The notes under the pieces were generated by a model that did not search any database, was not told the origin of the DNA, and was given only the letters and a program-made list of their open reading frames with translations. This document shows, piece after piece, positions 1 to 64,000 of a DNA stretch of 64,000 nt. A program made the translations under genes and the position numbers. Source of the DNA: Clostridia bacterium (GTDB lineage: Bacteria; Bacillota; Clostridia; Oscillospirales; CAG-272); the NCBI GenBank assembly GCA_017504625.1, contig JAFVQU010000016.1, positions 9,129 to 73,128 on the forward strand, read 5' to 3'. Positions within the stretch are counted from its first letter, which is position 1, and the number at the start of each line of letters is the position of its first letter.

Positions 1-274
1 GGTCGAGATGCTTGACGCCTTGAAGGATATGGAGGTCGGCGAAACGGCGCTTATCGAGAGCGAGTACGGCTACCACGTTATAATGAGATACCCGCTTGAT
101 AAGGGCAAATATGCGGACGGGCTTTACGGCGAGTGGTTTGATGCCTTCAACGAGGCGCTTGTAGCCGAGCTTTTCGCCGAAAAATGCAAGAGCGTTGTCG
201 ATATTGCCGTCAACGAGGAAAATCTTAAAAGGGCGAGATCAATAAAGGAGATCGGAGTAAATACCGATTATTGA
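1..274 (+). CDS. Parvulin/PrsA-like peptidyl-prolyl isomerase, C-terminal fragment (5' end outside window)
   Basis: Frame is open from the window edge to the stop at 274. ESEYGYHVIMRYP resembles the GYHxI core of PpiC-type rotamase domains. A terminator follows. Confidence 0.65.
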   Translation, partial: VEMLDALKDMEVGETALIESEYGYHVIMRYPLDKGKYADGLYGEWFDAFNEALVAELFAEKCKSVVDIAVNEENLKRARSIKEIGVNTDY

Positions 275-284
275 TATTTCAGAG

Positions 285-314
285 GCAGGACTGCGCGGCA
301 GTCCTGCTTTTTTT
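285..314 (+). terminator. Rho-independent terminator
   Basis: GCAGGACTG-cgcgg-CAGTCCTGC stem-loop followed by T7. Confidence 0.8.
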
Positions 315-361
315 ATTTCTTATATTTTCTTAATATTATTGTAAACAATTATGTTTCACTG

Positions 362-390
362 TTGACGAATTCGCAAGCGTATGATATAAT
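362..390 (+). promoter_or_regulatory. Sigma-A type promoter upstream of cysE
   Basis: TTGACG (362-367), 17-nt spacer, TATAAT (385-390). Confidence 0.6.
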
Positions 391-461
391 TATACTGACC
401 AACTGTTTATCTCCGCACGGAGAAAACCTATGCCGGAGCGTCCGGCGGAAAGGTGGTATTT

Positions 462-1211
462 ATGCAGGTCAATATTGATCTTACTGCTTTTAACGAGCTT
501 GTTGAAAAAGCAAAGAGCGTTTCGGTAAAGAAAACGCTTCTCGCGATCAAAAAGGAAATTAAAGATAATATAGACGCTATAAGACAAAGAGACCCCGCTG
601 CAACGAGTGATATTGAGGTGCTTCTGCTTTACTCGGGACTTCACGCAACGCTTGCGTACAGAGTGGCGCACAAGCTCTATCTCGGCGGTCACACCTTCTC
701 GGCAAGAGCGATCAGCCAGGCGGCAAAATTCTTTACGGGAATTGAGATACACCCCGCCGCAACCATAGGCCGAGGACTTGTTATCGACCACGGAATGGGC
801 GTCGTTATCGGCGAAACGACCGAGATCGGCGACAATTGCACGCTCTATCAGGGAGTTACGCTCGGCGGTACCGGTAAGGACACGGGCAAGCGTCACCCCA
901 CGCTTGGGGATAACGTGCTTGTCGGCGCGGGCGCAAAGGTGCTCGGCCCCATCGTGATAAGCAACAACTCAAAGGTCGCGGCAAACGCCGTTGTGCTTAA
1001 GGATATCACCGAAAACAGCACAGCGGTCGGCATTCCCGCAAAGGTCGTGCGTCAGGACGGCAGAAGGGTAGACGACCTTGACCAGATACACATCCCCGAC
1101 CCCGTTTCTCAGGAGATTAGCAAGCTTGAGGAAAGACTGACGGAGCTTTCAAACGAGCTTTCTGAGCTTCGGGAGAGCGCGGTAATAAAGAAGAAAAAGG
1201 CAAAGAAATAA
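462..1211 (+). CDS. cysE: Serine O-acetyltransferase with C-terminal coiled-coil/Lys-rich tail
   Basis: DPAA..., LAYRVAH, FTGIEIHPAATIGRGLVIDHGMGVVIGETTEIGDNCTLYQGVTLGG hexapeptide-repeat region typical of CysE. ATG 462 sits 6-7 nt after GAAAGGTGG; the ORF-track start at 453 is a GTG inside the RBS. Confidence 0.9.
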   Translation: MQVNIDLTAFNELVEKAKSVSVKKTLLAIKKEIKDNIDAIRQRDPAATSDIEVLLLYSGLHATLAYRVAHKLYLGGHTFSARAISQAAKFFTGIEIHPAATIGRGLVIDHGMGVVIGETTEIGDNCTLYQGVTLGGTGKDTGKRHPTLGDNVLVGAGAKVLGPIVISNNSKVAANAVVLKDITENSTAVGIPAKVVRQDGRRVDDLDQIHIPDPVSQEISKLEERLTELSNELSELRESAVIKKKKAKK

Positions 1212-1257
1212 ACGAGTAGCGCCAAAGGGCGACAAATTATCGAGAGGAAAAGGATTC

Positions 1258-2148
1258 ATGAATTATATCTTGTATAATCCCAAATCGAACAACGAAAACA
1301 ACGACCTTAATATTATACACGGTGCTGAAAAGCTCGAGGACATCGGGGTACAAAAGATATGCTGGCTCGGACTTGACGTCGAGGAGTTCTGCTCCAAGCT
1401 GACCGAGGACGACCGCGTTATGATATGCGGCGGCGACGGCACGCTCCACTATTTCGCAAATAATACGTACGATTTTGACCTTCCTTGTCCCGTATACGCT
1501 TTGCGCTCGGGCACGGGAAACGATTTTCTTAACGATCTCGGTCAGACCGACAACGAGCAGCTCATTGACATCAGACCTTACATAAAGAATCTGCCCGAGG
1601 TCGAGGTCAACGGTGAAAAGCGTAAGTTTATCAACGGCGTAGGACTCGGAATTGACGGCAGAGTTTGTGCCGAGGTTGAGAACGCAAAGAAAAAGACGAA
1701 TAAAAAGGTGAGCTACACTCCCGTAGCTCTCAAGCTTCTGGCATACGATTTCAAGCGTCCGAACGCAAAGGTCACAGTTGACGGCGTAACGCACGAATAC
1801 AAGAATATCTGGATGGCGGGCACGATGAAGGGCAGATACTTCGGCGGCGGAATGATGGTCGCTCCCCAGCAGGACAGAGAAAACGGCAAGGTCAGCATTA
1901 TGGCAATGCACGGCGGCTCGCGAGTCAAAACTCTGGCGGTATTCCTCAAGATATTCAAGGGAACGCATATAAAGCACAGGGAAATGATAGATATTTTCGA
2001 GGGACACGAGATAGAGGTAGAGTTTGAAACTCCCTCCGATATGCAGATAGACGGCGAGACCGTGCTTGGCGTTACGAAATACGTCGTGCGCGTGCCGAGA
2101 GCCGCTGACGCTGAGGCGGAGAAGAACGCCGAAGCTCTCATGGTTTAA
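1258..2148 (+). CDS. Diacylglycerol kinase-family lipid kinase (YegS/BmrU-like)
   Basis: ICGGDGTLHY (GGDGT motif of the DAGK catalytic domain); about 300 aa; RBS GAGAGGAAAAGGA. Confidence 0.8.
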   Translation: MNYILYNPKSNNENNDLNIIHGAEKLEDIGVQKICWLGLDVEEFCSKLTEDDRVMICGGDGTLHYFANNTYDFDLPCPVYALRSGTGNDFLNDLGQTDNEQLIDIRPYIKNLPEVEVNGEKRKFINGVGLGIDGRVCAEVENAKKKTNKKVSYTPVALKLLAYDFKRPNAKVTVDGVTHEYKNIWMAGTMKGRYFGGGMMVAPQQDRENGKVSIMAMHGGSRVKTLAVFLKIFKGTHIKHREMIDIFEGHEIEVEFETPSDMQIDGETVLGVTKYVVRVPRAADAEAEKNAEALMV

Positions 2149-2179
2149 ATTTTAGCTTTCAAAAGGGTCAATCAAGACT

Positions 2180-2998
2180 ATGAATGAAGAAAATTTGATA
2201 ATATCGGACTCTCACTCCGACGGTGAGGCAATGCCCACGGGAATTCCGCGCGAGGACGCTGTCTTTATCGCGATGGAGCTTGGCGAGCAGATATTGCGTT
2301 GCGGAGGCGAGGTAAGTAGAGTTGAGGACACTATCCGCCGTATCTGCACCGCTTACGGCGCGACCGATATAGACGTTACGGCGATAATGTCGCTTATAGT
2401 TTCAACCGTTGAGTTTGACGGAGAAACCGTCGTCAGAACAAGGTGGATAACGGGAGGCGTGACCAATCTTGGCAGACTTTCAAGGCTCAACGATCTCTCA
2501 AGACGAATTTGCCGAACCCTGCCCGACAAGGCGGAGTTTCTCGGCAGACTTTACGATATCGACGCGACGAGTAATATAAGCAGTCTTGCGTTTACCGTCG
2601 GAAATATGCTTATAGCACTCGGATTTTGCGTGGTATGGGGAGGCGACTGGCTTGAGGCGCTTATCTCCACACTTATAGCTGTGCCTATGAGTATAGGAAT
2701 GAGGTATTTTTCGGGGACTAAGACCAATCCCATCGTGGCAAAGGTCATCATCTGCTTCTTTGCGGGCGTGCTTGCTCTGATAGCGGGTAAAATATCGCCA
2801 AGCGTAAGCGTGGGAACGGTTATAAGCGGAGATATAATGCTGCTCGTTCCCGGAGTTATGCTTGCAAACTCCTTCCGTGACCTGCTTGGCGGCGATCTTA
2901 TGTCGGGTATCTTCCGTCTTTGCGCGGCGATACTTGACGCGGTAGCGATCGCCTGCGGCTACGCGGTGGCAATACTTATTTTCGGAGGTGTGGTATGA
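2180..2998 (+). CDS. Threonine/serine exporter family protein, ThrE N-terminal-type (DUF1212-like)
   Basis: LGEQILRCGGEVSRVEDTIRRICTAYG signature followed by a multi-TM C-terminus. Overlaps the next gene by 4 nt (ATGA). Confidence 0.75.
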   Translation: MNEENLIISDSHSDGEAMPTGIPREDAVFIAMELGEQILRCGGEVSRVEDTIRRICTAYGATDIDVTAIMSLIVSTVEFDGETVVRTRWITGGVTNLGRLSRLNDLSRRICRTLPDKAEFLGRLYDIDATSNISSLAFTVGNMLIALGFCVVWGGDWLEALISTLIAVPMSIGMRYFSGTKTNPIVAKVIICFFAGVLALIAGKISPSVSVGTVISGDIMLLVPGVMLANSFRDLLGGDLMSGIFRLCAAILDAVAIACGYAVAILIFGGVV

Positions 2999-3471
2999 CC
3001 GACGAAATAATCAGCCTTATAGTAATGCTTATTGCCATGACGGTGGGCAGCGCGGGAACCGCAATGGTTTTCGGAATAGAGAAAAGAGTTTTCTGGTGGG
3101 CGGTGCTTTGTGCCTTTCTCGCTGCGGCGGGATTTGAGATCCCCGCGCGCTTTTTCGCGGCAGGCCCGTTTATCTCGGCACTTGTTTCCGCCCTTGTTCT
3201 TGCATCCTATGCCGATATAATGGCGCATCTTTTGAAGGTGCCGGCAACAGTTATGATAATTCCGGGAATTATACCCGCCGTGCCGGGAGGCAGACTTTAC
3301 TTTACGATGCAGGCGGCGGTCAGCGGCAATATGGACGAGTTTTACTCGCAGGGCAGAACAGTTCTGCTTATCACCGCGGGACTTGCGGTGGGAATTATCG
3401 GTGTAACGGCAATTTCAAGACCGATAAACGCATATCTCAACAAGAGAAATCAGAAGAAATTGAAAACATAA
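2995..3471 (+). CDS. Threonine/serine exporter family protein, ThrE_2-type (DUF3815-like) membrane subunit
   Basis: 158-aa polytopic membrane protein, translationally coupled to the DUF1212-like gene (the usual two-gene arrangement). Confidence 0.7.
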   Translation: MTDEIISLIVMLIAMTVGSAGTAMVFGIEKRVFWWAVLCAFLAAAGFEIPARFFAAGPFISALVSALVLASYADIMAHLLKVPATVMIIPGIIPAVPGGRLYFTMQAAVSGNMDEFYSQGRTVLLITAGLAVGIIGVTAISRPINAYLNKRNQKKLKT

Positions 3472-3498
3472 GACTAAAAGCTTTTTGGAGGAAAAAAT

Positions 3499-4740
3499 AT
3501 GACTTTATTGCGTGGAAACGCCGTCGTCGGTCAGTCGGGCGGCCCTACTACCGCCATAAACGCGACGCTTGCGGGCGTTATCAGCGGCGCGCTCAAGTGC
3601 GAGGCTATCGACAAAATTTACGGTATGAAAAACGGCGTTGACGGCTTTTTGCGCGAGGATATCATCTGCCTCAACGATTATTTTACCGACGGGGCGGCAT
3701 TTGAAAGCCTCAAGCGCACTCCCGCGGCGGCTCTCGGCTCGTGCAGAAGAAAGCTGCCCGTAGAGAGCGACCCGAAGTACAGCGAAACCTTTGAAAAGCT
3801 GGTTGCTCTCTTTGAAAAATACGGCATCAGATACTTCTTCTATATCGGCGGTAACGATTCGATGGACACCGTCGCAAAGCTTTCAAAGTACACTCAGGAG
3901 GTCGGCTACGAGATGAGAATCGTCGGCGTGCCCAAGACTATTGACAACGACCTTCTCGGAACAGACCATACCCCCGGCTTTGGCTCGGCGGCGAAGTATA
4001 TCTCGGTAACTATGCAGGAGATGCTCCGCGACACCGCGGTATATACCGTTCCTGCGGTCACCGTCGTTGAGATAATGGGACGTGACGCGGGCTGGCTTAC
4101 AGCGTCAAGCGCGCTTGGCCGCGTGCTTGGTATGCCTGCGCCTGACCTCATTTATCTTCCCGAGAGAGCATTTGATATGGACAACTTCTTCGCCGACGTA
4201 AGAGAGGCGCTTAAAAATAAGCCCAACGTCGTGGTTGCCGTAAGTGAGGGACTTCAGTTTGCCGACGGCAGATACGTTGGCGAGGGAACTCAGGGCGGCG
4301 CGGTCGACGCGTTCGGTCACAAGTACCTCGCGGGTACGGGAAAGGCGCTTGAGCTTGCCGTAAAGGCGGAGATAGGCTGCAAGGTGCGCTCGGTAGAGCT
4401 TAATCTTCCCCAGAGATGCGCGGCGCATATCGCGTCACTTTGCGACATTGAGGAATCCTTCGGTGTCGGCGAGGCGGCGGCATTTGCGGCAGAGCAGGGA
4501 GTCAGCCGCGAGATGATGGTCATTTTGCGCGACTGTGAGAAGAACGAGTCTTATTCGTCGGTCTACGGCCATATGGACATCGACCTTATCGCCAACAAGA
4601 CCAAATACGTGCCGAAGCACTATATCAACGAGCGAGGAAACAACGTCACCGACGAGTGCCTCTCTTATATCCTTCCGCTTATTGAGGGCGAGTGCTATCC
4701 CGAGTATAAGAACGGACTTCCCGTTTTCTTCGCTTTTTGA
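3499..4740 (+). CDS. pfp: Pyrophosphate-dependent 6-phosphofructokinase
   Basis: GQSGGPTTAINA, MGRDAGWL. GGNDS carries Asp at the position that is Gly in ATP-PFK GGDGS, and PKTIDND carries Lys instead of Gly. These are the two residues that classically mark PPi dependence. Confidence 0.85.
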   Translation: MTLLRGNAVVGQSGGPTTAINATLAGVISGALKCEAIDKIYGMKNGVDGFLREDIICLNDYFTDGAAFESLKRTPAAALGSCRRKLPVESDPKYSETFEKLVALFEKYGIRYFFYIGGNDSMDTVAKLSKYTQEVGYEMRIVGVPKTIDNDLLGTDHTPGFGSAAKYISVTMQEMLRDTAVYTVPAVTVVEIMGRDAGWLTASSALGRVLGMPAPDLIYLPERAFDMDNFFADVREALKNKPNVVVAVSEGLQFADGRYVGEGTQGGAVDAFGHKYLAGTGKALELAVKAEIGCKVRSVELNLPQRCAAHIASLCDIEESFGVGEAAAFAAEQGVSREMMVILRDCEKNESYSSVYGHMDIDLIANKTKYVPKHYINERGNNVTDECLSYILPLIEGECYPEYKNGLPVFFAF

Positions 4741-4838
4741 AAAACAGGGGCCGACAAACAGATAAAAATATGATAAAATAGTGTTGCGAGAGATCGCAAT
4801 ATCACCGCGAGCCGCACTTTGCGGCAGATATAGTTGAC

Positions 4839-4880
4839 GCGGCAACCTCAAGAATTTGGGGGTTGCCGCGTTTTCTTTTC
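4839..4880 (+). terminator. Rho-independent terminator after pfp
   Basis: GCGGCAACC-12 nt loop-GGTTGCCGC followed by GTTTTCTTTT. It overlaps the 5' part of ORF 4863, which argues for a later start of that ORF. Confidence 0.7.
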
Positions 4881-4943
4881 GCGCTGATATTTTCCGTGCG
4901 CTTATTTTTTATGAAAGGAGGGATTTTTCTGAAGGTCAGAGAA

Positions 4944-5249
4944 ATGCTTGATATCATTGACGCCACAAAGGAAAACGACGTCCCCGAGGGGCTTAAGATA
5001 AGATGGCTCAACGACGTGGAGGGCAGAGTTATGTGCGAGGTCTGTCGGGCGATGCCCGAAAGCGTAAAGTCTATCGTGTCGCTTGAGGACGAGCTTTGCG
5101 TGCCCGAGGCGTATTCGATGCTCTACGTGCTTTACGTCGTGTCGATGATAGAGTTTACAAAGGGCGATTACAGCGATTTCGCACGTCTTACGCTCGAGTT
5201 TGAGAAGGCGTTTGAGCTTTACGCGAGATGGTATATCAGAAATTCATAA
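4944..5249 (+). CDS. Hypothetical protein (about 101 aa)
   Basis: ORF 4863..5249. I prefer ATG 4944 because the upstream part overlaps the pfp terminator. No motif recognised. Confidence 0.4.
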   Translation: MLDIIDATKENDVPEGLKIRWLNDVEGRVMCEVCRAMPESVKSIVSLEDELCVPEAYSMLYVLYVVSMIEFTKGDYSDFARLTLEFEKAFELYARWYIRNS

Positions 5250-5288
5250 TAATTAAAGGAATTATGACAAAATAAGACTTTGTTTGTG

Positions 5289-5317
5289 TTGACACGGTGC
5301 GGCTTTGGGTGTATAAT
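5289..5317 (+). promoter_or_regulatory. Consensus sigma-A promoter
   Basis: TTGACA (5289-5294), 17 nt, TATAAT (5312-5317), upstream of the 877-aa ORF. Confidence 0.65.
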
Positions 5318-5363
5318 GATAATTGGTAGAATATAACATAATATTAAAAAGGAGAATAGTATT

Positions 5364-7997
5364 ATGGGAGAAATTATGGAATACGTAGCCTTTGCACCCC
5401 TTGCCGTGCTTGTGCTTTTCGTGCTGATCAATCTTGTCAAGGGACTTGTGCGAGGCACGATAAAGACCGTCGGAACGCTTGTTTCGATCATTTTGTCGGC
5501 GGTCGCGGCGTTTGTTGCGACGATACTCGTCTGCAAGCCTACCTCGCCCCTTCTCACCACGCTTTTTGAGCTTATTGAGGGCATTTTACCCGCAGAGCTG
5601 CTTGAGATTTTCGAGAGTGGATCGCTTGGCGAGTCGCTTGCCTATTACATAGCGATGGTAGCCGCGCCCTTCTTCTTCGTTGCGGCGTTTTCGGCTGTTA
5701 CGATCGTTTTGTCGATCATCATAAGAATTCTTTTGAAGATCTTCCTCAAAAAGAAGAAAAAGAGCGCACTCAGCCGACTTGGCGGCGCGCTTATCGGTAT
5801 AGTTTGCGGCGTGCTTGTCACTGTTATCGCGCTTACACCGATCATCGGTACGATCAACGTCGCATCTGCCGTATACGAGCTTGACGCGCTCAATGAGGAG
5901 CTTCCCCCCGAGGGCGAGGAGCTTCTTGAGGATGATAAGATACAGCTCTTCATCACTGTATGCGCGCCTCTTTATAATGAGCTTGCAAGCGCGGATTTTG
6001 ACGGAGAAAAGGTATATCTTAAGAACGATATCGCAACTATCCTCACGGTAGTCAGCGGTATGGGCGCGCTTGAGGGCGACATATCCGAGTACGGTCAGGA
6101 GCAGATCGACGCGCTTGAGGGTATGGCGACAAGCCTTGATAGCTCGCCTATCATCAAAAATATTATCGCAGAGCTGCTCTCACGCGCCGCGTCAAGCTGG
6201 ACTGAGGGTAACGCCTTTGCGGGTATAGAAAAGCCCGTTGCAAACGAGATACTCGCTCCCATCGTCGACGGTATGATCAAGGTTCTTGCAACCTCAAATA
6301 AGGATAATATCGGCAAGGACATCAAAACGCTTGCCGACGTATTCGCTATCATGATAAGAAGCGAGATATTCAGATACAGCAACGACTTCTCTCAGATGCT
6401 CACACAGCTCAGTGAAACCGGTGCTATCGGTGAGCTTCTTAAGGCTATCAACGAAAATGAAAGAATGAGCGCGCTCTCCGACGAGATCACAAGCCTTAGC
6501 ATCAAGGCCCTTGCGTCGAGCATCGGCGTTCCCGAGGACGAGCAGGAGAGATACGATCTGCTTATGGGCAGTATCGCGGACATTCTTACCGCAAGCTACG
6601 GCATCGACGTGCTGGAAAGAGAGGATGTAATAGCCCGCGATATTGAAAGAGAATTCAAGCATTACGGCGTTGAAATAGGCGGCGAGGCGCTCGCTAACGT
6701 ATGCGCGGGACTCGTTGCCGATCTCGGTCACAAGGCAACCGTCAGCGCGTCTGACGTCAAGGAGTTCTTCACAATATACGCCGTTGCTTCAAGCGAGTCG
6801 GTAAGCCTTCTCACTCCCGGCTACGATTTGCTTTCAAGCGGCGCGGAGGATCTTAAGATAGTAATAAATGCCGACGGAACTATAAGCGTAGGCGGCGTGG
6901 TTTTTGCAAACTATACCGCTGACAGCTTCAGAAGCTCTACCGCGTATGAAATGGGCGGTGTCGGAGCAATTTTTGACGGCGCCGCAACGCTTTACAGCGC
7001 GGAGGCTATGGAGTCGACGCTGCTTACAATGTCCGATCTCATTTCCGTGCTTGGAAAATACTCCGATTGCACCGATATTGCGGCTGAAACCGAAAAGGTG
7101 GGAGAGATCATCTCCTACGCGCTTGAGGTCTTCAGCGGTACCGATTTTGAAAACGTTTCGGCATCCGAGCTTATGCCTAAGCTTGGTACCGTGCTTGATA
7201 TGATGGACAGCTCCGAGATATTCGGCAACGGTATGTCCTCAAGCTTACTCACCGCGATCCTTCAGTCTGAAAAGATCACCGGCGCGATAGGAATAGGCAG
7301 AGATGAAAGCACCAATTTCGCAAGCAAGATCAACGACATGGTTGGCGGAAAGAAGTTTGACTACGTTCACGCAACCGAGATCATTTCAAGCACTATCACA
7401 GTGATGGAGTCTACAAGCAATAGCGAAAAGACGAGAGAGGAAAAGACCGAGGATACGCAGAAGCTACTTGATAATATTTCAAAGGAGAGCGCGGAGATGA
7501 TAAGCACTCTCGTAACCCCCTCGCTCGTTGAGAGCTACGGAGTATCAAGCTCAAGCTCGGAAACGGTTTCCTCTACCGTTAACTCGATTCTTGACAACAT
7601 GGCAAACTACGAAAACAAGGATGACGTAAGCGGCGAGATGGCGGCTAAGGAGGCAGAGGCGGTAAGCACGCTTCTCGACCTCGCGATCACCGCATCAACA
7701 AGCACCGGCGACCTCTTCAATGCGGATTCGAGTGTCGGCTCGCTTGACACCACCGCGGAGGAGTTTATCGAGCTTGTCGTCACGTCAGAGGTAGTTTACG
7801 GCGCGATAGACGATACGGTTTACCGCGACGGCAACACCGACAATCCTCTCGGTACTAACCTCAGCGCAGAGGATAGCGCGCAGGTGGTTGACGCGCTTGA
7901 GAGCTATTATGAGAGCAACGGCGGCGGCGAGGATCTTGCAAAGCAGCTTGAGGCTATCGCAATTATGCTCAACGTCAACATCGAGCTTGATAAGTAA
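5364..7997 (+). CDS. Large membrane-anchored acidic protein (CvpA-like N-terminal TM bundle plus about 700-aa Asp/Glu/Ser-rich domain)
   Basis: N-terminal 4-5 TM helices with the LINLVKGLVRG pattern reminiscent of the CvpA family. The remainder is soluble and highly acidic with no recognisable catalytic motif. RBS AAGGAG. Confidence 0.6.
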   Translation: MGEIMEYVAFAPLAVLVLFVLINLVKGLVRGTIKTVGTLVSIILSAVAAFVATILVCKPTSPLLTTLFELIEGILPAELLEIFESGSLGESLAYYIAMVAAPFFFVAAFSAVTIVLSIIIRILLKIFLKKKKKSALSRLGGALIGIVCGVLVTVIALTPIIGTINVASAVYELDALNEELPPEGEELLEDDKIQLFITVCAPLYNELASADFDGEKVYLKNDIATILTVVSGMGALEGDISEYGQEQIDALEGMATSLDSSPIIKNIIAELLSRAASSWTEGNAFAGIEKPVANEILAPIVDGMIKVLATSNKDNIGKDIKTLADVFAIMIRSEIFRYSNDFSQMLTQLSETGAIGELLKAINENERMSALSDEITSLSIKALASSIGVPEDEQERYDLLMGSIADILTASYGIDVLEREDVIARDIEREFKHYGVEIGGEALANVCAGLVADLGHKATVSASDVKEFFTIYAVASSESVSLLTPGYDLLSSGAEDLKIVINADGTISVGGVVFANYTADSFRSSTAYEMGGVGAIFDGAATLYSAEAMESTLLTMSDLISVLGKYSDCTDIAAETEKVGEIISYALEVFSGTDFENVSASELMPKLGTVLDMMDSSEIFGNGMSSSLLTAILQSEKITGAIGIGRDESTNFASKINDMVGGKKFDYVHATEIISSTITVMESTSNSEKTREEKTEDTQKLLDNISKESAEMISTLVTPSLVESYGVSSSSSETVSSTVNSILDNMANYENKDDVSGEMAAKEAEAVSTLLDLAITASTSTGDLFNADSSVGSLDTTAEEFIELVVTSEVVYGAIDDTVYRDGNTDNPLGTNLSAEDSAQVVDALESYYESNGGGEDLAKQLEAIAIMLNVNIELDK

Positions 7998-8019
7998 TAA
8001 TATCTGATATAAAAACGCA

Positions 8020-8063
8020 TTGGCGGCGTGTTCTTACGGACACGTCGCCAAGCCTGTTTTTTT
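8020..8063 (+). terminator. Rho-independent terminator
   Basis: TTGGCGGCGTGT-loop-ACACGTCGCCAA followed by T7. Confidence 0.7.
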
Positions 8064-8162
8064 GCGTCGGGTGGGGACGAGATTGGCAGGGCAGAGGGGA
8101 GAAACATTCAAGCACCGCGGGGAAGTAAAATAAAAAAACGGCAAAAATTTTTAAAAAAGGTA

Positions 8163-8191
8163 TTGACAAAACACTTCTGTTGTGGTATGAT
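8163..8191 (+). promoter_or_regulatory. Promoter of the tRNA cluster
   Basis: TTGACA (8163-8168), 17 nt, TATGAT (8186-8191), about 50 nt upstream of tRNA-Gly. Confidence 0.6.
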
Positions 8192-8242
8192 ATATAGGCG
8201 GTCAATTCGGGGGCGTAAAAAACCTTTGAAAACCGTGGATAT

Positions 8243-8316
<74 letters not shown>

Positions 8317-8374
8317 CCGGCAGTGCCGGTTCCCGCAATCGTCGGGCGAAGCACTGCCGTATATTTTTGAATAC

Positions 8375-8451
8375 GTGCCTTTAGCTCAGCTGGATAGAGC
8401 AACTGCCTTCTAAGCAGTAGGTCGGGGGTTCGAGTCCCTCAAGGCACGCCA
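8375..8451 (+). tRNA. tRNA-Arg (anticodon TCT)
   Basis: Acceptor GTGCCTT/AAGGCAC, D-arm GCTCAGCTGGATAGAGC, anticodon loop CTTCTAA, T-loop TTCGAGT, encoded CCA. Confidence 0.9.
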
Positions 8452-8456
8452 TTCAT

Positions 8457-8534
8457 GGTGGGTATGGCTCAGTTGGTTAGAGCGTCAGGTTGTGGCCCTG
8501 AAGGCCGTGGGTTCGAATCCCATTACTCACCCCA
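8457..8534 (+). tRNA. tRNA-His (anticodon GTG) with G-1
   Basis: An extra 5' G pairs with discriminator C. Anticodon loop TTGTGGC, T-loop TTCGAAT, encoded CCA. Confidence 0.9.
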
Positions 8535-8540
8535 GAAAGC

Positions 8541-8565
8541 AAAGGCACCCGAGCGGTGCCTTTTT
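8541..8565 (+). terminator. Terminator of the tRNA cluster (core of a longer inverted repeat)
   Basis: GGCACC-cgagc-GGTGCC followed by T5. Confidence 0.7.
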
Positions 8566-8609
8566 GCTTTCTGGGGTGAGTAATGGGATATCATCGCAAA
8601 GGCGCGAGC
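8561..8609. repeat. 49-bp direct repeat copy 1 (contains an inverted copy of the tRNA-His 3' end)
   Basis: TTTTTGCTTTCTGGGGTGAGTAATGGGATATCATCGCAAAGGCGCGAGC. Identical to 8802..8850 except for 1 nt. Confidence 0.85.
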
Positions 8610-8801
8610 GAAGCGAGCAGCCGTGCGACGTTTTGCCAACGGCAAAACTCGGTCAGTAAACCGCTTGCGGTTTACGTAGGGTTCAGAATCTTACGTAAGT
8701 CAACTTCGTTGCCTTACTCACCAAGTTTTTGCAAGGAAAAACTTGCCATGTCTAGCCTTGTAAATTTTTTGTAAGGGTGGGGTCGTCCCGCCCGTTTGGT
8801 G

Positions 8802-8850
8802 TTTTTGCTTTCTGGGGTGAGTAATGGGATAACATCGCAAAGGCGCGAGC
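8802..8850. repeat. 49-bp direct repeat copy 2
   Basis: Same 49-mer, 241 bp downstream of copy 1 (T>A at one position). Confidence 0.85.
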
Positions 8851-8923
8851 CGCACCCTATTATAGTCCTTGAAAATTTGCCAAATTCAGCTTTGTAGGTT
8901 TTGCTTTGTAATGGAGGAAGGCT

Positions 8924-9568
8924 ATGTCACATACTACGTACATATTTGATTTTGACGGCACGCTGGTTGATTCAATGCCGTCGTGGATCGGGAAAATATA
9001 TTACGCTCTCAACCGTTGCGGCGCAAAATACCCCGAGGATATTGCTAAGATCGCGGTAACGCTTGGGGACGGCGGCACGGCAAATTATTTCCGTGATAAG
9101 CTTGGCGTTACGCTTTCGTCAGACGAGATCATTGCGCTGATGGACGAGTTCGCGCTTCCGAAATACCGCGACGAGATCGTACTCAAGGACGGCGTGTTGG
9201 AGTATCTGAAGCTGCTTAAGTCAAACGGCTGTTCACTGAACGTGCTGACCGCAAGTCCGCACAAGATGGTCGATCCATGTCTTGCGCGCAACGGCGTTTT
9301 CGACCTCTTTGACAACGTGTGGACGTGTGAGGATTTCGGACTTTCAAAGTCAGATGTTGCGATCTATTTTGAGGCGGCAGAGAGGCTCGGAGTTGATCCT
9401 GCCAAAGTCGTTTTCGTTGATGATAACCTCGTGCCTCTAAAGAAGTCGCACGAGGCGGGAATGCTTGCGCTCGGCGTTTTCGATGCCTCGGCAGATCCTG
9501 ACCGCGCCGAGATAATCAAGGAGGCGGATATGTACGCGCTTTCCATGAAGGAACTTGAACTTATATGA
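8924..9568 (+). CDS. HAD-superfamily hydrolase (phosphatase)
   Basis: IFDFDGTLVDS motif I and a C-terminal VFVDDN motif; RBS GGAGGAAGG. Confidence 0.8.
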   Translation: MSHTTYIFDFDGTLVDSMPSWIGKIYYALNRCGAKYPEDIAKIAVTLGDGGTANYFRDKLGVTLSSDEIIALMDEFALPKYRDEIVLKDGVLEYLKLLKSNGCSLNVLTASPHKMVDPCLARNGVFDLFDNVWTCEDFGLSKSDVAIYFEAAERLGVDPAKVVFVDDNLVPLKKSHEAGMLALGVFDASADPDRAEIIKEADMYALSMKELELI

Positions 9569-9570
9569 CA

Positions 9571-9598
9571 AAAGGCTCTCAATTTGAGAGCCTTTTTT
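9571..9598 (+). terminator. Rho-independent terminator
   Basis: AAAGGCTCTCA-att-TGAGAGCCTTT followed by a T-run. Confidence 0.8.
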
Positions 9599-9649
9599 AC
9601 GTTTTTGAGTGAAAAAGCATCAAAATTTCTTAAAATTTCCTCAAAAGTC

Positions 9650-9678
9650 TTGATAGTGTAATAAAAATATAGTATAAT
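9650..9678 (+). promoter_or_regulatory. Sigma-A type promoter
   Basis: TTGATA, 17 nt, TATAAT. Confidence 0.55.
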
Positions 9679-9714
9679 ATATAAGATAAACTACAATGGG
9701 GGAGGAGTGCTTTT

Positions 9715-10329
9715 GTGAGCTGGTTTGTTCCCGACTATATATTTGCGAAATTTTGCGACGTTACGCCCAAATTTCTGAGAGAGATCGGCGTTGAGGCGCT
9801 TCTTATCGACATTGACAACACGCTCGCGCCCTATGAGCAGGCAGAGCCCGATGAGAATATAAAGGCGTGGTTTTCCGCGCTCGATAAGGCGGGGATCAAG
9901 GCAACTCTCGTGTCAAACAACGACCGCGAGAGAGTTGAGCTTTTCAACAAAAGCCTCGGTCTGCCCGCGTATTATAAAAGCGGAAAGCCCTTCGCCAAAA
10001 ATCTCAAAAAGGCTATGGCGGGGATGGGAAGCGACAAAAATAACACCGCAATGCTCGGCGACCAGCTATTGACCGACGCTATGGCGGGCAAGCACATCGG
10101 ACTTCGCGCCATCATCGTGCCGCCGATAAGGGACAAGCAAAACGCCTTTTTCAGAGCGAAGCGCGCGCTGGAGGTCGGAAGTATCAAAAAATACGTAAAA
10201 AAGGCAAAAAAGCGCGGCGACAGCACTCAAAAAGTCTGCGGTGACGCGGAAATGATTTGCGCCTTTTGGCTTGAAAAGAGATTTTCGGCGAAATACCTTA
10301 AAAATCAGAGAAAAATCGAGGAAAAATAA
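9715..10329 (+). CDS. YqeG-family HAD-IIIA phosphatase with basic C-terminal extension
   Basis: IDIDNTLAPY motif, SNN, MLGDQLLTD. GTG start 7 nt after GGAGGAG. Confidence 0.75.
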   Translation: MSWFVPDYIFAKFCDVTPKFLREIGVEALLIDIDNTLAPYEQAEPDENIKAWFSALDKAGIKATLVSNNDRERVELFNKSLGLPAYYKSGKPFAKNLKKAMAGMGSDKNNTAMLGDQLLTDAMAGKHIGLRAIIVPPIRDKQNAFFRAKRALEVGSIKKYVKKAKKRGDSTQKVCGDAEMICAFWLEKRFSAKYLKNQRKIEEK

Positions 10330-11178
10330 ATGAGCAGAGCAAAATTTGGCCCCGGCGGCAACGGCGATCTCTTTTACGCGCAAGGCGGAAAGGGAACCGT
10401 ACAAGCTCCCGCGTGGCTTCGTGAATACGGACTTGACGCATACGAATTTGAGGCGGGCAACGGACTTACCGCGGGCGAGGCGACTCTCCGCAAAATAGGC
10501 GAGGAGGCTAAAAAGCACGGCATCGCGACCTCACTTCACACGCCTTATTTCATCTCGCTTTCGGGCGTGGTTGAGGAAAAAAGGCTTAAGAGCATCGAAT
10601 ATATTCAAAAATCCTTGTGGGCGGCGGAGCTGCTCGGCGCAAACACCATCGTAATTCACAGCGGAAGCGCGGCGAAGATAAGCCGCGAGGAGGCGATGAG
10701 GCTTTCGTGCGACACGCTCGCAAAGGTGATTGAGGCTATCGGCGACACCGATATAAAGCTCGGCATTGAAACGATGGGCAAGGTCAACCAGCTCGGCACG
10801 CTTGACGAGGTCATCGAGCAATGCAAGGTCGACAAGCACTACGTTCCCGTGGTCGATTTCGGTCACATGAACGCGCGTGAGCGCGGCGGACTTTTTACAA
10901 CTGCCGACGATTACCGCCGCGTATTTGATAAAATTGCGCTTGGCTGTGGCGATGAGGTGGCAAAAAATCTTCACTGCCACTTCTCAAAAATTCAGTACAC
11001 CGACGCGGGCGAGAAAAAGCACCTCACCTTTGCTGACAGTGAGTACGGCCCCGATTTCGAGCCGCTTGTTGAGGCGATAGCAAAAGAGGGACTTACACCT
11101 ACGATAATCTGCGAGTCGGACGGCACGATGCCCGAGGACGCACTTGCAATGAAGAAATATTACGAAAGCTTGATTTAA
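10330..11178 (+). CDS. TIM-barrel protein, xylose isomerase/endonuclease IV-like fold
   Basis: Pattern of HTPYF, IVIHSG, GIETMG and HCHFS resembles AP-endonuclease-2/sugar phosphate isomerase TIM barrels. Family-level call only. Confidence 0.55.
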   Translation: MSRAKFGPGGNGDLFYAQGGKGTVQAPAWLREYGLDAYEFEAGNGLTAGEATLRKIGEEAKKHGIATSLHTPYFISLSGVVEEKRLKSIEYIQKSLWAAELLGANTIVIHSGSAAKISREEAMRLSCDTLAKVIEAIGDTDIKLGIETMGKVNQLGTLDEVIEQCKVDKHYVPVVDFGHMNARERGGLFTTADDYRRVFDKIALGCGDEVAKNLHCHFSKIQYTDAGEKKHLTFADSEYGPDFEPLVEAIAKEGLTPTIICESDGTMPEDALAMKKYYESLI

Positions 11179-11191
11179 AGGAGAAAATAAA

Positions 11192-12271
11192 ATGAGCAGA
11201 CTTAATAAATTTAAAGCGGAAATGACAAAGGCGGGCTTTGACGCGGCGGTTATTTCCTCGCACGTCAACGTAAGATACCTTACCGATTTTGACTACCACG
11301 ACGGCTACGTGCTTGTTACCAAGAACAAGTCATACGTGCTTGCCGATTTCAGATACATCGAGGTCGCAAGAGCGACCGTAAACCCCGCAGATTTTGAGGT
11401 CATCATGCCCGAGGGCTCTATGCTCGTGACTATCGCGTCGCTTCTTGATGAGAACGAGGCAAAAAGAGTCGCATTTGAGGATTACACCCTCGCGTGCGCC
11501 GACCTTGAGAGAATGAAAAAGGTCTTTGTCGGCAAAGACCTTGCTCCGGGCGCGTCGGCTATCGCTGACGGACTCCGTCTTTACAAGGACGCGGGCGAAA
11601 TTGAGAAAATGAAGAAGGCGCAGGCTATCACCGACGCGGCTTTCGCTCACATTATAAAGGTGCTTACCCCCAATATGACCGAGATAGACGCGGCGCTTGA
11701 GCTTGAATTCTTTATGAGAAGGAACGGCTCGGAGGGCGTGGCGTTTGACACCATTGCGGTTTCGGGCTCGGCATCCTCGCTCCCTCACGGCGTTCCCCGT
11801 AACGTCAAGCTTGAGCGCGGATTTTTCACGATGGACTTCGGCGCAAAATTCGAGGGCTACTGCTCCGATATGACCAGAACAGTCGTGCTTGGCAAGGCTG
11901 ACGAGGATATGAAGAAGCTTTATAACACCGTCCTCAAGGCGCAGACGGCGGCGCTTGACTTTATCAAGGAGGGCATCGTCTGCCGCGACGCAGATACCGT
12001 TGCGCGCGACATCATCAACAACGCGGGCTACGAGGGCAGATTCGGTCACTCGCTCGGTCACGGCGTTGGTATGTATATCCACGAAAATCCCAGACTTTCG
12101 CAGGGCGCGAAGGACGATATTCTCACCCGCGGTCACGTCGTAACCGTTGAGCCGGGTATCTATATCGAGGGACTTTACGGATGCAGAATTGAGGACATGG
12201 TTGGCGTTCTTTCCGACGGCTCTGTTTACAACTTTACCAAGAGCCCCAAGGAAATGATAGAGCTTTTCTGA
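11192..12271 (+). CDS. M24-family Xaa-Pro aminopeptidase
   Basis: HSLGHGVGMYIHENP, VEPGIY and RIED metal-ligand motifs; creatinase-like N-terminal domain. Confidence 0.85.
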   Translation: MSRLNKFKAEMTKAGFDAAVISSHVNVRYLTDFDYHDGYVLVTKNKSYVLADFRYIEVARATVNPADFEVIMPEGSMLVTIASLLDENEAKRVAFEDYTLACADLERMKKVFVGKDLAPGASAIADGLRLYKDAGEIEKMKKAQAITDAAFAHIIKVLTPNMTEIDAALELEFFMRRNGSEGVAFDTIAVSGSASSLPHGVPRNVKLERGFFTMDFGAKFEGYCSDMTRTVVLGKADEDMKKLYNTVLKAQTAALDFIKEGIVCRDADTVARDIINNAGYEGRFGHSLGHGVGMYIHENPRLSQGAKDDILTRGHVVTVEPGIYIEGLYGCRIEDMVGVLSDGSVYNFTKSPKEMIELF

Positions 12272-12280
12272 TTTGAACTT

Positions 12281-12526
12281 ATGAGAAAGATTTTTTCACT
12301 TGACCGTTTTGAGGGCGAAATTGCCGTTTGCATCTCTGACGACGACGAGAAGCTTGATGTGCCGAGGACGGTTCTTGGCGCGCTTGAGCTTCACGACGTA
12401 TTCTCTGCGCAGATTGACGGCGAGAGCCTTGTTGACATTATCCCGATGCCCGAGGAGCGTGACCGCAGAATTGCCGAGAACAAGGCAAGGCTTGCGCGTC
12501 TTTTCGGCAGAGGGAAAAACGGTTGA
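12281..12526 (+). CDS. Small DUF3006-like protein
   Basis: FSLDRFEGEIAVCISDD pattern recalled from DUF3006 proteins. Weak RBS. Confidence 0.45.
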   Translation: MRKIFSLDRFEGEIAVCISDDDEKLDVPRTVLGALELHDVFSAQIDGESLVDIIPMPEERDRRIAENKARLARLFGRGKNG

Positions 12527-12550
12527 ACGATTCTGAAAGGATAAATAAGT

Positions 12551-13363
12551 ATGTTATTTAATACCTTTGCGCTTACGGCGGGCGAGCAGACGCAGATGCC
12601 TTTCTTCAATCTGTATAGCTGGCTTATCGGTCAGCTTGGAGCGAGCGAAACGGTAAACGGCATTCTGATGCTTTGCGCGGTGCTGCTTTGCATCGTGAGT
12701 GCCTATCTTATAGGCAGCATAAACCCCGCTATAATCATTTCACAAAAGTATTTTCACGACGATATCCGCACGCACGGAAGCGGAAATGCGGGCGCGACCA
12801 ACACGCTTCGCACATACGGGAAAAAGACGGCGGCTATAATCTTCGCGCTTGACATTCTCAAGGCGGCGGTCGCTATCGTGATAGGCTCGCTGATATTGAC
12901 ACGCGCTATCGGCGGCGCGATAGCGGGACTTTTCGTCATTCTCGGTCACACCTTCCCCGTGTATTACAAATTCAAGGGCGGAAAGGGAGTTGCCTGCACG
13001 GCAATGGTCATTCTGATGCTCTCTCCCGCGTCCTTTGTGATACTTCTCCCCGTATTTATCGCGATAGTTGCGCTCACGCGCTTCGTGTCGCTCGGTTCTA
13101 TCATCGCGGTGATGCTTTTCCCGCTTCTCAACAACGTTTTCTATCACGATGACGGCTTTGTAACGCTTACTGCATTTGCAATCATGCTCCTCGTCGTATT
13201 CATGCACCGCGAGAATATAAAGAGATTGCTTGAGGGCAAGGAATCGAAGATATCCTTCGGCAGATCAAGGGCCGAGAAGAAGGCGAAAAAGGAAGCGCTT
13301 GAGGCAAAGAGAGCCGAAAGGGCGGCGAAGAAGTCTGAGGACTCCCGAAAGGACGACGAGTGA
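12551..13363 (+). CDS. plsY: Glycerol-3-phosphate acyltransferase PlsY with Lys/Glu-rich C-terminal tail
   Basis: HGSGNAGATN and FKGGKGVA motifs. About 200-aa membrane core plus a roughly 55-aa charged tail. Confidence 0.9.
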   Translation: MLFNTFALTAGEQTQMPFFNLYSWLIGQLGASETVNGILMLCAVLLCIVSAYLIGSINPAIIISQKYFHDDIRTHGSGNAGATNTLRTYGKKTAAIIFALDILKAAVAIVIGSLILTRAIGGAIAGLFVILGHTFPVYYKFKGGKGVACTAMVILMLSPASFVILLPVFIAIVALTRFVSLGSIIAVMLFPLLNNVFYHDDGFVTLTAFAIMLLVVFMHRENIKRLLEGKESKISFGRSRAEKKAKKEALEAKRAERAAKKSEDSRKDDE

Positions 13364-14577
13364 TGGCATACGAAATGAATGAACACGAGAGCTTTTTTCT
13401 CCGTTTGATATTAAAATGCGCGTCGCTTTCTATCTTGAATAAGGTCGTGCTTTCAAAGCCTTACGACAGGGAGATAAAAAAGACGGTGCTGACGCTCAAG
13501 GATATTTCGGGCAAGACCTTGCTTCAAGCCGAGAGCTTTACCGCCGACAACAAGGCAAAGCACAAAAATATTGAGCTTGACGATGCCGACGCGCTCGGCG
13601 AGCTTATTTCGGGCTACGGTCAGATAAATCTTTACAGCACGGCGGGCGAATGCGAATTCAAGCGGAGCAAGTCGGGAAATACGACGATAATCGGCGGAAA
13701 TAAGCTTGAAAAGGCGATATTTGAGGGCGGCGCGGGAGTTGTGACCTACAAAAAGGTAACTCCCGGCTCAAACAACAAGAAAAAGCAGTACATTCTCACG
13801 GGTGACGAGCCGTTTTTAAAGCTGCTTGAGGTCAGTGACAAAAACGGCAGAGTTTACGATAAAAAGCAGGCAAAATTCAGACAGATAAACAGATTTTTGG
13901 AGCTTGTGCGCGACGTTGAGGACAAGCTGCCACGCGGCAAGATACGAATTTGCGACCTTTGCTGCGGAAAGAGCTATCTTTCCTTTGCGGTATATCATTA
14001 TTTTGCCGTTATCAAGGGCTACGAGGTCAAAATGACCGGCGTTGACCTTAAAGCCGACGTTATTGAGTATTGCTCGGACGTGGCAAAAAAGCTCGGCTTT
14101 GACGGACTTGAGTTTATTTGCGGCGACGTCAATCTTTATAATACCGACGACAAGGTCAATATGGTCGTGTCGCTTCACGCGTGCGATATTGCGACCGATA
14201 TCGTTATCGGCAAGGCGATAGAGTGGCAGGCTGACGTGATTTTGTCAACGCCATGCTGTCACCATGAAATGAACAGGCTGCTTGATTGCGAGAGCTTAAA
14301 ATTCATCGCCGACTACTCGATGCTTCGCCAGAAGCTCTGCGACGCGGCGACCGACGCGCTCAGACTTAAGCTCATGGAGGCAAACGGCTACGAGGTCGCG
14401 GCACTTGAGCTTATCGACCCCGAGGAAACGCCCAAAAATATTATGCTTCGCGGCATCAGAAAGCCGAATTTTGATAAAAGCTCCGACCGTGCCCGCGCGC
14501 TTTACAAGGAATACAGTGATACCTACAAATTCCTGACGGGCAGAGAGCCGATAAACAGAGGTCAGCGTGAAGGTTAA
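13363..14577 (+). CDS. Class I SAM-dependent methyltransferase family protein
   Basis: ICDLCCGKSYLS (motif I-like) and VSLHACDIATD. The ATG overlaps the plsY stop (TGATG). Confidence 0.6.
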   Translation: MAYEMNEHESFFLRLILKCASLSILNKVVLSKPYDREIKKTVLTLKDISGKTLLQAESFTADNKAKHKNIELDDADALGELISGYGQINLYSTAGECEFKRSKSGNTTIIGGNKLEKAIFEGGAGVVTYKKVTPGSNNKKKQYILTGDEPFLKLLEVSDKNGRVYDKKQAKFRQINRFLELVRDVEDKLPRGKIRICDLCCGKSYLSFAVYHYFAVIKGYEVKMTGVDLKADVIEYCSDVAKKLGFDGLEFICGDVNLYNTDDKVNMVVSLHACDIATDIVIGKAIEWQADVILSTPCCHHEMNRLLDCESLKFIADYSMLRQKLCDAATDALRLKLMEANGYEVAALELIDPEETPKNIMLRGIRKPNFDKSSDRARALYKEYSDTYKFLTGREPINRGQREG

Positions 14578-14671
14578 ATCCTTCTTATAGGTACTTCATG
14601 CGTGAATTTTGCTGAGGTAAAATTCGCTGATTACTTTTTTGCCGCCGAGTGCGGCGGAATGGAGATTTAAT

Positions 14672-15544
14672 ATGAATTACAGATATTCATTTATGAGATT
14701 TCCCGAGGGCAGGCTCAAGGCGGTGACCTTCAGCTACGACGACGGTGTCAGACAGGACGAAAGATTGATCGAGATCTTCGATAAATACGGCGTCAAGGGC
14801 ACGTTCAACATCAATTCGGGAATTATGGGAAGTGCAGAAAACCGTGGCAGATGGGCTCCCGATGAGCTTAAGGAGAAGGTGATCGACCGTGGACACGAGG
14901 TCGCAACGCACGGGGCATTCCACCGTGCGCCCGGAAAACAGAGAACTATCGACGTTATCCGTGACACGCTTGATTGCAGGCTCGGTCTTGAAAAAATGAC
15001 GGGATGCATCATCCGTGGAATGGCTTATCCCGATTCGGGAATTACGGGCTATACCGTGGGCTCGGCAAATTACGAGAAGATAAGAGAGTGCCTCCGTGAT
15101 CTCGGAATCGCTTATGCGAGAACGCTTTTGGGCGACAACGATCGCTTTGAGGTGCCCCGTGACTTCTATGCCTGGACGCCCTCTGCCCACCACAACAACC
15201 CCAAGATATTTGAATACGTTGACAAATTCAATTCGATAAAGGAAAAGGCGTACGGGCTTGCAGGCAATATGCCTCGCCTCTTCTACATATGGGGACATAG
15301 CTATGAGTTTGATATGAATAATAACTGGGATCGCATCGAGTCGATCTGCGAAAAGCTTGGTGGCAAGAGCGACGTCTGGTACGCAACGAATATAGAGATC
15401 TGCGACTACGTCAAGGCTTATGAGTCCTTGATATACAGCGCCGACGGACAGAGAGTCTACAATCCCACGCTTTTCAAGGTGTGGTTTACTGCCGATGACG
15501 TGATCTATTCCGTTGAGCCCGGGCAGACCGTAGAAATAGGGTGA
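14672..15544 (+). CDS. Polysaccharide deacetylase (CE4) family protein
   Basis: TFSYDDG motif and downstream His motifs. ATG 14672 is preceded by GGAG; the ORF-track start at 14639 lacks an RBS. Confidence 0.75.
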   Translation: MNYRYSFMRFPEGRLKAVTFSYDDGVRQDERLIEIFDKYGVKGTFNINSGIMGSAENRGRWAPDELKEKVIDRGHEVATHGAFHRAPGKQRTIDVIRDTLDCRLGLEKMTGCIIRGMAYPDSGITGYTVGSANYEKIRECLRDLGIAYARTLLGDNDRFEVPRDFYAWTPSAHHNNPKIFEYVDKFNSIKEKAYGLAGNMPRLFYIWGHSYEFDMNNNWDRIESICEKLGGKSDVWYATNIEICDYVKAYESLIYSADGQRVYNPTLFKVWFTADDVIYSVEPGQTVEIG

Positions 15545-15548
15545 CGGT

Positions 15549-15893
15549 ATGGGAATATTTAAAAGTATAATAGAGCGTGCCACCAAGTCGAAAAATCCCA
15601 ACAGCAAGCGCTTTCGGTGGGATATGGCAAAGCAGATCTGCGGTCACCACGTCAAGTACGTGACCGAGGAGATAAACGGCACGCACGAGGTCATCGGACG
15701 CTCGGGCGCGCTCAATATCCGCGACGACGAGCTGCTCGTTTTCGCGTCTGCCGACGTGCTTATGCGCTGCAAGGTCGAAGAAATGCAGGCGTGGGAGCTG
15801 CTCTCTCACGACGGTGTGGTAATCACCGCGCCCGACCTAGAGCATGACGGTAAGGTGAGGACTGTGATAGTTCACTACGTTTATTATAGGTAA
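15549..15893 (+). CDS. Hypothetical protein (114 aa)
   Basis: Intact ORF 4 nt after the deacetylase gene. No motif recognised. Confidence 0.5.
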   Translation: MGIFKSIIERATKSKNPNSKRFRWDMAKQICGHHVKYVTEEINGTHEVIGRSGALNIRDDELLVFASADVLMRCKVEEMQAWELLSHDGVVITAPDLEHDGKVRTVIVHYVYYR

Positions 15894-15914
15894 CCTACTT
15901 TCTTTGAAAAGAAA

Positions 15915-16064
15915 GTAGGCAAAGAAACTTTAACATCGTGTGGAGAAAAGAAATTAACGTTCATTTATCCCTCGATGGTGAGGTTGTTTTAAAAGAGCGT
16001 AGGCAAAGAAACTTTAACATCGTGTGGAGAAAAGAAATTAACGTTCATTTATCCCTCGATGGTG
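15915..16064. repeat. Two copies of a 66-bp unit (15915..15980 and 15999..16064)
   Basis: GTAGGCAAAGAAACTTTAACATCGTGTGGAGAAAAGAAATTAACGTTCATTTATCCCTCGATGGTG occurs twice, apparently identical, with an 84-bp period. Confidence 0.9.
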
Positions 16065-16182
16065 GAGTTCACTAAAATTTTGTAATATTTAGAAATCCAA
16101 AAAATTATTTGTTAGAAAGTTTTTGAAGGTTTTAGGAAACTTTTTTCAAAAAGTTTCCTAAGAAAAAGAAAGGACACATAAA

Positions 16183-17463
16183 ATGTTTGTAAAAGAAACG
16201 ACTAAGGGAATGAGAGATATTCTTCCGCGCGAGGCGGAGATACGCGAATATCTGCTCACAAAGATGAAGAAAACATATTCGGCGTTCGGCTTTTCTCAGA
16301 TCGAAACTCCTTGTGTTGAGCACATCGAGAATTTGACGAGCAAGCAGGGCGGCGACAATGAAAAGCTTATATTCAAGATACTCAAGAGAGGCGAAAAGCT
16401 CAATCTTGAGGGCGAGAACGTGAATATTGACGATCTCGTTGATTCGGGACTTCGCTACGACCTCACGGTTCCGCTGTCAAGATACTATTCCAACAACGCG
16501 GCAAGCCTTTCGTTGCCCTTCAAGGCGATGCAGATCGGCCCCGTATGGCGCGCGGACAGACCGCAAAAGGGAAGATTTCGTCAGTTCGTGCAGTGTGACA
16601 TCGACATTTTCGGAGACGCGACCAATTCTGCCGAGATCGAGCTTATCACGGCGACCTCGACCTATCTTGAGAGCGTTGGAATCGGCGGCGTGACTATTAT
16701 GATCAACGACCGCAGAATTTTGTCGGGTATGGCAAGAGCTAGCGGTTTTGCCGAGGCGGATTTCTCGCAGGTATTCATCACGCTTGACAAGTACGACAAG
16801 ATCGGCGAAAGTGGAATTGAAAAGGAGCTTTTGGAGCTTGGCTATGACAGCGCTTGCGTTGCAAAATATATGGAGATCTTCCGCGGCACGATGGCGGCAG
16901 AGGATCGCTTTACTTACCTTGAGGGCGCGCTCGGCGACGCTATCGAGGAGGGGGTAATTGCCAACGTCAAGACTATCTGCGACGCGGTCGCGGTAATCTC
17001 CGACCGCAGATTTAACCTTGATTTTGACGTAACCTTGGTGCGCGGAATGGGTTATTACACCGGCACTATCTTTGAGATCAAGAGCGAGGACTTCAAGGGA
17101 TCAAGCATCGGCGGCGGCGGTCGCTACGACAAGATGATCGGCAACTTCACGGGTCAGAACACACCCGCGTGCGGCTTCTCGATCGGATTTGAGCGAATCG
17201 TTGCGGCTCTCGTTGAAAAGGATTTCAAGCCCGAGGGCGCGGCTGAAAAGACCGCTATCCTCTACGATAAGCGCATGAGCGCATCCGACTTCGCCCTTAT
17301 GCAGAAGGCGGCTATGGCGGCGCGCGCAGAGGGCAAGATCGTCCTCGTTCAGAAGATGAACAAGAATGTAGGCTTCCAGAAGCAGAAGCTCGAAGCTGAC
17401 GGATACTCGAAATTTATCGATATCCGCTACCCCGATGAGATGGTTAAGTTAGAAGAAATATGA
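16183..17463 (+). CDS. hisS: Histidine--tRNA ligase
   Basis: TKGMRDILP, class II motifs and GGGGRYD motif 3; 426 aa with a C-terminal anticodon-binding domain. Confidence 0.9.
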   Translation: MFVKETTKGMRDILPREAEIREYLLTKMKKTYSAFGFSQIETPCVEHIENLTSKQGGDNEKLIFKILKRGEKLNLEGENVNIDDLVDSGLRYDLTVPLSRYYSNNAASLSLPFKAMQIGPVWRADRPQKGRFRQFVQCDIDIFGDATNSAEIELITATSTYLESVGIGGVTIMINDRRILSGMARASGFAEADFSQVFITLDKYDKIGESGIEKELLELGYDSACVAKYMEIFRGTMAAEDRFTYLEGALGDAIEEGVIANVKTICDAVAVISDRRFNLDFDVTLVRGMGYYTGTIFEIKSEDFKGSSIGGGGRYDKMIGNFTGQNTPACGFSIGFERIVAALVEKDFKPEGAAEKTAILYDKRMSASDFALMQKAAMAARAEGKIVLVQKMNKNVGFQKQKLEADGYSKFIDIRYPDEMVKLEEI

Positions 17464-17477
17464 GATAGGTGAGTTAT

Positions 17478-17523
17478 GGGGGAAGGAGAAACTTTTTTGG
17501 AAAAAAAGCTTTCTCCTTCCCCC
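17478..17523. terminator. Palindromic bidirectional terminator-like element (family member)
   Basis: GGGGGAAGGAGAAA-CTTTTTTGGAAAAAAAGC-TTTCTCCTTCCCCC, between convergent hisS and the blaR1-like gene. Confidence 0.6.
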
Positions 17524-17610
17524 AAGCCCCTATCCTCTTCAAAAAACTCTTGCAAAGATGGGATAGAAAAAGAATATTGTTGATTTTAAGCCCGTGGGGC
17601 TTTTTTTATT

Positions 17611-19365
17611 TTACGAAGCGGGATATATAATAGGCGATACGAATTTGTCGCCGATATACTGTCCGTTTTGATCGTAAAGCCAGATCTCGCCGTCCTTGAC
17701 TTCTATATCAAAAAGATACGTGTTTAAAATGTCGCCGCCCATTTTTTCAATTGCCTGAACGCGCACAACTCCGTCGTCACACAGCTTGAACGAGAGATCA
17801 TCATACGCCATCGAATATATGACGGTGTAGTATCTGTTGGCTCCGCTTTGGTCCTGAGCATAAAATATAAAGGTGAAGAGCCCTGAGGTATATCCGTATC
17901 CAAGCGAACAATTTTCGTTATGTCCGTCACCGTCAACGTCAAATGTCATCGTGTCGTAATATGGATCGCCGAGGTAACTTGGGATATACATAAGATTATC
18001 GGGATCAAGGTATACCTTGTCAAAGAGCATATCCTCAATGAGCGCTACATACTTCTCACGCTTCTTGACCGCGTCCTCACCGTCGGTAATGATCCACAGG
18101 TCACCGAGATAGCTTGAAAGGGGATTTTGCCATGGAATGATGTTGATATTTTCACGCTCAATGTCGTAGGTTGCGAGTATCAATCGCATATCGTACGCGC
18201 CTACGCTTCGAAGCTTGTAAAGCTCGGTGCTTTTCCAACCGAGAGGCTCGTCGGAATGAGGCTTAACGCCGAATGAAAATGATCCCTCCGCCATTTGCCA
18301 CACGTAAACGTCAAGACCGTTTGTTGCGTCAAGTCCAAAATATTCGGGAAATTGCTCAAAGAGCTCCTTTTGTCTTTCATTCATTTTGCCCGTGTCAGTA
18401 TTGCCTATGATACTCGAAATTTCGGGTGTTTTGGGCGGAGTGGTTAAAAATCCGATGCAAAGACCTGCCGCAAGGACTATCGACACGATAATTATCCAGA
18501 ACGCAGGTTTTTTGTAGTTGAGAATTGATTTAATGCGCGACTTTACACCGACCTCGCCGAATGCGAGAGGGCAGGCGCTAACGCTGAAGCGCTTTGTGCT
18601 GCACGAGAGGAGGGCGGAGGAATATTCTTTCCGCTCGTCGCATTGCATATTGCGGATAACCTTTTCGTCGCAAGCCTTTTCGATGTCGCGGCAAAAGAGA
18701 ATATACGCGATCCAGCAAAGCGGATTAAACCAATATATCGCCAAAATAATAAATCCAAGCGGCTTCCATATATGGTCACGGCGGGCAAGGTGCGCCCTTT
18801 CGTGCGCAATGACGTGCGTAGCGTCAGATTCGGCGATTGAGGACGGCAGATAGACGCGCGGTGAGAAAATGCCGAGAATAAACGGCGACGAAATGCTATC
18901 GCAAAGATAGATATTATCGCGCAAAAGAAGTGACGGCGCGGTGCGGTGCTTCAAGCGGAGATACGAGATCACACCCCATAAAAGCATAATTCCGACACCG
19001 ATAAGCCAGACGATCGCCGCCGCGGAAATCAATATCTGCAAGGGGTTTGCGCTTGCCGTCGGCTCGGGCGTGAAGCTTTCGGTGATGATCGGATTGACCG
19101 CGTTGTTTACGTAGGGAATGCCTGTGTTGATCTCTGGTGTAGGTGAGAGTGCTATGTCCTGCGGTATCGGCTCGGGCGAGGGAATGAGGCTCAATATGCT
19201 CTCAAGCTTAAGTGGGATCGCAAGGCGAAGTCCGACGGCTCCCCAAAGCAGACAGTTGATCCACTTAGGCGCTTTAAACAGTGCGAAACGGAGCAATATA
19301 ATCGCGATTATTAGATAGCTCGCGTTAATGCTGAGATTAAGCAGGGTGATAAATACGTTTTCCAT
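17611..19365 (-). CDS. BlaR1/MecR1-family M56 peptidase signal transducer with a non-PBP C-terminal domain
   Basis: N-terminal TM helices, HERAHLARRDH zinc-peptidase motif, a further TM, then a roughly 280-aa extracellular domain lacking SxxK/KTG motifs. Confidence 0.85.
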   Translation of the reverse strand: MENVFITLLNLSINASYLIIAIILLRFALFKAPKWINCLLWGAVGLRLAIPLKLESILSLIPSPEPIPQDIALSPTPEINTGIPYVNNAVNPIITESFTPEPTASANPLQILISAAAIVWLIGVGIMLLWGVISYLRLKHRTAPSLLLRDNIYLCDSISSPFILGIFSPRVYLPSSIAESDATHVIAHERAHLARRDHIWKPLGFIILAIYWFNPLCWIAYILFCRDIEKACDEKVIRNMQCDERKEYSSALLSCSTKRFSVSACPLAFGEVGVKSRIKSILNYKKPAFWIIIVSIVLAAGLCIGFLTTPPKTPEISSIIGNTDTGKMNERQKELFEQFPEYFGLDATNGLDVYVWQMAEGSFSFGVKPHSDEPLGWKSTELYKLRSVGAYDMRLILATYDIERENINIIPWQNPLSSYLGDLWIITDGEDAVKKREKYVALIEDMLFDKVYLDPDNLMYIPSYLGDPYYDTMTFDVDGDGHNENCSLGYGYTSGLFTFIFYAQDQSGANRYYTVIYSMAYDDLSFKLCDDGVVRVQAIEKMGGDILNTYLFDIEVKDGEIWLYDQNGQYIGDKFVSPIIYPAS

Positions 19366-19375
19366 GCTTTCCTCC

Positions 19376-19735
19376 TTATTCCTTATACGCCTCGATCATT
19401 CGCCGAATTTCCTCGACCTCGGCGGCACTCAATTTTTTACGCGACGTGAACGCGGCGATAAAGGCGGGAAGCGAGCCGTCAAAGGTTTCTCCGACGAATT
19501 TTTCGCTCTGGATCGCCTGAAATTCCTCTTTTGTAAGTATTGCGCTCACCACGCTGTTTTCGGTTTTGAAAATTCCGCGCTCGCAGAGCTTTTTGAGTAC
19601 GGTGTAGGTCGTCGTACGCTTCCAGTTAAGCTCTTCTTCGCAAAGCGCTACCAAATTTTTTGTTGAGATAGGTGCGTTAGCCCAGACTATATCAGCAAAA
19701 CGCGACTCTACCAAGCCAAGTCGTTTATCTTCCAT
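19376..19735 (-). CDS. BlaI/MecI/CopY-family transcriptional repressor
   Basis: Winged-helix repressor pattern (ESRFADIVW...TTTYTVLKKLCERG). ATG 19735 is preceded by GGAGG. Its stop lies 10 nt from the blaR1-like start. Confidence 0.85.
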   Translation of the reverse strand: MEDKRLGLVESRFADIVWANAPISTKNLVALCEEELNWKRTTTYTVLKKLCERGIFKTENSVVSAILTKEEFQAIQSEKFVGETFDGSLPAFIAAFTSRKKLSAAEVEEIRRMIEAYKE

Positions 19736-19762
19736 AAAAATACCTCCAATGATAGAAAATGT

Positions 19763-19806
19763 GTCTATTACGAATAGACTGTATACATAGTCTATCATCA
19801 ATAGAC
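19763..19806. promoter_or_regulatory. Putative BlaI-type operator array
   Basis: Two copies of GTCTAT-N5-ATAGAC (19763-19779 and 19790-19806) flank a central TGTATACA palindrome, 28-70 nt upstream of the blaI-like start. Confidence 0.6.
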
Positions 19807-19980
19807 AACTTTGTCAAGAGATTTTGGAAAATTTTTTGGGAAATTTTTTGAGCGGTGAAGGAATGGCGGGACTCTGAACCTTGTTTTGCGCTTGAAAATC
19901 AACTTTTGGCGGCGCAGATTGCGCGCAAAACGAGAAAATGCTCCGCATTTTCGGGGTTCTTCGTCGGCAATAATCTTGAA

Positions 19981-20009
19981 AAAACAAAAAAGAGGGATAA
20001 ACCCTCTCT
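19981..20009 (-). terminator. Terminator of tRNA-Thr
   Basis: On the minus strand: AGAGGG-TTTAT-CCCTCT followed by TTTTTTGTTTT. Confidence 0.7.
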
Positions 20010-20017
20010 TTTGTTTT

Positions 20018-20093
20018 TGGAGCTAATGGCGGGACTTGAACCCGCGACCTGTTGATTACGAATCAACTGCTCTACCAACTGAGCCACATTAGC
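20018..20093 (-). tRNA. tRNA-Thr (anticodon CGT)
   Basis: The reverse complement folds as acceptor GCTAATG/CATTAGC, anticodon loop TTCGTAA, T-loop TTCAAGT, encoded CCA. Confidence 0.9.
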
Positions 20094-20305
20094 GACTTAA
20101 ATATTATACCACATTACAAATCAATTTGCAATACCTTTTTAAAAAATAATTATTTTATTTCTGCGTGGTGTTGATGGTGCGGGCGGGGCGACCCCGCCCC
20201 TACGGAAGAATGCTTGCGCGACAAGCGGACAGTCGGGACGCCTGTCCCTACGAAACAAACCATATTTGTCTTCTTTTGAGGAGTTTTTGGAAAAGATAGG
20301 GGTGT

Positions 20306-20347
20306 GGGGGAAGAAAAACCTTTTTGGAAAAAGGTTTTTCTTCCCCC
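20306..20347. terminator. Palindromic terminator-like element (family member)
   Basis: GGGGGAAGAAAAACC-TTTTTGGAAAAA-GGTTTTTCTTCCCCC, just downstream of the kdgK stop. Confidence 0.6.
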
Positions 20348-20369
20348 ACAATCTCTATTCTATTCCAAA

Positions 20370-21398
20370 TTATCTCTGAATTCTGCCCGAGCCGTCGCCG
20401 CCTGCGAGCTTTTCGACCTCTGCGACCGTGACCATATTGTAGTCGCCCTCGATCGAGTGCTTGAGCGCGGACGCCGCAACTGCAAACTCAACTGCGCCCT
20501 GAGTGGTCTTGCCGTTCATGAGCGAGTAGATAAGTCCGCCGCCGAAGGAGTCGCCGCCGCCTACGCGGTCGATGATGTGGAGATCGTACTTCTTGGAGAA
20601 GCAATATTCGTCGTCTGCCACGTTATAAAGCATTGCCGACCAGCCGTTGTCGAAAGCCGAGCGGCTCTCACGGAGCGTGATCGCAACGTACTCAAAGCCA
20701 AACTTGTCAGCGAGCTGCTTTGCAACCGACTTGTAGCCGTCGTGGTTGAGCTTGCCGCCGTAAATGTCTGTAGCCTCTGCCTCGATGCCGAATACGTCCT
20801 TTGCGTCCTCCTCGTTCGAGATGCAGACGTCAACGTACTGACAAAGCTCGGTCATAGCCTCGCGCGCCTCGGCTCTCGTCCAGAGCTTGCCGCGGTAGTT
20901 GAGGTCACAGGAGATCTTAATTCCTCTTGCCTTTGCCGCCTTGCATGCATCGCGGCAGATATCAACTACGTTTGCGCCAAGCGCAGGGGTGATGCCTGTG
21001 AAGTGGAACCACTCTACACCCTCGAAAATGCTGTCCCAGTCGAAGTCCTCGCGGCTCGCCTTTGCGATCGCCGAGTTTGCGCGGTCGTAAATGCAAACGG
21101 AGCCTCTCTGCGACGCGCCCTTTTCGTTGAAGTAAATGCCAACTCTATCGCCGCCGCGCACGATCTTCGTCGTATCAACTCCGTAACGGCGGAGCGAATT
21201 CACTGCCGCCTGACCGATAGCGTGTGCGGGGAGCTTGGTCACGTAAGCTACGTCCATGCCGTAGTTTGCAAGAGAAACCGCAACGTTTGCCTCGCCGCCG
21301 CCAAACGTGAATTCCACGTGGTCGCACTGCACGAATCTCTCGTAGTTGTAGGGCTGAAGTCTGAGCATAAGCTCGCCAAATGTAATTACCTTTGCCAT
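20370..21398 (-). CDS. kdgK: 2-dehydro-3-deoxygluconokinase (PfkB family)
   Basis: MAKVITFGELMLRL N-terminus, GGGEANVAVSL and VGGGDSFGGG PfkB signatures. Adjacent to eda. Confidence 0.85.
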   Translation of the reverse strand: MAKVITFGELMLRLQPYNYERFVQCDHVEFTFGGGEANVAVSLANYGMDVAYVTKLPAHAIGQAAVNSLRRYGVDTTKIVRGGDRVGIYFNEKGASQRGSVCIYDRANSAIAKASREDFDWDSIFEGVEWFHFTGITPALGANVVDICRDACKAAKARGIKISCDLNYRGKLWTRAEAREAMTELCQYVDVCISNEEDAKDVFGIEAEATDIYGGKLNHDGYKSVAKQLADKFGFEYVAITLRESRSAFDNGWSAMLYNVADDEYCFSKKYDLHIIDRVGGGDSFGGGLIYSLMNGKTTQGAVEFAVAASALKHSIEGDYNMVTVAEVEKLAGGDGSGRIQR

Positions 21399-21579
21399 AA
21401 TTTTTTCTTTGGAAAACTTTTTGTAAAAAGTTTTCCAAGCCTTTCAAAAACTTTAAATATATTTTTTGTGTGATACCGTCATAAAACCTAAAATGTCTGC
21501 AACTAAAAACCATTCTCAAGGAAGTTCTTTGGAGGTCTGGAACCTTTCTCTCAAGAAAGGTTCCAAAAAACGCGTCCCC

Positions 21580-22539
21580 TTAATACTGCACGAGATGGTA
21601 AGCGAAGCCGCCTATTTCCTCGGCGATGTAGATAAATTTCATAATGCCCTTGTCGTCGTAGGTTGCGGTAGAATAATCGAACTTAACGCCACGTCGCTCA
21701 AGGTGGTAAACCGCGCGCTCTACGCTATTGGTTTCGATGGCGATATGACCGTGAGTGCCGGGACCCTTTTCCTTCATCATTTCAAACGCAGTACCTACGA
21801 AGATCGATTTTGCGTTTTCATTCGGTTCAAACGAGAAGAAGCTTTGAAGCTTGCTTGCCGCCGAGCCTGCTGTATCGTTGCAGGGATTGATTCCGATGTG
21901 TCTGAACTTAAATCCGAGCATTGTGTCAACTGCCTGACGGACGAGCTTGGTGATGCCCTCGAAGTCGCCTTCCGCAATCATTTCGGGCTTTACCATCCAG
22001 GAGCCGCCGCAGCAGAATATTTTGGAAAATGCGAGATAATCGTTAACGTTTGAGGGCGAAACACCGCCCGTGGGCATAAATTTAACCGCGCCGTAGGGGG
22101 CAGACATAGCCTTGATCATATTAAGGCCGCCCGACTGCTCTGCGGGGAAGAATTTTACTGTGTTGATGCCGAGAAGGAGAGCCTGCTCAATACCTGTGGG
22201 GTTGTTGATTCCGGGAACAACGGGGCAGCCCTTTTCCTGACAGTATCTTACGATGTCGGGGTTAAGACCGGGGCTTACGATAAACTTGGCTCCTGCCTCG
22301 ACGGCGTCGTCAACCTGATTTTTTGTAAGCACGGTGCCCGCGCCAACGATCATATCGGGATATTCCTTTGCGATGATAGCGATAGCCTCCTTCGCGCAAG
22401 AAGTACGGAAGGTAACCTCGGCGCAGGGCAGACCGCCGTCGATGAGTGCCTTAGCAAGAGGCTTTGCATCCTCGGCTTTGTCTATTTTGATGACGGGCAC
22501 AAGACCTATTTTTGAGAGCTCATTAATGACGTTGTTCAT
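21580..22539 (-). CDS. eda: KDPG/KHG aldolase (Eda) fused to a C-terminal VOC/glyoxalase-like domain
   Basis: The first ~205 aa are Eda-like (GLVPVIKID..., GLPCAEVTFRT, PTGGV). The last ~110 aa (FRHIGINP...HGHIAIETN...) resemble a vicinal-oxygen-chelate fold. Confidence 0.8.
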   Translation of the reverse strand: MNNVINELSKIGLVPVIKIDKAEDAKPLAKALIDGGLPCAEVTFRTSCAKEAIAIIAKEYPDMIVGAGTVLTKNQVDDAVEAGAKFIVSPGLNPDIVRYCQEKGCPVVPGINNPTGIEQALLLGINTVKFFPAEQSGGLNMIKAMSAPYGAVKFMPTGGVSPSNVNDYLAFSKIFCCGGSWMVKPEMIAEGDFEGITKLVRQAVDTMLGFKFRHIGINPCNDTAGSAASKLQSFFSFEPNENAKSIFVGTAFEMMKEKGPGTHGHIAIETNSVERAVYHLERRGVKFDYSTATYDDKGIMKFIYIAEEIGGFAYHLVQY

Positions 22540-22575
22540 TTTTAATCTCCTTGGTATACATATTATTACATCTTA

Positions 22576-22604
22576 ATTATAATCCTATCCCGAAGCCTTG
22601 TCAA
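22576..22604 (-). promoter_or_regulatory. Consensus promoter of the eda-kdgK operon
   Basis: Minus strand: TTGACA, 17 nt, TATAAT. Confidence 0.65.
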
Positions 22605-22647
22605 GAGCGAAAGTTGTTATTTATTAAGCTAAAAGTTTCCTTTTTAC

Positions 22648-22690
22648 ATATAAAAACAAATAAATCCCGCAGCGTTTTCGTTGCGGGATT
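22648..22690 (-). terminator. Terminator after the pyridoxal-family kinase gene
   Basis: AATCCCGCA-loop-TGCGGGATT followed on the minus strand by TTATTTGTTTTT. Confidence 0.75.
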
Positions 22691-22706
22691 CATGGTTTCG
22701 TTAAAA

Positions 22707-23531
22707 TTATAAATATTTGCCCGATGCGAGTACCTTTTCAAAATGCACGCCGTACCATATCGGCTTTTCGTCGTTGATCGTCGCGTCGATAGAGTCGCAT
22801 ACGAAATCAGCCGCGATAGCGCTTGCTTCGGGGAGCGTCTTGCCGTTGACAAGCGAGGAGAAGCAGACCGAGGCGAAAATGTCGCCCGTGCCGTGGAAGC
22901 TCTGCGGCTTCTTTTCGTTGTAATCGTAGAAAAATTCGCCGCTTTCGCTATCGTAGCCGTAGCAGCCGAGCTTATCGTCCTCAAAGCCAACGCCCGTAAG
23001 CACTGCCTTCTTGCAGCCGAGCTTTGTGAGCGAGATGAGGATATCCTTGATATATTCCTCATCGTAGCCATTGGAAATATAAGGCTTGTCGAGCATAAAG
23101 CAAGCCTCGGTGAGATTGGGCACGATGATGTCGGCGGCGGCGCAAAGCTTTGCCATTTCGTGCGCGAATTCCACGTCAAAGCCGACGTAGAGCTTGCCGT
23201 TGTCGCCCATTGCGGGATCGACGAACTTGAGCTTGCCCTCGCCGAAGTTCTTGAAGATGTCAAGCACGAGGTCTATCTGTCGCTTTGAGCCGAGGTAGCC
23301 CGTGTAGATCGCATCAAACTCGATCTGCTGCTCAAGCCAGTGGTTGCAAATGGGTTCTATATCGTCTGTCAGATCTCTGAAAGTAAAATTTTTGAACGCG
23401 GTGTGCGTTGAGAGTGTTGCTGTCGGCAAAATGCCCGCCTCAATGCCGAACGCCGAGATTATCGGGAGCGCTACGGTAAGAGAGCATTTACCGACGCAGG
23501 AAATGTCCTGCACGGAGAGAATTCTTTTCAT
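22707..23531 (-). CDS. Pyridoxal/pyridoxine/pyridoxamine kinase (ribokinase superfamily)
   Basis: ILSVQDISCVGKCSL N-terminus and the HGTGDIFAS motif typical of PdxK/PdxY-type kinases. Confidence 0.8.
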   Translation of the reverse strand: MKRILSVQDISCVGKCSLTVALPIISAFGIEAGILPTATLSTHTAFKNFTFRDLTDDIEPICNHWLEQQIEFDAIYTGYLGSKRQIDLVLDIFKNFGEGKLKFVDPAMGDNGKLYVGFDVEFAHEMAKLCAAADIIVPNLTEACFMLDKPYISNGYDEEYIKDILISLTKLGCKKAVLTGVGFEDDKLGCYGYDSESGEFFYDYNEKKPQSFHGTGDIFASVCFSSLVNGKTLPEASAIAADFVCDSIDATINDEKPIWYGVHFEKVLASGKYL

Positions 23532-23636
23532 TTTGCGTTTTTCCTTTCGCCTTGTGGCGTTTTTAATAAATATATTATATTACAAGGAAAAAATAATGTC
23601 AAGATTTTTCTCTCGGTTATTTGTTTCAAAAATAAC

Positions 23637-23665
23637 TTTACAAAAAAAGCCTTATATGGTATAAT
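23637..23665 (+). promoter_or_regulatory. Promoter of nrdR
   Basis: TTTACA, 17 nt, TATAAT. Confidence 0.55.
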
Positions 23666-23766
23666 TGTATAGATGAAAAGGGGAATGTTTCTCCCGAAAA
23701 AGAAAAATACAATAAATTGTCGAATTATAAACTATACGTTTATACAGTGACGGTCAGGAGACAGAT

Positions 23767-24228
23767 ATGAGATGTCCTTTTTGCGGATTTGAGGAGAGCA
23801 AGGTGCTTGAAACGAGAACCGTGCCCGAGCGCAACAGTATAAAGAGAAGAAGAGAGTGCCTTGAGTGTCAGAAGCGCTTTAACACCTTTGAGGTGCTTGA
23901 GTCGGTGCAGATATTCGTTATCAAGAAAAACGGCGACAAGGAGCTTTTTGACCGCACCAAGCTGCTTGCGGGCGTGCTTAAGGCGACGCAGAAGCGCCCC
24001 GTCAACGCCGACGAGATAGTTACCGAGATAGAATACGAGCTTCAGAACTCGCTTAAAAACGAGGTGACCTCGGTTGAGGTCGGAGAGCTTGTTATGGAAA
24101 AGCTGAAGGCGAGAGATCACGTCGCGTACGTTCGTTTTGCCTCGGTATACCGCGAGTTTACCGACGTTGAGAGCTTCCTCAACGAGCTGCTTGAGCTTAA
24201 AAATAAGAACAGCACCAAGCTTGATTAA
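23767..24228 (+). CDS. nrdR: Transcriptional repressor NrdR
   Basis: MRCPFCG...C..C zinc ribbon followed by an ATP-cone; 153 aa. Confidence 0.95.
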   Translation: MRCPFCGFEESKVLETRTVPERNSIKRRRECLECQKRFNTFEVLESVQIFVIKKNGDKELFDRTKLLAGVLKATQKRPVNADEIVTEIEYELQNSLKNEVTSVEVGELVMEKLKARDHVAYVRFASVYREFTDVESFLNELLELKNKNSTKLD

Positions 24229-24357
24229 GCTTTGGCGAGCCGGAGCGTTAAATTCGTTTGAACCTCGAATGTTAGTATATATAGTAAGGACTTTTATCGG
24301 AGAATCGTTATTAAAGTAAAATTTTTAGAGAGAATTTGTGGCATGGAGGTTTGAAAT

Positions 24358-25011
24358 ATGTACTTAACTAATGTAAAAAAATTCGTTAGGATGGGAACAA
24401 ACGTAATACCAACGCATGAAAAGTGTATGAAGGAAATGCTAGGGCCTGCTTTGTTTGCAGGTATGGGAGTATTCTTTTGTTGTTTATTGAAAGGATATTA
24501 TCTTCTTATAGCTTTGGCCCTTGTTCTCATTGTCGCGTTGAATATGATAATTACGTATAAAATATCCTCTTGCACAATGACTTTACGAAGATGTCTGATG
24601 TTAAAGTCTGTTCTCTATGTCACATATATTATTGTTTTGTCGCTGTTTGAATTGATATTCTTTTTAATGTGGAAAGGATTACATCCGAGCGTTATCTTAC
24701 TGTACATACCTATAATTATAATCCCGATATGGATAATGTGGCAAAACAATAGAATAATGAAAAAAGAAACAGAATACACTCCCAAATCAACTGTAGTTAG
24801 CAACATAGGGAAAATGGGATTCACCTCGGGTATTATAGGCGCTAATATTGCCAGAATATTCAAAAATGTTGAGCAATCTACAGCAATAATAATTATTTTA
24901 ATAGGAGTTACTTTTGTTAATTCTCTCATGTCCGTGGGTTTGGGATTTATACAGAAGGTATACTGGGCTGAAAAGTATAGAATAACCTTTGAGGATGATA
25001 ACAAATGTTAA
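24358..25011 (+). CDS. Polytopic membrane protein, unknown function
   Basis: About 6 predicted hydrophobic helices; RBS GGAGG 8 nt upstream; AT-rich codon usage. Confidence 0.55.
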   Translation: MYLTNVKKFVRMGTNVIPTHEKCMKEMLGPALFAGMGVFFCCLLKGYYLLIALALVLIVALNMIITYKISSCTMTLRRCLMLKSVLYVTYIIVLSLFELIFFLMWKGLHPSVILLYIPIIIIPIWIMWQNNRIMKKETEYTPKSTVVSNIGKMGFTSGIIGANIARIFKNVEQSTAIIIILIGVTFVNSLMSVGLGFIQKVYWAEKYRITFEDDNKC

Positions 25012-25045
25012 GACTGACATTCTTGCATTACACAAAGGAGAACAT

Positions 25046-25549
25046 ATGAAATTAAAATTGATTAGATTGGCAAATGTTTTCAACCCTTCATTTCATCGAT
25101 CATTTATAATTTTGTTTGCAGTAATTTCAATAGGTGCTGTATGCTTTAAGTTCAGATTGGATTTTGTATTTTCCGGGCTTGTGTTGCTTTTGATTTATTC
25201 TATTGTATTTCCAATATTTAATTATCCTCGACATATAGAATTTTGCGATCACCGCATTTGTTATGCTTCCCCCGAAAATCTCCCAAGAAAACGAGGGAAA
25301 GGATTTATAAGTGTAAAAGTTAGCTATCAGGTGTCGGATATTACAAAACTTACTTTGGAGCAGAGCAAAATAGAGCAATTGTTTGGATTGGCGCATGTTG
25401 TTTTTAGTGGCAAAACAACAATAGATGCAGGAAAACATACCGAACGATTTCGTCCTAAGGATGTTCATTGTATTTATGGTATCCGCTATAGCAAACACAG
25501 GGATGACATATCTCTATACAGCGAGCACTATTTATCGAACGACAAATAA
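25046..25549 (+). CDS. Membrane protein with bacterial PH (bPH_2/YdbS-like) domain
   Basis: Two N-terminal TM helices followed by ...LTLEQSKIEQLFGLAHVVFSG..., reminiscent of bPH_2 domains. ATG 25046 is preceded by AAAGGAGA. Confidence 0.45.
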   Translation: MKLKLIRLANVFNPSFHRSFIILFAVISIGAVCFKFRLDFVFSGLVLLLIYSIVFPIFNYPRHIEFCDHRICYASPENLPRKRGKGFISVKVSYQVSDITKLTLEQSKIEQLFGLAHVVFSGKTTIDAGKHTERFRPKDVHCIYGIRYSKHRDDISLYSEHYLSNDK

Positions 25550-25578
25550 TATAAATTAACCTCAGAAAGGAACCAAAG

Positions 25579-26232
25579 ATGAAAAGAAAGATTGTAGCTT
25601 CAATCTGCATCTTATTTGTGTTAATCACTCTAATTGTTGTTCCGTCGTGTTCGGGGAACCCGTCAGGTGCCCCCAGTGTTAAGGATATAATATCAAAAAG
25701 AATCCCCAAAATAGGACTAGCATTTGGCGTAAATAGATGTGGAAGACTGTTTGGCTGTACCCCTGAAGAGTTCTTAGACGGTAATTTCGATGCGGTTGAT
25801 GATATTGGCTATCTATGCCAAACCGCCAAAATTGATTCTGACGGTTCATTGGTTTTATATTTTACAGAAGAACAATTGACCAAATTTAAAAAATCAGATT
25901 TTTTGACTAACTTTGATGAATACGAAAACATTAAGGTGTCATCAGATCTTACAGAAATAACTCTATATGGGTATGAAGAAACAATCCTTGATGATTTTTT
26001 ATCATTTACAGTTATTTTTGATAAATTAGTTTTGTTTCAACAGCTCAATATGATTTCGCTTGACGATATCAATGTTTCATACCAAATAAAAGATGCGGTT
26101 AGGCACGATCTCGTGTATTCGGAATCATGGTATAATGGGTGGTATAACGACGGAGATTATGATGCTGGTAAAGGATATACTGCCACAGTTAGCGCAATTT
26201 TAAGATATCCCTTTAGCACCATGGAAGAATAA
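25579..26232 (+). CDS. Putative lipoprotein, unknown function
   Basis: Signal peptide with lipobox-like VPSC|SG. No motif recognised in the remainder. Confidence 0.55.
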   Translation: MKRKIVASICILFVLITLIVVPSCSGNPSGAPSVKDIISKRIPKIGLAFGVNRCGRLFGCTPEEFLDGNFDAVDDIGYLCQTAKIDSDGSLVLYFTEEQLTKFKKSDFLTNFDEYENIKVSSDLTEITLYGYEETILDDFLSFTVIFDKLVLFQQLNMISLDDINVSYQIKDAVRHDLVYSESWYNGWYNDGDYDAGKGYTATVSAILRYPFSTMEE

Positions 26233-26262
26233 ATAATAGTTTTCATTAATTAAAAAAATTTC

Positions 26263-26290
26263 CCCCACTCCTTCGGGAGTGGGGTTTTTT
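26263..26290 (+). terminator. Rho-independent terminator
   Basis: CCCCACTCC-ttcg-GGAGTGGGG followed by T6. A degenerate copy lies at about 27160-27195. Confidence 0.8.
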
Positions 26291-26363
26291 GTACTTGCAA
26301 ATTGTACCAAAATATGTTATACTTACCATTAGACCTTAGCAACTTAACATTTCGGAGAGACAT

Positions 26364-27008
26364 ATGCTAGAAAAAACAATGAAAAAAATCAATGAAATAG
26401 AAAAGGGCGAATGTCATTTAGATAATGGCAATGCAAAGCTTTTTACTCCCATTAAGGAACTAAGAACTGATAATTGTGATTTTGATAAAAACTATCTTTA
26501 TGAAATGTATCCACCTTTGTCTGACGATAAGATAGATCAATATGTACAGTATTATAAACACAGTTTTCCAGAAGAATTAAAACATTTGTATAGATACACC
26601 AATGGAATTCGACTTTTTGACAGATATATATCTGTTGCCGGAATAGAACCACCTAATACGCCCTGGCCCAATCACGGTGGAAGATCATACACGCCAATAC
26701 AATTAGTAGATACGTGGGGCAATGCTCCGCGCGATCAAAAGCATTATGGAGATGGGAGACTCTTTTTTGCTTGGTATGATACATATCACCAACCTCAAAA
26801 ATTTGTGTATATGGATTGTACAGATTCCTCGTTGAAAAAACCGGTGCACCTATGTTATAAAGGCAGTGAGGAAGTCATTGAATCGTGGGAATCATTTGAC
26901 GAATGGTTCTCTTGTGAATATGAAAAATATTTACAAAAATATAATAATAAAGATTATCAAGTTGTTTCTTTTGGAAACGAAATAGTTAAGAAAATATATT
27001 TTGATTAA
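26364..27008 (+). CDS. SMI1/KNR4 (SUKH-1)-like protein, possible immunity-type protein
   Basis: LKHLYRYTNGIRLFDRYISVAG resembles the core SMI1_KNR4 motif. The size and acidic/aromatic composition fit. Unverified without a profile search. Confidence 0.45.
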   Translation: MLEKTMKKINEIEKGECHLDNGNAKLFTPIKELRTDNCDFDKNYLYEMYPPLSDDKIDQYVQYYKHSFPEELKHLYRYTNGIRLFDRYISVAGIEPPNTPWPNHGGRSYTPIQLVDTWGNAPRDQKHYGDGRLFFAWYDTYHQPQKFVYMDCTDSSLKKPVHLCYKGSEEVIESWESFDEWFSCEYEKYLQKYNNKDYQVVSFGNEIVKKIYFD

Positions 27009-27302
27009 TAATATATACTAACATTGTTTCAGAGCGAACCATACAATCTCCACTATCCTAGTGAAATTGTAAAAATAGGCGTTTCTCCTTTCATTGTGGT
27101 ATTGTAACATAACATTTAAGATCAATCATTCTTGCATTTATGATCTTAGACAAAGTGTTTTAAAAAATTACCCCACTCCTTCGAGAGTGCGAAGTTCTTA
27201 TAAAAGAAAATACGGCAGAGAATTACCCTGCCGTATTTTTTTGCCTTTTTTGAGTAATAATAGCCTTATATTAGAGTTTTGTGTGTGGGGGCGATATTAT
27301 AT

Positions 27303-28808
27303 ATGGAAGAGAAAAAAAGGCTGACGCTTGATTACGGCGAAAACGTCAAAATCATTGACGGGATTTTGCACACCGATAAAAATTTTGACCTTATAAAAAA
27401 GGTGGTGACGGTCGGCTCTGACGAGCTGACATTATACTACGTTGACGGCTTCGTCAAGGACGGCGTGATGAGTAAAATGATAACCTATCTTTACTCGCTG
27501 AAGGGGCTTGGAGCAAGTCAGGACGGCACGGTCAAGAGGGGAGAGGGCAGAGGAGAGAAAAAGGGAGAAAATAGCTCTCCGCGCCGCGCGACAGAGGATT
27601 TTGTAAACGCGCATATCCCTTACGTTGAAAGCACTTTCACCGATGACCTTGACCTTATGATACAGATGGTCTTGTCGGGCGCGAGCCTGATGCTCGGTTC
27701 GACCTTTGGTGACTATGCGGTGATAGTTGACGCGCGGACTTATCCCGCGCGCGAGACGGGCGAGCCCGAGGGCGACAAGGTCATGCGAGGGGCGCGTGAC
27801 GGCTTCGTTGAAACGCTTATCTTCAACACCGCGCTGATACGCCGCCGCGTGCGTGATCCCGCGCTTAGAATGTCGTATCTCACCGTGGGCGAGAGGTCGA
27901 AAACCGACGTCGTTGTCTGCTATATGAGCGACCGCGCCGACCTTGATTACGTCAAAAAGCTCGAGGGAAAGCTCAAAAGCATCAAGACCGAGGCGCTTAC
28001 GATGGGACACGCCTCGCTCGCCGAGTGTCTGATACGGAAAAGGTGGTATAATCCCTTCCCGAAGATAAGGTACACCGAGCGTCCCGATTCTGCGGCGGCG
28101 CAGCTGCTTGAGGGAAGCGTGCTTATAATTTGCGACAACTCGCCTGACGTTATGGTGCTTCCGTCCTCGATATTTGACTTTATGCAGGAAACCAACGACT
28201 TTTATTTTCCGCCGCTGACGGGAACCTATATAAGACTTGTGCGCTATATTGTCTTTGCCCTTGCGCTGTATATGGTTCCGCTTTGGTTATTGCTTGTCAG
28301 TAACGAGCAATTCGTTCCTGGGTGGCTATCCTTTATAGTCCCCGAGGAGTATGGAAAAATCCCCTTGCTCGCGCAGATACTGATAGCCGAATTCATCATC
28401 GACGGACTTCGTATGGCATCGCTCAACACGCCGAATATGCTCTCGAATTCGCTATCGGTGGTGGGCGGCTTGATACTTGGCGATTTTGCCGTCGACATCG
28501 GGTGGCTTATCCCCGAGGTCATACTCTATATGGCTTTCGTGGCTATCGCGAACTTCACGCAGAGGAGCTACGAGCTTGGCTACGCGATAAAATTTATGCG
28601 GATTTTACTGACCGTGCTGACGGCAATATTCGGTCTGTGGGGCTTTGTCGGCGGCAGTGCGCTCATCTTCCTGCTCGTTGCGACAAACCGCACGGTAAAC
28701 GGCGAGAGAAAATACCTCTATCCCTTAATTCCTTTTAATTTCAAGGCTTTTATGTCGTTGTTCTTCAGAGTTAAAAAGTACGACGTCGATGCCAAAAGTG
28801 AGAAATGA
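27303..28808 (+). CDS. GerA-family spore germination protein (GerAA/SpoVAF-like)
   Basis: Soluble N-terminal domain (LYYVDGFVKDG, IRRRVRDP) plus a 4-5 TM C-terminal domain typical of GerAA/SpoVAF. No adjacent GerAB/GerAC genes. Confidence 0.75.
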   Translation: MEEKKRLTLDYGENVKIIDGILHTDKNFDLIKKVVTVGSDELTLYYVDGFVKDGVMSKMITYLYSLKGLGASQDGTVKRGEGRGEKKGENSSPRRATEDFVNAHIPYVESTFTDDLDLMIQMVLSGASLMLGSTFGDYAVIVDARTYPARETGEPEGDKVMRGARDGFVETLIFNTALIRRRVRDPALRMSYLTVGERSKTDVVVCYMSDRADLDYVKKLEGKLKSIKTEALTMGHASLAECLIRKRWYNPFPKIRYTERPDSAAAQLLEGSVLIICDNSPDVMVLPSSIFDFMQETNDFYFPPLTGTYIRLVRYIVFALALYMVPLWLLLVSNEQFVPGWLSFIVPEEYGKIPLLAQILIAEFIIDGLRMASLNTPNMLSNSLSVVGGLILGDFAVDIGWLIPEVILYMAFVAIANFTQRSYELGYAIKFMRILLTVLTAIFGLWGFVGGSALIFLLVATNRTVNGERKYLYPLIPFNFKAFMSLFFRVKKYDVDAKSEK

Positions 28809-28848
28809 CCTTGCGGCGCGGCGGAATAGTCAATCTTTCCCGCCGTAT

Positions 28849-28945
28849 CTGCTCAAAAACAGGAGAGCCTGATACTTTGCACCTGCTCAAAAACAGGAGA
28901 GCCTGATGCTTTGCACCTGTTCAAAAATAGAAGATCTTGATATTT
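28849..28945. repeat. 34-bp tandem repeat, about 2.8 copies
   Basis: CTGCTCAAAAACAGGAGAGCCTGATACTTTGCAC at 28849 and 28883 (1 mismatch), plus a degenerate third copy from 28917. Confidence 0.85.
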
Positions 28946-28971
28946 GGGCGCGGTTTAGACGCGCCCTTTTT
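28946..28971 (+). terminator. Rho-independent terminator
   Basis: GGGCGCG-gtttaga-CGCGCCC followed by T5. Confidence 0.75.
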
Positions 28972-29148
28972 GTATGTCATGCCGAAGCGGACTATTCCCA
29001 ATTGGAAATAATTGTATTAAATTGAAATTAATTGTAAAAGTCACTCGCGCGACATAAAAAAGGGTTAGAAAGAGGGGCGTGATAGGGGAAAATACGAAAA
29101 AAGATTATAAAAACTGAACGATTTTTGGGGCGAATTTGAAATACCCCC

Positions 29149-29177
29149 TTGATAACTCAGATTTAATATATTATAAT
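29149..29177 (+). promoter_or_regulatory. Promoter of the mraZ/dcw operon
   Basis: TTGATA, 17 nt, TATAAT. It leaves a roughly 190-nt leader before mraZ. Confidence 0.6.
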
Positions 29178-29187
29178 AAGCTTACGA

Positions 29188-29228
29188 AAAGTGGAGCGAA
29201 ATGGAGCGTTGTGGTGCAAGAGTGCATA
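29188..29228 (+). promoter_or_regulatory. Putative MraZ operator (10-bp-periodic GTGG-type direct repeats)
   Basis: AAAGTGGAGCG / AAATGGAGCG / TTGTGGTGCA / AGAGTGCA. The (G/A)TGG cores at 29191, 29201 and 29211, plus a weaker AGTG core at 29221, sit immediately downstream of the -10. Confidence 0.55.
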
Positions 29229-29370
29229 GCTTTTCCATGAAAACGGCGCATCATACCACAAAAAAGGCGGACAAGACCGCAACAAAAAACAACGTGACCG
29301 CGAAAGCGGCTTGATATACAGAGAAAAACAACACACAGAGAAAAATTCAAGCGAAAGGAGAAGCTCTTTT

Positions 29371-29793
29371 ATGTTCACGGGAGAGTACGCGCACAGCGTC
29401 GATAGTAAAAACCGAATATTCGTGCCCGCAAAGTTCAGGGAAGAGCTTGGCGAGACCTTTATCATCGTCCGCGATATCCGCAACAGGATGCTCAAGGCTT
29501 ATTCGCTTGAGGGCTGGAAGGAGTATATGGCTCCTATTCTCGAAAAAGACCGCAAGGTTTCCGAGAAAACGATAAGATCTCTTCACAGAAACGCCCTTCA
29601 GGCAAGTCCCGACTCGCAGGGAAGGATAGTACTGACAAAGGAGCTTCTGGCTTACGCCGAGATATCCAAGGAGGCGGTCATCGTCGGATGCAGCTCCTAC
29701 GTTGAGATCTGGTCGGCAGAAAATTACGCGCGTGAGATCGAGCAAGAGGACATCGACGAGATCAGACGCGAGCTTGAAATGTACGGACTGTAA
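29371..29793 (+). CDS. mraZ: Division/cell wall cluster transcriptional regulator MraZ
   Basis: MFTGEYAHSVDSKNRIFVPAKFRE and a second SpoVT-AbrB repeat. ATG 29371 follows AAAGGAG. Confidence 0.95.
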   Translation: MFTGEYAHSVDSKNRIFVPAKFREELGETFIIVRDIRNRMLKAYSLEGWKEYMAPILEKDRKVSEKTIRSLHRNALQASPDSQGRIVLTKELLAYAEISKEAVIVGCSSYVEIWSAENYAREIEQEDIDEIRRELEMYGL

Positions 29794-29805
29794 CAGAGGT
29801 GCGAT

Positions 29806-30753
29806 ATGTCGGAAAAGATCAATTTTTCGCACCGCTCGGTCTTGCTTGACGAGTGCATCGAGGGGCTTAACATCAAGCCCGACGGCATTTACGTTGACGG
29901 CACGGCGGGCGGCGGAGGACATTCCTACCACATAGCAGAGCGGCTTACGGGCGGAGGCAGACTTATCGCAATCGACCGTGACGACGCGGCGATAGCGGCG
30001 GCGGGCGAGCGACTTTCCCCCTTTGCCGACAGAGTTACTATCGTCAGAAACAACTTTTCGTCGATTGCCGACGTTTGTATGATGCTTGGCGTGGACAAGA
30101 TCGACGGAGTTTTGCTTGACCTTGGAGTGTCGTCATACCAGCTTGACACGGCAGAGCGAGGCTTTACGCACAACGCGGACGCGCCTCTTGATATGAGAAT
30201 GGATCGCCGCGGCGAGCTTGACGCCTTCACCGTGGTAAACACGTACAGCTTTGATCAGCTTAAAAAGGTCATTTACAACTACGGAGAAGAAAGATTTGCC
30301 CCGAAAATTGCGTCTGCTATCGTAAATAGACGCGAAAAGGAGCTTATAAAGACGACGGGAGAGCTTGTTGATATAATCAAGAGCGCAATTCCCGCTGCCG
30401 CGCGCGAGGGCGGTCATCACCCCGCAAAGAGAACCTTCCAGGCAATAAGAATAGAGGTCAACGGCGAGCTTGACGCTATTGAGCCGACGATAAGATCGGC
30501 AACCAAGCTGCTCGCGCCCGGCGGAAGAATAGCGATCATCACATTCCACTCGCTTGAGGATAGAATTGTAAAGCAGACCTATGCAGAGCTTGCGAAGGGT
30601 TGCGACTGTCCCAAGAGCCTTCCTATCTGCGTTTGCGGTAAGAAGCCCGAGGTCGATGTGCTTACGAGAAAGCCTATCCTCCCGAGTGCCGAGGAAATTG
30701 AGAGCAATCCGCGCTCAAGAAGCGCAAAGCTTCGCATAGCGGAGAAAAAATAA
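29806..30753 (+). CDS. rsmH: 16S rRNA (cytosine1402-N4)-methyltransferase
   Basis: HRSVLLDE, YVDGTAGGGGHS, DLGVSSYQLD, FHSLEDR. Confidence 0.95.
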   Translation: MSEKINFSHRSVLLDECIEGLNIKPDGIYVDGTAGGGGHSYHIAERLTGGGRLIAIDRDDAAIAAAGERLSPFADRVTIVRNNFSSIADVCMMLGVDKIDGVLLDLGVSSYQLDTAERGFTHNADAPLDMRMDRRGELDAFTVVNTYSFDQLKKVIYNYGEERFAPKIASAIVNRREKELIKTTGELVDIIKSAIPAAAREGGHHPAKRTFQAIRIEVNGELDAIEPTIRSATKLLAPGGRIAIITFHSLEDRIVKQTYAELAKGCDCPKSLPICVCGKKPEVDVLTRKPILPSAEEIESNPRSRSAKLRIAEKK

Positions 30754-30855
30754 AAATCAGACGCTTTGGAAAGCGCAGGGCTTTTCATAGCGGAGAAATA
30801 AACTAAGCCCTTAAGGAAAAGTCCTTGAGAGCAAAAGGAAAGAGAGGGGATGTCG

Positions 30856-31755
30856 ATGAAAAAAACGGTGGTAAGACGCGTCGTGCGCGCATCTGAGCCG
30901 ATTATCGGAAGCTCGGCGACGGCGGGCGTTGACGTAAGCAATCTTTATATCGACATGCTCTGCGAAAGATTTAAATGTCGCGGAATAAGGCGCGTCGGCG
31001 ACGACAAAAAGAGTAAAAGGGACGCGCGAGCGTATGCGGGACTTGGGCTTATCAGTGAGACGGTATCGCCCTACGATCCCAAGTACAGAAGCTTGAAGGT
31101 AGACGGCAGACCGTGCATGAGCAGTGACGATTTCGCCGCATACTATAAAGACCTCAGAGGGTACAAGCTACCTAAATACCTCTCCCGAGATCCTCGGGAG
31201 TACGGCGAGGACGGGCAATTGGCGGACGTGCAGGAATCGGGTAAATCGCCAAAAAAAGCTCTGTGGCTTGCCGTAAGGGGCGCAGTTAAGCAAAAAGCAA
31301 AAAAACTGGCATCGTGTGTGAGGATGTCAGAGCTTGAACGGCTTGCCGCCGCGTGGTTTCCGCCTGACAAGAAGGAAAACCGTGTAAGCGGCAGAAAAAA
31401 CAGAATGCCACGCGGAGTCATTTCTGTTTTAGCGGTCGTGACGCTGTCGCTGTTGCTTATCGTATGCAGCTCGGTTATGGTAAGCCGAAGCTCAAGTGAG
31501 GTCAGTAAGCTTGAATATAGGATCGAGCTTCTCGAGGGCCAGAGAAACGATCTTTATACAAAGCTTGAGGTGAAAAATGATCTTCTTGAAATACAGAGGA
31601 TCGCGGTTGAAGAATACGGCATGATAAGCGGAGATTATGCCGCGTCAAGATACGTCGACGTCACCGACGGTGAGGTGATACAAAATTACGACGCATCTGA
31701 GGGCAAGGACAGTCTGATAGTAAGGTTACTTAAGGCTATCGGATTTGGAAATTGA
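30856..31755 (+). CDS. FtsL-like cell division protein with long N-terminal extension
   Basis: Position between rsmH and the PBP gene. A single TM (VISVLAVVTLSLLLIV) is followed by a coiled coil (KLEYRIELLEGQRNDLYTKLE). The roughly 185-aa basic N-terminal region is atypical. Confidence 0.6.
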   Translation: MKKTVVRRVVRASEPIIGSSATAGVDVSNLYIDMLCERFKCRGIRRVGDDKKSKRDARAYAGLGLISETVSPYDPKYRSLKVDGRPCMSSDDFAAYYKDLRGYKLPKYLSRDPREYGEDGQLADVQESGKSPKKALWLAVRGAVKQKAKKLASCVRMSELERLAAAWFPPDKKENRVSGRKNRMPRGVISVLAVVTLSLLLIVCSSVMVSRSSSEVSKLEYRIELLEGQRNDLYTKLEVKNDLLEIQRIAVEEYGMISGDYAASRYVDVTDGEVIQNYDASEGKDSLIVRLLKAIGFGN

Positions 31756-31936
31756 CTTCGACCGCATAAGAGAATGGCAGAACTCCGACACGGTGTTGGC
31801 TTGATCATACGGCATTTTGCCACGGTCGGCATACCGCAAGGAGCTCTGCCATCTTTGTATCTTGAAGCGAATACTTTGAGAATAAAACGCATAATATTTT
31901 ACGTATTATAAAAAAATTCGGTCGGGGAGGGATAGT

Positions 31937-34243
31937 ATGGAAGGCGGAACGCCAAGCCAAAAGGTGCGCAAAAGAGCAGGTATCATCTGCATTGTTATGA
32001 CCTTACTTTTTATTCTCCTTGCCGCAAAAATTTTATTTATTCAGACGGTAAATTACGAAGAGTACGAGCAAAAGGTGCTTGATCAGATGACTCAGCAGAC
32101 CTGGGTGAGCGCAAACCGAGGAAACATTTACGACACCAACGGCGTCGTGATCGCGACGAACATCACCACCTACCGTCTTTTCCTTGATCCTGCCGCAATA
32201 CAGCGCAAAAGCAAGGATGACGGAGTTGACTACGCAAAAATAATTGCCGCGGGAGTTTCGGCTATCGACGGGCTTGAGCTTGGCTACGACGAGATAATCG
32301 AGCAGGCGGGCTACACGAAATACCGCGACAGAACGCTAAAGCGTCACATTTCCGAGGAGCTTGCCGACGCGGTAAGGCTTTTCCTTGAGGAGAGCGAGCT
32401 TGACGACATGGCGCTCTTGCATCTTCAGGCGACGAGCAAGAGATATTACCCCTACGATACGCTTGCCTGCCACGTGCTTGGCTTTACGGGAAGCGACGGT
32501 CAGGGACTTTACGGACTTGAATACCAATACGACGAGGTGCTGAGCGGTACCGACGGACAGTATATCGGAGCGAAGGACTCGTTTGGTAATGAAATGGTAT
32601 ACGATTATGAAAGCTATATCCCCGCTATCGACGGATATAATATCACGACGACTATCGACGTGTATATCCAGGCGGAGCTTGAGGAGCAGCTTCAGACTAC
32701 ATATATAGAATCGGGCGGAAAGAACCGCGCGTGCGGAATCGTTATGGATACCGAGACCGGCGCGATACTTGCTATGGCGGTCTACCCGAATTACGATCTC
32801 AATAACCCTTCGGAGCTTAATTACGAGGCTTTATCCCGACTTAACTCAAGCGGACTTATTGAGGGTAGCGACGAATATATTGCTTACCGCCAGCAGCTTA
32901 TGCTTGAAACCTGGTCAAATAAGGCGATAAACGAGATGTATTACCCCGGCTCGACCTTCAAGGTCATAACCGCGGCTATGGCTTACGAGGAAAACCTTGT
33001 GAGCGAGACCGAGACCTTTAACTGTCCCGGATACCATTACGTCAGCGGACAGAAGATACATTGCCACAATCATAAGGGACACGGTACGGTGACCTTTGCG
33101 CGCGGACTTCAGCAATCCTGTAACCCCGTGCTTATGATGATGGGTGAGCGCATCGGCGCTGAGAGATACCTCGATTATTTCTCGTCCTTCGGCTATTTTG
33201 AGAAGAGCGGAATTGACATTTCGGGCGAGAGCGTGACAAGCAAGGGCGTTACCTTCTGGAGCGAGCAGGATTTTCTTAATTCCGCGCAGACTCCGCTTAA
33301 CCTTGCGGTCGCATCCTTTGGACAGAACTTTAAAATTTCCCCCGTGGCGCATCTTACCGCGATAAACGCGGTCGCCAACGGCGGCTACCTCGTTACTCCT
33401 CATTTTATCAAGGAGATAACCGATAACGAGGGCAACGTTATTTATTCATATGAAAACACGGTTCGCCGTCAGGTAATCAGCGAGGATACCTCAAAAAAGG
33501 TATCTGCCGTGCTTGAGGACGGCGTTTCGGGTGACGGAGGCGCGAAAAACGCCTACGTTGCGGGATACAAGATCGCCGCAAAGACGGGAACGAGTGAGAA
33601 AAAGGACACAAAGAGCCCTTATACCGACACTCCCTACGTTTGTTCGACGGTAGCCTACGCGCCCGCCGACGATCCCAAGATCACCGCGCTCATCCTCGTT
33701 GACGAGCCGACCGAGGGCGTTCTCTACGCGAGTACGATAGCCGCGCCTTATATAGCTAATCTCTTTGAGGAGGTCTTGCCATATTACGGCGTTGAGGCGG
33801 AGTATACCGAGGAGGAGCTTGCAAAGCTGGCGATAAGCTCGCCTATGCTTGTCGCGGCAAGAGTTGAAACGGCGAAAAACCTTGCCGAGCTTCTCGGCTT
33901 TGAGGTCGAGATCGTCGGCGACGGCGAATACGTAAAGGCTCAGTCGCCCGCGACGGGAGAGCTTGTTGAGCCCGGAAGCGCAAAGATAATACTTTACACC
34001 ACCGATAAAGCGGTAAATGAAAAGAAGATGGTCACGGTCCCCTCGCTCACGGGTATGACGGCGGTCGCCGCGAACGGAACCTTGACGAATTTGGGACTTA
34101 ACATCAGAATTTCGGGAACTAAAAATTATATGTCGGGCAAGGGCGCGCAAGTCGTGGAGCAGAGCCCCGCGGCAGGTACGCTCGTTGAGGAGGGCAGCGT
34201 TGTAAACGTGACCTTCAGATACCTTGACGACGATGACAGATAA
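31937..34243 (+). CDS. Class B penicillin-binding protein (FtsI/PBP2B/SpoVD-like) with PASTA domains
   Basis: N-terminal TM, PBP dimerisation region, STFK, SCN and KTGT motifs, two C-terminal PASTA-like repeats. Confidence 0.9.
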   Translation: MEGGTPSQKVRKRAGIICIVMTLLFILLAAKILFIQTVNYEEYEQKVLDQMTQQTWVSANRGNIYDTNGVVIATNITTYRLFLDPAAIQRKSKDDGVDYAKIIAAGVSAIDGLELGYDEIIEQAGYTKYRDRTLKRHISEELADAVRLFLEESELDDMALLHLQATSKRYYPYDTLACHVLGFTGSDGQGLYGLEYQYDEVLSGTDGQYIGAKDSFGNEMVYDYESYIPAIDGYNITTTIDVYIQAELEEQLQTTYIESGGKNRACGIVMDTETGAILAMAVYPNYDLNNPSELNYEALSRLNSSGLIEGSDEYIAYRQQLMLETWSNKAINEMYYPGSTFKVITAAMAYEENLVSETETFNCPGYHYVSGQKIHCHNHKGHGTVTFARGLQQSCNPVLMMMGERIGAERYLDYFSSFGYFEKSGIDISGESVTSKGVTFWSEQDFLNSAQTPLNLAVASFGQNFKISPVAHLTAINAVANGGYLVTPHFIKEITDNEGNVIYSYENTVRRQVISEDTSKKVSAVLEDGVSGDGGAKNAYVAGYKIAAKTGTSEKKDTKSPYTDTPYVCSTVAYAPADDPKITALILVDEPTEGVLYASTIAAPYIANLFEEVLPYYGVEAEYTEEELAKLAISSPMLVAARVETAKNLAELLGFEVEIVGDGEYVKAQSPATGELVEPGSAKIILYTTDKAVNEKKMVTVPSLTGMTAVAANGTLTNLGLNIRISGTKNYMSGKGAQVVEQSPAAGTLVEEGSVVNVTFRYLDDDDR

Positions 34244-34323
34244 AAGAAAATAAGATTATAACGGATATTCGACTCCGATGAAAAATATACTTGTACAAAG
34301 ATTATTTTTCGGAGGATTAGGAT

Positions 34324-35832
34324 ATGCTTTTGAGTGAGATTTTGAGCCGCGCGGGTATTGATTTTGTGCCGACGCGCGACGTCACGGTGACGAGTATAGT
34401 GCCCGATTCAAGACGGGCGGAAAAAAATTGCCTTTATATTGCGATAGAAGGACTGCACAGCGACGGGCACGCCTATATTGGCGAGGCGGTGGCAAGGGGC
34501 GCGTGTGCGGTCGTTGTGTCAAGTGCCGCCATGCATGACGGCAGATTTGACGTGGGAAAGTACTCCGATACGCAGATAATTACGGTTGAGGACTGCCGAG
34601 AGGCGTCGGCAAGACTTTTTTCGGCGTTTTACGGCAATCCGCAGGATGAAATGACACTCATCGGAGTCACGGGAACGAACGGAAAGACCTCGGTATCACG
34701 CATACTTTACGAGATCGTAACACGCTCGGGCGAGGCGTGCGGTCTTATCGGAACGGCGGGGTGTATCTGCCGTGGCGAGAAAATTGACGTCAAGTCACGG
34801 GATGAGCTTGCCAATATGACGACTCCCGATCCTGAGGAATTATACAAAATCCTCGCGATCATGCGTGATATGGGAGCGAAATACGTTATTATGGAGGTCA
34901 CGAGCCACGCGCTCGCGCTAAATAAGGTCGCTCCGATATGCTTTGAGCTTGCCGTCTTTACAAATCTCAGTGAGGATCACCTTGATTTTCACGGCGATAT
35001 GGAGAGCTACTATCAAGCCAAGAAAAAGCTTTTCGCACAAAGCAAAGCGGCTATAATCAACTGTGACGACAGATACGGCAGACGGCTCAAGGACGAGATC
35101 GTGATACCGAGATATACCTGCTCGGCGGAGGATCGCGCCGTCGACGCGCTTGCGACCGATATAAGATACAGGGACGAATGCGCGATAGAATATAAGCTCG
35201 TGTCACACTCGGTCAGATTGCGGATCCGCACGGTTCTTCAAGGAAAATTCAACGTGATGAACACGCTTGAGGCGGCGTTTGCCGCGATAAAGCTTGGAAT
35301 TTCACCGATCAGCGTGAAGGAATCGCTTGCTGGATTCAAGGGAGTTGACGGACGGCTTGAGCGCGTGAAAATAAACAAAAGAGCCGAGATTTCGGTATAT
35401 ATAGACTACGCGCATACACCCGACGCGCTTGAAAATCTGCTTTGCGCCGCGCATTCGATGCGACACAGGGGACAGAGAATAGTGCTTTTGTTCGGCTGCG
35501 GCGGAGAGCGAGAGAGAGAAAAGCGCGCTATGATGGGAAAAATAGCTTCTTCGATGGCGGATTTCGTCATCGTGACCTCGGACAACAGTCGAAGTGAGGA
35601 TCCGTCGGACATTATCGGTGAGATCGTGTCGGGAATTGACGGTGACGGACATTTTACGGTCATCGAGGACAGATACGAGGCTATCGAATACGCGATAAAG
35701 AACGCAAGGCGGGGGGATCTGATCTTCCTTGCGGGCAAGGGACACGAAAATTACGAAATAAATAAAGACGGCAGGAGAGATTTCTGCGAAAAGGATATAG
35801 TTTGCTCGCTCGCCGACAAATATTACGGATAG
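34324..35832 (+). CDS. murE: UDP-N-acetylmuramoyl-L-alanyl-D-glutamate--diamino acid ligase (MurE)
   Basis: GVTGTNGKTS P-loop and Mur ligase domains. It has DNSR where mDAP-type enzymes have DNPR, so substrate specificity is uncertain. Confidence 0.9.
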   Translation: MLLSEILSRAGIDFVPTRDVTVTSIVPDSRRAEKNCLYIAIEGLHSDGHAYIGEAVARGACAVVVSSAAMHDGRFDVGKYSDTQIITVEDCREASARLFSAFYGNPQDEMTLIGVTGTNGKTSVSRILYEIVTRSGEACGLIGTAGCICRGEKIDVKSRDELANMTTPDPEELYKILAIMRDMGAKYVIMEVTSHALALNKVAPICFELAVFTNLSEDHLDFHGDMESYYQAKKKLFAQSKAAIINCDDRYGRRLKDEIVIPRYTCSAEDRAVDALATDIRYRDECAIEYKLVSHSVRLRIRTVLQGKFNVMNTLEAAFAAIKLGISPISVKESLAGFKGVDGRLERVKINKRAEISVYIDYAHTPDALENLLCAAHSMRHRGQRIVLLFGCGGEREREKRAMMGKIASSMADFVIVTSDNSRSEDPSDIIGEIVSGIDGDGHFTVIEDRYEAIEYAIKNARRGDLIFLAGKGHENYEINKDGRRDFCEKDIVCSLADKYYG

Positions 35833-35852
35833 GGCGACGGGAAGGATGACCG

Positions 35853-37277
35853 ATGAAGATAAGGCTTGGAATGGGAAAGCTTGATATGGCGCGCATAGCC
35901 GAGTATTGCTCGGGCGAGATATACGATTTTACGGGCGCGCTTGGCTGTGAGTTTGAATATATCTGCACCGATTCTCGCGAGGCGGACGACAAAACGATGT
36001 TCGTCGCGACACGCGGAGAGCGCGTTGACGGACACGATTATATAATCAGCGCGATAGATAAGGGCTGCCGTTGCATTCTTTGTGAGTACGTTCCCAGCGA
36101 TATCGTCGGTAAGAAGGCTTGCTTTGTAGTCGTTGAAAACTCAATCGAGGCATTTTCGCACGCCGCGAGAGGATATCGCGCCGATATGCGAATGAAGACC
36201 GTCGCAATTACGGGAAGCGTCGGCAAAACCACCACAAAGGAGCTGTGCGCGGCGATCATCCGCGAGAAATACAAGCTTTACAGTACGGTCGGAAACTTCA
36301 ACAGTATTATCGGAATGCCGATGTCGCTTATGGAAGCGGATAGGGGCTGCGAGGCGGCGGTCTTTGAGATGGGCATGAGCGGCTTTGGCGAGATCAGCCC
36401 GATGTCGCTTTGCGCAAGACCTCACGTCGCGATGGTGACCAATATCGGCAGCTCACATCTTGAATACTTAAAAACGCGCGAGAATATCGCTTGGGCAAAG
36501 CTTGAGATAGCCGACGGACTTGACTCTGACGGATATCTGCTTCTTATGGGCGACGAGCCTATATTGCGCGGCGAGGTTATCAAAAAATACGCGGAAAAAT
36601 GTAATATACTCTACGTTGGAACGAATAAAAACGATGAAAACGACGCGCTTGTTGAAAATATCAGAGTTGAAGGCGACAAAACGCTCTTTGACCTTTATTT
36701 CGGCGGCGAAAAATACGAAAATCTTGAAATCAGCGCGATAGGACGGCATTTTGCGATAAACGGAGCGTTTGCGGCGATTGCCGCGCTCCTTATCGGATGT
36801 GACGAGCGCGAGATCAGAGCGGGACTTTCAGCCTACGCGCCAAGCGGAATGCGACAGAATATCAGCGACAGAAACGGTGTCAGGCTTATTGCCGACTGCT
36901 ACAACGCCGCACCCGAGTCAATGCGCGCGGCGCTTGAGGTGCTTCGGGGCATCAATGTCGACGGCAAGAGGATCGCCGTGCTTGGCGATATGCGTGAGCT
37001 TGGCGCAAATTCAGACGAGCTTCACCGCGAGGTCGGAAAATTTGCGGCGGAGCGCACCGATATGCTCTTTACGCTCGGTCAGTCGGGCGCGCTTATAGCC
37101 GAGGGTGCTATCTTGGGCGGACTTGATAAGAAAAAGGTCGCATCCTTCCTTGACGGCGAGGAGATAGACGCGCTTGTCGGCGCGATAAGAGAAAATTTAG
37201 CAGAGGGTGACGCAATTTTGTTCAAGGCGAGCAGAGCCATGAGGCTTGAGCGCGTTATTGAGAGGCTTTTTGATTAA
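35853..37277 (+). CDS. murF: UDP-N-acetylmuramoyl-tripeptide--D-alanyl-D-alanine ligase
   Basis: ITGSVGKTTTKE P-loop; position after murE. Confidence 0.9.
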   Translation: MKIRLGMGKLDMARIAEYCSGEIYDFTGALGCEFEYICTDSREADDKTMFVATRGERVDGHDYIISAIDKGCRCILCEYVPSDIVGKKACFVVVENSIEAFSHAARGYRADMRMKTVAITGSVGKTTTKELCAAIIREKYKLYSTVGNFNSIIGMPMSLMEADRGCEAAVFEMGMSGFGEISPMSLCARPHVAMVTNIGSSHLEYLKTRENIAWAKLEIADGLDSDGYLLLMGDEPILRGEVIKKYAEKCNILYVGTNKNDENDALVENIRVEGDKTLFDLYFGGEKYENLEISAIGRHFAINGAFAAIAALLIGCDEREIRAGLSAYAPSGMRQNISDRNGVRLIADCYNAAPESMRAALEVLRGINVDGKRIAVLGDMRELGANSDELHREVGKFAAERTDMLFTLGQSGALIAEGAILGGLDKKKVASFLDGEEIDALVGAIRENLAEGDAILFKASRAMRLERVIERLFD

Positions 37278-37323
37278 AATACGGTAGCTCAATTTTAAGG
37301 AATTCTAATTTTTGGAGAAGAAA

Positions 37324-38373
37324 ATGCTTTACGACAGATTAAATAGCTTGGGAATAAATAAAATTATAGGAATTGAGTCAATTATCGTGCTCGTTGCGGT
37401 ATTTTTACTCAGCGTGCTTGCGACAAGACTTATTTTGCCCGTGCTTCGCGCGAGAAAGCTCAATCAGCCTATAAATATGTACGTGCTTGAGCATGCGTCA
37501 AAGTCGGGAACGCCGACGATGGGCGGACTCTGCTTTATTTTAGGCTCGCTTACCGCGATGCTTATCTGGATCGCGCTTGAATATTCGGGAACGCTCGGCA
37601 ACTATTCTAATTTTGAGAACGGCGCGCTTATTCCGATAGCGCTTACCTTCTGCCTTGCGGTCGGCAACGGCTTTATCGGTTTTTTTGACGACTACAAAAA
37701 GCTTGTAAAGAAGCAGAACGAGGGGCTCAGCGAAATGCAAAAGCTTCTGCTCCAGATCGTAGTTGCGGCGGCGTATCTTTGCATGATGGGAATGACCGAT
37801 AATCTTCCCACGGCTCTTGCAATTCCGTTTACAAATCTCTCGCTTGAGCTTTCCTACTTTGCATATCCCCTGTATCTTCTCGTGATAGTCGGATTTGTCA
37901 ATAGCACGAACATCACCGACGGTATTGACGGACTTGCTTCGTCGATCGGCGTAACGGTCGGTGTCGCCTTGCTTGTGACGGCAATCGCGACCGCATCAAG
38001 ATTTACCGCCATCAGCGCGGCAACGCTTATTGGCGCGTTGCTTGGCTTCCTTGTCTTCAACCACTATCCCGCAAAGGTCTTTATGGGAGATACCGGCTCG
38101 CTGTATATCGGCGCGCTCATTATGGGATGCGCTATAAGCGACGGAATGCTGCTTGGCGTAATTATTATGTCCTTCGTGTTCATTCTCGATATGCTTTCAA
38201 GCCTTTTGCAAAGACTTTACTATAAGCTGAGCGGCGGCAAAAGACTCTTTAAAAAAGCCCCCGTGCATCATCATTTCCAGCTCCTTGATTGGTCGGAGGT
38301 GAAGATCGTGCTTGTATTTACGCTTGTGTCGGCGATCTTCTGTGCGCTTGGTGTTATAGGCGTGTTAATTTAA
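37324..38373 (+). CDS. mraY: Phospho-N-acetylmuramoyl-pentapeptide transferase
   Basis: NSTNITDGIDGLA, FMGDTGS and APVHHHF motifs. ATG 37324 lies 6 nt after GGAG; the ORF-track start is an upstream TTG. Confidence 0.95.
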   Translation: MLYDRLNSLGINKIIGIESIIVLVAVFLLSVLATRLILPVLRARKLNQPINMYVLEHASKSGTPTMGGLCFILGSLTAMLIWIALEYSGTLGNYSNFENGALIPIALTFCLAVGNGFIGFFDDYKKLVKKQNEGLSEMQKLLLQIVVAAAYLCMMGMTDNLPTALAIPFTNLSLELSYFAYPLYLLVIVGFVNSTNITDGIDGLASSIGVTVGVALLVTAIATASRFTAISAATLIGALLGFLVFNHYPAKVFMGDTGSLYIGALIMGCAISDGMLLGVIIMSFVFILDMLSSLLQRLYYKLSGGKRLFKKAPVHHHFQLLDWSEVKIVLVFTLVSAIFCALGVIGVLI

Positions 38374-38408
38374 AACTAAACAAATAATTTATTTATGGAG
38401 GTGATTTC

Positions 38409-39686
38409 GTGAGCGAGAAGCAGAAAAATGACAAAAAAAGCGGCTTTTTCTTAAAATATAAGCGCGGCATTATCGGCGACGCTTACGAGAGAAGCCTTGA
38501 AAAAGACGATCCCATATACAAAGAGCCGATACACGCGCTCGAGCTTCCCCCAGAGGAAAAGAAGCTCATACGCGGCGGCATTGACGTGTATTTTCTGATA
38601 ATCGTTCTCGCTATCTCGCTTATCGGCGTGGTAATGGCGTACAGCGCAAGCTCGTTTGACGGTCAGAAATATATGGGCGACAGTCTTTATTACGTCAAGA
38701 GGCATATTATCTTCTTGATTATCGGCATTGGCTTTGCCGCGCCCTTCGTTATCCTTGCTCGCCCGTGGTTCTGGCGGCTCTTTGCAATAATTGCCTACGC
38801 GGCGTCGATCCCGCTTTTGCTTGCCGTTCTCGTTATCGGTAGCACGGGAGGAGGCGCGCAGAGATGGATCGCAATCGGCCCGCTTACTATCCAGCCCTCT
38901 GAGCTTGCGAAGATGGCGGTCGTAATGTTTTTGGCGCTTATAATGTCGAAATATGAGAAAAAAATAGAGTTAAGTCAACGCTTCAAGGGGCATTTCAGAT
39001 ACGGCGTGCTTTATCCCGTGCTTGTTATTGCCTCGATATGCGGACTCGTTATGCTTGAAAAGCACTTGTCGGGACTTATAATCATCGGTCTGCTCGGTCT
39101 TACGATAATGTTTATCGGCGGAACGCAGAAAAAGTGGATGTTCCTCATCATCGGCGCGGGTCTTGTTGCCGTGCTTTTGGTGCTTTTGGTGTCCGATTAC
39201 GCGATGGAGCGTGTAAATACGTGGCTATTTCTTGAAAAAGCCGACCCGCGCGGCTCGGCATGGCAGACCTGGCAAGGACTTTACGCCATCGGCTCGGGAG
39301 GATTTTTCGGTGTCGGACTTGGAAACAGCCGCCAGAAATACGGCTACGTTTCAGAGCCGCAGAACGACTTTATTTTTACGATAGTTTGCGAGGAGCTTGG
39401 CTTCTTCGGCGCGCTTATCGTCATCGCGCTCTTCCTGCTTCTTTTGTGGCGAGGATACAAGATCGCGGCGAGTGCGCCCGACAAATTCTGCTCGCTCGTC
39501 GTCTACGGTCTGACTACAAAGATCGCTTTGCAGACTATACTTAACATCGCCGTCGTAACCAATTCGATGCCGAATACGGGTATCGCCTTTCCGTTCTTCT
39601 CGTCGGGAGGCACGGCGCTGATATTGCAGATATTTGAAATGGGAATAATCCTTTCAATATCAAGGTTTTCTTACGTTAAAAAATAG
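38409..39686 (+). CDS. ftsW: FtsW/RodA/SpoVE-family peptidoglycan glycosyltransferase
   Basis: SEDS-family pattern (QPSELAK, GLGNS, PEPQNDFIF-like SEPQNDFIF, PFFSSGGT). GTG start after GGAGGTG. Confidence 0.85.
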   Translation: MSEKQKNDKKSGFFLKYKRGIIGDAYERSLEKDDPIYKEPIHALELPPEEKKLIRGGIDVYFLIIVLAISLIGVVMAYSASSFDGQKYMGDSLYYVKRHIIFLIIGIGFAAPFVILARPWFWRLFAIIAYAASIPLLLAVLVIGSTGGGAQRWIAIGPLTIQPSELAKMAVVMFLALIMSKYEKKIELSQRFKGHFRYGVLYPVLVIASICGLVMLEKHLSGLIIIGLLGLTIMFIGGTQKKWMFLIIGAGLVAVLLVLLVSDYAMERVNTWLFLEKADPRGSAWQTWQGLYAIGSGGFFGVGLGNSRQKYGYVSEPQNDFIFTIVCEELGFFGALIVIALFLLLLWRGYKIAASAPDKFCSLVVYGLTTKIALQTILNIAVVTNSMPNTGIAFPFFSSGGTALILQIFEMGIILSISRFSYVKK

Positions 39687-39769
39687 CTTTTGAGAATAGC
39701 ATACAAAACCGATTTTCCTTTTTCAGCATCACGGTTTTCCTGCGATAAAAATAGCTTTTGGAGAAATAT

Positions 39770-40882
39770 ATGAGAGTGCTTATGACCGGCGGAGGAACTG
39801 CGGGACACGTAAACCCCGCTATCGCTATCGCCAATACGATAAAAAAATACGAGCCTGACGCAGAGATAGTTTTCGTCAGCTCAAATCTTACTAAGGATAA
39901 GGCTCGCGACCTCGTTCCGCGCGCGGGCTACAAGCTTTTGGGCGTTGATATTTGCGGCAGATATCAGCTCTGGAATCCTATGAATATAAGAACGCTTGCA
40001 CTTATGGTGATCTCACGCGGTCAGGCAAGAAAAATAATCAAGGAATTTAAGCCCGACCTTATCATCGGCACGGGCGGCTTTGCATGCTATCCCTTGCTCA
40101 ATGCGGGCGCGGATATGGGCATTCCCACTATGGCGCACGAGTCGAACGCTATCGTCGGCAAGGCGATAAAGCGTCTTGCTGGCAAGCTTGACTCGATTAT
40201 GACCAACTTTGAGTCGACTAAAAAGAGCATTGTCGGCGCAAAGAGAGTGGTAAGAGTCGGAAACCCCTCGGTATTCGTTCCGAAATCGAAGGACGAGGTC
40301 GAGCTTGAGGGCAATTTTGCGCGCAGAGTGCTTTCCTTTGGCGGCTCGGGCGGAGCTGAGACCTTAAACGACGGAATGCTTGAGGTTATAAAGGCACTGG
40401 CGACAAAATATCCCGACACCGAGTTCCGTCACGCGACGGGAAAGCGCGACCGCGATAGAATTAGCGCACTTTTTGAGAGCGCGGGACTTCTTTCGCTCCC
40501 CAACGTCAAGCTACTTGAGTATATTTATGATATGAACGACAGAATGGCGGCGGCAGATATAGTTATCTCGCGCGCGGGAGCTATGAGCATTTCCGAGCTT
40601 TCCTTGTCTGGCAAGGCATCAATTCTCGTGCCCTCGCCCACCGTTGCGGAAAATCACCAGTTCAAGAACGCAAAGCCTATCGCCGACGCAAAGGCGTGCT
40701 TGATGGTCGAGGAAAAGGATTTCTCGTCGGGCGCGCTTTGCGATGCGGTCGAGAGCTTGTTGCTTGACGAAAAAATGAGAGAGCAGATGGGCAAGAGCTT
40801 CAAAGCCTTTGCCGAGCCTGAGGCAAACGAGAAGATATATGACGAGATAAAATTTATTTTGTCCGAAAGAAAGAAAATCTGA
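39770..40882 (+). CDS. murG: UDP-N-acetylglucosamine--N-acetylmuramyl-(pentapeptide) pyrophosphoryl-undecaprenol GlcNAc transferase
   Basis: MRVLMTGGGTAGHVNPA N-terminus and the ISRAGA..SE motif. Confidence 0.9.
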   Translation: MRVLMTGGGTAGHVNPAIAIANTIKKYEPDAEIVFVSSNLTKDKARDLVPRAGYKLLGVDICGRYQLWNPMNIRTLALMVISRGQARKIIKEFKPDLIIGTGGFACYPLLNAGADMGIPTMAHESNAIVGKAIKRLAGKLDSIMTNFESTKKSIVGAKRVVRVGNPSVFVPKSKDEVELEGNFARRVLSFGGSGGAETLNDGMLEVIKALATKYPDTEFRHATGKRDRDRISALFESAGLLSLPNVKLLEYIYDMNDRMAAADIVISRAGAMSISELSLSGKASILVPSPTVAENHQFKNAKPIADAKACLMVEEKDFSSGALCDAVESLLLDEKMREQMGKSFKAFAEPEANEKIYDEIKFILSERKKI

Positions 40883-40978
40883 TGGGATAAAATCGTTTTG
40901 TTTTCCCCAAAAAAGATTTTTGTGGGATAAATTCGTTTTGCCCGAAAAGTAAGGAATTTTAAGGAGAGGAGTGAAAAC

Positions 40979-41875
40979 ATGGACGGCAAAAAAAGACCTG
41001 AAGAAAAGGTAAGAGAAGGGCTTGAGTCTGCGCGTGACGCCGTGATAGGCAGGATCGGTGAGAAGCGCGTCAAAAAAATAATAAGAGTTATATCCGTCCT
41101 GCTCGCTCTTGCGGCGCTTCTTGTCGTCGCGTCATTCTTCTTCAAAATAGGCAGCATTGAGGTCACGGGCGACGTTACCATGTTTAACGAGGGCGAGGTC
41201 ATCCGCGCGGCACGGATTTACGAGGGCAACAGACTTTTCGCAAAGTCAAGCCGCCGTATCGAGCGCAATATCCGCGCCGCACTGCCGCTTGCCGAGAGCG
41301 TTAAGGTCAGAAAGTCGCTTTCGGGCAAGGTCAGTATAGATATTGAGTTTGCCGACGTGTATTATTACACGAAGGTGGGCGACCTTTACTATGCGCTTGA
41401 CGAGGAGCTTCGCGTGCTTGATTTTGACGAGTCAAGGAACAAATATTCGGCATATAACGCCGTTTACGTCAGACTTCCCGAGCTGAGAGAGCCGAAAAAG
41501 GGAGAAGCTCTCGTCTTTTACGACACGGTTGAGGAAACCGACGCCGAGGGCGAAACGCTTTACGAGGTGAAAAAGACAAGCTATTACGATTTTGTCGTGG
41601 AGTTTCTCGCCACGCTCAAGGAAAGCGGATACCACACCGAGAGCCGAGCTATCGACTTAAGAGAAAAATTTGAGATCGAGCTTGTTTATGCCGACAAATT
41701 CGTGATAAAATTCGGCAATTCGCGCGATCTTGACGTAAAGTTCCGTATTTTGAGCGAGATCATCCGTGAGGGCTCGATGGATTACGTAAATAAGGGCGTG
41801 ATCGACCTCTCCGATCCGTCAAAGGCATTCGCCCGCGCCGACGAATCGCTTGATCTGACGAATTATTTTGATTAA
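40979..41875 (+). CDS. FtsQ/DivIB-type cell division protein
   Basis: Single TM followed by a POTRA-like region (IGSIEVTGDV...). Position at the end of the dcw cluster. Confidence 0.7.
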   Translation: MDGKKRPEEKVREGLESARDAVIGRIGEKRVKKIIRVISVLLALAALLVVASFFFKIGSIEVTGDVTMFNEGEVIRAARIYEGNRLFAKSSRRIERNIRAALPLAESVKVRKSLSGKVSIDIEFADVYYYTKVGDLYYALDEELRVLDFDESRNKYSAYNAVYVRLPELREPKKGEALVFYDTVEETDAEGETLYEVKKTSYYDFVVEFLATLKESGYHTESRAIDLREKFEIELVYADKFVIKFGNSRDLDVKFRILSEIIREGSMDYVNKGVIDLSDPSKAFARADESLDLTNYFD

Positions 41876-42009
41876 TAAGAATATACGCCGTGTGCGACTT
41901 CCATTTTTGCGGACAGTTGACACGGCGTTTTTTTATCGTAATCTCTGCCGCGTGACGCGATGTTTTTGTGCGACACGGCGTTTTTGTATAAAAATGGCTC
42001 TTTTCTTCG

Positions 42010-42040
42010 TGAATTCCAAAACTGACCGATGGGCATAATT
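42010..42040 (+). promoter_or_regulatory. Candidate forespore sigma (F/G)-type promoter of sigG
   Basis: TGAATT, 18 nt, CATAATT (with GGGCATAATT) resembles the GHATR-N17/18-CATNHTA and GG..A.AHTR consensus sequences. Confidence 0.35.
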
Positions 42041-42076
42041 TTTATATCGGTCAATCCGAGGAAACGGAGAAACGAG

Positions 42077-42853
42077 ATGTATTATAACAAGGTTGAAATA
42101 TGCGGAGTCAACACGTCGGAGCTTAAAGTACTTGACGACGACGAGAAAAGAGAGCTTCTCTTGAGGATCCGCGACGGAGACACCGAGGCAAGACAGGAGC
42201 TGATATACGGAAATTTGCGACTCGTGCTGTCGGTCATCAAAAAGTTTGGCGGTAAAAAGGATAATGCCGACGATCTTTTTCAGGTTGGGTGCATCGGTCT
42301 GTGCAAGGCGGTTGACAACTTCAATGTAGAGCTTGACGTAAAATTCTCGACCTATGCCGTGCCGATGATCATTGGTGAGGTCAGACGGTATCTGCGCGAC
42401 AACAACGCCATAAGGATCAGCAGATCGTTGCGTGATCTCGCCTACCGCGCGCTCCAGGCGCGCGAGCAGATACAAAGTGAGAAGATGTGCGACGCTACGG
42501 TCGACGAGATAGCCGAGCGAGTCGGATGCGAGAAGGAATCGATCGCGCGGGCGATGGAGGCGATAATCGAGCCGATATCTATATACGAGCCGGTCTACAA
42601 CGACGGCGGTGACTCGCTTTACGTCATAGATCAGCTCAGCGACGAGGGCTCGGGCGAGGAGAGCTGGCTTGAGGATATCGCTCTGTCCGATGCGTTCAAG
42701 CATCTGAGTGAGCGTGAAAAAATGATAATAAATATGCGTTATTTCAAGCGGCGCACCCAGACCGAGATCGCGGGTGAGATAGGAATATCGCAAGCGCAGG
42801 TATCAAGGCTTGAAAAGTGCGCGCTTGAAAAAATGCGGCGGCAGATGGTGTGA
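42077..42853 (+). CDS. sigG: Sporulation sigma factor SigG
   Basis: NKVEICGVNTSEL, GNLRLVLSVI, DDLFQVGCIGL, KFSTYAVPMIIGEVRRYLRDNN, YNDGGD and ISQAQVSRLEK closely track B. subtilis SigG as I recall it. Confidence 0.9.
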   Translation: MYYNKVEICGVNTSELKVLDDDEKRELLLRIRDGDTEARQELIYGNLRLVLSVIKKFGGKKDNADDLFQVGCIGLCKAVDNFNVELDVKFSTYAVPMIIGEVRRYLRDNNAIRISRSLRDLAYRALQAREQIQSEKMCDATVDEIAERVGCEKESIARAMEAIIEPISIYEPVYNDGGDSLYVIDQLSDEGSGEESWLEDIALSDAFKHLSEREKMIINMRYFKRRTQTEIAGEIGISQAQVSRLEKCALEKMRRQMV

Positions 42854-42933
42854 AAACGGCGGACAGCTCAAAGTGGATTTGCTGACGAAAGCAAAAAGGC
42901 GGATTAACTTAAAAAAGAGATTATAGACAAACG

Positions 42934-42975
42934 AAAAAAGCGGTACGACAAACGTCGTACCGCCTTCGTTTTTTA
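42934..42975. terminator. Bidirectional terminator between convergent sigG and ftsZ
   Basis: A6-GCGGTACGAC-aaac-GTCGTACCGC-cttcg-T6. Confidence 0.8.
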
Positions 42976-42980
42976 TAAAA

Positions 42981-44057
42981 TTACTTCTTAACGCTCTTGA
43001 ATCCGCCGAAGAATGTCTCAAAGGGATCCTCGTCCTTCTTAGCGGACGCGGTCGTACCTCTGTACATAGGGGTAGCGATGGGGGGCTTCTTCTCGTCCTT
43101 CTTGTCAAATCCGGTTGCGATGATGGTAACCTGCATCTCGTCCTCAAGCTCGTCGTCAAAGCCAACGCCCCAGATGATGTTTGCGTCGGGATGAGCTTCG
43201 TTCTGGATAAGAGTTGCAGCAAGCTCTGCATCCTCAAGTCCAACGTCGGGAGATACGACGAAGCGGATAAGGATACCTTGCGAGCCGGTGATGGAGGACT
43301 CGAGAAGGGGAGAGGAGATAGCCATCTTTGCGGCGATCTCTGCCTTGTCCTTACCGGTAGCGGAGCCAACGCCCATGTGAGCGTAGCCTGCGTCTCTCAT
43401 AATGGTGGAAACGTCCGCAAAGTCAAGTCCGATGAAGGAGGAGCCGTTAACGAGGTCGGAAATGCTCTTGACACCGGTGTAGAGAACGCTGTCTGCTACC
43501 TCGAATGCGTTTGCAAGAGTAATTCTCTGGTCGCTTACTTCCTTGAGCTTGTCGTTGGGGATGATAATAAGGGCGTCTACGAACTGAGCAAGCTCGTTGA
43601 TACCTTCCTCGGCGTTCTTTGCTCTTACCTTACCCTCAAAGGAGAAGGGACGGGTAACGATACCGATGGTGAGAATGCCCATTTCCTTTGAGATGCGAGC
43701 AACTACGGGAGCTGCGCCCGTACCTGTTCCGCCGCCCATACCTGCGGTAACGAATACCATGTCGGTATCTGTGAGGAGAGACTTGATCTCGTCGATAGAT
43801 TCCTCAGCCGCGCGCTTACCGATCTCGGGGCGAGCGCCTGCGCCACGTCCGCCGGTGAGCTTTTCACCGATAACGAGCTGAGAGGGCGCGTTGGAACGAT
43901 GGAGAGCCAAACGGTCTGTGTTAACGGTGATGAATTCAACACCCTTGATGTTTGAATAGATCATTCTGTTTACTGCGTTGTTACCGCCGCCGCCGACACC
44001 GATGACCTTTATGTTGGCACCTACTTCAATAGCGTCGTCATGTTCGAAAATTCCCAT
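42981..44057 (-). CDS. ftsZ: Cell division GTPase FtsZ
   Basis: [28 protein letters not shown] tubulin signature, conserved C-terminal peptide region. Confidence 0.97.
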
Positions 44058-44225
44058 ATTTTTAAATCCTCCGATTTATGTATTCATATTTTTTTACAAA
44101 AAGTTTATAAATAACGTATTATATAATTATAATAATACATTTACTTCGAAAAAGCAATAGTTTTTTAAAAAATTATTTATTTTTTGTGTTTATTTTTTGA
44201 ATTGATTTGCTTTTGGGATATGAGG

Positions 44226-45029
44226 CTATCCGTTATAAAATCTTCTGAGAAAACCGTCGTCAAGATCGGAATGAGCAAAGGGTGAGCGCGCTGAGCTCAG
44301 GCGCATCTGCATTGTGGGAGAGTAGCCGACCTCGCCGACAATAATATGCTCGATAAGCGTTACCCCGATGGCTGAGAGTGCCGCCTCTATCCTTGCGGTG
44401 ATCTCGCGGTCAGAGCTGCTTGGTATAGCGACGCTTGAAGGGTGATTGTGCGAGATTATTGCGTTCGTGGCGTTCTCGGCAAGAGCAAGTCTTGCTATCG
44501 TTCTCGGGTCTATCGACGCGCTGTTTGCGCTTCCGCTTGATATTTCGCTGAATTTTATAAGTCGCATTGAGCTGTCAAGCAGCATCACGCAAAATCTTTC
44601 TTCCTTAAGTCCCGAAAAATACTGCGTCAGAAATTCGCCGACCGAGGAGAGCGTATCGTATACAGCCTTGCATGAAGGTATGATCACCTTGTCGCGCCTG
44701 TATATTTCGGAGACGAGCGAAAAGAGAAGCGCGGTATTGTCCTTGACACCCTTGATCTGCGTAAGTCTTTGCCAATCTGCTTCAATTGCCTTTCTCGGTG
44801 AGCCGAACTTGTCAACAAGCTCGTGCGCCATATCGTTTGTGTTTCTTTGCGGTATCGAATAGAAAAGAAGCATTTCCATAAGCTCGTGATCGCTGAAGAT
44901 CCTTGCGCCGAACTCTGTATACTTGTTTTTCATTCTTTGCCGATGACCTGCGTGGCTATGTCCCGAAGTCCCGTTTTTGATGAGTGCTTTATCTGTTTGC
45001 TTTAGTTTCATACTGTGTCCATAATGCAT
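44226..45029 (-). CDS. radC: RadC-family JAB-domain protein
   Basis: GHRQRMK, HELMEMLL and the ISHNHPSS JAMM-like motif. The start is uncertain (45029 or ATG 45011). Confidence 0.85.
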   Translation of the reverse strand: MHYGHSMKLKQTDKALIKNGTSGHSHAGHRQRMKNKYTEFGARIFSDHELMEMLLFYSIPQRNTNDMAHELVDKFGSPRKAIEADWQRLTQIKGVKDNTALLFSLVSEIYRRDKVIIPSCKAVYDTLSSVGEFLTQYFSGLKEERFCVMLLDSSMRLIKFSEISSGSANSASIDPRTIARLALAENATNAIISHNHPSSVAIPSSSDREITARIEAALSAIGVTLIEHIIVGEVGYSPTMQMRLSSARSPFAHSDLDDGFLRRFYNG

Positions 45030-45310
45030 ATATTTGATTTATACAACCAACATGGTTGATTTTATGCAAGCTTTCCTTGAATTGTCCTTTTAACGCATAT
45101 AAAACCAAAATGAATATTATACATGAAATGCCAATTAATATTCATATTGGCGATGGAAACGCCCCACCGTGATTGAGGTTTTATGACCTTGTTTCCGTTT
45201 GTTTTCGGTAAAACGTGAAGGGCGTTGACCTTTACCTTGTTTTCTTAATCTCGGGAAACGCGATCTTTCTGATATAATAGTCGTGTTTTGAGCGAAAGGA
45301 GAAGTCTATA

Positions 45311-45532
45311 ATGGACAACACAATTGAAAAGCATACCGAGTACGTAACTGCGCGAGTGGTCAAAACGAACCGCGGCTACGGACTATTTATTATAAGCGGT
45401 GACGGGAAAGGGAAGACCTATCCCGATCTGACAAGCGACCTTGCGCTGCTATGTGACTTTGCCGACAGGATAAACGAGGGTGAGGTGTCACCACTGCACG
45501 TCTACGATATTATCGAGGATATGCTTGGATAG
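45311..45532 (+). CDS. Hypothetical small protein (73 aa)
   Basis: RBS AAAGGAGAAG. Convergent with the repressor gene. No motif recognised. Confidence 0.5.
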   Translation: MDNTIEKHTEYVTARVVKTNRGYGLFIISGDGKGKTYPDLTSDLALLCDFADRINEGEVSPLHVYDIIEDMLG

Positions 45533-45619
45533 CCGCAACAGAGTGTTCTTGCCGACGTTTGTCGTCAGCAGCATCAGTATGCATCCGCAAACCGCCATGA
45601 AAATTCTTGTGATCGTTTA

Positions 45620-46240
45620 TCAGCGCACCGCCGATTTAAACGCGACCGCCCTGCCTATAATGTGTATCTTATCCAGCTCCTTGCCTTCAAATACGAGGGG
45701 CTGGTAATTTGCGTTTTCGGGGATAAGCATTATTTTCTGCGCGTCGGGGTAGTAATAAACGCGCTTGAGCGTTGCCTCATCGTTTATAATTACCGCCGCG
45801 ATCTCGCCGTTATTCACCATATCGGCTTTTTTTATGAAAACAGTATCGCCGTGGCAGATGCGCGCGTCCTTCATACTGTCGCCGTTTGCAATAAGGCAAA
45901 AGTCCGCGTCGGTGTCAATATCGGTTACGACCGAGCCTCCGTCCTCCTGGTTAGCAAAGACGGGATATCCGCAGGATATCTCACCGATGAGGGGAAGAAG
46001 TTTGAATTTTGACGAGCCCCGCTTTTGCATTGTGACGTCGTCGGTGTTGCCGAGCAGGAAGCTCTCGCTGACTCCGAGCGCGTTTGCGATAGCGCAGATG
46101 GCGTCTGCCTTTGGTATATACACACCGTTGACATACTGGCTCATTCTCGGCTTCGAAATACCCGTTCTGCGCGAAAGCTCAGCGGCTTTAATATTCTTTT
46201 CTTGCATTACGTGGGTAAGACGTGACCTGAAATCAACCAT
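45620..46240 (-). CDS. CI/LexA-like repressor (XRE HTH plus S24 peptidase domain)
   Basis: The N-terminal HTH (IKAAELSRRTGISKPRMSQYVNG) is XRE-type, not the LexA winged helix. The C-terminus has GDSM (Ser) and LKR (Lys) dyad motifs, and CG sits at the position of the LexA AG cleavage site. ATG 46240 lies 6 nt after AAAGGTGGTG. Confidence 0.85.
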   Translation of the reverse strand: MVDFRSRLTHVMQEKNIKAAELSRRTGISKPRMSQYVNGVYIPKADAICAIANALGVSESFLLGNTDDVTMQKRGSSKFKLLPLIGEISCGYPVFANQEDGGSVVTDIDTDADFCLIANGDSMKDARICHGDTVFIKKADMVNNGEIAAVIINDEATLKRVYYYPDAQKIMLIPENANYQPLVFEGKELDKIHIIGRAVAFKSAVR

Positions 46241-46268
46241 TTGCGCCACCACCTTTCTTTCATTTTTG

Positions 46269-46297
46269 ATTATAACACATAGTTAAGCAAATGTCAA
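46269..46297 (-). promoter_or_regulatory. Consensus promoter of the repressor gene
   Basis: Minus strand: TTGACA, 17 nt, TATAAT. The spacer contains a GTTAAGCAA operator-like half site. Confidence 0.7.
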
Positions 46298-46343
46298 CAG
46301 TTTTGAAGAAAAAAGTTAAATAAATTTAATTATCGCTTGGGGG

Positions 46344-46372
46344 TTGACAAAATAGAACGTTAGTGCTATAAT
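46344..46372 (+). promoter_or_regulatory. Consensus rightward promoter of the phage-like operon
   Basis: TTGACA (46344-46349), 17 nt, TATAAT (46367-46372), followed at once by GTTAAGattgCAAAAC. Confidence 0.7.
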
Positions 46373-46556
46373 TTGGACAGTTAAGATTGCAAAACGGGCA
46401 GAGATCGTAACAATCCTTATTTTGTAAGATAAAATCATACGGTGACGAAATCGGGGCTTTTGTCGTACTTAAAAACACCAAATTGAAAAATAAAGCTTCA
46501 ATTTATTTCCATATTAAGCATGACAGAAATACGGCTTTTATTTTTTTAACGATACG

Positions 46557-46572
46557 GTTAAGCAAACTTAAC
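46557..46572. promoter_or_regulatory. Perfect 16-bp palindrome, candidate repressor operator
   Basis: GTTAAG-CAAA-CTTAAC. Related sites GTTAAG-N4/5-(G/C)(T/A)(C/A)AAC lie at 46282-46298 and 46380-46395, with a half site at 46513. Confidence 0.5.
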
Positions 46573-46600
46573 AATATATAAATGCGCCCCTTAGCCTGTT

Positions 46601-46846
46601 TTGGAGCGCGGAAAGGTAAAGATTTTGGCGTTTGCAGGAATGTGCCCCTACTTAAAGGAAGCGAAGACGGTTGATCGCACGGTTTGCGAGTGCGCTCGCT
46701 TCACCTTTCCCGACAGGGCTTGCCGTCGGGAAATTTTATACGGATATTGCGGACATCCTACCGAGTGGAAGAATTGTCCGTTCAAGAAAGCTATGGATGA
46801 CTTTTACGAAAGGAAGTATGCTGAGGATGCAAAAAAAATCAGTTGA
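46601..46846 (+). CDS. Small Cys-rich protein (7 Cys in about 70-81 aa), unknown function
   Basis: First ORF of the rightward operon. Start uncertain (TTG 46601, TTG 46625 or ATG 46640). Cys pattern: CPY...CEC...C...C...C. Confidence 0.4.
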   Translation: MERGKVKILAFAGMCPYLKEAKTVDRTVCECARFTFPDRACRREILYGYCGHPTEWKNCPFKKAMDDFYERKYAEDAKKIS

Positions 46847-47096
46847 CGGAATTATGAGCCTTAAAAACCGTGAGATCAAAGCCTTGAAGGAGCAAAATCA
46901 GGCTCTTGAGATCACAAACACGATCATTTCAGCCTATTTGTCTGTGCTTGTCGAGAGGCTTGGCGGCGTGAGGATACCAAAGCGCGAGATCAGCGCGGCG
47001 CTTGGCGGCTTTGTCACGACGGCGCAGTCGGACGGTGAGGATTACGTGATTAAGGTTGAAAAGCTTTCTCCCGTGGGTGAGCGCGGTGAAGAATAA
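46818..47096 (+). CDS. Small coiled-coil protein, unknown function
   Basis: NREIKALKEQNQALEITN heptad-like segment. Start uncertain (46818 or 46854). Overlaps the neighbouring ORFs. Confidence 0.4.
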   Translation: MLRMQKKSVDGIMSLKNREIKALKEQNQALEITNTIISAYLSVLVERLGGVRIPKREISAALGGFVTTAQSDGEDYVIKVEKLSPVGERGEE

Positions 47097-47604
47097 CAAA
47101 TATTTAAAATGGAAGGAAACGTCGGGGCTTGAGAGCATACGCCGACTTGCCGAGGAGGGACTTTCCGACGAGGAGATAGGCATTCGCTCGGGGATAGGCG
47201 TCACGCTTTTGCGCAGATGGAAGAAAAAGATACCCGAATTCGCCGCCGCAATTGAGCTTGGGCGCGCGGGGGCAGATTACGCCGTCGTTGAGGCGCTTTA
47301 CAAGAAGGCGGTAGGGTATAACGTGTCACTTTCAAAGACGTATAAGCTCAAAAGGGTTGATTACGATCCCGAAACCGGCAAAAAGCTGCGCGAATACGAG
47401 GAGCTTGCGACGGGAATTGATGAAAATTACTTCCCGGGCGACCTCAAGGCAGAGACCTTCTGGCTTCGCAACCGCCAGCCTGAGCGTTGGAGCGAAAAGC
47501 CCACGCGGGCGCAGGGTGACGGTGAGGAGGGTGGCTTTGGAGTGGTCGAGCTTCCCGAAGCAGACACAATCGACGACGAGCCTGACAGTCCTGACGGTGA
47601 CTGA
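47056..47604 (+). CDS. Terminase small subunit
   Basis: N-terminal HTH-like LAEEGLSDEEIGIRSGIGVTLLRRWKKK, then ...VEALYKKAVGY..., typical of Firmicute phage TerS. Position is directly upstream of TerL. The start may be GTG 47086. Confidence 0.7.
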   Translation: MKSFLPWVSAVKNNKYLKWKETSGLESIRRLAEEGLSDEEIGIRSGIGVTLLRRWKKKIPEFAAAIELGRAGADYAVVEALYKKAVGYNVSLSKTYKLKRVDYDPETGKKLREYEELATGIDENYFPGDLKAETFWLRNRQPERWSEKPTRAQGDGEEGGFGVVELPEADTIDDEPDSPDGD

Positions 47605-47622
47605 GCGCGTGAGGTTAAGAAT

Positions 47623-49092
47623 ATGGTGATCTGGCGACCTCAGCCGAGGCAGGCGGAATTTATGCGGCGACTTGAGGACGAGGCGCTTTACGGTGGCGCG
47701 GCAGGCGGAGGCAAGAGCGATTGCGCGCTTGCCGAGGCACTAAGACAGATAAATATTCCGCATTACAGAGGCTTGATACTCAGAAAGACATATCCCCAGC
47801 TCTCCGAGCTTATCGACCGCTCACACGAGATCTACGGCGCGGCGTGCCGTGGCGCAGTCTACAACGAAACCAAGCATTTCTGGCATTTTCCCTCGGGAGC
47901 CAAGATATATTTCGGCTCGCTTGCACATCTTGACGACCGGTATAACTATCAGGGAAAGCGCTATGATTTCATTGATTTCGACGAGCTGACGCAGTTCACC
48001 TTTGACGAATACAGCTATCTTTTCTCGCGTAACCGACCGAACGGCCCCGGCACTCGCTGTTATATGCGTGCGCAGGCAAACCCCGGCGGCATCGGTCACG
48101 GCTGGGTAAAGGAGAGATTCGTCACACCAGCGCCGCCCCTCACGACGATATGGGAAAGCGTCAAGGTCAGGTTTCCCGACGGACACGAGGAGATACGCAA
48201 AAAATCGCGCATCTTCGTTCCGTCAACCGTCTTTGACAACAAAATATTGCTTGAGAACGATCCCGATTATCTTACGCGCCTTGCGTCCTTGCCCGAGGCA
48301 GAGAGAGCCGCTCTGCTTTACGGTGATTGGAATAGCTTTTCAGGGCAGGTTTTTACCGAATGGAAAAACGAGCCCGACGGTTATCTTGACAGAGCCTCCA
48401 CGCACGTGATCTCCCCATTTAAAATTCCGCGCGATTGGAAGGTCTACAGGAGCTTTGACTGGGGCTATTCGCGTCCGTTTTCGGTGGGATGGTACGCGGA
48501 GGACAGTGACGGAGTGCTTTATCGCATCCGCGAGCTTTACGGCTGCACGTCAACCCCGAACGAGGGTGTAAGATGGGAGGCGGCGAAGATAGCCGCAGAG
48601 ATAAAGAGGATAGAGCGAGAGGATGAAAACCTATCGGGCAGAGCTATCCGCGGTATTGCCGACCCCGCGATATATCAGAAGAACGGCGGTGAGAGTATCG
48701 GCGGTATCATGGAGAAGCAGGGAGTATACTGGGATCGCGCGGACAACTCGCGAATTGCGGGCAAGCAGCAGATACACAACCGACTTGCCTTTGACGGCGC
48801 GGGCAGACCAAGGCTGTATATTTTCTCGACCTGCCGACAGTTTATAAGGACGTTTCCGTGCCTCGTTTACGACACGGTTGACGTTGAGGACGTTGACACG
48901 TCGGGTGAGGATCATATCTACGACGAGCTTCGCTATATGTGCATGGAGCGTCCCGTAAGGGCGATATTGAAGCCTCGCGGAGAAGCTCTCCTTGTCCGAG
49001 CAGATCCCTTGGAGCTTTATACTCCGCAAAAATCCTCTTATCCCTTGCGCGCTCGCTTTTCGGAGAGCGGGGGAAGAAACACATTTTTATAA
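47623..49092 (+). CDS. Terminase large subunit
   Basis: QAEFM...GGAAGGGKSD Walker A, DFDELT Walker B-like motif, C-terminal nuclease-like region (EDHIYDELRY). Confidence 0.9.
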   Translation: MVIWRPQPRQAEFMRRLEDEALYGGAAGGGKSDCALAEALRQINIPHYRGLILRKTYPQLSELIDRSHEIYGAACRGAVYNETKHFWHFPSGAKIYFGSLAHLDDRYNYQGKRYDFIDFDELTQFTFDEYSYLFSRNRPNGPGTRCYMRAQANPGGIGHGWVKERFVTPAPPLTTIWESVKVRFPDGHEEIRKKSRIFVPSTVFDNKILLENDPDYLTRLASLPEAERAALLYGDWNSFSGQVFTEWKNEPDGYLDRASTHVISPFKIPRDWKVYRSFDWGYSRPFSVGWYAEDSDGVLYRIRELYGCTSTPNEGVRWEAAKIAAEIKRIEREDENLSGRAIRGIADPAIYQKNGGESIGGIMEKQGVYWDRADNSRIAGKQQIHNRLAFDGAGRPRLYIFSTCRQFIRTFPCLVYDTVDVEDVDTSGEDHIYDELRYMCMERPVRAILKPRGEALLVRADPLELYTPQKSSYPLRARFSESGGRNTFL

Positions 49093-49175
49093 TTGCCTCG
49101 CATTTTTGAGGGGCGAAGAAGGACATTTTTGTAATCGCCTCTCATTTTGAGAGCGCAGAAAGGACGTTTTATTAA
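49073..49175. repeat. 42-bp tandem repeat, about 2.5 copies, at the terL/portal junction
   Basis: Units start at 49073, 49115 and 49157: GAAGAA..ACATTTTT.TAAT.GCCTC.CATTTT(T)GAG.G. Confidence 0.75.
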
Positions 49176-50747
49176 ATGAACAAGGAAAAAGTAAGTGCTT
49201 TCCCCGACGTGATAAAGGCGGTATCGACGCTTGCCGACTACAAAAGAGGGAAGCGTGAGCTTGAATTGCGCCTCTCTCACGAAAGGGAGGTATGGAAAGC
49301 GGTTTATTCGGGATCGGGCTCTTCATCCTGGATATTTAACAGTATCGTAAATAAGCACGCCGACGTGATCGACAGTATACCGACCTGCGTTTGCCTGCCG
49401 AGAGAAAAGCGCGACGAGAAGGATGCCGAGAAGCTCTCAAAGATAATTCCCGTTATCAGCGAAAGATGCAATTTTGAGCAGACCTATTCCGAAAACACCT
49501 GGAACAAGCTCAAGCACGGAAGCGCGATCTACGGAGTTTTCTGGAATAGCTCGCTTGAGGGCGGACTTGGCGATATCGACATCCGTTCTCTTGATATTTC
49601 AAGCGTTTACTGGGAGCCCGGCATCACCGACATCGAGGACTCAAAAAATCTCTTTATCGTCGGATATTGTGATCCCGAGCAGCTTGAAATGATATATCCT
49701 CACTTCAATTTTGAGCGTGAGAGCGAGTCGATTGACCGCGTCGCGACGAGCGTGGGTCTTGGAGTGAAGGATGGAGAAAAATGCGCCGTTATCGACTGGT
49801 ATTACAAGAAATACTCTCAGGACGGCACCCCGATATTGCATTATTGCAAGTTCGTGGGCGGATGCGTGCTTTATAGCTCCGAGGGCGAAGAGGGATGCAT
49901 TGACGGCTGGTACGAGCATGGCAAATATCCTATCGTTTTTGACAATATGTATCCCCAGTACAGCGACGTTTGCGGCTTTGGACTTATCTCTATTGCAGAC
50001 AAGCCGCAGGAGTATATCAACCGACTTGACGAGAACATTCTCGGTTATAGCGATTGGGCATCACGCGTGCGCTTCTGGGCAAAGCGAAGCCTTGGAGTCA
50101 ACGAAAAGGATTTTCTTGATCTTGACAAGAGCATCGTCGAGGTCGAGGGCGATATCGACGAGGAAAAGCTCAAGCAGATCGAGATAGGCGCGCTTGACGA
50201 CTCGATAATCAACGTCAAGCTGCTTAAAATTGACGAGCTTAAGGAGATAACCGGCTCGCGCGACGTGTCGCAGGGCGGTATCTCGGGCGGTGTAACCGCC
50301 GCGTCGGCGATCAGTATATTGCGCGAGGCGGGAGCTAAGACCTCGCGTGACGGAATTGCCGAAACTTATCGAGCCTACGTCAAGATAATGTCGCTCGTCA
50401 TCGAGCTTATAAGACAGTTCTACGATGGGAACAGAGTTTTCCGCATCGTCGGTGATACGGGCGAGAGAGAATACCTTGAATTTTGCGGCAGAGATATCCG
50501 CGGACGCGACGGCTGCTTCAGACCCTTCTTTGATATTGAGGTCAGCGCGAGCAAAAAGTCGCCTACCGAGTCAAAGCAGAAAAACGAATTTGCCAAGTCG
50601 CTTTACGACGCGGGAGCATTTGATCCCGAAAACCGTGAGCAGACGCTTATGATGCTTGAGCTTATGGACTTTGAGGGCGTCGGCAAGCTGAAGGGCAGCC
50701 TCAGGCATGCGTCGGAGGGACACGGAAATGATAAGAGTAAGCCTTAA
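49176..50747 (+). CDS. Phage portal protein
   Basis: 523 aa, immediately after TerL. The overall pattern and acidic C-terminus are consistent with portal proteins. Called from position and size plus partial motif recollection. Confidence 0.8.
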   Translation: MNKEKVSAFPDVIKAVSTLADYKRGKRELELRLSHEREVWKAVYSGSGSSSWIFNSIVNKHADVIDSIPTCVCLPREKRDEKDAEKLSKIIPVISERCNFEQTYSENTWNKLKHGSAIYGVFWNSSLEGGLGDIDIRSLDISSVYWEPGITDIEDSKNLFIVGYCDPEQLEMIYPHFNFERESESIDRVATSVGLGVKDGEKCAVIDWYYKKYSQDGTPILHYCKFVGGCVLYSSEGEEGCIDGWYEHGKYPIVFDNMYPQYSDVCGFGLISIADKPQEYINRLDENILGYSDWASRVRFWAKRSLGVNEKDFLDLDKSIVEVEGDIDEEKLKQIEIGALDDSIINVKLLKIDELKEITGSRDVSQGGISGGVTAASAISILREAGAKTSRDGIAETYRAYVKIMSLVIELIRQFYDGNRVFRIVGDTGEREYLEFCGRDIRGRDGCFRPFFDIEVSASKKSPTESKQKNEFAKSLYDAGAFDPENREQTLMMLELMDFEGVGKLKGSLRHASEGHGNDKSKP

Positions 50748-51057
50748 AAAAGAGGGAAGCGATCTTAGATTGATCCTTTGCGGTCACGCAAATTACGCGC
50801 CGCGCGGCGAGGATATAGTATGCGCCGCGGCATCGGGCATCGTTTACGCGCTTATGGGCTATCTTCTCAATTTCGGCAAGAGCGATTTCAAGATCAACGC
50901 GGTGGAGGAGGGCTACGCGGACCTTCTTTGCGCGGATAGGTATACCGATATATTAAAGCTTGTCGTGCTTGGGCTTGTTCAGCTTGAGGCGACCTACCCG
51001 GGATACATATCGGTAGATACTAAGGTCTGGAATTGGAACGTGAGAAAACCCGCGTAA
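50728..51057 (+). CDS. Prp-like cysteine protease (ribosomal-processing protease family)
   Basis: LCGHANYAPRGEDIVCAAAS matches the His...Cys dyad context (GHA...DIVCA) of Prp/DUF464. ATG 50728 follows GGAGGGA and overlaps the portal 3' end. Confidence 0.8.
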   Translation: MIRVSLKKEGSDLRLILCGHANYAPRGEDIVCAAASGIVYALMGYLLNFGKSDFKINAVEEGYADLLCADRYTDILKLVVLGLVQLEATYPGYISVDTKVWNWNVRKPA

Positions 51058-51098
51058 AGTCACCCCTTGGGGTTTGGAAGGAGTTTACGTTTTTACTT

Positions 51099-51821
51099 AT
51101 GGAAGAAAACAGAATCGCCGCGCCCGGCGATACGGGCGGAATGGGAGGAAGCACTCCCGAGGAAATGGGGACAAGCGCCCCCGAAACAAACAACGGTACC
51201 GAAAAAAATAATCTTAATCAGAACAGTGGCTCCGTCTCGGCGGCAGGCGGAGCCGGGAACGATGACAGAACGGCAGAGCGCGAGGAATACGACCGACTGA
51301 TAAAGACGAGATTCAAGGATTTCTACACAGAGGACACGCAGAGGATGATAAACCGTCGCTTTAAGCACTATAAGACTCTTGCTGAGAAATACAAGACTCT
51401 CGAGGATTCCTTTTCGCAGAGCTCGCCCTCGCGCATCTCTGACGGGGAGCTGCTTGAAAGGATAAAGGCGGGTGCTGACGAGATAAGCGCAAAGCATAGT
51501 GATTTTTCGCTTGACGAGGCTTGCTCGTCCGAGCAATTTATCTCGCTTGCAAGACTTGCGCTTGAGGGTGGCTCTATCAGCTTGTCACAGGCGTATAAGC
51601 TCTCGTTTTTCGACAAATTGCTATCGATGGAAAGAGAGAGAGCCGAGCGCGAGACAGAGCAGAGAATATACGACAAGATAAGATCGGGCCGCGCGCGCGG
51701 ACTTGAAAACGCAGTTCTGCCAAGGACGGGAGCGAGGAGCTTTTCCGCCTCCCGATTGACCAAAAACGACAGAGCCGAGCTTGCCAGACGAGCCGCCAAC
51801 GGCGAGAAGATCGGCTTTTAA
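51099..51821 (+). CDS. Putative scaffolding protein
   Basis: Position between the protease and the capsid gene. It has a low-complexity acidic N-terminus and helical, charged repeats. No specific motif. Confidence 0.5.
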   Translation: MEENRIAAPGDTGGMGGSTPEEMGTSAPETNNGTEKNNLNQNSGSVSAAGGAGNDDRTAEREEYDRLIKTRFKDFYTEDTQRMINRRFKHYKTLAEKYKTLEDSFSQSSPSRISDGELLERIKAGADEISAKHSDFSLDEACSSEQFISLARLALEGGSISLSQAYKLSFFDKLLSMERERAERETEQRIYDKIRSGRARGLENAVLPRTGARSFSASRLTKNDRAELARRAANGEKIGF

Positions 51822-51924
51822 AGGAGATATAACAATATGTCCCGATTTGAAAGAATAATCAACAAAATTTTAATTTTCCTCTTCTTATTTTTGAGAAGAG
51901 GCGCGAGGAAAGGACACAGAAAAC

Positions 51925-53205
51925 ATGACAGAAATAAAGACTAATCTTCAGCTCTTCGGTGCGGGCGAGGCGGTGCTTGGCACTGAGGGCGTTATCAATG
52001 CGGATAATGGCAACGTAAAGGCTTACGGTATCGGCGAGGGACTCTCTGAGGAGATGAAGACCTACTATTCCGACTACCTTATCGACAACGCGGAGCCCGC
52101 GCTCGTTCACGATCGCTTCGCGCAGAAGCACAAAATTCCCACGGGCAACGGCAAGACCATTCAGTTCCGCAAGTACGATCCGCTTCCCAAGCTCACCTCT
52201 CCCATCGCGGAGGGTGTTACCCCCACAGGTCAGACCATCAATATGGGCACTCTCAACGCGACCGTCGCTCAGTACGGCGGCTACGTTGAGCTTACCGACC
52301 TTCTTATTATGACCGCTATCGACAATAATCTTTGCATGGCGACAAAGCTTCTCGGCTCTCAGGCAGGCAGAACGCTCGACTCTATCTCAAGAGAAGTGCT
52401 CGTAGGAGGCACAAACGTTCAGTACGGCGAGGGCAAGGTAAGCTCTCGCGCGCAGCTCGTCGGCGGGGAGGCTGAGGGCAACCATTATCTTACCGTTGAC
52501 GCGGTTCGCCGCGCGGTGAGATTCCTCAAGAATCAGAACGCAGAGAAGATCGACGGCGCTTACGTTGCGATCATTCATCCCGATTGCGCTTACGATCTTA
52601 TGAGCGATCCCAACTGGAAGTATCCCCATCAGTATGCTGATCCCTCCGCAATTTTTGAGGGTGAGATCGGCAAGATCGAGGGCGTAAGATTTATCGAAAG
52701 CACCGAGGCAAAGGTATTCCACGCAAACGACCTTGCCGAGAACATGAGAACTCTTACAGTGTCGGGCTCTGCAAACGGTGACACCGTTAATTTCTCGACC
52801 GACGCAACCGTTTATGAGGGTGCGCTTATCGGCAGAGAGGTGCTTATCGACGGCAAGAAGTATTACGTTTCGGCAAACACCGCTTCCTCTATGACCCTTT
52901 GCACCGACAGCACCAAGCAGACCGCGGCAAACGTAAATTGTGATAGCGGCACTATCATCTATCCCGGTGAGGCGGGCGCGTGCGGAGTTGACGTTTACGC
53001 AACTCTCGTATTTGGCGACAACGCTTACGGTACTACCGCGCTTTCCGACGGCGGACTTGAGCATATCGTAAAGCAGCTTGGCAGTGCGGGCAGCTCCGAC
53101 CCTCTTAACCAGAGAGCGACTGTCGGCTGGAAGGCAACAAAGGTCACTGTTCGTCTTGTTGAGGCGTTCATGATCCGTATCGAGACCGCGGCAAGCGCGG
53201 CTTGA
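51925..53205 (+). CDS. Major capsid protein
   Basis: 426 aa. The N-terminus MTEIKTNLQLFGAG is L27-like and resembles a Prp-cleavage motif. ...GKTIQFRKY... and ...VAQYGGYVELTD... are typical of Firmicute phage major capsid proteins. Confidence 0.85.
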   Translation: MTEIKTNLQLFGAGEAVLGTEGVINADNGNVKAYGIGEGLSEEMKTYYSDYLIDNAEPALVHDRFAQKHKIPTGNGKTIQFRKYDPLPKLTSPIAEGVTPTGQTINMGTLNATVAQYGGYVELTDLLIMTAIDNNLCMATKLLGSQAGRTLDSISREVLVGGTNVQYGEGKVSSRAQLVGGEAEGNHYLTVDAVRRAVRFLKNQNAEKIDGAYVAIIHPDCAYDLMSDPNWKYPHQYADPSAIFEGEIGKIEGVRFIESTEAKVFHANDLAENMRTLTVSGSANGDTVNFSTDATVYEGALIGREVLIDGKKYYVSANTASSMTLCTDSTKQTAANVNCDSGTIIYPGEAGACGVDVYATLVFGDNAYGTTALSDGGLEHIVKQLGSAGSSDPLNQRATVGWKATKVTVRLVEAFMIRIETAASAA

Positions 53206-53260
53206 TAAAAAACAAGCCAAGCAGCTTGATTTATAAAGTTGTATCGGCTTGAAAATAAAA

Positions 53261-53289
53261 GCCAAGCCCTTTATTTCAAAGGGCTTGGC
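53261..53289. terminator. Strong hairpin downstream of the capsid gene
   Basis: GCCAAGCCCTTT-atttc-AAAGGGCTTGGC. An A-tract lies upstream but no T-tract lies downstream on the plus strand, so orientation and function are ambiguous. Confidence 0.5.
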
Positions 53290-53458
53290 ACCCCAAAATA
53301 TAAAATAAAAAAGAAAAAGCCGCGTATGCGGCGGACTGCGTGAAAGGCTTGCGAATTTCAGTAGTGAAACAAACTTTTTCACGCGCGAATTTTGCCTGAC
53401 GGACAAAATTCATCGATTATTTTTTTTAGCCGCGTATGCGGCGGAAAGGTTTTATAAT

Positions 53459-53836
53459 ATGGAAAAGTATAAGGAATCTATTGCGGCACTCAAGGCAGAA
53501 TACGAGCAGAAGCTCGCAGAAAAGGATGCTGAAAACGCGCGCTTGCGCGGCGAAAAGAAGACCGCCGAGGAAAAGGCGAAGGCAAAGGCGGCTGAATACG
53601 AGGCGTACCTCAACGAATACATTTCGGTCAAGCTCTTTAAGGATAACGACAAGTACCGTGACGACGTTTACGTTGCGGTGAACGGTCAGAACTGTGTTAT
53701 AAAGCGCGGCGAATGGGTTAAAATAAAGAGAAAGTTCGCTCTCGTGCTCGACGCGTCTGAAATTCAGGATATGAAGACGGCACAGCTTATCGAAAACGAG
53801 CAGAGAAGCTTTATCAATCAGAGCAGAGCCGTTTAA
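53459..53836 (+). CDS. Hypothetical coiled-coil protein (125 aa)
   Basis: Lys/Glu/Ala-rich helical N-terminal half and a beta-rich C-terminal half. RBS GGAAAGG. Confidence 0.5.
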   Translation: MEKYKESIAALKAEYEQKLAEKDAENARLRGEKKTAEEKAKAKAAEYEAYLNEYISVKLFKDNDKYRDDVYVAVNGQNCVIKRGEWVKIKRKFALVLDASEIQDMKTAQLIENEQRSFINQSRAV

Positions 53837-53861
53837 AAAATCTTAAAGATAGCTCGGTTTG

Positions 53862-53890
53862 TTGACATATTTGCCCTTTGATGATATAAT
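53862..53890 (+). promoter_or_regulatory. Consensus promoter
   Basis: TTGACA, 17 nt, TATAAT, upstream of the DUF2974-like gene. Confidence 0.65.
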
Positions 53891-53907
53891 GAAAGTGAGG
53901 ATTGCGT

Positions 53908-55095
53908 ATGCTCAGAAAAATTGCCATAAGGGTAGAAAGAGAGCTTCGCGACGGACTTCCCGTCGTAGCCTCGGGAATACGCGAATATTACCGAAGGGAG
54001 CGTGAGAGCGTGGCTGATATGTTTGAATATCTGAGGTGGAGAGGCGATATTTCGTTTGCCGAAAAAAGACTTTCCGAGATAGACAGTATCATTCTTTCAA
54101 TGATGGTCTACGTCGATTTTGACGCTCTCGGACTTTGTGGCGAGGAGTATCTTTGCAATCTCGCAAAGGATTATTGCCTTGACAACGAATACAAGAGCGT
54201 AAAGCTCGGACTTATCATACCCTCAAAAAAGATAAACCGCCTCTTTTGTACGGCGGCAAGATGCAGACGATTTGGCAACGTCAAGGTCAGCGACTACGTG
54301 AGTAGAACGAGTGAGGAGGAGGTCTGCCAATTTGCCGCGGCGACATATCATTTGCCGGGCAAGAGAATGGCAGTGACCTTCCGCGGCACCGATGACACGA
54401 TAGTCGGCTGGCGCGAGGACTTTTGTATGTCATACGTTGACGAGATCCCCGCGCAGAAAATGGCAAGGGAATATCTTTTAGCGGTTGCCGAGAAATATCC
54501 CGATGAGAAAATATACCTCACGGGACACTCAAAGGGAGGAAATCTCTCGCTTTACGCCGCAATGAAGGCGACAAGCGAGGTCAAGGCGCGCATCGTCAAG
54601 GTTTATTGTCACGACGGCCCCGGCTTGTCGTATTCAAACGTGACATCTCCCGAATTTGCCGAGATACGTCGCAAGGTGGCGGTATATCTGCCGCAATCGT
54701 CGGTGGTTGGCACTATGTTTGAGCGCGGCGATAAATACGCCGTTGTAAAAAGCTCGGCGGTGGGCGCGGTACAGCACGATCCGTTCTCTTGGGAGCTTGA
54801 CGGCCCCGTATTTATAAGGCTTTCCTCGCTTTCCGAGCGCGGTAAGAAGAACGAGGAGCAGTTCAGGGCGAAAATGCGTCAGATGACGGCGGACGAAAAG
54901 CGCGAATTCGTCGAGCTTTTCTTTTCAATAGTAAGCGCAACGGGTGCTAAGACCCTGTCGGATTTCTCTGGCAAGGGAGTGAAAAACGTAGCCCTCTTGC
55001 TCAAAAACTACACGGGCCTTGAAAAGCATCAGCGCGATCTTATCGTCACGCTGATGATAAAGCTTTTTGATCTGAAAAAAGAGAAGACCAAATAA
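53908..55095 (+). CDS. Alpha/beta-hydrolase, DUF2974 (Mbeg1-like) family
   Basis: MFEYLRWRGDISF (the usual N-terminus of the family, here preceded by about 37 extra aa) and GHSKGGNLSLYAA nucleophile-elbow motif. Confidence 0.7.
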   Translation: MLRKIAIRVERELRDGLPVVASGIREYYRRERESVADMFEYLRWRGDISFAEKRLSEIDSIILSMMVYVDFDALGLCGEEYLCNLAKDYCLDNEYKSVKLGLIIPSKKINRLFCTAARCRRFGNVKVSDYVSRTSEEEVCQFAAATYHLPGKRMAVTFRGTDDTIVGWREDFCMSYVDEIPAQKMAREYLLAVAEKYPDEKIYLTGHSKGGNLSLYAAMKATSEVKARIVKVYCHDGPGLSYSNVTSPEFAEIRRKVAVYLPQSSVVGTMFERGDKYAVVKSSAVGAVQHDPFSWELDGPVFIRLSSLSERGKKNEEQFRAKMRQMTADEKREFVELFFSIVSATGAKTLSDFSGKGVKNVALLLKNYTGLEKHQRDLIVTLMIKLFDLKKEKTK

Positions 55096-55131
55096 AAAAA
55101 TATCGGAGCCGATTGCGGCTCCGATATTTTC
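55094..55131. terminator. Bidirectional terminator
   Basis: A7-ATATCGGAGCCG-attg-CGGCTCCGATAT-TTT, between convergent genes. Confidence 0.8.
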
Positions 55132-55138
55132 ATTCTGC

Positions 55139-55375
55139 TTATCTGATATCTACGTTTACCTTTTTGTTGCAGCCTGCGGCAGCGGCCTTGATGACCATAC
55201 GGATAGCCTTAGCTATTCTTCCGTTCTTGCCGATAACCATTCCCATGTCGTCGGGAGCAACGCTAAGGGTGAGATTGATGCAGCTTTCGCTCTCGTTGCA
55301 TACAACCACAACCTCGTCGGGATTGTCTACGATAGCGCTTGCGATATTACGCAAGGTTTCCTTCAGATCTACCAT
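55139..55375 (-). CDS. khpA: KH-domain RNA-binding protein (KhpA/YlqC)
   Basis: VIGKNGRIAKAIR GXXG motif. Position downstream of rpsP. ATG 55375 follows AAGGAG. Confidence 0.85.
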   Translation of the reverse strand: MVDLKETLRNIASAIVDNPDEVVVVCNESESCINLTLSVAPDDMGMVIGKNGRIAKAIRMVIKAAAAGCNKKVNVDIR

Positions 55376-55422
55376 TAGAATCTCCTTAAAAACAGGTATT
55401 TGATTAAGAGTCAAGCTCTTGA

Positions 55423-55665
55423 TCAGTCAACGATGCCTGTCTTCTTGAGAAGAACCTTAACGGTCTCGGTGGGCTGTGCGCCCTTTGCGAGCCAATCCTT
55501 AGCCTTGTCAGCGTCGATCTTGATCTCGCTGGGCTCGGTGGTGGGATTGTAGTAGCCGATCTCCTCGATGAAACGACCGTCTCTGGGGTAACGGCTGTCA
55601 GCAACAACTACGCGGTAGAAGGGAGCCTTTTTAGCGCCCATTCTTCTGAGTCTCATTTTTACCAT
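55423..55665 (-). CDS. rpsP: 30S ribosomal protein S16
   Basis: [40 protein letters not shown]. Confidence 0.95.
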
Positions 55666-55743
55666 GGTTTTTTTCCTCCATAAATTTGATATATTATTTT
55701 TTATCTTCTTATTTTAAGCCTTTCGGCAAAAAAACTTGTTTTG

Positions 55744-57087
55744 TCAGAAGGGAAGCTTGAACTTGCCCATCTGTCGTCTGCCCTGCTTGCTACGTCCCAT
55801 ATCGGAGAATTGCTTCATCATCTTCTTGATCTGGTCGTACTGCTTTAGGAGCTTGTTTACCTCCTCGACGCTCGTGCCGCTTCCTTTTGCCACTCTCTGC
55901 TTTCTTGACGCGTTGAGCAATTCGGGATGCTCGCGCTCACGCCTGGTCATCGACTTGATGATCGCTTCCTGATGGAGCATCATCTTCTCGTCGACCTTTG
56001 CGTCCTTGAGCGCGCCGGGCTTCATTCCGGGGATCATGCCCGCAAGCTGATCGAGGCTGCCCATACCCTTGAGCTGCTGCATCTGGTCGAGATAATCGTC
56101 AAGAGTGAATATCGACTGGCGGAGCTTTTCCTCAAGCTCTGCCGCCTTTTTCTCGTCAAACTGCGCCTGTGCCTTGTCGATCAAGGTCAGCACGTCGCCC
56201 ATTCCGAGAATTCGTCTTGCCATTCTGTCGGGGTGGAAGGGCTCTATCTGATCGAGCTTTTCGCCAACGCCGATGAATTTTATCGGCTTGCCCGTGACGT
56301 GACGGACTGAGAGTGCCGCGCCGCCTCGCGTGTCGCCGTCGAGCTTTGTGAGAATTACGCCCGTGATGTCGATCATCTCGTTAAAGGTCTCTGCGACGTT
56401 TACCGATTCCTGACCTATCATCGAGTCAATGGTAAGCAATATTTCCGTCGGCTTTACAGCCGTCTTTATGTCCTGAAGCTCACGCATCAGAACCTCATCT
56501 ATCTGAAGGCGTCCCGCGGTATCGATGAATACCGTGTCGTAGCCCTTAAGATTAGCAAGCTTGATACCTTCCTCGGCGATCTTGACGGGGGAGGTCTTGT
56601 CGCCCATTTCAAAAACCGGGATGTCGAGCTTTTCTCCGACTACCTGAAGCTGCTTGATAGCTGCGGGGCGGTAGATGTCGCAGGCTACGAGCAAGGGCTT
56701 TTTGCCCTGCTTTTTAAGAAGTCCCGCAAGCTTTCCCGCGTGCGTCGTCTTACCTGCACCCTGAAGACCGACCATCATAATGACCGTGGGAGGCATAGAT
56801 GCTACCGTGAGCTTTGAGTTAGTCGAGCCCATAAGAGCCGTAAGCTCGTCGCAAACTATCTTTATTACCTGCTGACCGGGATTGAGCGATTCGAGCACGG
56901 CGGCGCCGACCGCCTTTTCGGAAACCGTCTTGATAAAGTCGCGCACGACCTTAAAGCTGACGTCTGCCTCGAGGAGCGCAAGCTTTATCTCGCGCATACC
57001 CGCCTTTATATCGGCCTCGGTAAGCTTACCCTTGTTTTTGAATTTTCTGAAGGCATTTTCGAGTTTTTCGCTTAAGTTCTGAAACAT
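55744..57087 (-). CDS. ffh: Signal recognition particle protein Ffh
   Basis: MFQNLSEKL N-terminus, GLQGAGKTT, DTAGR and a Met-rich M domain. ATG 57087 is preferred over the upstream TTG 57096, which abuts the RBS. Confidence 0.97.
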   Translation of the reverse strand: MFQNLSEKLENAFRKFKNKGKLTEADIKAGMREIKLALLEADVSFKVVRDFIKTVSEKAVGAAVLESLNPGQQVIKIVCDELTALMGSTNSKLTVASMPPTVIMMVGLQGAGKTTHAGKLAGLLKKQGKKPLLVACDIYRPAAIKQLQVVGEKLDIPVFEMGDKTSPVKIAEEGIKLANLKGYDTVFIDTAGRLQIDEVLMRELQDIKTAVKPTEILLTIDSMIGQESVNVAETFNEMIDITGVILTKLDGDTRGGAALSVRHVTGKPIKFIGVGEKLDQIEPFHPDRMARRILGMGDVLTLIDKAQAQFDEKKAAELEEKLRQSIFTLDDYLDQMQQLKGMGSLDQLAGMIPGMKPGALKDAKVDEKMMLHQEAIIKSMTRREREHPELLNASRKQRVAKGSGTSVEEVNKLLKQYDQIKKMMKQFSDMGRSKQGRRQMGKFKLPF

Positions 57088-57130
57088 ATCTGTCAATACC
57101 TCCTTGATTTATCAACTTTTTCTTCGAAAA

Positions 57131-57212
57131 AATAACACTTGAGCTAAGCTCAAATATCACTGCGCACAGCGCAATATCACTCGCCGTGGGCGAATATCAC
57201 CGCGCTTCGCGC
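57131..57212. repeat. Array of four short hairpins spaced by a conserved octamer (20-22 nt period)
   Basis: AATAACAC-T-TGAGC-TAA-GCTCA, AATATCAC-TGCGC-ACA-GCGCA, ATATCAC-TCGCC-GTG-GGCGA, ATATCAC-C-GCGC-TTC-GCGC. Lies between the ylxM stop and the ffh start. Confidence 0.85.
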
Positions 57213-57545
57213 TTACCCGACGCTCTCAAGCAGGAGAAGTATCTCTTTTTTGATCGTGTCGGTGTCGGCGTTACTCTCGCAGAGCTTTAACGCCTCCTTT
57301 GCGTGAATCTGCGCCATATCAAATTTTTTTGCAAGTCCGAGCTTTTCCTCGTAGAAGAGAAGCTCCTCCTCGGCTTTTTTGATGAGGTCGCGCGCACCCT
57401 GCCTTGAAATTGACATTTCCTCGGCTATCTCGGAGAGCGACATATCATTATTATAATAGAAATCAAGCGCATCGCGTCTTCTCTCGGTCAGAACGTCGCC
57501 GTAGAAATCGAGGAGAAGTCCGATATTCAGATTTTTCTCAAACAT
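57213..57545 (-). CDS. ylxM: YlxM/UPF0122 putative DNA-binding protein
   Basis: LLDFYGDVLTERRRDALDFYYNNDMSLSEIAEEMSISRQGARD; conserved position upstream of ffh. Confidence 0.85.
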   Translation of the reverse strand: MFEKNLNIGLLLDFYGDVLTERRRDALDFYYNNDMSLSEIAEEMSISRQGARDLIKKAEEELLFYEEKLGLAKKFDMAQIHAKEALKLCESNADTDTIKKEILLLLESVG

Positions 57546-57601
57546 ATCTCGCTCCTGTCCGCCGTTAAGGCTTTTAGGGTGTAAAGTAAAACGCTTTACA
57601 G

Positions 57602-57630
57602 ATTATATCATCCTTTTTTGCTTTTGTCAA
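57602..57630 (-). promoter_or_regulatory. Consensus promoter of the ylxM-ffh operon
   Basis: Minus strand: TTGACA, 17 nt, TATAAT. Confidence 0.65.
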
Positions 57631-57721
57631 GAGATTTTGCGAAAAAATTTATTGACTTTTTGTAAAATTGTGATATAATTATTGGGTTGAAAAAGAAAAA
57701 GATGTTCAGGAGAAGGGAAAG

Positions 57722-59422
57722 ATGAAGAAATTTGCGGCTGTGATAGCGATATTTCTGTTCTGCTGTATTGCTCTCGGCTCGTGCGGTGATGCGGCGGGAG
57801 ATGGGCACGTAACGGCATTGGAGGAGGAAAATATGACTGACGAAACCTTGGTTCCCCCCGTGCTTGAGGCAACCCTGCCCGACAGCGCGGACGCGGTAAA
57901 GACCTTTATCTGCGGCGACGGAACGGTGCTTGAAGAGTATAGTGACATGGATGCGGATGATTTCGTGTCCGCTTGCGACTACCTCATAAACGAGGGCTTT
58001 TCTGAGTACTGCTCCGATAATATAGGCGATTCGCTCTCGGCAACTTATATTAAAAATGATGAGTATTACACGCTCCTTCTCGCACAGAAGATGGGTAGAT
58101 TTTATATAGGACACTCTGACACGGGCGCGTTGGCGCTTCCCGCGCAGAGCGAGAGCTATGAGAGTGTTTGCGAAACTACGGTAACGCAGGGATACTCACA
58201 AAATATCAACGGTATGACGTATATAATCCGTCTTGCCGACGGAAGCTTTATCGTTGTCGACGGCGGATACGTCAACGATGCGAAGAATCTTTACAAGACG
58301 CTTTGCTCACTTAGTGGCAAGGAGTCGGGAATCCGCATCAGAGCGTGGATATTCAGCCACGCGCACAACGACCACTATCCCGCATTTGGCGAGTTCGCGA
58401 CAAATTACGCCGACAGGGTGAAGCTTGAGTGCGTTATGTATTCTCCCGTGCCTGAGGAGAGAGCATACGACAAGTACTTCAACGGCGATATTCTTGAGCA
58501 TATAGCACTCTTTGACGGCGCAAAGGCGGTGACGGTGCATGCGGGCATGACCTTTAAGATGGCGGACGTCACGCTTGAGGTGCTAAATTCCTCGGAATAC
58601 GTTTATAAGGACTACGAAAGCCTCGATTTCAACGAAAGCTCGGCGGTATACAGAGTAAAGAACGACAACGGCTCGGTCATCTTCCTTGGCGACTGTTACG
58701 ATAAGGTAAGCAGATTTATTATCGACACATACGGCGACGGTCTTAAGAGCGAGATGATGCAGGTATCGCATCACGGAGTAGAGCAGGCAACGCTTGAGCT
58801 TTACGATATAATCGCCCCCTCGCTTGCATTCTGGCCCTGTGACGAGTGGCTCCTTACACACGAAAGAGGAACCACCAAAAAGCAGTATCTTCTGAGCAAC
58901 GAAAGTATCTACGAGCATATCATACACGGCTACGGCAACGCGACAAGACCTCTCTCCTATAAGGCACAGCCCAAGGAGACAGTGGAGGTACTCAAGGACG
59001 GCATAAGTGTATACGGAAGTGAGAGCGTTAGCAATATGATGGTTGATAACGGCGTTATCAAATATAAAGTAAGATCGGTAAACGATCCTTACGTCTGGTT
59101 TGAGACCTCAGGAATAAGCACGGCGGAATATAATGCGGTTAAGCTGGTCATCAAGGCGCCGAGCCACACAGCCTTCTCGGGCTCGAGCTTCTATTTCACC
59201 TGCGCAGGTGATGATCCCGCAGACTTTTCTACCCAAAGACGCAAGCTTTTAGGCCCTCAGGGTACTTCGGAAAACGGAGTGCATACTCTTATCGTCTATC
59301 TCGGAAATACCGGAAATTATGAGGGCGATATCAAATCCGTGCGAATTGACGTGGGTAACGCCGCGGGACAGAAGATAGAAATTCGGTCTGTGGAATTTTT
59401 TTGGCTTGATATTGATAAATAA
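57722..59422 (+). CDS. Lipoprotein with metallo-beta-lactamase fold domain
   Basis: Signal peptide with lipobox LGSC and the HAHNDHY (HxHxDH) motif. The C-terminal ~150 aa form an extra beta-rich domain. Confidence 0.75.
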   Translation: MKKFAAVIAIFLFCCIALGSCGDAAGDGHVTALEEENMTDETLVPPVLEATLPDSADAVKTFICGDGTVLEEYSDMDADDFVSACDYLINEGFSEYCSDNIGDSLSATYIKNDEYYTLLLAQKMGRFYIGHSDTGALALPAQSESYESVCETTVTQGYSQNINGMTYIIRLADGSFIVVDGGYVNDAKNLYKTLCSLSGKESGIRIRAWIFSHAHNDHYPAFGEFATNYADRVKLECVMYSPVPEERAYDKYFNGDILEHIALFDGAKAVTVHAGMTFKMADVTLEVLNSSEYVYKDYESLDFNESSAVYRVKNDNGSVIFLGDCYDKVSRFIIDTYGDGLKSEMMQVSHHGVEQATLELYDIIAPSLAFWPCDEWLLTHERGTTKKQYLLSNESIYEHIIHGYGNATRPLSYKAQPKETVEVLKDGISVYGSESVSNMMVDNGVIKYKVRSVNDPYVWFETSGISTAEYNAVKLVIKAPSHTAFSGSSFYFTCAGDDPADFSTQRRKLLGPQGTSENGVHTLIVYLGNTGNYEGDIKSVRIDVGNAAGQKIEIRSVEFFWLDIDK

Positions 59423-59432
59423 TTATAAATTA

Positions 59433-59470
59433 AGAGGCGGATTCGATAGAATTCGCCTCTGCTTTATTAC
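59433..59470 (+). terminator. Terminator-like hairpin
   Basis: AGAGGCGGATTC-gata-GAATTCGCCTCT (1 mismatch), followed by a T-rich stretch. Confidence 0.6.
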
Positions 59471-59599
59471 TTTATGCAGAAAAATGCATAAATATTTGTA
59501 TGAATATGCGTATTTTTATTCTTTTTACAACAAGTTGCACAAAATGTGCGAAAAACTATACCGCAAAAGGTAAAAAAGGTAGAAAAAGCATAAAGGGTG

Positions 59600-59628
59600 T
59601 TGACAAGATGAATGAATAGTGATACAAT
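59600..59628 (+). promoter_or_regulatory. Promoter of the ABC transporter operon
   Basis: TTGACA, 17 nt, TACAAT. Confidence 0.6.
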
Positions 59629-59673
59629 AATGGCATCAACAAATTCATTTTTATTCATTGGAGGACACAAAAA

Positions 59674-60591
59674 ATGAAAAAGATTATTGCACTCGCACTC
59701 GCACTCGTTATGGTAATTTCCAGCATCGCAATCTTCGCGGCATGTAAGAAGCCCGGTGAAGATAGCCTCTCCGCAGCTTACGATAAGGCAATGGCTGCAA
59801 TCGGCTACGATGCATCTAAATATACCGAAACACTCGTAGTTGCTATGTCTCCCGACTTCGCTCCCATGGAGTTCTACGACACCGCAAAGTCCGGTGACGA
59901 CGCTATCGTTGGCTTCGACGTTATCCTTGCAACCTTCGTTGCTAAGGAGCTTGGTATGAAGCTCAAGATCGACCCGATGTCCTTTGACGCTTCTATGGCG
60001 GCAGTTGCTTCTGGCAATGCAGACCTCGCGATCTCCGGCTTCTCCTGGACCGCAGAGCGTGCAGAGACCTTCCTTATCTCCGACTACTACGTAGCAGGTG
60101 AGAACGAGACCGAGCAGATCCTTATCACCACAAAGGATAAGGCGGCTCAGTTCGCTGCTAATAAGTCTGACTTCTCGGGTCTTAAGATCGGCGCGCAGGG
60201 CGGCTCTCTCCAGCAGCTTCTCGTTGAGGAGCAGCTCGTTACAAAGGGCGCTGCTATTGAGCTTTACGAGAACATCAACGTTGCGGCTACCGCGCTTGCA
60301 ACCGGTGAGATCGATGCGCTTGCAGTTGCATACGGTAACGGAGAAGCGCTTGTAAACGACACTATCGTTCTTTCTGACTACTACTTCGAGGTTGAAGAGA
60401 AGTACAAGAACAACGTAATCCTTCTCAACAAGGAAGACGCAGAGCTTCTTGAGGCTGTTAACGCGGCTCTTGCAAAGGCAATGGCGGCTGATCTTTACGA
60501 CGGCTGGTACGAGGCTTGCCAGATCTACGCCGAGGTAAAGACCATCGACGAGCTTGGCTACGACGACGAGGGTAACAAGATTACTGAGTAA
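59674..60591 (+). CDS. Amino acid ABC transporter substrate-binding lipoprotein (family 3)
   Basis: Lipobox IFAAC, and DFAPMEF...GFDV.LA..VAKELG typical of SBP_bac_3. Confidence 0.85.
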   Translation: MKKIIALALALVMVISSIAIFAACKKPGEDSLSAAYDKAMAAIGYDASKYTETLVVAMSPDFAPMEFYDTAKSGDDAIVGFDVILATFVAKELGMKLKIDPMSFDASMAAVASGNADLAISGFSWTAERAETFLISDYYVAGENETEQILITTKDKAAQFAANKSDFSGLKIGAQGGSLQQLLVEEQLVTKGAAIELYENINVAATALATGEIDALAVAYGNGEALVNDTIVLSDYYFEVEEKYKNNVILLNKEDAELLEAVNAALAKAMAADLYDGWYEACQIYAEVKTIDELGYDDEGNKITE

Positions 60592-60687
60592 TAAAATTAC
60601 AGGGTAGTATATACAGGGCTGCCGTGCTGTTTTCGGTGCGGCGGCTCGTGTTATGTTTTATTAAGACTTTATGTAAATGGAGAAAAT

Positions 60688-61380
60688 ATGTATATAATCA
60701 AAATGTTTGAGGATATGGGCAAGATATTTGTCAAGTACTGGGATCTGTTCTTGATAAAGGGTCTTAGCGCGACCATACTCCTTTCGCTTATGACGGTTGC
60801 GCTCGGCACCGTTTTCGGCGCGTTGCTCGCGCTTATAAAGATCGGAAAGATCAAGCCGCTTAAGTGGATAGTAAACGCGATAGTTGAGATCATCCGCGGC
60901 ACTCCTATGCTGCTTCAGCTCTACATAAGCACCTTCTTAATTCCCGTAATTATCCCCGCGATGAATCAGCTCGAAAACAAAAAGCTGCTTTGTATATCGT
61001 TCACGCTGGTCATGAACAGCGCGGCTTACGTGTCCGAGATAATCCGTTCGGGAATTGAGGCGGTTGACAAGGGGCAGACCGAGGCGGCGCGAAGCCTCGG
61101 ACTTAACGGCACGACGACTATGATACAGATCGTGCTTCCCCAGGCGGTGAAGAACATTCTTCCCGCGCTTGGCAATGAGTTTATCACGATAATCAAGGAG
61201 ACCTCGCTTGCATCGACCTTCTACGTAGGCGAGCTTATGACTCAGTATCACATTATCGTCGGCAGAACTCACAACTCGCTCCCGATACTTATGATAATCG
61301 GTATAATCTACTTCGTGCTTAACTTCGTGCTTTCCAAGGCACTCGGATTCTTTGAAAGGAGGATGAAGGCTCGTGCTTAA
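60688..61380 (+). CDS. Amino acid ABC transporter permease (His/Glu/Gln/Arg/opine family)
   Basis: [10 protein letters not shown] and [11 protein letters not shown]-loop motifs. Confidence 0.9.
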
Positions 61381-62311
61381 TGTAAACAATATATATAAGA
61401 ATTTCGGCGACCTCCAGGTCCTCAAGGGAGTGTCAATTCAGATCAAGGAGGGCGAGGTAGTTGCCGTTATAGGCGCGTCAGGCTCGGGAAAATCTACTCT
61501 TTTGCGTTGCATGAACCTGCTTGAAACTCCTACCTTTGGCGAGGTCTGGCAGAACGAGGAGCTTCTCACGCCCGTTGATCCTTATCTTCACCCCGAGGTC
61601 ATTATGGCTTCGAACACCTACAAAAAGCTGATTGCTACGGGAATGGCGCCGGGGGAGGCTATTGCCAAGATCAAGGCGGAGGACTTGCTTAACGAAAAGT
61701 TCTCGGTTGCCGAGGGCAAGGAATACAAGAAGGCGATGAAGAAGATATACGACGAGCATCACATCGACATAAATCTTGCCCGTCAGGAGATGGGAATGGT
61801 GTTCCAGCAGTTCAATCTTTTCAACAATAAAAGTGTCCTTGAAAATATAACTCTTGCTCCCATGAAGACCCGCGCAAAGAAGATGCTTGAGGAGGGAAAG
61901 AGCAAGAAGGAGGTCAAGGCATACTTCGACGAAAAAGCTATGGCTCTTCTTAACCGTATCGGACTTGAGGAAAAGGCAAACGCTTATCCCTCAACGCTGT
62001 CGGGCGGACAGAAGCAGAGAATTGCTATCGTCCGCGCGCTTGCGATGAACCCCGACGTAATGCTTTTTGACGAGCCCACGTCGGCGCTCGATCCCGAGAT
62101 GGTCGGCGAGGTTCTTGACCTTATGAAAGAGCTTGCCAAGGAGGGAATGACGATGGTAGTCGTCACGCACGAGATGGGCTTTGCGCGCGAGGTCGCCGAC
62201 CGCGTGGTATTTATGCACGAGGGTGTTATAGCCGAGGAGGGAACTCCCGACGAGATATTCAATCACCCCAAGCACCCCAAGCTCCAGCAGTTCTTGAAGA
62301 GTATACTTTGA
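61373..62311 (+). CDS. Amino acid ABC transporter ATP-binding protein with an insertion
   Basis: [17 protein letters not shown] and [11 protein letters not shown]. It has about 60 extra residues between Walker A and the Q-loop. GTG start. Confidence 0.9.
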
Positions 62312-62320
62312 TATTTATTA

Positions 62321-62352
62321 AACGCCGCTATGTTATCTTGCGGCGTTTTTTT
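62321..62352 (+). terminator. Rho-independent terminator
   Basis: AACGCCGC-loop-GCGGCGTT followed by T7. Confidence 0.8.
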
Positions 62353-62454
62353 GAGCCTTTTTATTTGCGTAGATTTTTTCTTAGTCTGTCGGGGAAAAAT
62401 AAATAAAAAATTGCGGAGGCGGTCGTAAATATGGAAAGTTGCGGAGGATTTAAG

Positions 62455-63090
62455 ATGGGACACCGAATATTTTTATCGTCGTGCGTGCTTGCGCTGCTTT
62501 TTGCTCTACTGATATCCTGCCGCACGATTGCGCCCGATAATGAGAGCGGCGCGACGAAGATTGCATCACAAGAAGCTTTTGAGAGGAAAATCGACGCCTT
62601 GATTGACCGAATGATCACAAAAAATATGACAAAGGAGCAAAAATGCCGCGCGGTCTACGCGTTTTTGCAGGAAAATATTGATTATTCGCCGATAAGCTCA
62701 AAAAGAGAGCTGATATCCGCCGCCAACGACGCGCTTTTCGTCACGGGTGAGGGCGATTGCTACTCGTATTTTGCCGCGGCAAGGGTAATTTTCGATCATC
62801 TCGGCATTGAAAGCTTGGCGGTGCAAAGAGAGCAAGGGTATACCGCGGACACACACTTTTGGCTTCTCGTCAATATCGGTGACGAGGGAGAGGAGCGGTG
62901 GTATCACTTCGACGCGACGGTGATGCGACAGGATTACGCGATAAACTCCTGCCTGCTTACCGACGCGCAGCTGGAGGCATATTCAAGGCTTCGGTCGGGC
63001 TTTTACAGATACGACAAAAGCAAATATCCCACCGTCGAGAGCGAAATAATTACCGAAAACGCAAATTTAGACGCTCATATCGGGCAATAA
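62455..63090 (+). CDS. Transglutaminase-like cysteine peptidase-fold lipoprotein
   Basis: Lipobox LLISC. GEGDCYSY (Cys), THFWLLV (His) and WYHFDAT (Asp) form a triad context. ATG 62455 lies 6 nt after GGAGGA. Confidence 0.65.
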   Translation: MGHRIFLSSCVLALLFALLISCRTIAPDNESGATKIASQEAFERKIDALIDRMITKNMTKEQKCRAVYAFLQENIDYSPISSKRELISAANDALFVTGEGDCYSYFAAARVIFDHLGIESLAVQREQGYTADTHFWLLVNIGDEGEERWYHFDATVMRQDYAINSCLLTDAQLEAYSRLRSGFYRYDKSKYPTVESEIITENANLDAHIGQ

Positions 63091-63185
63091 TTGAATAAGG
63101 GCAAAATAATTGTGCAAGGCTTTCTTTTGAGTCTTGCATAATTTGTTTTTGACGCATTATCGAATTTTGTAGATAGGAGAAGGCT

Positions 63186-64000
63186 ATGTATCAAACCAAC
63201 ATTCTTGAATATCTTGAGGCAAGCGCGAAAAGCTATCCTGAAAGAGTCGCCTTTTCGGACGGTGAGGAAAGTCTTACGTTTGAACAGCTTCACGACAGAG
63301 CGATGCGGATAGGAAGCTTCCTGCTTTCAAACGAATACACGGGCGAGTGCGTGGCGGTATTCGCGAAGAAAAGTCCCGACGCTATCGCGGCGTTTCTCGG
63401 TGTGATATACGCGGGGTGCTATTACGTCGCGCTTGATATTGATATGGGAGAGCGAAGAATAAGCGAGATCATTGAAAGGGTGCGACCTCGCGCTATGATA
63501 TTTGACAGAGAGAGCCGCGCCGACGCGGCAAAGATCGGCGCGGGGGTGAAAAAATATCATATCGACGTCGCAAAGGCTCACGAGATAGATTACGACGCGC
63601 TTTTGTCAGTCAGAGAAAGGCAGGTCGACGTAGATCCGATATACGTAGTATTCACCTCGGGCTCGTCGGGGGAGGCAAAGGGTGTCGTCGCGTCGCACGC
63701 CTCGGTAATAGATTATACCGAAACGCTTTGCGAGGCGCTCGGCTTTGACGGTGACACGCGCTTTGCAAATCAGTCGCCGCTTTATTTTGACGCGCCCCTA
63801 AAGGAGATAATGCCGACCTTGAAAAAGGGAGCTTGCACGTATTTTGTGCCGCGCGAATGCTTCTTGTTCCCGATAAAGCTATGCGAATTTTTAGAAAAGC
63901 ACTCGATAAACACGCTTTGCTGGGTATCGAGCGCACTTGCGATACTGTCAGGCTCGGGCGCGCTTGAAAAATGCAAGCCGCAGCGCTTAAATAAGATCTG
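63186..64000 (+). CDS. ANL-superfamily adenylating enzyme, DltA-like (3' end outside window)
   Basis: Not in the ORF track because it has no stop in the window. ATG 63186 follows GGAGAAGG. It translates to MYQTNILEYLEASAKSYPERVAF... with the VFTSGSSGEAKGV AMP-binding motif, and the frame stays open to the window end. Confidence 0.8.
   Translation, partial: MYQTNILEYLEASAKSYPERVAFSDGEESLTFEQLHDRAMRIGSFLLSNEYTGECVAVFAKKSPDAIAAFLGVIYAGCYYVALDIDMGERRISEIIERVRPRAMIFDRESRADAAKIGAGVKKYHIDVAKAHEIDYDALLSVRERQVDVDPIYVVFTSGSSGEAKGVVASHASVIDYTETLCEALGFDGDTRFANQSPLYFDAPLKEIMPTLKKGACTYFVPRECFLFPIKLCEFLEKHSINTLCWVSSALAILSGSGALEKCKPQRLNKI

Follow-up and report, generated by a model that had tools for sequence, protein, structure and literature searches.

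Phage head and packaging genes that stand in a bacterial chromosome under a phage-type repressor may be the remains of a prophage, a satellite that borrows its tails, or a system that the host lineage has kept. This question was raised by a block of such genes in the window, a 64,000-nucleotide stretch of a contig from a Clostridia bacterium. We interpreted the block, with a probability of about 0.7, as an operon for head assembly and DNA packaging that belongs to a domesticated GTA-like element of podovirus origin, which a large clade of gut Clostridia inherits vertically and preserves under selection. Its family also includes FpGTA operon I, described in Faecalibacterium prausnitzii/duncaniae (Nat Commun 2026, PMC12946183).

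The module consists of a repressor gene, two divergent promoters and one operon at 45620-53836. The original prediction had placed it at 44226-53836; the head and packaging module was real, but radC (44226-45029) is a neighbour outside it. All ORFs were present as claimed and uninterrupted, and eight of them had profile matches (Pfam, PHROG, NCBIfam); three likely starts differ from the predicted ORF bounds. The features are as follows, the operon genes in their order.

45311..45532, plus strand: DUF6514 small protein (PF20124, 4e-06), convergent to the repressor gene
45620..46252, minus strand: CI-like repressor, XRE-type HTH fused to an S24 (LexA/UmuD-type) autopeptidase (Peptidase_S24, 1e-23; HTH_3/HTH_26; phrog_4, 6e-39)
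46253..46624, no strand assigned: genetic switch region (promoter scan, comparison of loci)
46297-46269, minus strand: P-rep, perfect TTGACA-17-TATAAT with extended -10 TG (promoter scan)
46344-46372, plus strand: P-operon, perfect TTGACA-17-TATAAT with extended -10 TG (promoter scan)
46601..46846, plus strand: small Cys-rich protein, first operon gene; likely start TTG 46625, 73 aa (alignment A7)
46671..47096, plus strand: small coiled-coil protein; likely start about 46854, 80 aa
47056..47604, plus strand: TerS, small terminase subunit, 182 aa (phrog_309, 3e-26)
47623..49092, plus strand: TerL, large terminase subunit, Terminase_6N type (phrog_979, 1e-57)
49176..50747, plus strand: portal, P22/podovirus type (PF16510, P22_portal, 3e-23; phrog_156, 4e-62)
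50707..51057, plus strand: Prp-type cysteine protease (PF04327, 2e-15)
51033..51821, plus strand: scaffold-like protein (phrog_13908, 5e-26); likely start 51099, 240 aa, the length also given by gene callers
51925..53205, plus strand: major capsid protein, N4-gp56 family (TIGR04387, 3e-88; phrog_1357, 2e-81)
53459..53836, plus strand: 125-aa protein, p125, of a family of unknown function (phrog_15239, 5e-24)

Relatives were found in uncultured gut Clostridia/Oscillospiraceae, where 256 species-level genomes matched and 80 of them were fetched; the module clade is represented by uncultured MAGs only. The module was fully intact in 59 of the 69 fetched loci with enough contig coverage, the other ten showing contig ends or Prp-scaffold fusions. 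It was collinear in the relatives and often at the same dcw/sigG site. In the closest clade it lies between sigG/ftsZ/radC and Mbeg1/KH/rpsP/ffh, and in more distant clades still beside sigG, or beside the dcw cluster and sigG.

The dN/dS values of the module genes ranged from 0.06 to 0.39. They were 0.06-0.19 for the repressor (0.06), TerL (0.085), p125 (0.10), the Cys-rich protein (0.115), the capsid (0.124), the portal (0.147) and TerS (0.19), and 0.39 for the small coiled-coil protein, against 0.118 for ftsZ and 0.058 for ffh. Module divergence tracked that of FtsZ and Ffh (Mantel r=0.93, p=1e-4), the capsid evolving at 1.4 times their rate. Since the chromosomal site was the same, and the co-divergence held across lineages in which synonymous sites were near saturation, this showed vertical inheritance rather than mobility.

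The switch was conserved as well. The repressor carries the predicted GDSM serine and LKR lysine, with Cys-Gly where LexA has Ala-Gly (LPLIGEISCGYP); GDSM and [LIVM]KR were found in 49/49 orthologues, and Cys-Gly in 43/49. Host LexA was rejected as its identity because the LexA model score was below cutoff. The two perfect TTGACA-N17-TATAAT promoters, also predicted, were recovered by the scan as divergent sigma-70 promoters, and the pair was kept in about 48 related loci. In an alignment of 23 switch regions (A2), TTGAC, TG.TATA.T and C.GT..AG were invariant. A conserved palindrome, TAGAAC-N4-GTGCTA, lies within the P-operon spacer, and conserved palindromic sites of the GTTAAG type lie at 46281, 46314 and 46379. 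Downstream of these is an untranslated leader of about 230 nt; the switch and leader region had no match in Rfam. Some other loci of the family have an ImmR/ImmA-like switch in place of the CI-like one. Such a conserved switch is new relative to the FpGTA description.

No homologues of adaptor, nozzle, XhlA-like, holin, endolysin, integrase or replication genes were found by profile searches between 44.2 and 55.1 kb, as had been predicted. The ORFs at 46601-47096 and 53459-53836 gave no adaptor or connector match. The absence of an adaptor is limited to these coordinates: elsewhere in the window, a homologue was found 41 kb from the module.

4863..5249, plus strand: detached head-tail adaptor homologue; likely start CTG 4929 (4929-5249) or ATG 4944, about 102-107 aa

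It was recovered by tblastn with the adaptor family (8e-17), by phrog_12105 (8.5e-14) and by a family HMM (2.6e-25); FpGTA proteins of the RCH50847 type, whose annotation is 'Adaptor (PDB 7sp4)', match phrog_12105 too. The gene lies between pfk and a gene for a CvpA-like membrane protein and has its own promoter. This synteny was kept in relatives (86% and 60% identity), as were the promoter and RBS. The detached, syntenically conserved adaptor homologue is new relative to the FpGTA description, and so is an operon that has lost its adaptor and nozzle genes.

FpGTA operon I has the same gene order from TerS through TerL, portal, Prp, scaffold and N4-gp56 capsid to a small phrog_15239 protein. 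Identities were 60% for TerL (F. duncaniae A2-165), 40% for the portal (E 1e-125), 40% for Prp, 46-54% for the capsid and 41% for p125. Like the window module, it is chromosomal and lacks integrase and replication genes. It is near-ubiquitous in its own host clade, and its structural genes, as in the window element, are spread over more than one locus. On the other hand, FpGTA operon I continues with an adaptor, a tail nozzle, a 67-aa protein and a 421-aa 'TolA' protein, which the window operon lacks, the adaptor having moved away. The divergent CI-like S24 repressor and the conserved Cys-rich first gene of the window module also set it apart, FpGTA operon I having an M16 peptidase gene as upstream neighbour and no adjacent repressor. 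Prp and scaffold are separate genes in the window and fused (317 aa) in Faecalibacterium, and about 80 aa of the window capsid (residues about 266-344) are an insertion that the FpGTA protein lacks.

FpGTA particles have been seen experimentally. They are 40 nm in size, contain about 9 kb of host DNA each and show no visible tails by EM, but nozzle and fibre proteins were detected in them by proteomics, as were the annotated Prp homologue RCH50850 and the p125 homologue RCH50848 (PMC12946183). The fibre, RBP and lysis genes are in a second locus, operon II, about 125 kb away (PMC12946183). Our reading makes the window module a further variant of this recently described kind of element.

A functionless prophage remnant or recent deletion derivative would account for a phage-type repressor and structural genes in a chromosome without tail, lysis or replication genes. 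We consider this very improbable: dozens of species-level genomes share the intact layout, the dN/dS values are comparable to those of ftsZ and ffh, promoters and operators are conserved, and the capsid gene has diverged at synonymous sites (pS 0.55) as little as its highly expressed neighbours. The very recent deletion offered by the original prediction is contradicted by the same reduced layout in lineages with saturated synonymous sites. Its other suggestion, a capsid-forming satellite or 'hitcher' (cf-PICI-like or immobile), would fill its own heads with DNA and take nozzle and fibres from a co-resident or infecting podophage. A gene set for heads only, under a repressor of its own and with a full-length TerS, fits this, nozzle, fibre and lysis genes were not found nearby, and related podophage-like contigs of about 40 kb could supply compatible tails. 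cf-PICIs are likewise chromosomal islands with their own capsid, portal, protease and TerS, no tail and repressor control. However, they have an integrase, att sites, a replication module and head-tail connectors, use the TerL of a helper and move horizontally. The window module has its own TerL and is vertically inherited; neither an integrase, an excisionase, a replication module nor flanking att-like repeats or an adjacent tRNA were found, and the adaptor gene has a conserved chromosomal locus of its own. A satellite is thus unlikely. The conservation, selection and co-divergence data argue against both a decaying prophage and a mobile satellite.

A slightly better, though still unlikely, alternative is a DNA-filled capsid domesticated for a use other than injection, such as protected extracellular DNA release or SOS-linked altruism, with nozzle and fibres truly lost. 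Nozzle and adaptor are absent beside the head genes in all 22 closest loci and adjacent in more distant lineages, purifying selection on the head genes remains strong, and the FpGTA particles lack visible tails. Against this, the retention of a conserved adaptor gene elsewhere speaks for a tail structure that is still built next to the portal, and FpGTA particles do contain nozzle and fibre proteins. The absence of tail genes is also judged from 64 kb of genome only. Homologues of nozzle, tail fibre, XhlA-like, holin and endolysin genes were not found in these 64 kb, nor, in the 22 closest loci, at a distance of up to 10 kb from the capsid gene; this counts against the GTA-like reading too, in which the particle may be incomplete.

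The GTA-like reading, which the original prediction had also offered, is supported by the wide synteny, purifying selection, housekeeping co-divergence and the homology of the block to FpGTA operon I, which has been characterised experimentally. The block is probably the head operon of a multi-locus, SOS-inducible element. At rest, the repressor would occupy the conserved palindromes overlapping both promoters, silencing the operon and regulating its own gene. On DNA damage, activated RecA would stimulate self-cleavage at Cys-Gly through the Ser/Lys dyad and derepress the operon. Procapsids would be assembled from portal, scaffold and capsid protein, and Prp, the presumed maturation protease, would cut the N-terminal capsid propeptide at LQLF/G. 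TerS and TerL would then fill the heads by a headful mechanism. The adaptor from the 4.9 kb locus would close the portal; nozzle, fibres and lysis proteins, if present, would come from further loci outside the window, as in FpGTA operon II. The packaged DNA may be passed to recipient cells, a transfer not demonstrated even for FpGTA.

Classical GTAs (RcGTA, BaGTA, VSH-1, PBSX) share with the window element phage-derived structural and packaging genes, dispersal over several loci, vertical inheritance, purifying selection and the lack of replication and integration functions. PBSX also has an Xre-type repressor, and like PBSX the window element probably responds to SOS. Classical GTAs are sipho- or myovirus-like and typically controlled by host regulators; the window element is of podovirus-type ancestry (N4-gp56 capsid, P22-type portal), its phage-type repressor is more prophage-like, and the search of the 64 kb did not recover its tail part. 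Head-module order and families are shared with Bacillus phage Page-like podoviruses and with uncultured podophage contigs of about 40 kb (IMG/VR), the capsid being 35% identical to Page and 48-58% (one at 70%) to the contigs. The scaffold-like gene occupies the position of its Page counterpart. These phages have tail, tailspike, holin/endolysin and replication genes in about 40 kb, of which the window element keeps the first 8 kb or so.

The capsid N-terminus contains a Prp-like motif, NLQLF/GAG, in which L8, Q9 and F11 are invariant. TerS is 182 aa long, against 94 aa in FpGTA, whose TerS is described as being without a DNA-binding domain (PMC12946183). Packaging could be sequence-specific, because the window TerS is full-length and has a weak, sub-threshold HTH_23 match (residues 28-57). 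p125 has a coiled coil at its N-terminus and a conserved domain, about 65 aa long, at its C-terminus (alignment A6), and a 70-aa Faecalibacterium protein also matches phrog_15239 (3e-23). Its AF2 model (pLDDT 71) gave no informative match in Foldseek.

The small coiled-coil protein had no match in the profile searches; it is poorly conserved, its family being present in about 55-62 loci. The Cys-rich protein, present in about 69 loci, had no match in Pfam, PHROG, NCBIfam or PDB. Its C15, C29, C50 and C59 are invariant and H52 nearly so, which suggests zinc binding, and it is a candidate regulator. The DUF6514 gene adjoins the repressor gene in about 20 loci of several lineages (dN/dS 0.40) and is possibly associated with the left edge of the module.

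The head and packaging genes of the original prediction were recovered by ORF listing and profile searches, as one module (45620-53836) encoding a repressor, a Cys-rich protein, a small protein, TerS, TerL (of the Terminase_6N type), portal, Prp, scaffold, capsid and a 125-aa protein (p125, 53459-53836). The map begins with the following gene.

45620-46252, minus strand: repressor, XRE-HTH and Peptidase_S24 (ORF listing, profile searches)

The predicted absence of tail, lysis, replication and integrase genes within 44.2-55.1 kb also stood up to Pfam, PHROG, HMM and BLAST searches. Neither Pfam nor PHROG detected an integrase or replication genes in the module region, and TerL was present and conserved. 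No att-like flanking direct repeats and no adjacent tRNA target were found around the module. The neighbors were all ordinary: radC and ftsZ on the left, and an Mbeg1-like (DUF2974) gene, KH, rpsP and ffh on the right. SigG is the sigma factor encoded at 42029-42853. Directly after the p125 gene comes the Mbeg1-like gene, with a perfect promoter of its own (53862-53890).

A small DUF6514 gene (45311-45532), convergent with the repressor gene, was found adjacent to the repressor in about 20 loci of several lineages. This recurrence suggested that it may belong to the left edge of the element.

The repressor was said to carry GDSM and LKR motifs and Cys-Gly at the position of Ala-Gly in LexA, and this was the case (ISCGYP in the window). 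GDSM and [LIVM]KR were present in all 49 orthologues, and Cys-Gly in 43 of the 49. The Ser-Lys dyad and the predicted scissile Cys-Gly, which separates the DNA-binding domain from the peptidase domain, with a Pfam S24 match of 1e-23, place it among the self-cleaving S24 repressors of the LexA/CI/UmuD type.

A promoter scan showed that both switch promoters are indeed perfect TTGACA-17-TATAAT sequences, each with an extended -10 TG. The divergent pair was kept in about 48 loci. When the switch was aligned from 23 loci, the core TTGAC...TG.TATA.T was invariant. The alignment also contained a conserved palindrome, TAGAAC-N4-GTGCTA, inside the spacer of the operon promoter, and three GTTAAG-type sites, at +1 of the operon promoter, between the promoters and inside the repressor promoter. 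The palindrome (GAAC-N4-GTGC) recalls the Firmicute LexA box, but has GTGC instead of GTTC. The frequency of GAAC-N4-GTKC in the window was not above chance, and the palindrome is notable solely for its conservation in the promoter spacer. The operon would be controlled by a cognate phage-type S24 repressor with these conserved predicted operators.

In one sub-lineage (loci L039 and L069-L080), the S24 repressor was replaced by an XRE-HTH protein and an IrrE/ImmA-like metalloprotease, encoded upstream of the Cys-rich gene (for example, L039:3549-4451). This pair is a different type of switch, likewise damage-responsive. The TerL of these loci was also of a different type (40-45% identity). A link to sporulation, raised by the adjacency of sigG, was dropped, because both promoters match the sigma-A consensus.

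When a genome collection was scanned with the capsid protein, 256 species-representative genomes matched, all of them uncultured Clostridia, 'Eubacteriales' or Oscillospiraceae MAGs, mainly from ruminant and other animal guts. Eighty loci were fetched, and the whole ten-gene module was collinear in them. All six core genes were intact in 59 of the 69 loci with enough contig coverage; the rest were accounted for by contig ends or Prp-scaffold fusions. In the nearest clade, the module lay at the same chromosomal site as in the window. In more distant clades, it adjoined sigG or murG-ftsQ-ftsZ-sigG. The ftsZ and sigG genes were locally inverted between the window (42029-44057; murG ftsQ sigG+ ftsZ-) and a more distant relative (L056:1904-3900; murG ftsQ ftsZ+ sigG-), and the clade of the window alone had radC inserted between the module and ftsZ.

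The dN/dS ratios indicated purifying selection on the module genes.

Table. dN/dS of module genes and neighbors (pairwise Nei-Gojobori estimates, nearest clade)
Repressor: 0.06
TerL: 0.085
125-aa protein: 0.10
Cys-rich protein: 0.115
Capsid: 0.124
Portal: 0.147
TerS: 0.19
ftsZ (neighbor): 0.118
ffh (neighbor): 0.058

Synonymous sites in this clade were near saturation. The pS of the capsid gene (51925-53205) was 0.55, compared with about 0.70-0.77 for the other module genes, and was similar to those of ftsZ, KH and ffh. This suggested high expression or codon adaptation. The non-synonymous distances of capsid, TerL and portal correlated with those of FtsZ and Ffh (Mantel r=0.93, p=1e-4), and the capsid protein evolved at about 1.4 times the rate of FtsZ and Ffh, no more. 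The module has thus been inherited vertically since ancient times under purifying selection. Two MAGs each had two differing module copies on separate contigs (L064/L065 in JAZRDO01 and L048/L063 in JBGVRH01), which may mean either that a single genome carries paralogous elements or that the binning mixed genomes.

Three explanations had been offered for a head module of this kind. A very recent deletion derivative of a prophage is excluded by the old vertical inheritance under selection. In an intact podovirus prophage, of the type of phage Page or the contigs of about 40 kb in IMG/VR, the tail, lysis, replication and integration genes are contiguous with the head genes, whereas the module is without them. 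A satellite resembling the cf-PICIs, which would borrow tails, is strongly argued against by the same inheritance. Such satellites have an integrase and att sites, variable positions and a replication module of their own, and lack TerL. The module, on the other hand, has TerL, no integrase, att or replication genes, a conserved site, and a history of co-divergence with host genes. The explanation that was supported is a domesticated, GTA-like capsid system. Vertical inheritance, purifying selection and no replication or integration genes are what is expected of GTAs in general, and all were found here; homology to the GTA-like particles of Faecalibacterium (FpGTA) pointed the same way.

Among deposited 'phages', the best matches of the capsid protein were unannotated human-faecal 'Bacteriophage sp.' contigs, followed at a greater distance by the Bacillus podovirus Page. 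Faecalibacterium loci, including that of F. duncaniae A2-165 (CP048437), contained ten collinear ORFs, in the order 94 aa, TerL, portal, a Prp-containing protein of 317 aa (presumably a fusion of Prp and scaffold), capsid, 70 aa, 127-145 aa, 623 aa, 67 aa and 421 aa. This locus is operon I of FpGTA (Nat Commun 2026, PMC12946183). The proteomics table of that study lists RCH50851 (portal), RCH50850 (Prp), RCH50849 (N4-gp56 capsid), RCH50848 (no assigned function), RCH50847 (adaptor), RCH50846 (tail nozzle) and RCH50844 (an abundant 'TolA' protein). The particles, described in Faecalibacterium only, are about 40 nm in size, have no visible tails and carry random host DNA of about 8-9 kb; a second operon, about 125 kb off, holds their fibre, RBP and lysis genes (PMC12946183).

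In tblastn against the A2-165 locus (L091), the identities were 60% for TerL, 40% for portal (E 1e-125), 40% for Prp, 46-54% for capsid and 41% for p125. The p125 protein and the Faecalibacterium 70-aa protein both belonged to phrog_15239. TerS, TerL, portal, Prp, scaffold, N4-gp56 capsid and the phrog_15239 protein were thus homologous and collinear with operon I, and by this head-operon homology the window element is assigned to the FpGTA family. With FpGTA in print since January 2026, the element adds no new category. What is new here is the explicit conserved switch, the heads-only operon and the relocated adaptor, in a very large uncultured clade.

The two differ in several respects. FpGTA has no repressor beside operon I, whereas the clade of the window and many others have a divergent S24 repressor with a strongly conserved switch. 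The clade of the window also has a conserved Cys-rich first gene. In FpGTA, the adaptor and nozzle genes lie directly downstream in operon I, whereas the operon in the window contains only the head genes, with the adaptor relocated to 4.9 kb.

In most other lineages, what comes after the p125 gene is an adaptor (phrog_12105 family) or a 73-aa protein, then a nozzle homologue (phrog_511, 5e-28), and often an XhlA-like gene. The operon of the window and those of all 22 nearest loci were without these genes, and none of the 22 loci had an adaptor or nozzle gene within 10 kb of the capsid gene. HMM searches found no nozzle homologue in the 64-kb window, and no fibre, RBP or lysis genes were found there. 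An adaptor homologue was present 41 kb upstream of the module (ORF 4863-5249; tblastn 8e-17, phrog_12105 8.5e-14, family HMM 2.6e-25). It is flanked by pfk and a gene for a CvpA-like membrane protein, an arrangement kept in relatives with 86% and 60% identity, and its promoter (GGGGCCGACAA...TGATAnAAT) and RBS were conserved. BLAST of phage-like and related-locus ORFs against the window revealed no other dispersed phage genes in the 64 kb.

In 14 loci (L002-L005, L008, L018, L020, L045, L056, L059, L060, L064, L066 and L075), which belong to several lineages, the p125 gene was followed by a gene of another, highly conserved family, F41, which is absent from the window. Its products are about 580 aa long (585 aa in the cited case), with N-terminal transmembrane segments and a mean identity of 63%. 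An example is L002:11799-13556, and a barstar-like gene sometimes lies just before it. F41 matched nothing in Pfam, PHROG, NCBIfam or PDB. A divergent nozzle was considered and rejected (hhalign probability 3%, no family matches), and F41 was taken to be a neighbor of the module.

These features would fit the following scheme. The repressor, on its predicted operators, would keep the consensus operon promoter off until RecA stimulates the repressor to cleave itself at Cys-Gly, which would relieve the repression. The operon-encoded Prp would act as the capsid maturation protease. The N-terminus of the capsid protein (NLQLF|GAG, with L8, Q9 and F11 invariant), which resembles the Prp cleavage motif found in L27 and in the head proteins of phage 80alpha, fits this role. 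TerS and TerL of the Terminase_6N type suggested headful packaging, and the adaptor from its separate locus would close off the portal.

A further reading is that the clade truly lost its nozzle and fibres, and that the SOS-controlled operon and relocated adaptor make sealed, tail-less, DNA-filled capsids, for a role other than injection or for completion by tails of unrelated podophages. We consider this improbable. If true, a non-injection role might be to protect extracellular DNA or to supply a public good that damage releases, and in either case the module would represent an undescribed category, a non-mobile 'capsid donor' fixed in the chromosome.

Two recent virome studies reported abundant GTA-like packaging from Oscillospiraceae and relatives, with the gene clusters mostly not identified, and much of the capsid-protected bacterial DNA in the gut was attributed to Oscillospiraceae and Ruminococcaceae. 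The sole responsible cluster identified so far is FpGTA in Faecalibacterium. Hundreds of other Clostridia species of animal and human guts, most of them uncultured, have this podovirus-derived head operon as a fixed feature, and this distribution points to one ancient domestication, or a few. The conserved switch, which FpGTA lacks (a self-cleaving CI-like repressor in most lineages, an ImmR/ImmA-like pair in one sub-lineage), yields a hypothesis that can be tested directly, namely that SOS induction leads to particle production.

Exact-sequence look-up identified the faecal 'phage' contigs as bacterial chromosome. MT835662 (L082) is the locus of [Eubacterium] siraeum DSM 15702, and further contigs come from Dialister and Oscillospiraceae. 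Many of the short 'viral' contigs in GenBank (MT836159, MT835662, MT836150 and MT836218; L082-L086) and IMG/VR (UViGs L098-L110) are therefore chromosomal loci of the FpGTA type filed as bacteriophage, from Faecalibacterium, [Eubacterium] siraeum, Dialister and Oscillospiraceae. Their labels probably came from recovery in the VLP fraction or from flagging by the head genes. IMG/VR also holds the module as 'viral' fragments of up to 10 kb with 81-86% capsid identity. Its contigs of about 40-42 kb (48-58% capsid identity, 70% in one), in which additional genes separate the 125-aa homologue from the adaptor and nozzle, are probably genuine podophages related to the ancestor.

In the cultured species [Eubacterium] siraeum, the locus (L082:117-12454) ran from TerL, portal, scaffold, capsid, a small protein, adaptor and nozzle to a 594-aa tail-like protein, a 341-aa protein, holin and endolysin. 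Heads through lysis are thus contiguous there, whereas FpGTA has its heads in operon I and its fibre, RBP and lysis genes in operon II. The layouts show fragmentation after domestication: contiguous in [Eubacterium] siraeum, two operons in Faecalibacterium, and heads with a moved adaptor in the window. [Eubacterium] siraeum is a convenient experimental model for the family.

Structural and RNA searches added little. AlphaFold2 gave an unusable model of the detached adaptor (pLDDT 47, alignment of 11 homologues). The p125 model reached pLDDT 71, and Foldseek was uninformative (GINS-like topology at E>=0.06 in PDB, uncharacterized phage proteins in BFVD). PDB profile searches with the p125, Cys-rich, F41 and nozzle families returned no significant match, and an Rfam search of 44-55.5 kb, long leader included, returned no credible RNA family. 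The product of the Cys-rich first gene is small and matched no known family; in the alignment, four of its Cys are invariant and one His is nearly so.

The 253-bp spacer between the capsid and p125 genes (53206-53458) contained a hairpin with a 13-bp stem (53261-53289) and the palindromic AGCCGCGTATGCGGCGGA in two perfect copies of 18 bp, at 53318 and 53428, the latter just upstream of the p125 RBS. These repeats were not kept in relatives. Two more perfect TTGACA-17-TATAAT promoters were found, at 5289-5317 before the CvpA-like 877-aa gene and at 53862-53890 before the Mbeg1-like gene, and perfect consensus promoters seemed unusually frequent around these loci.
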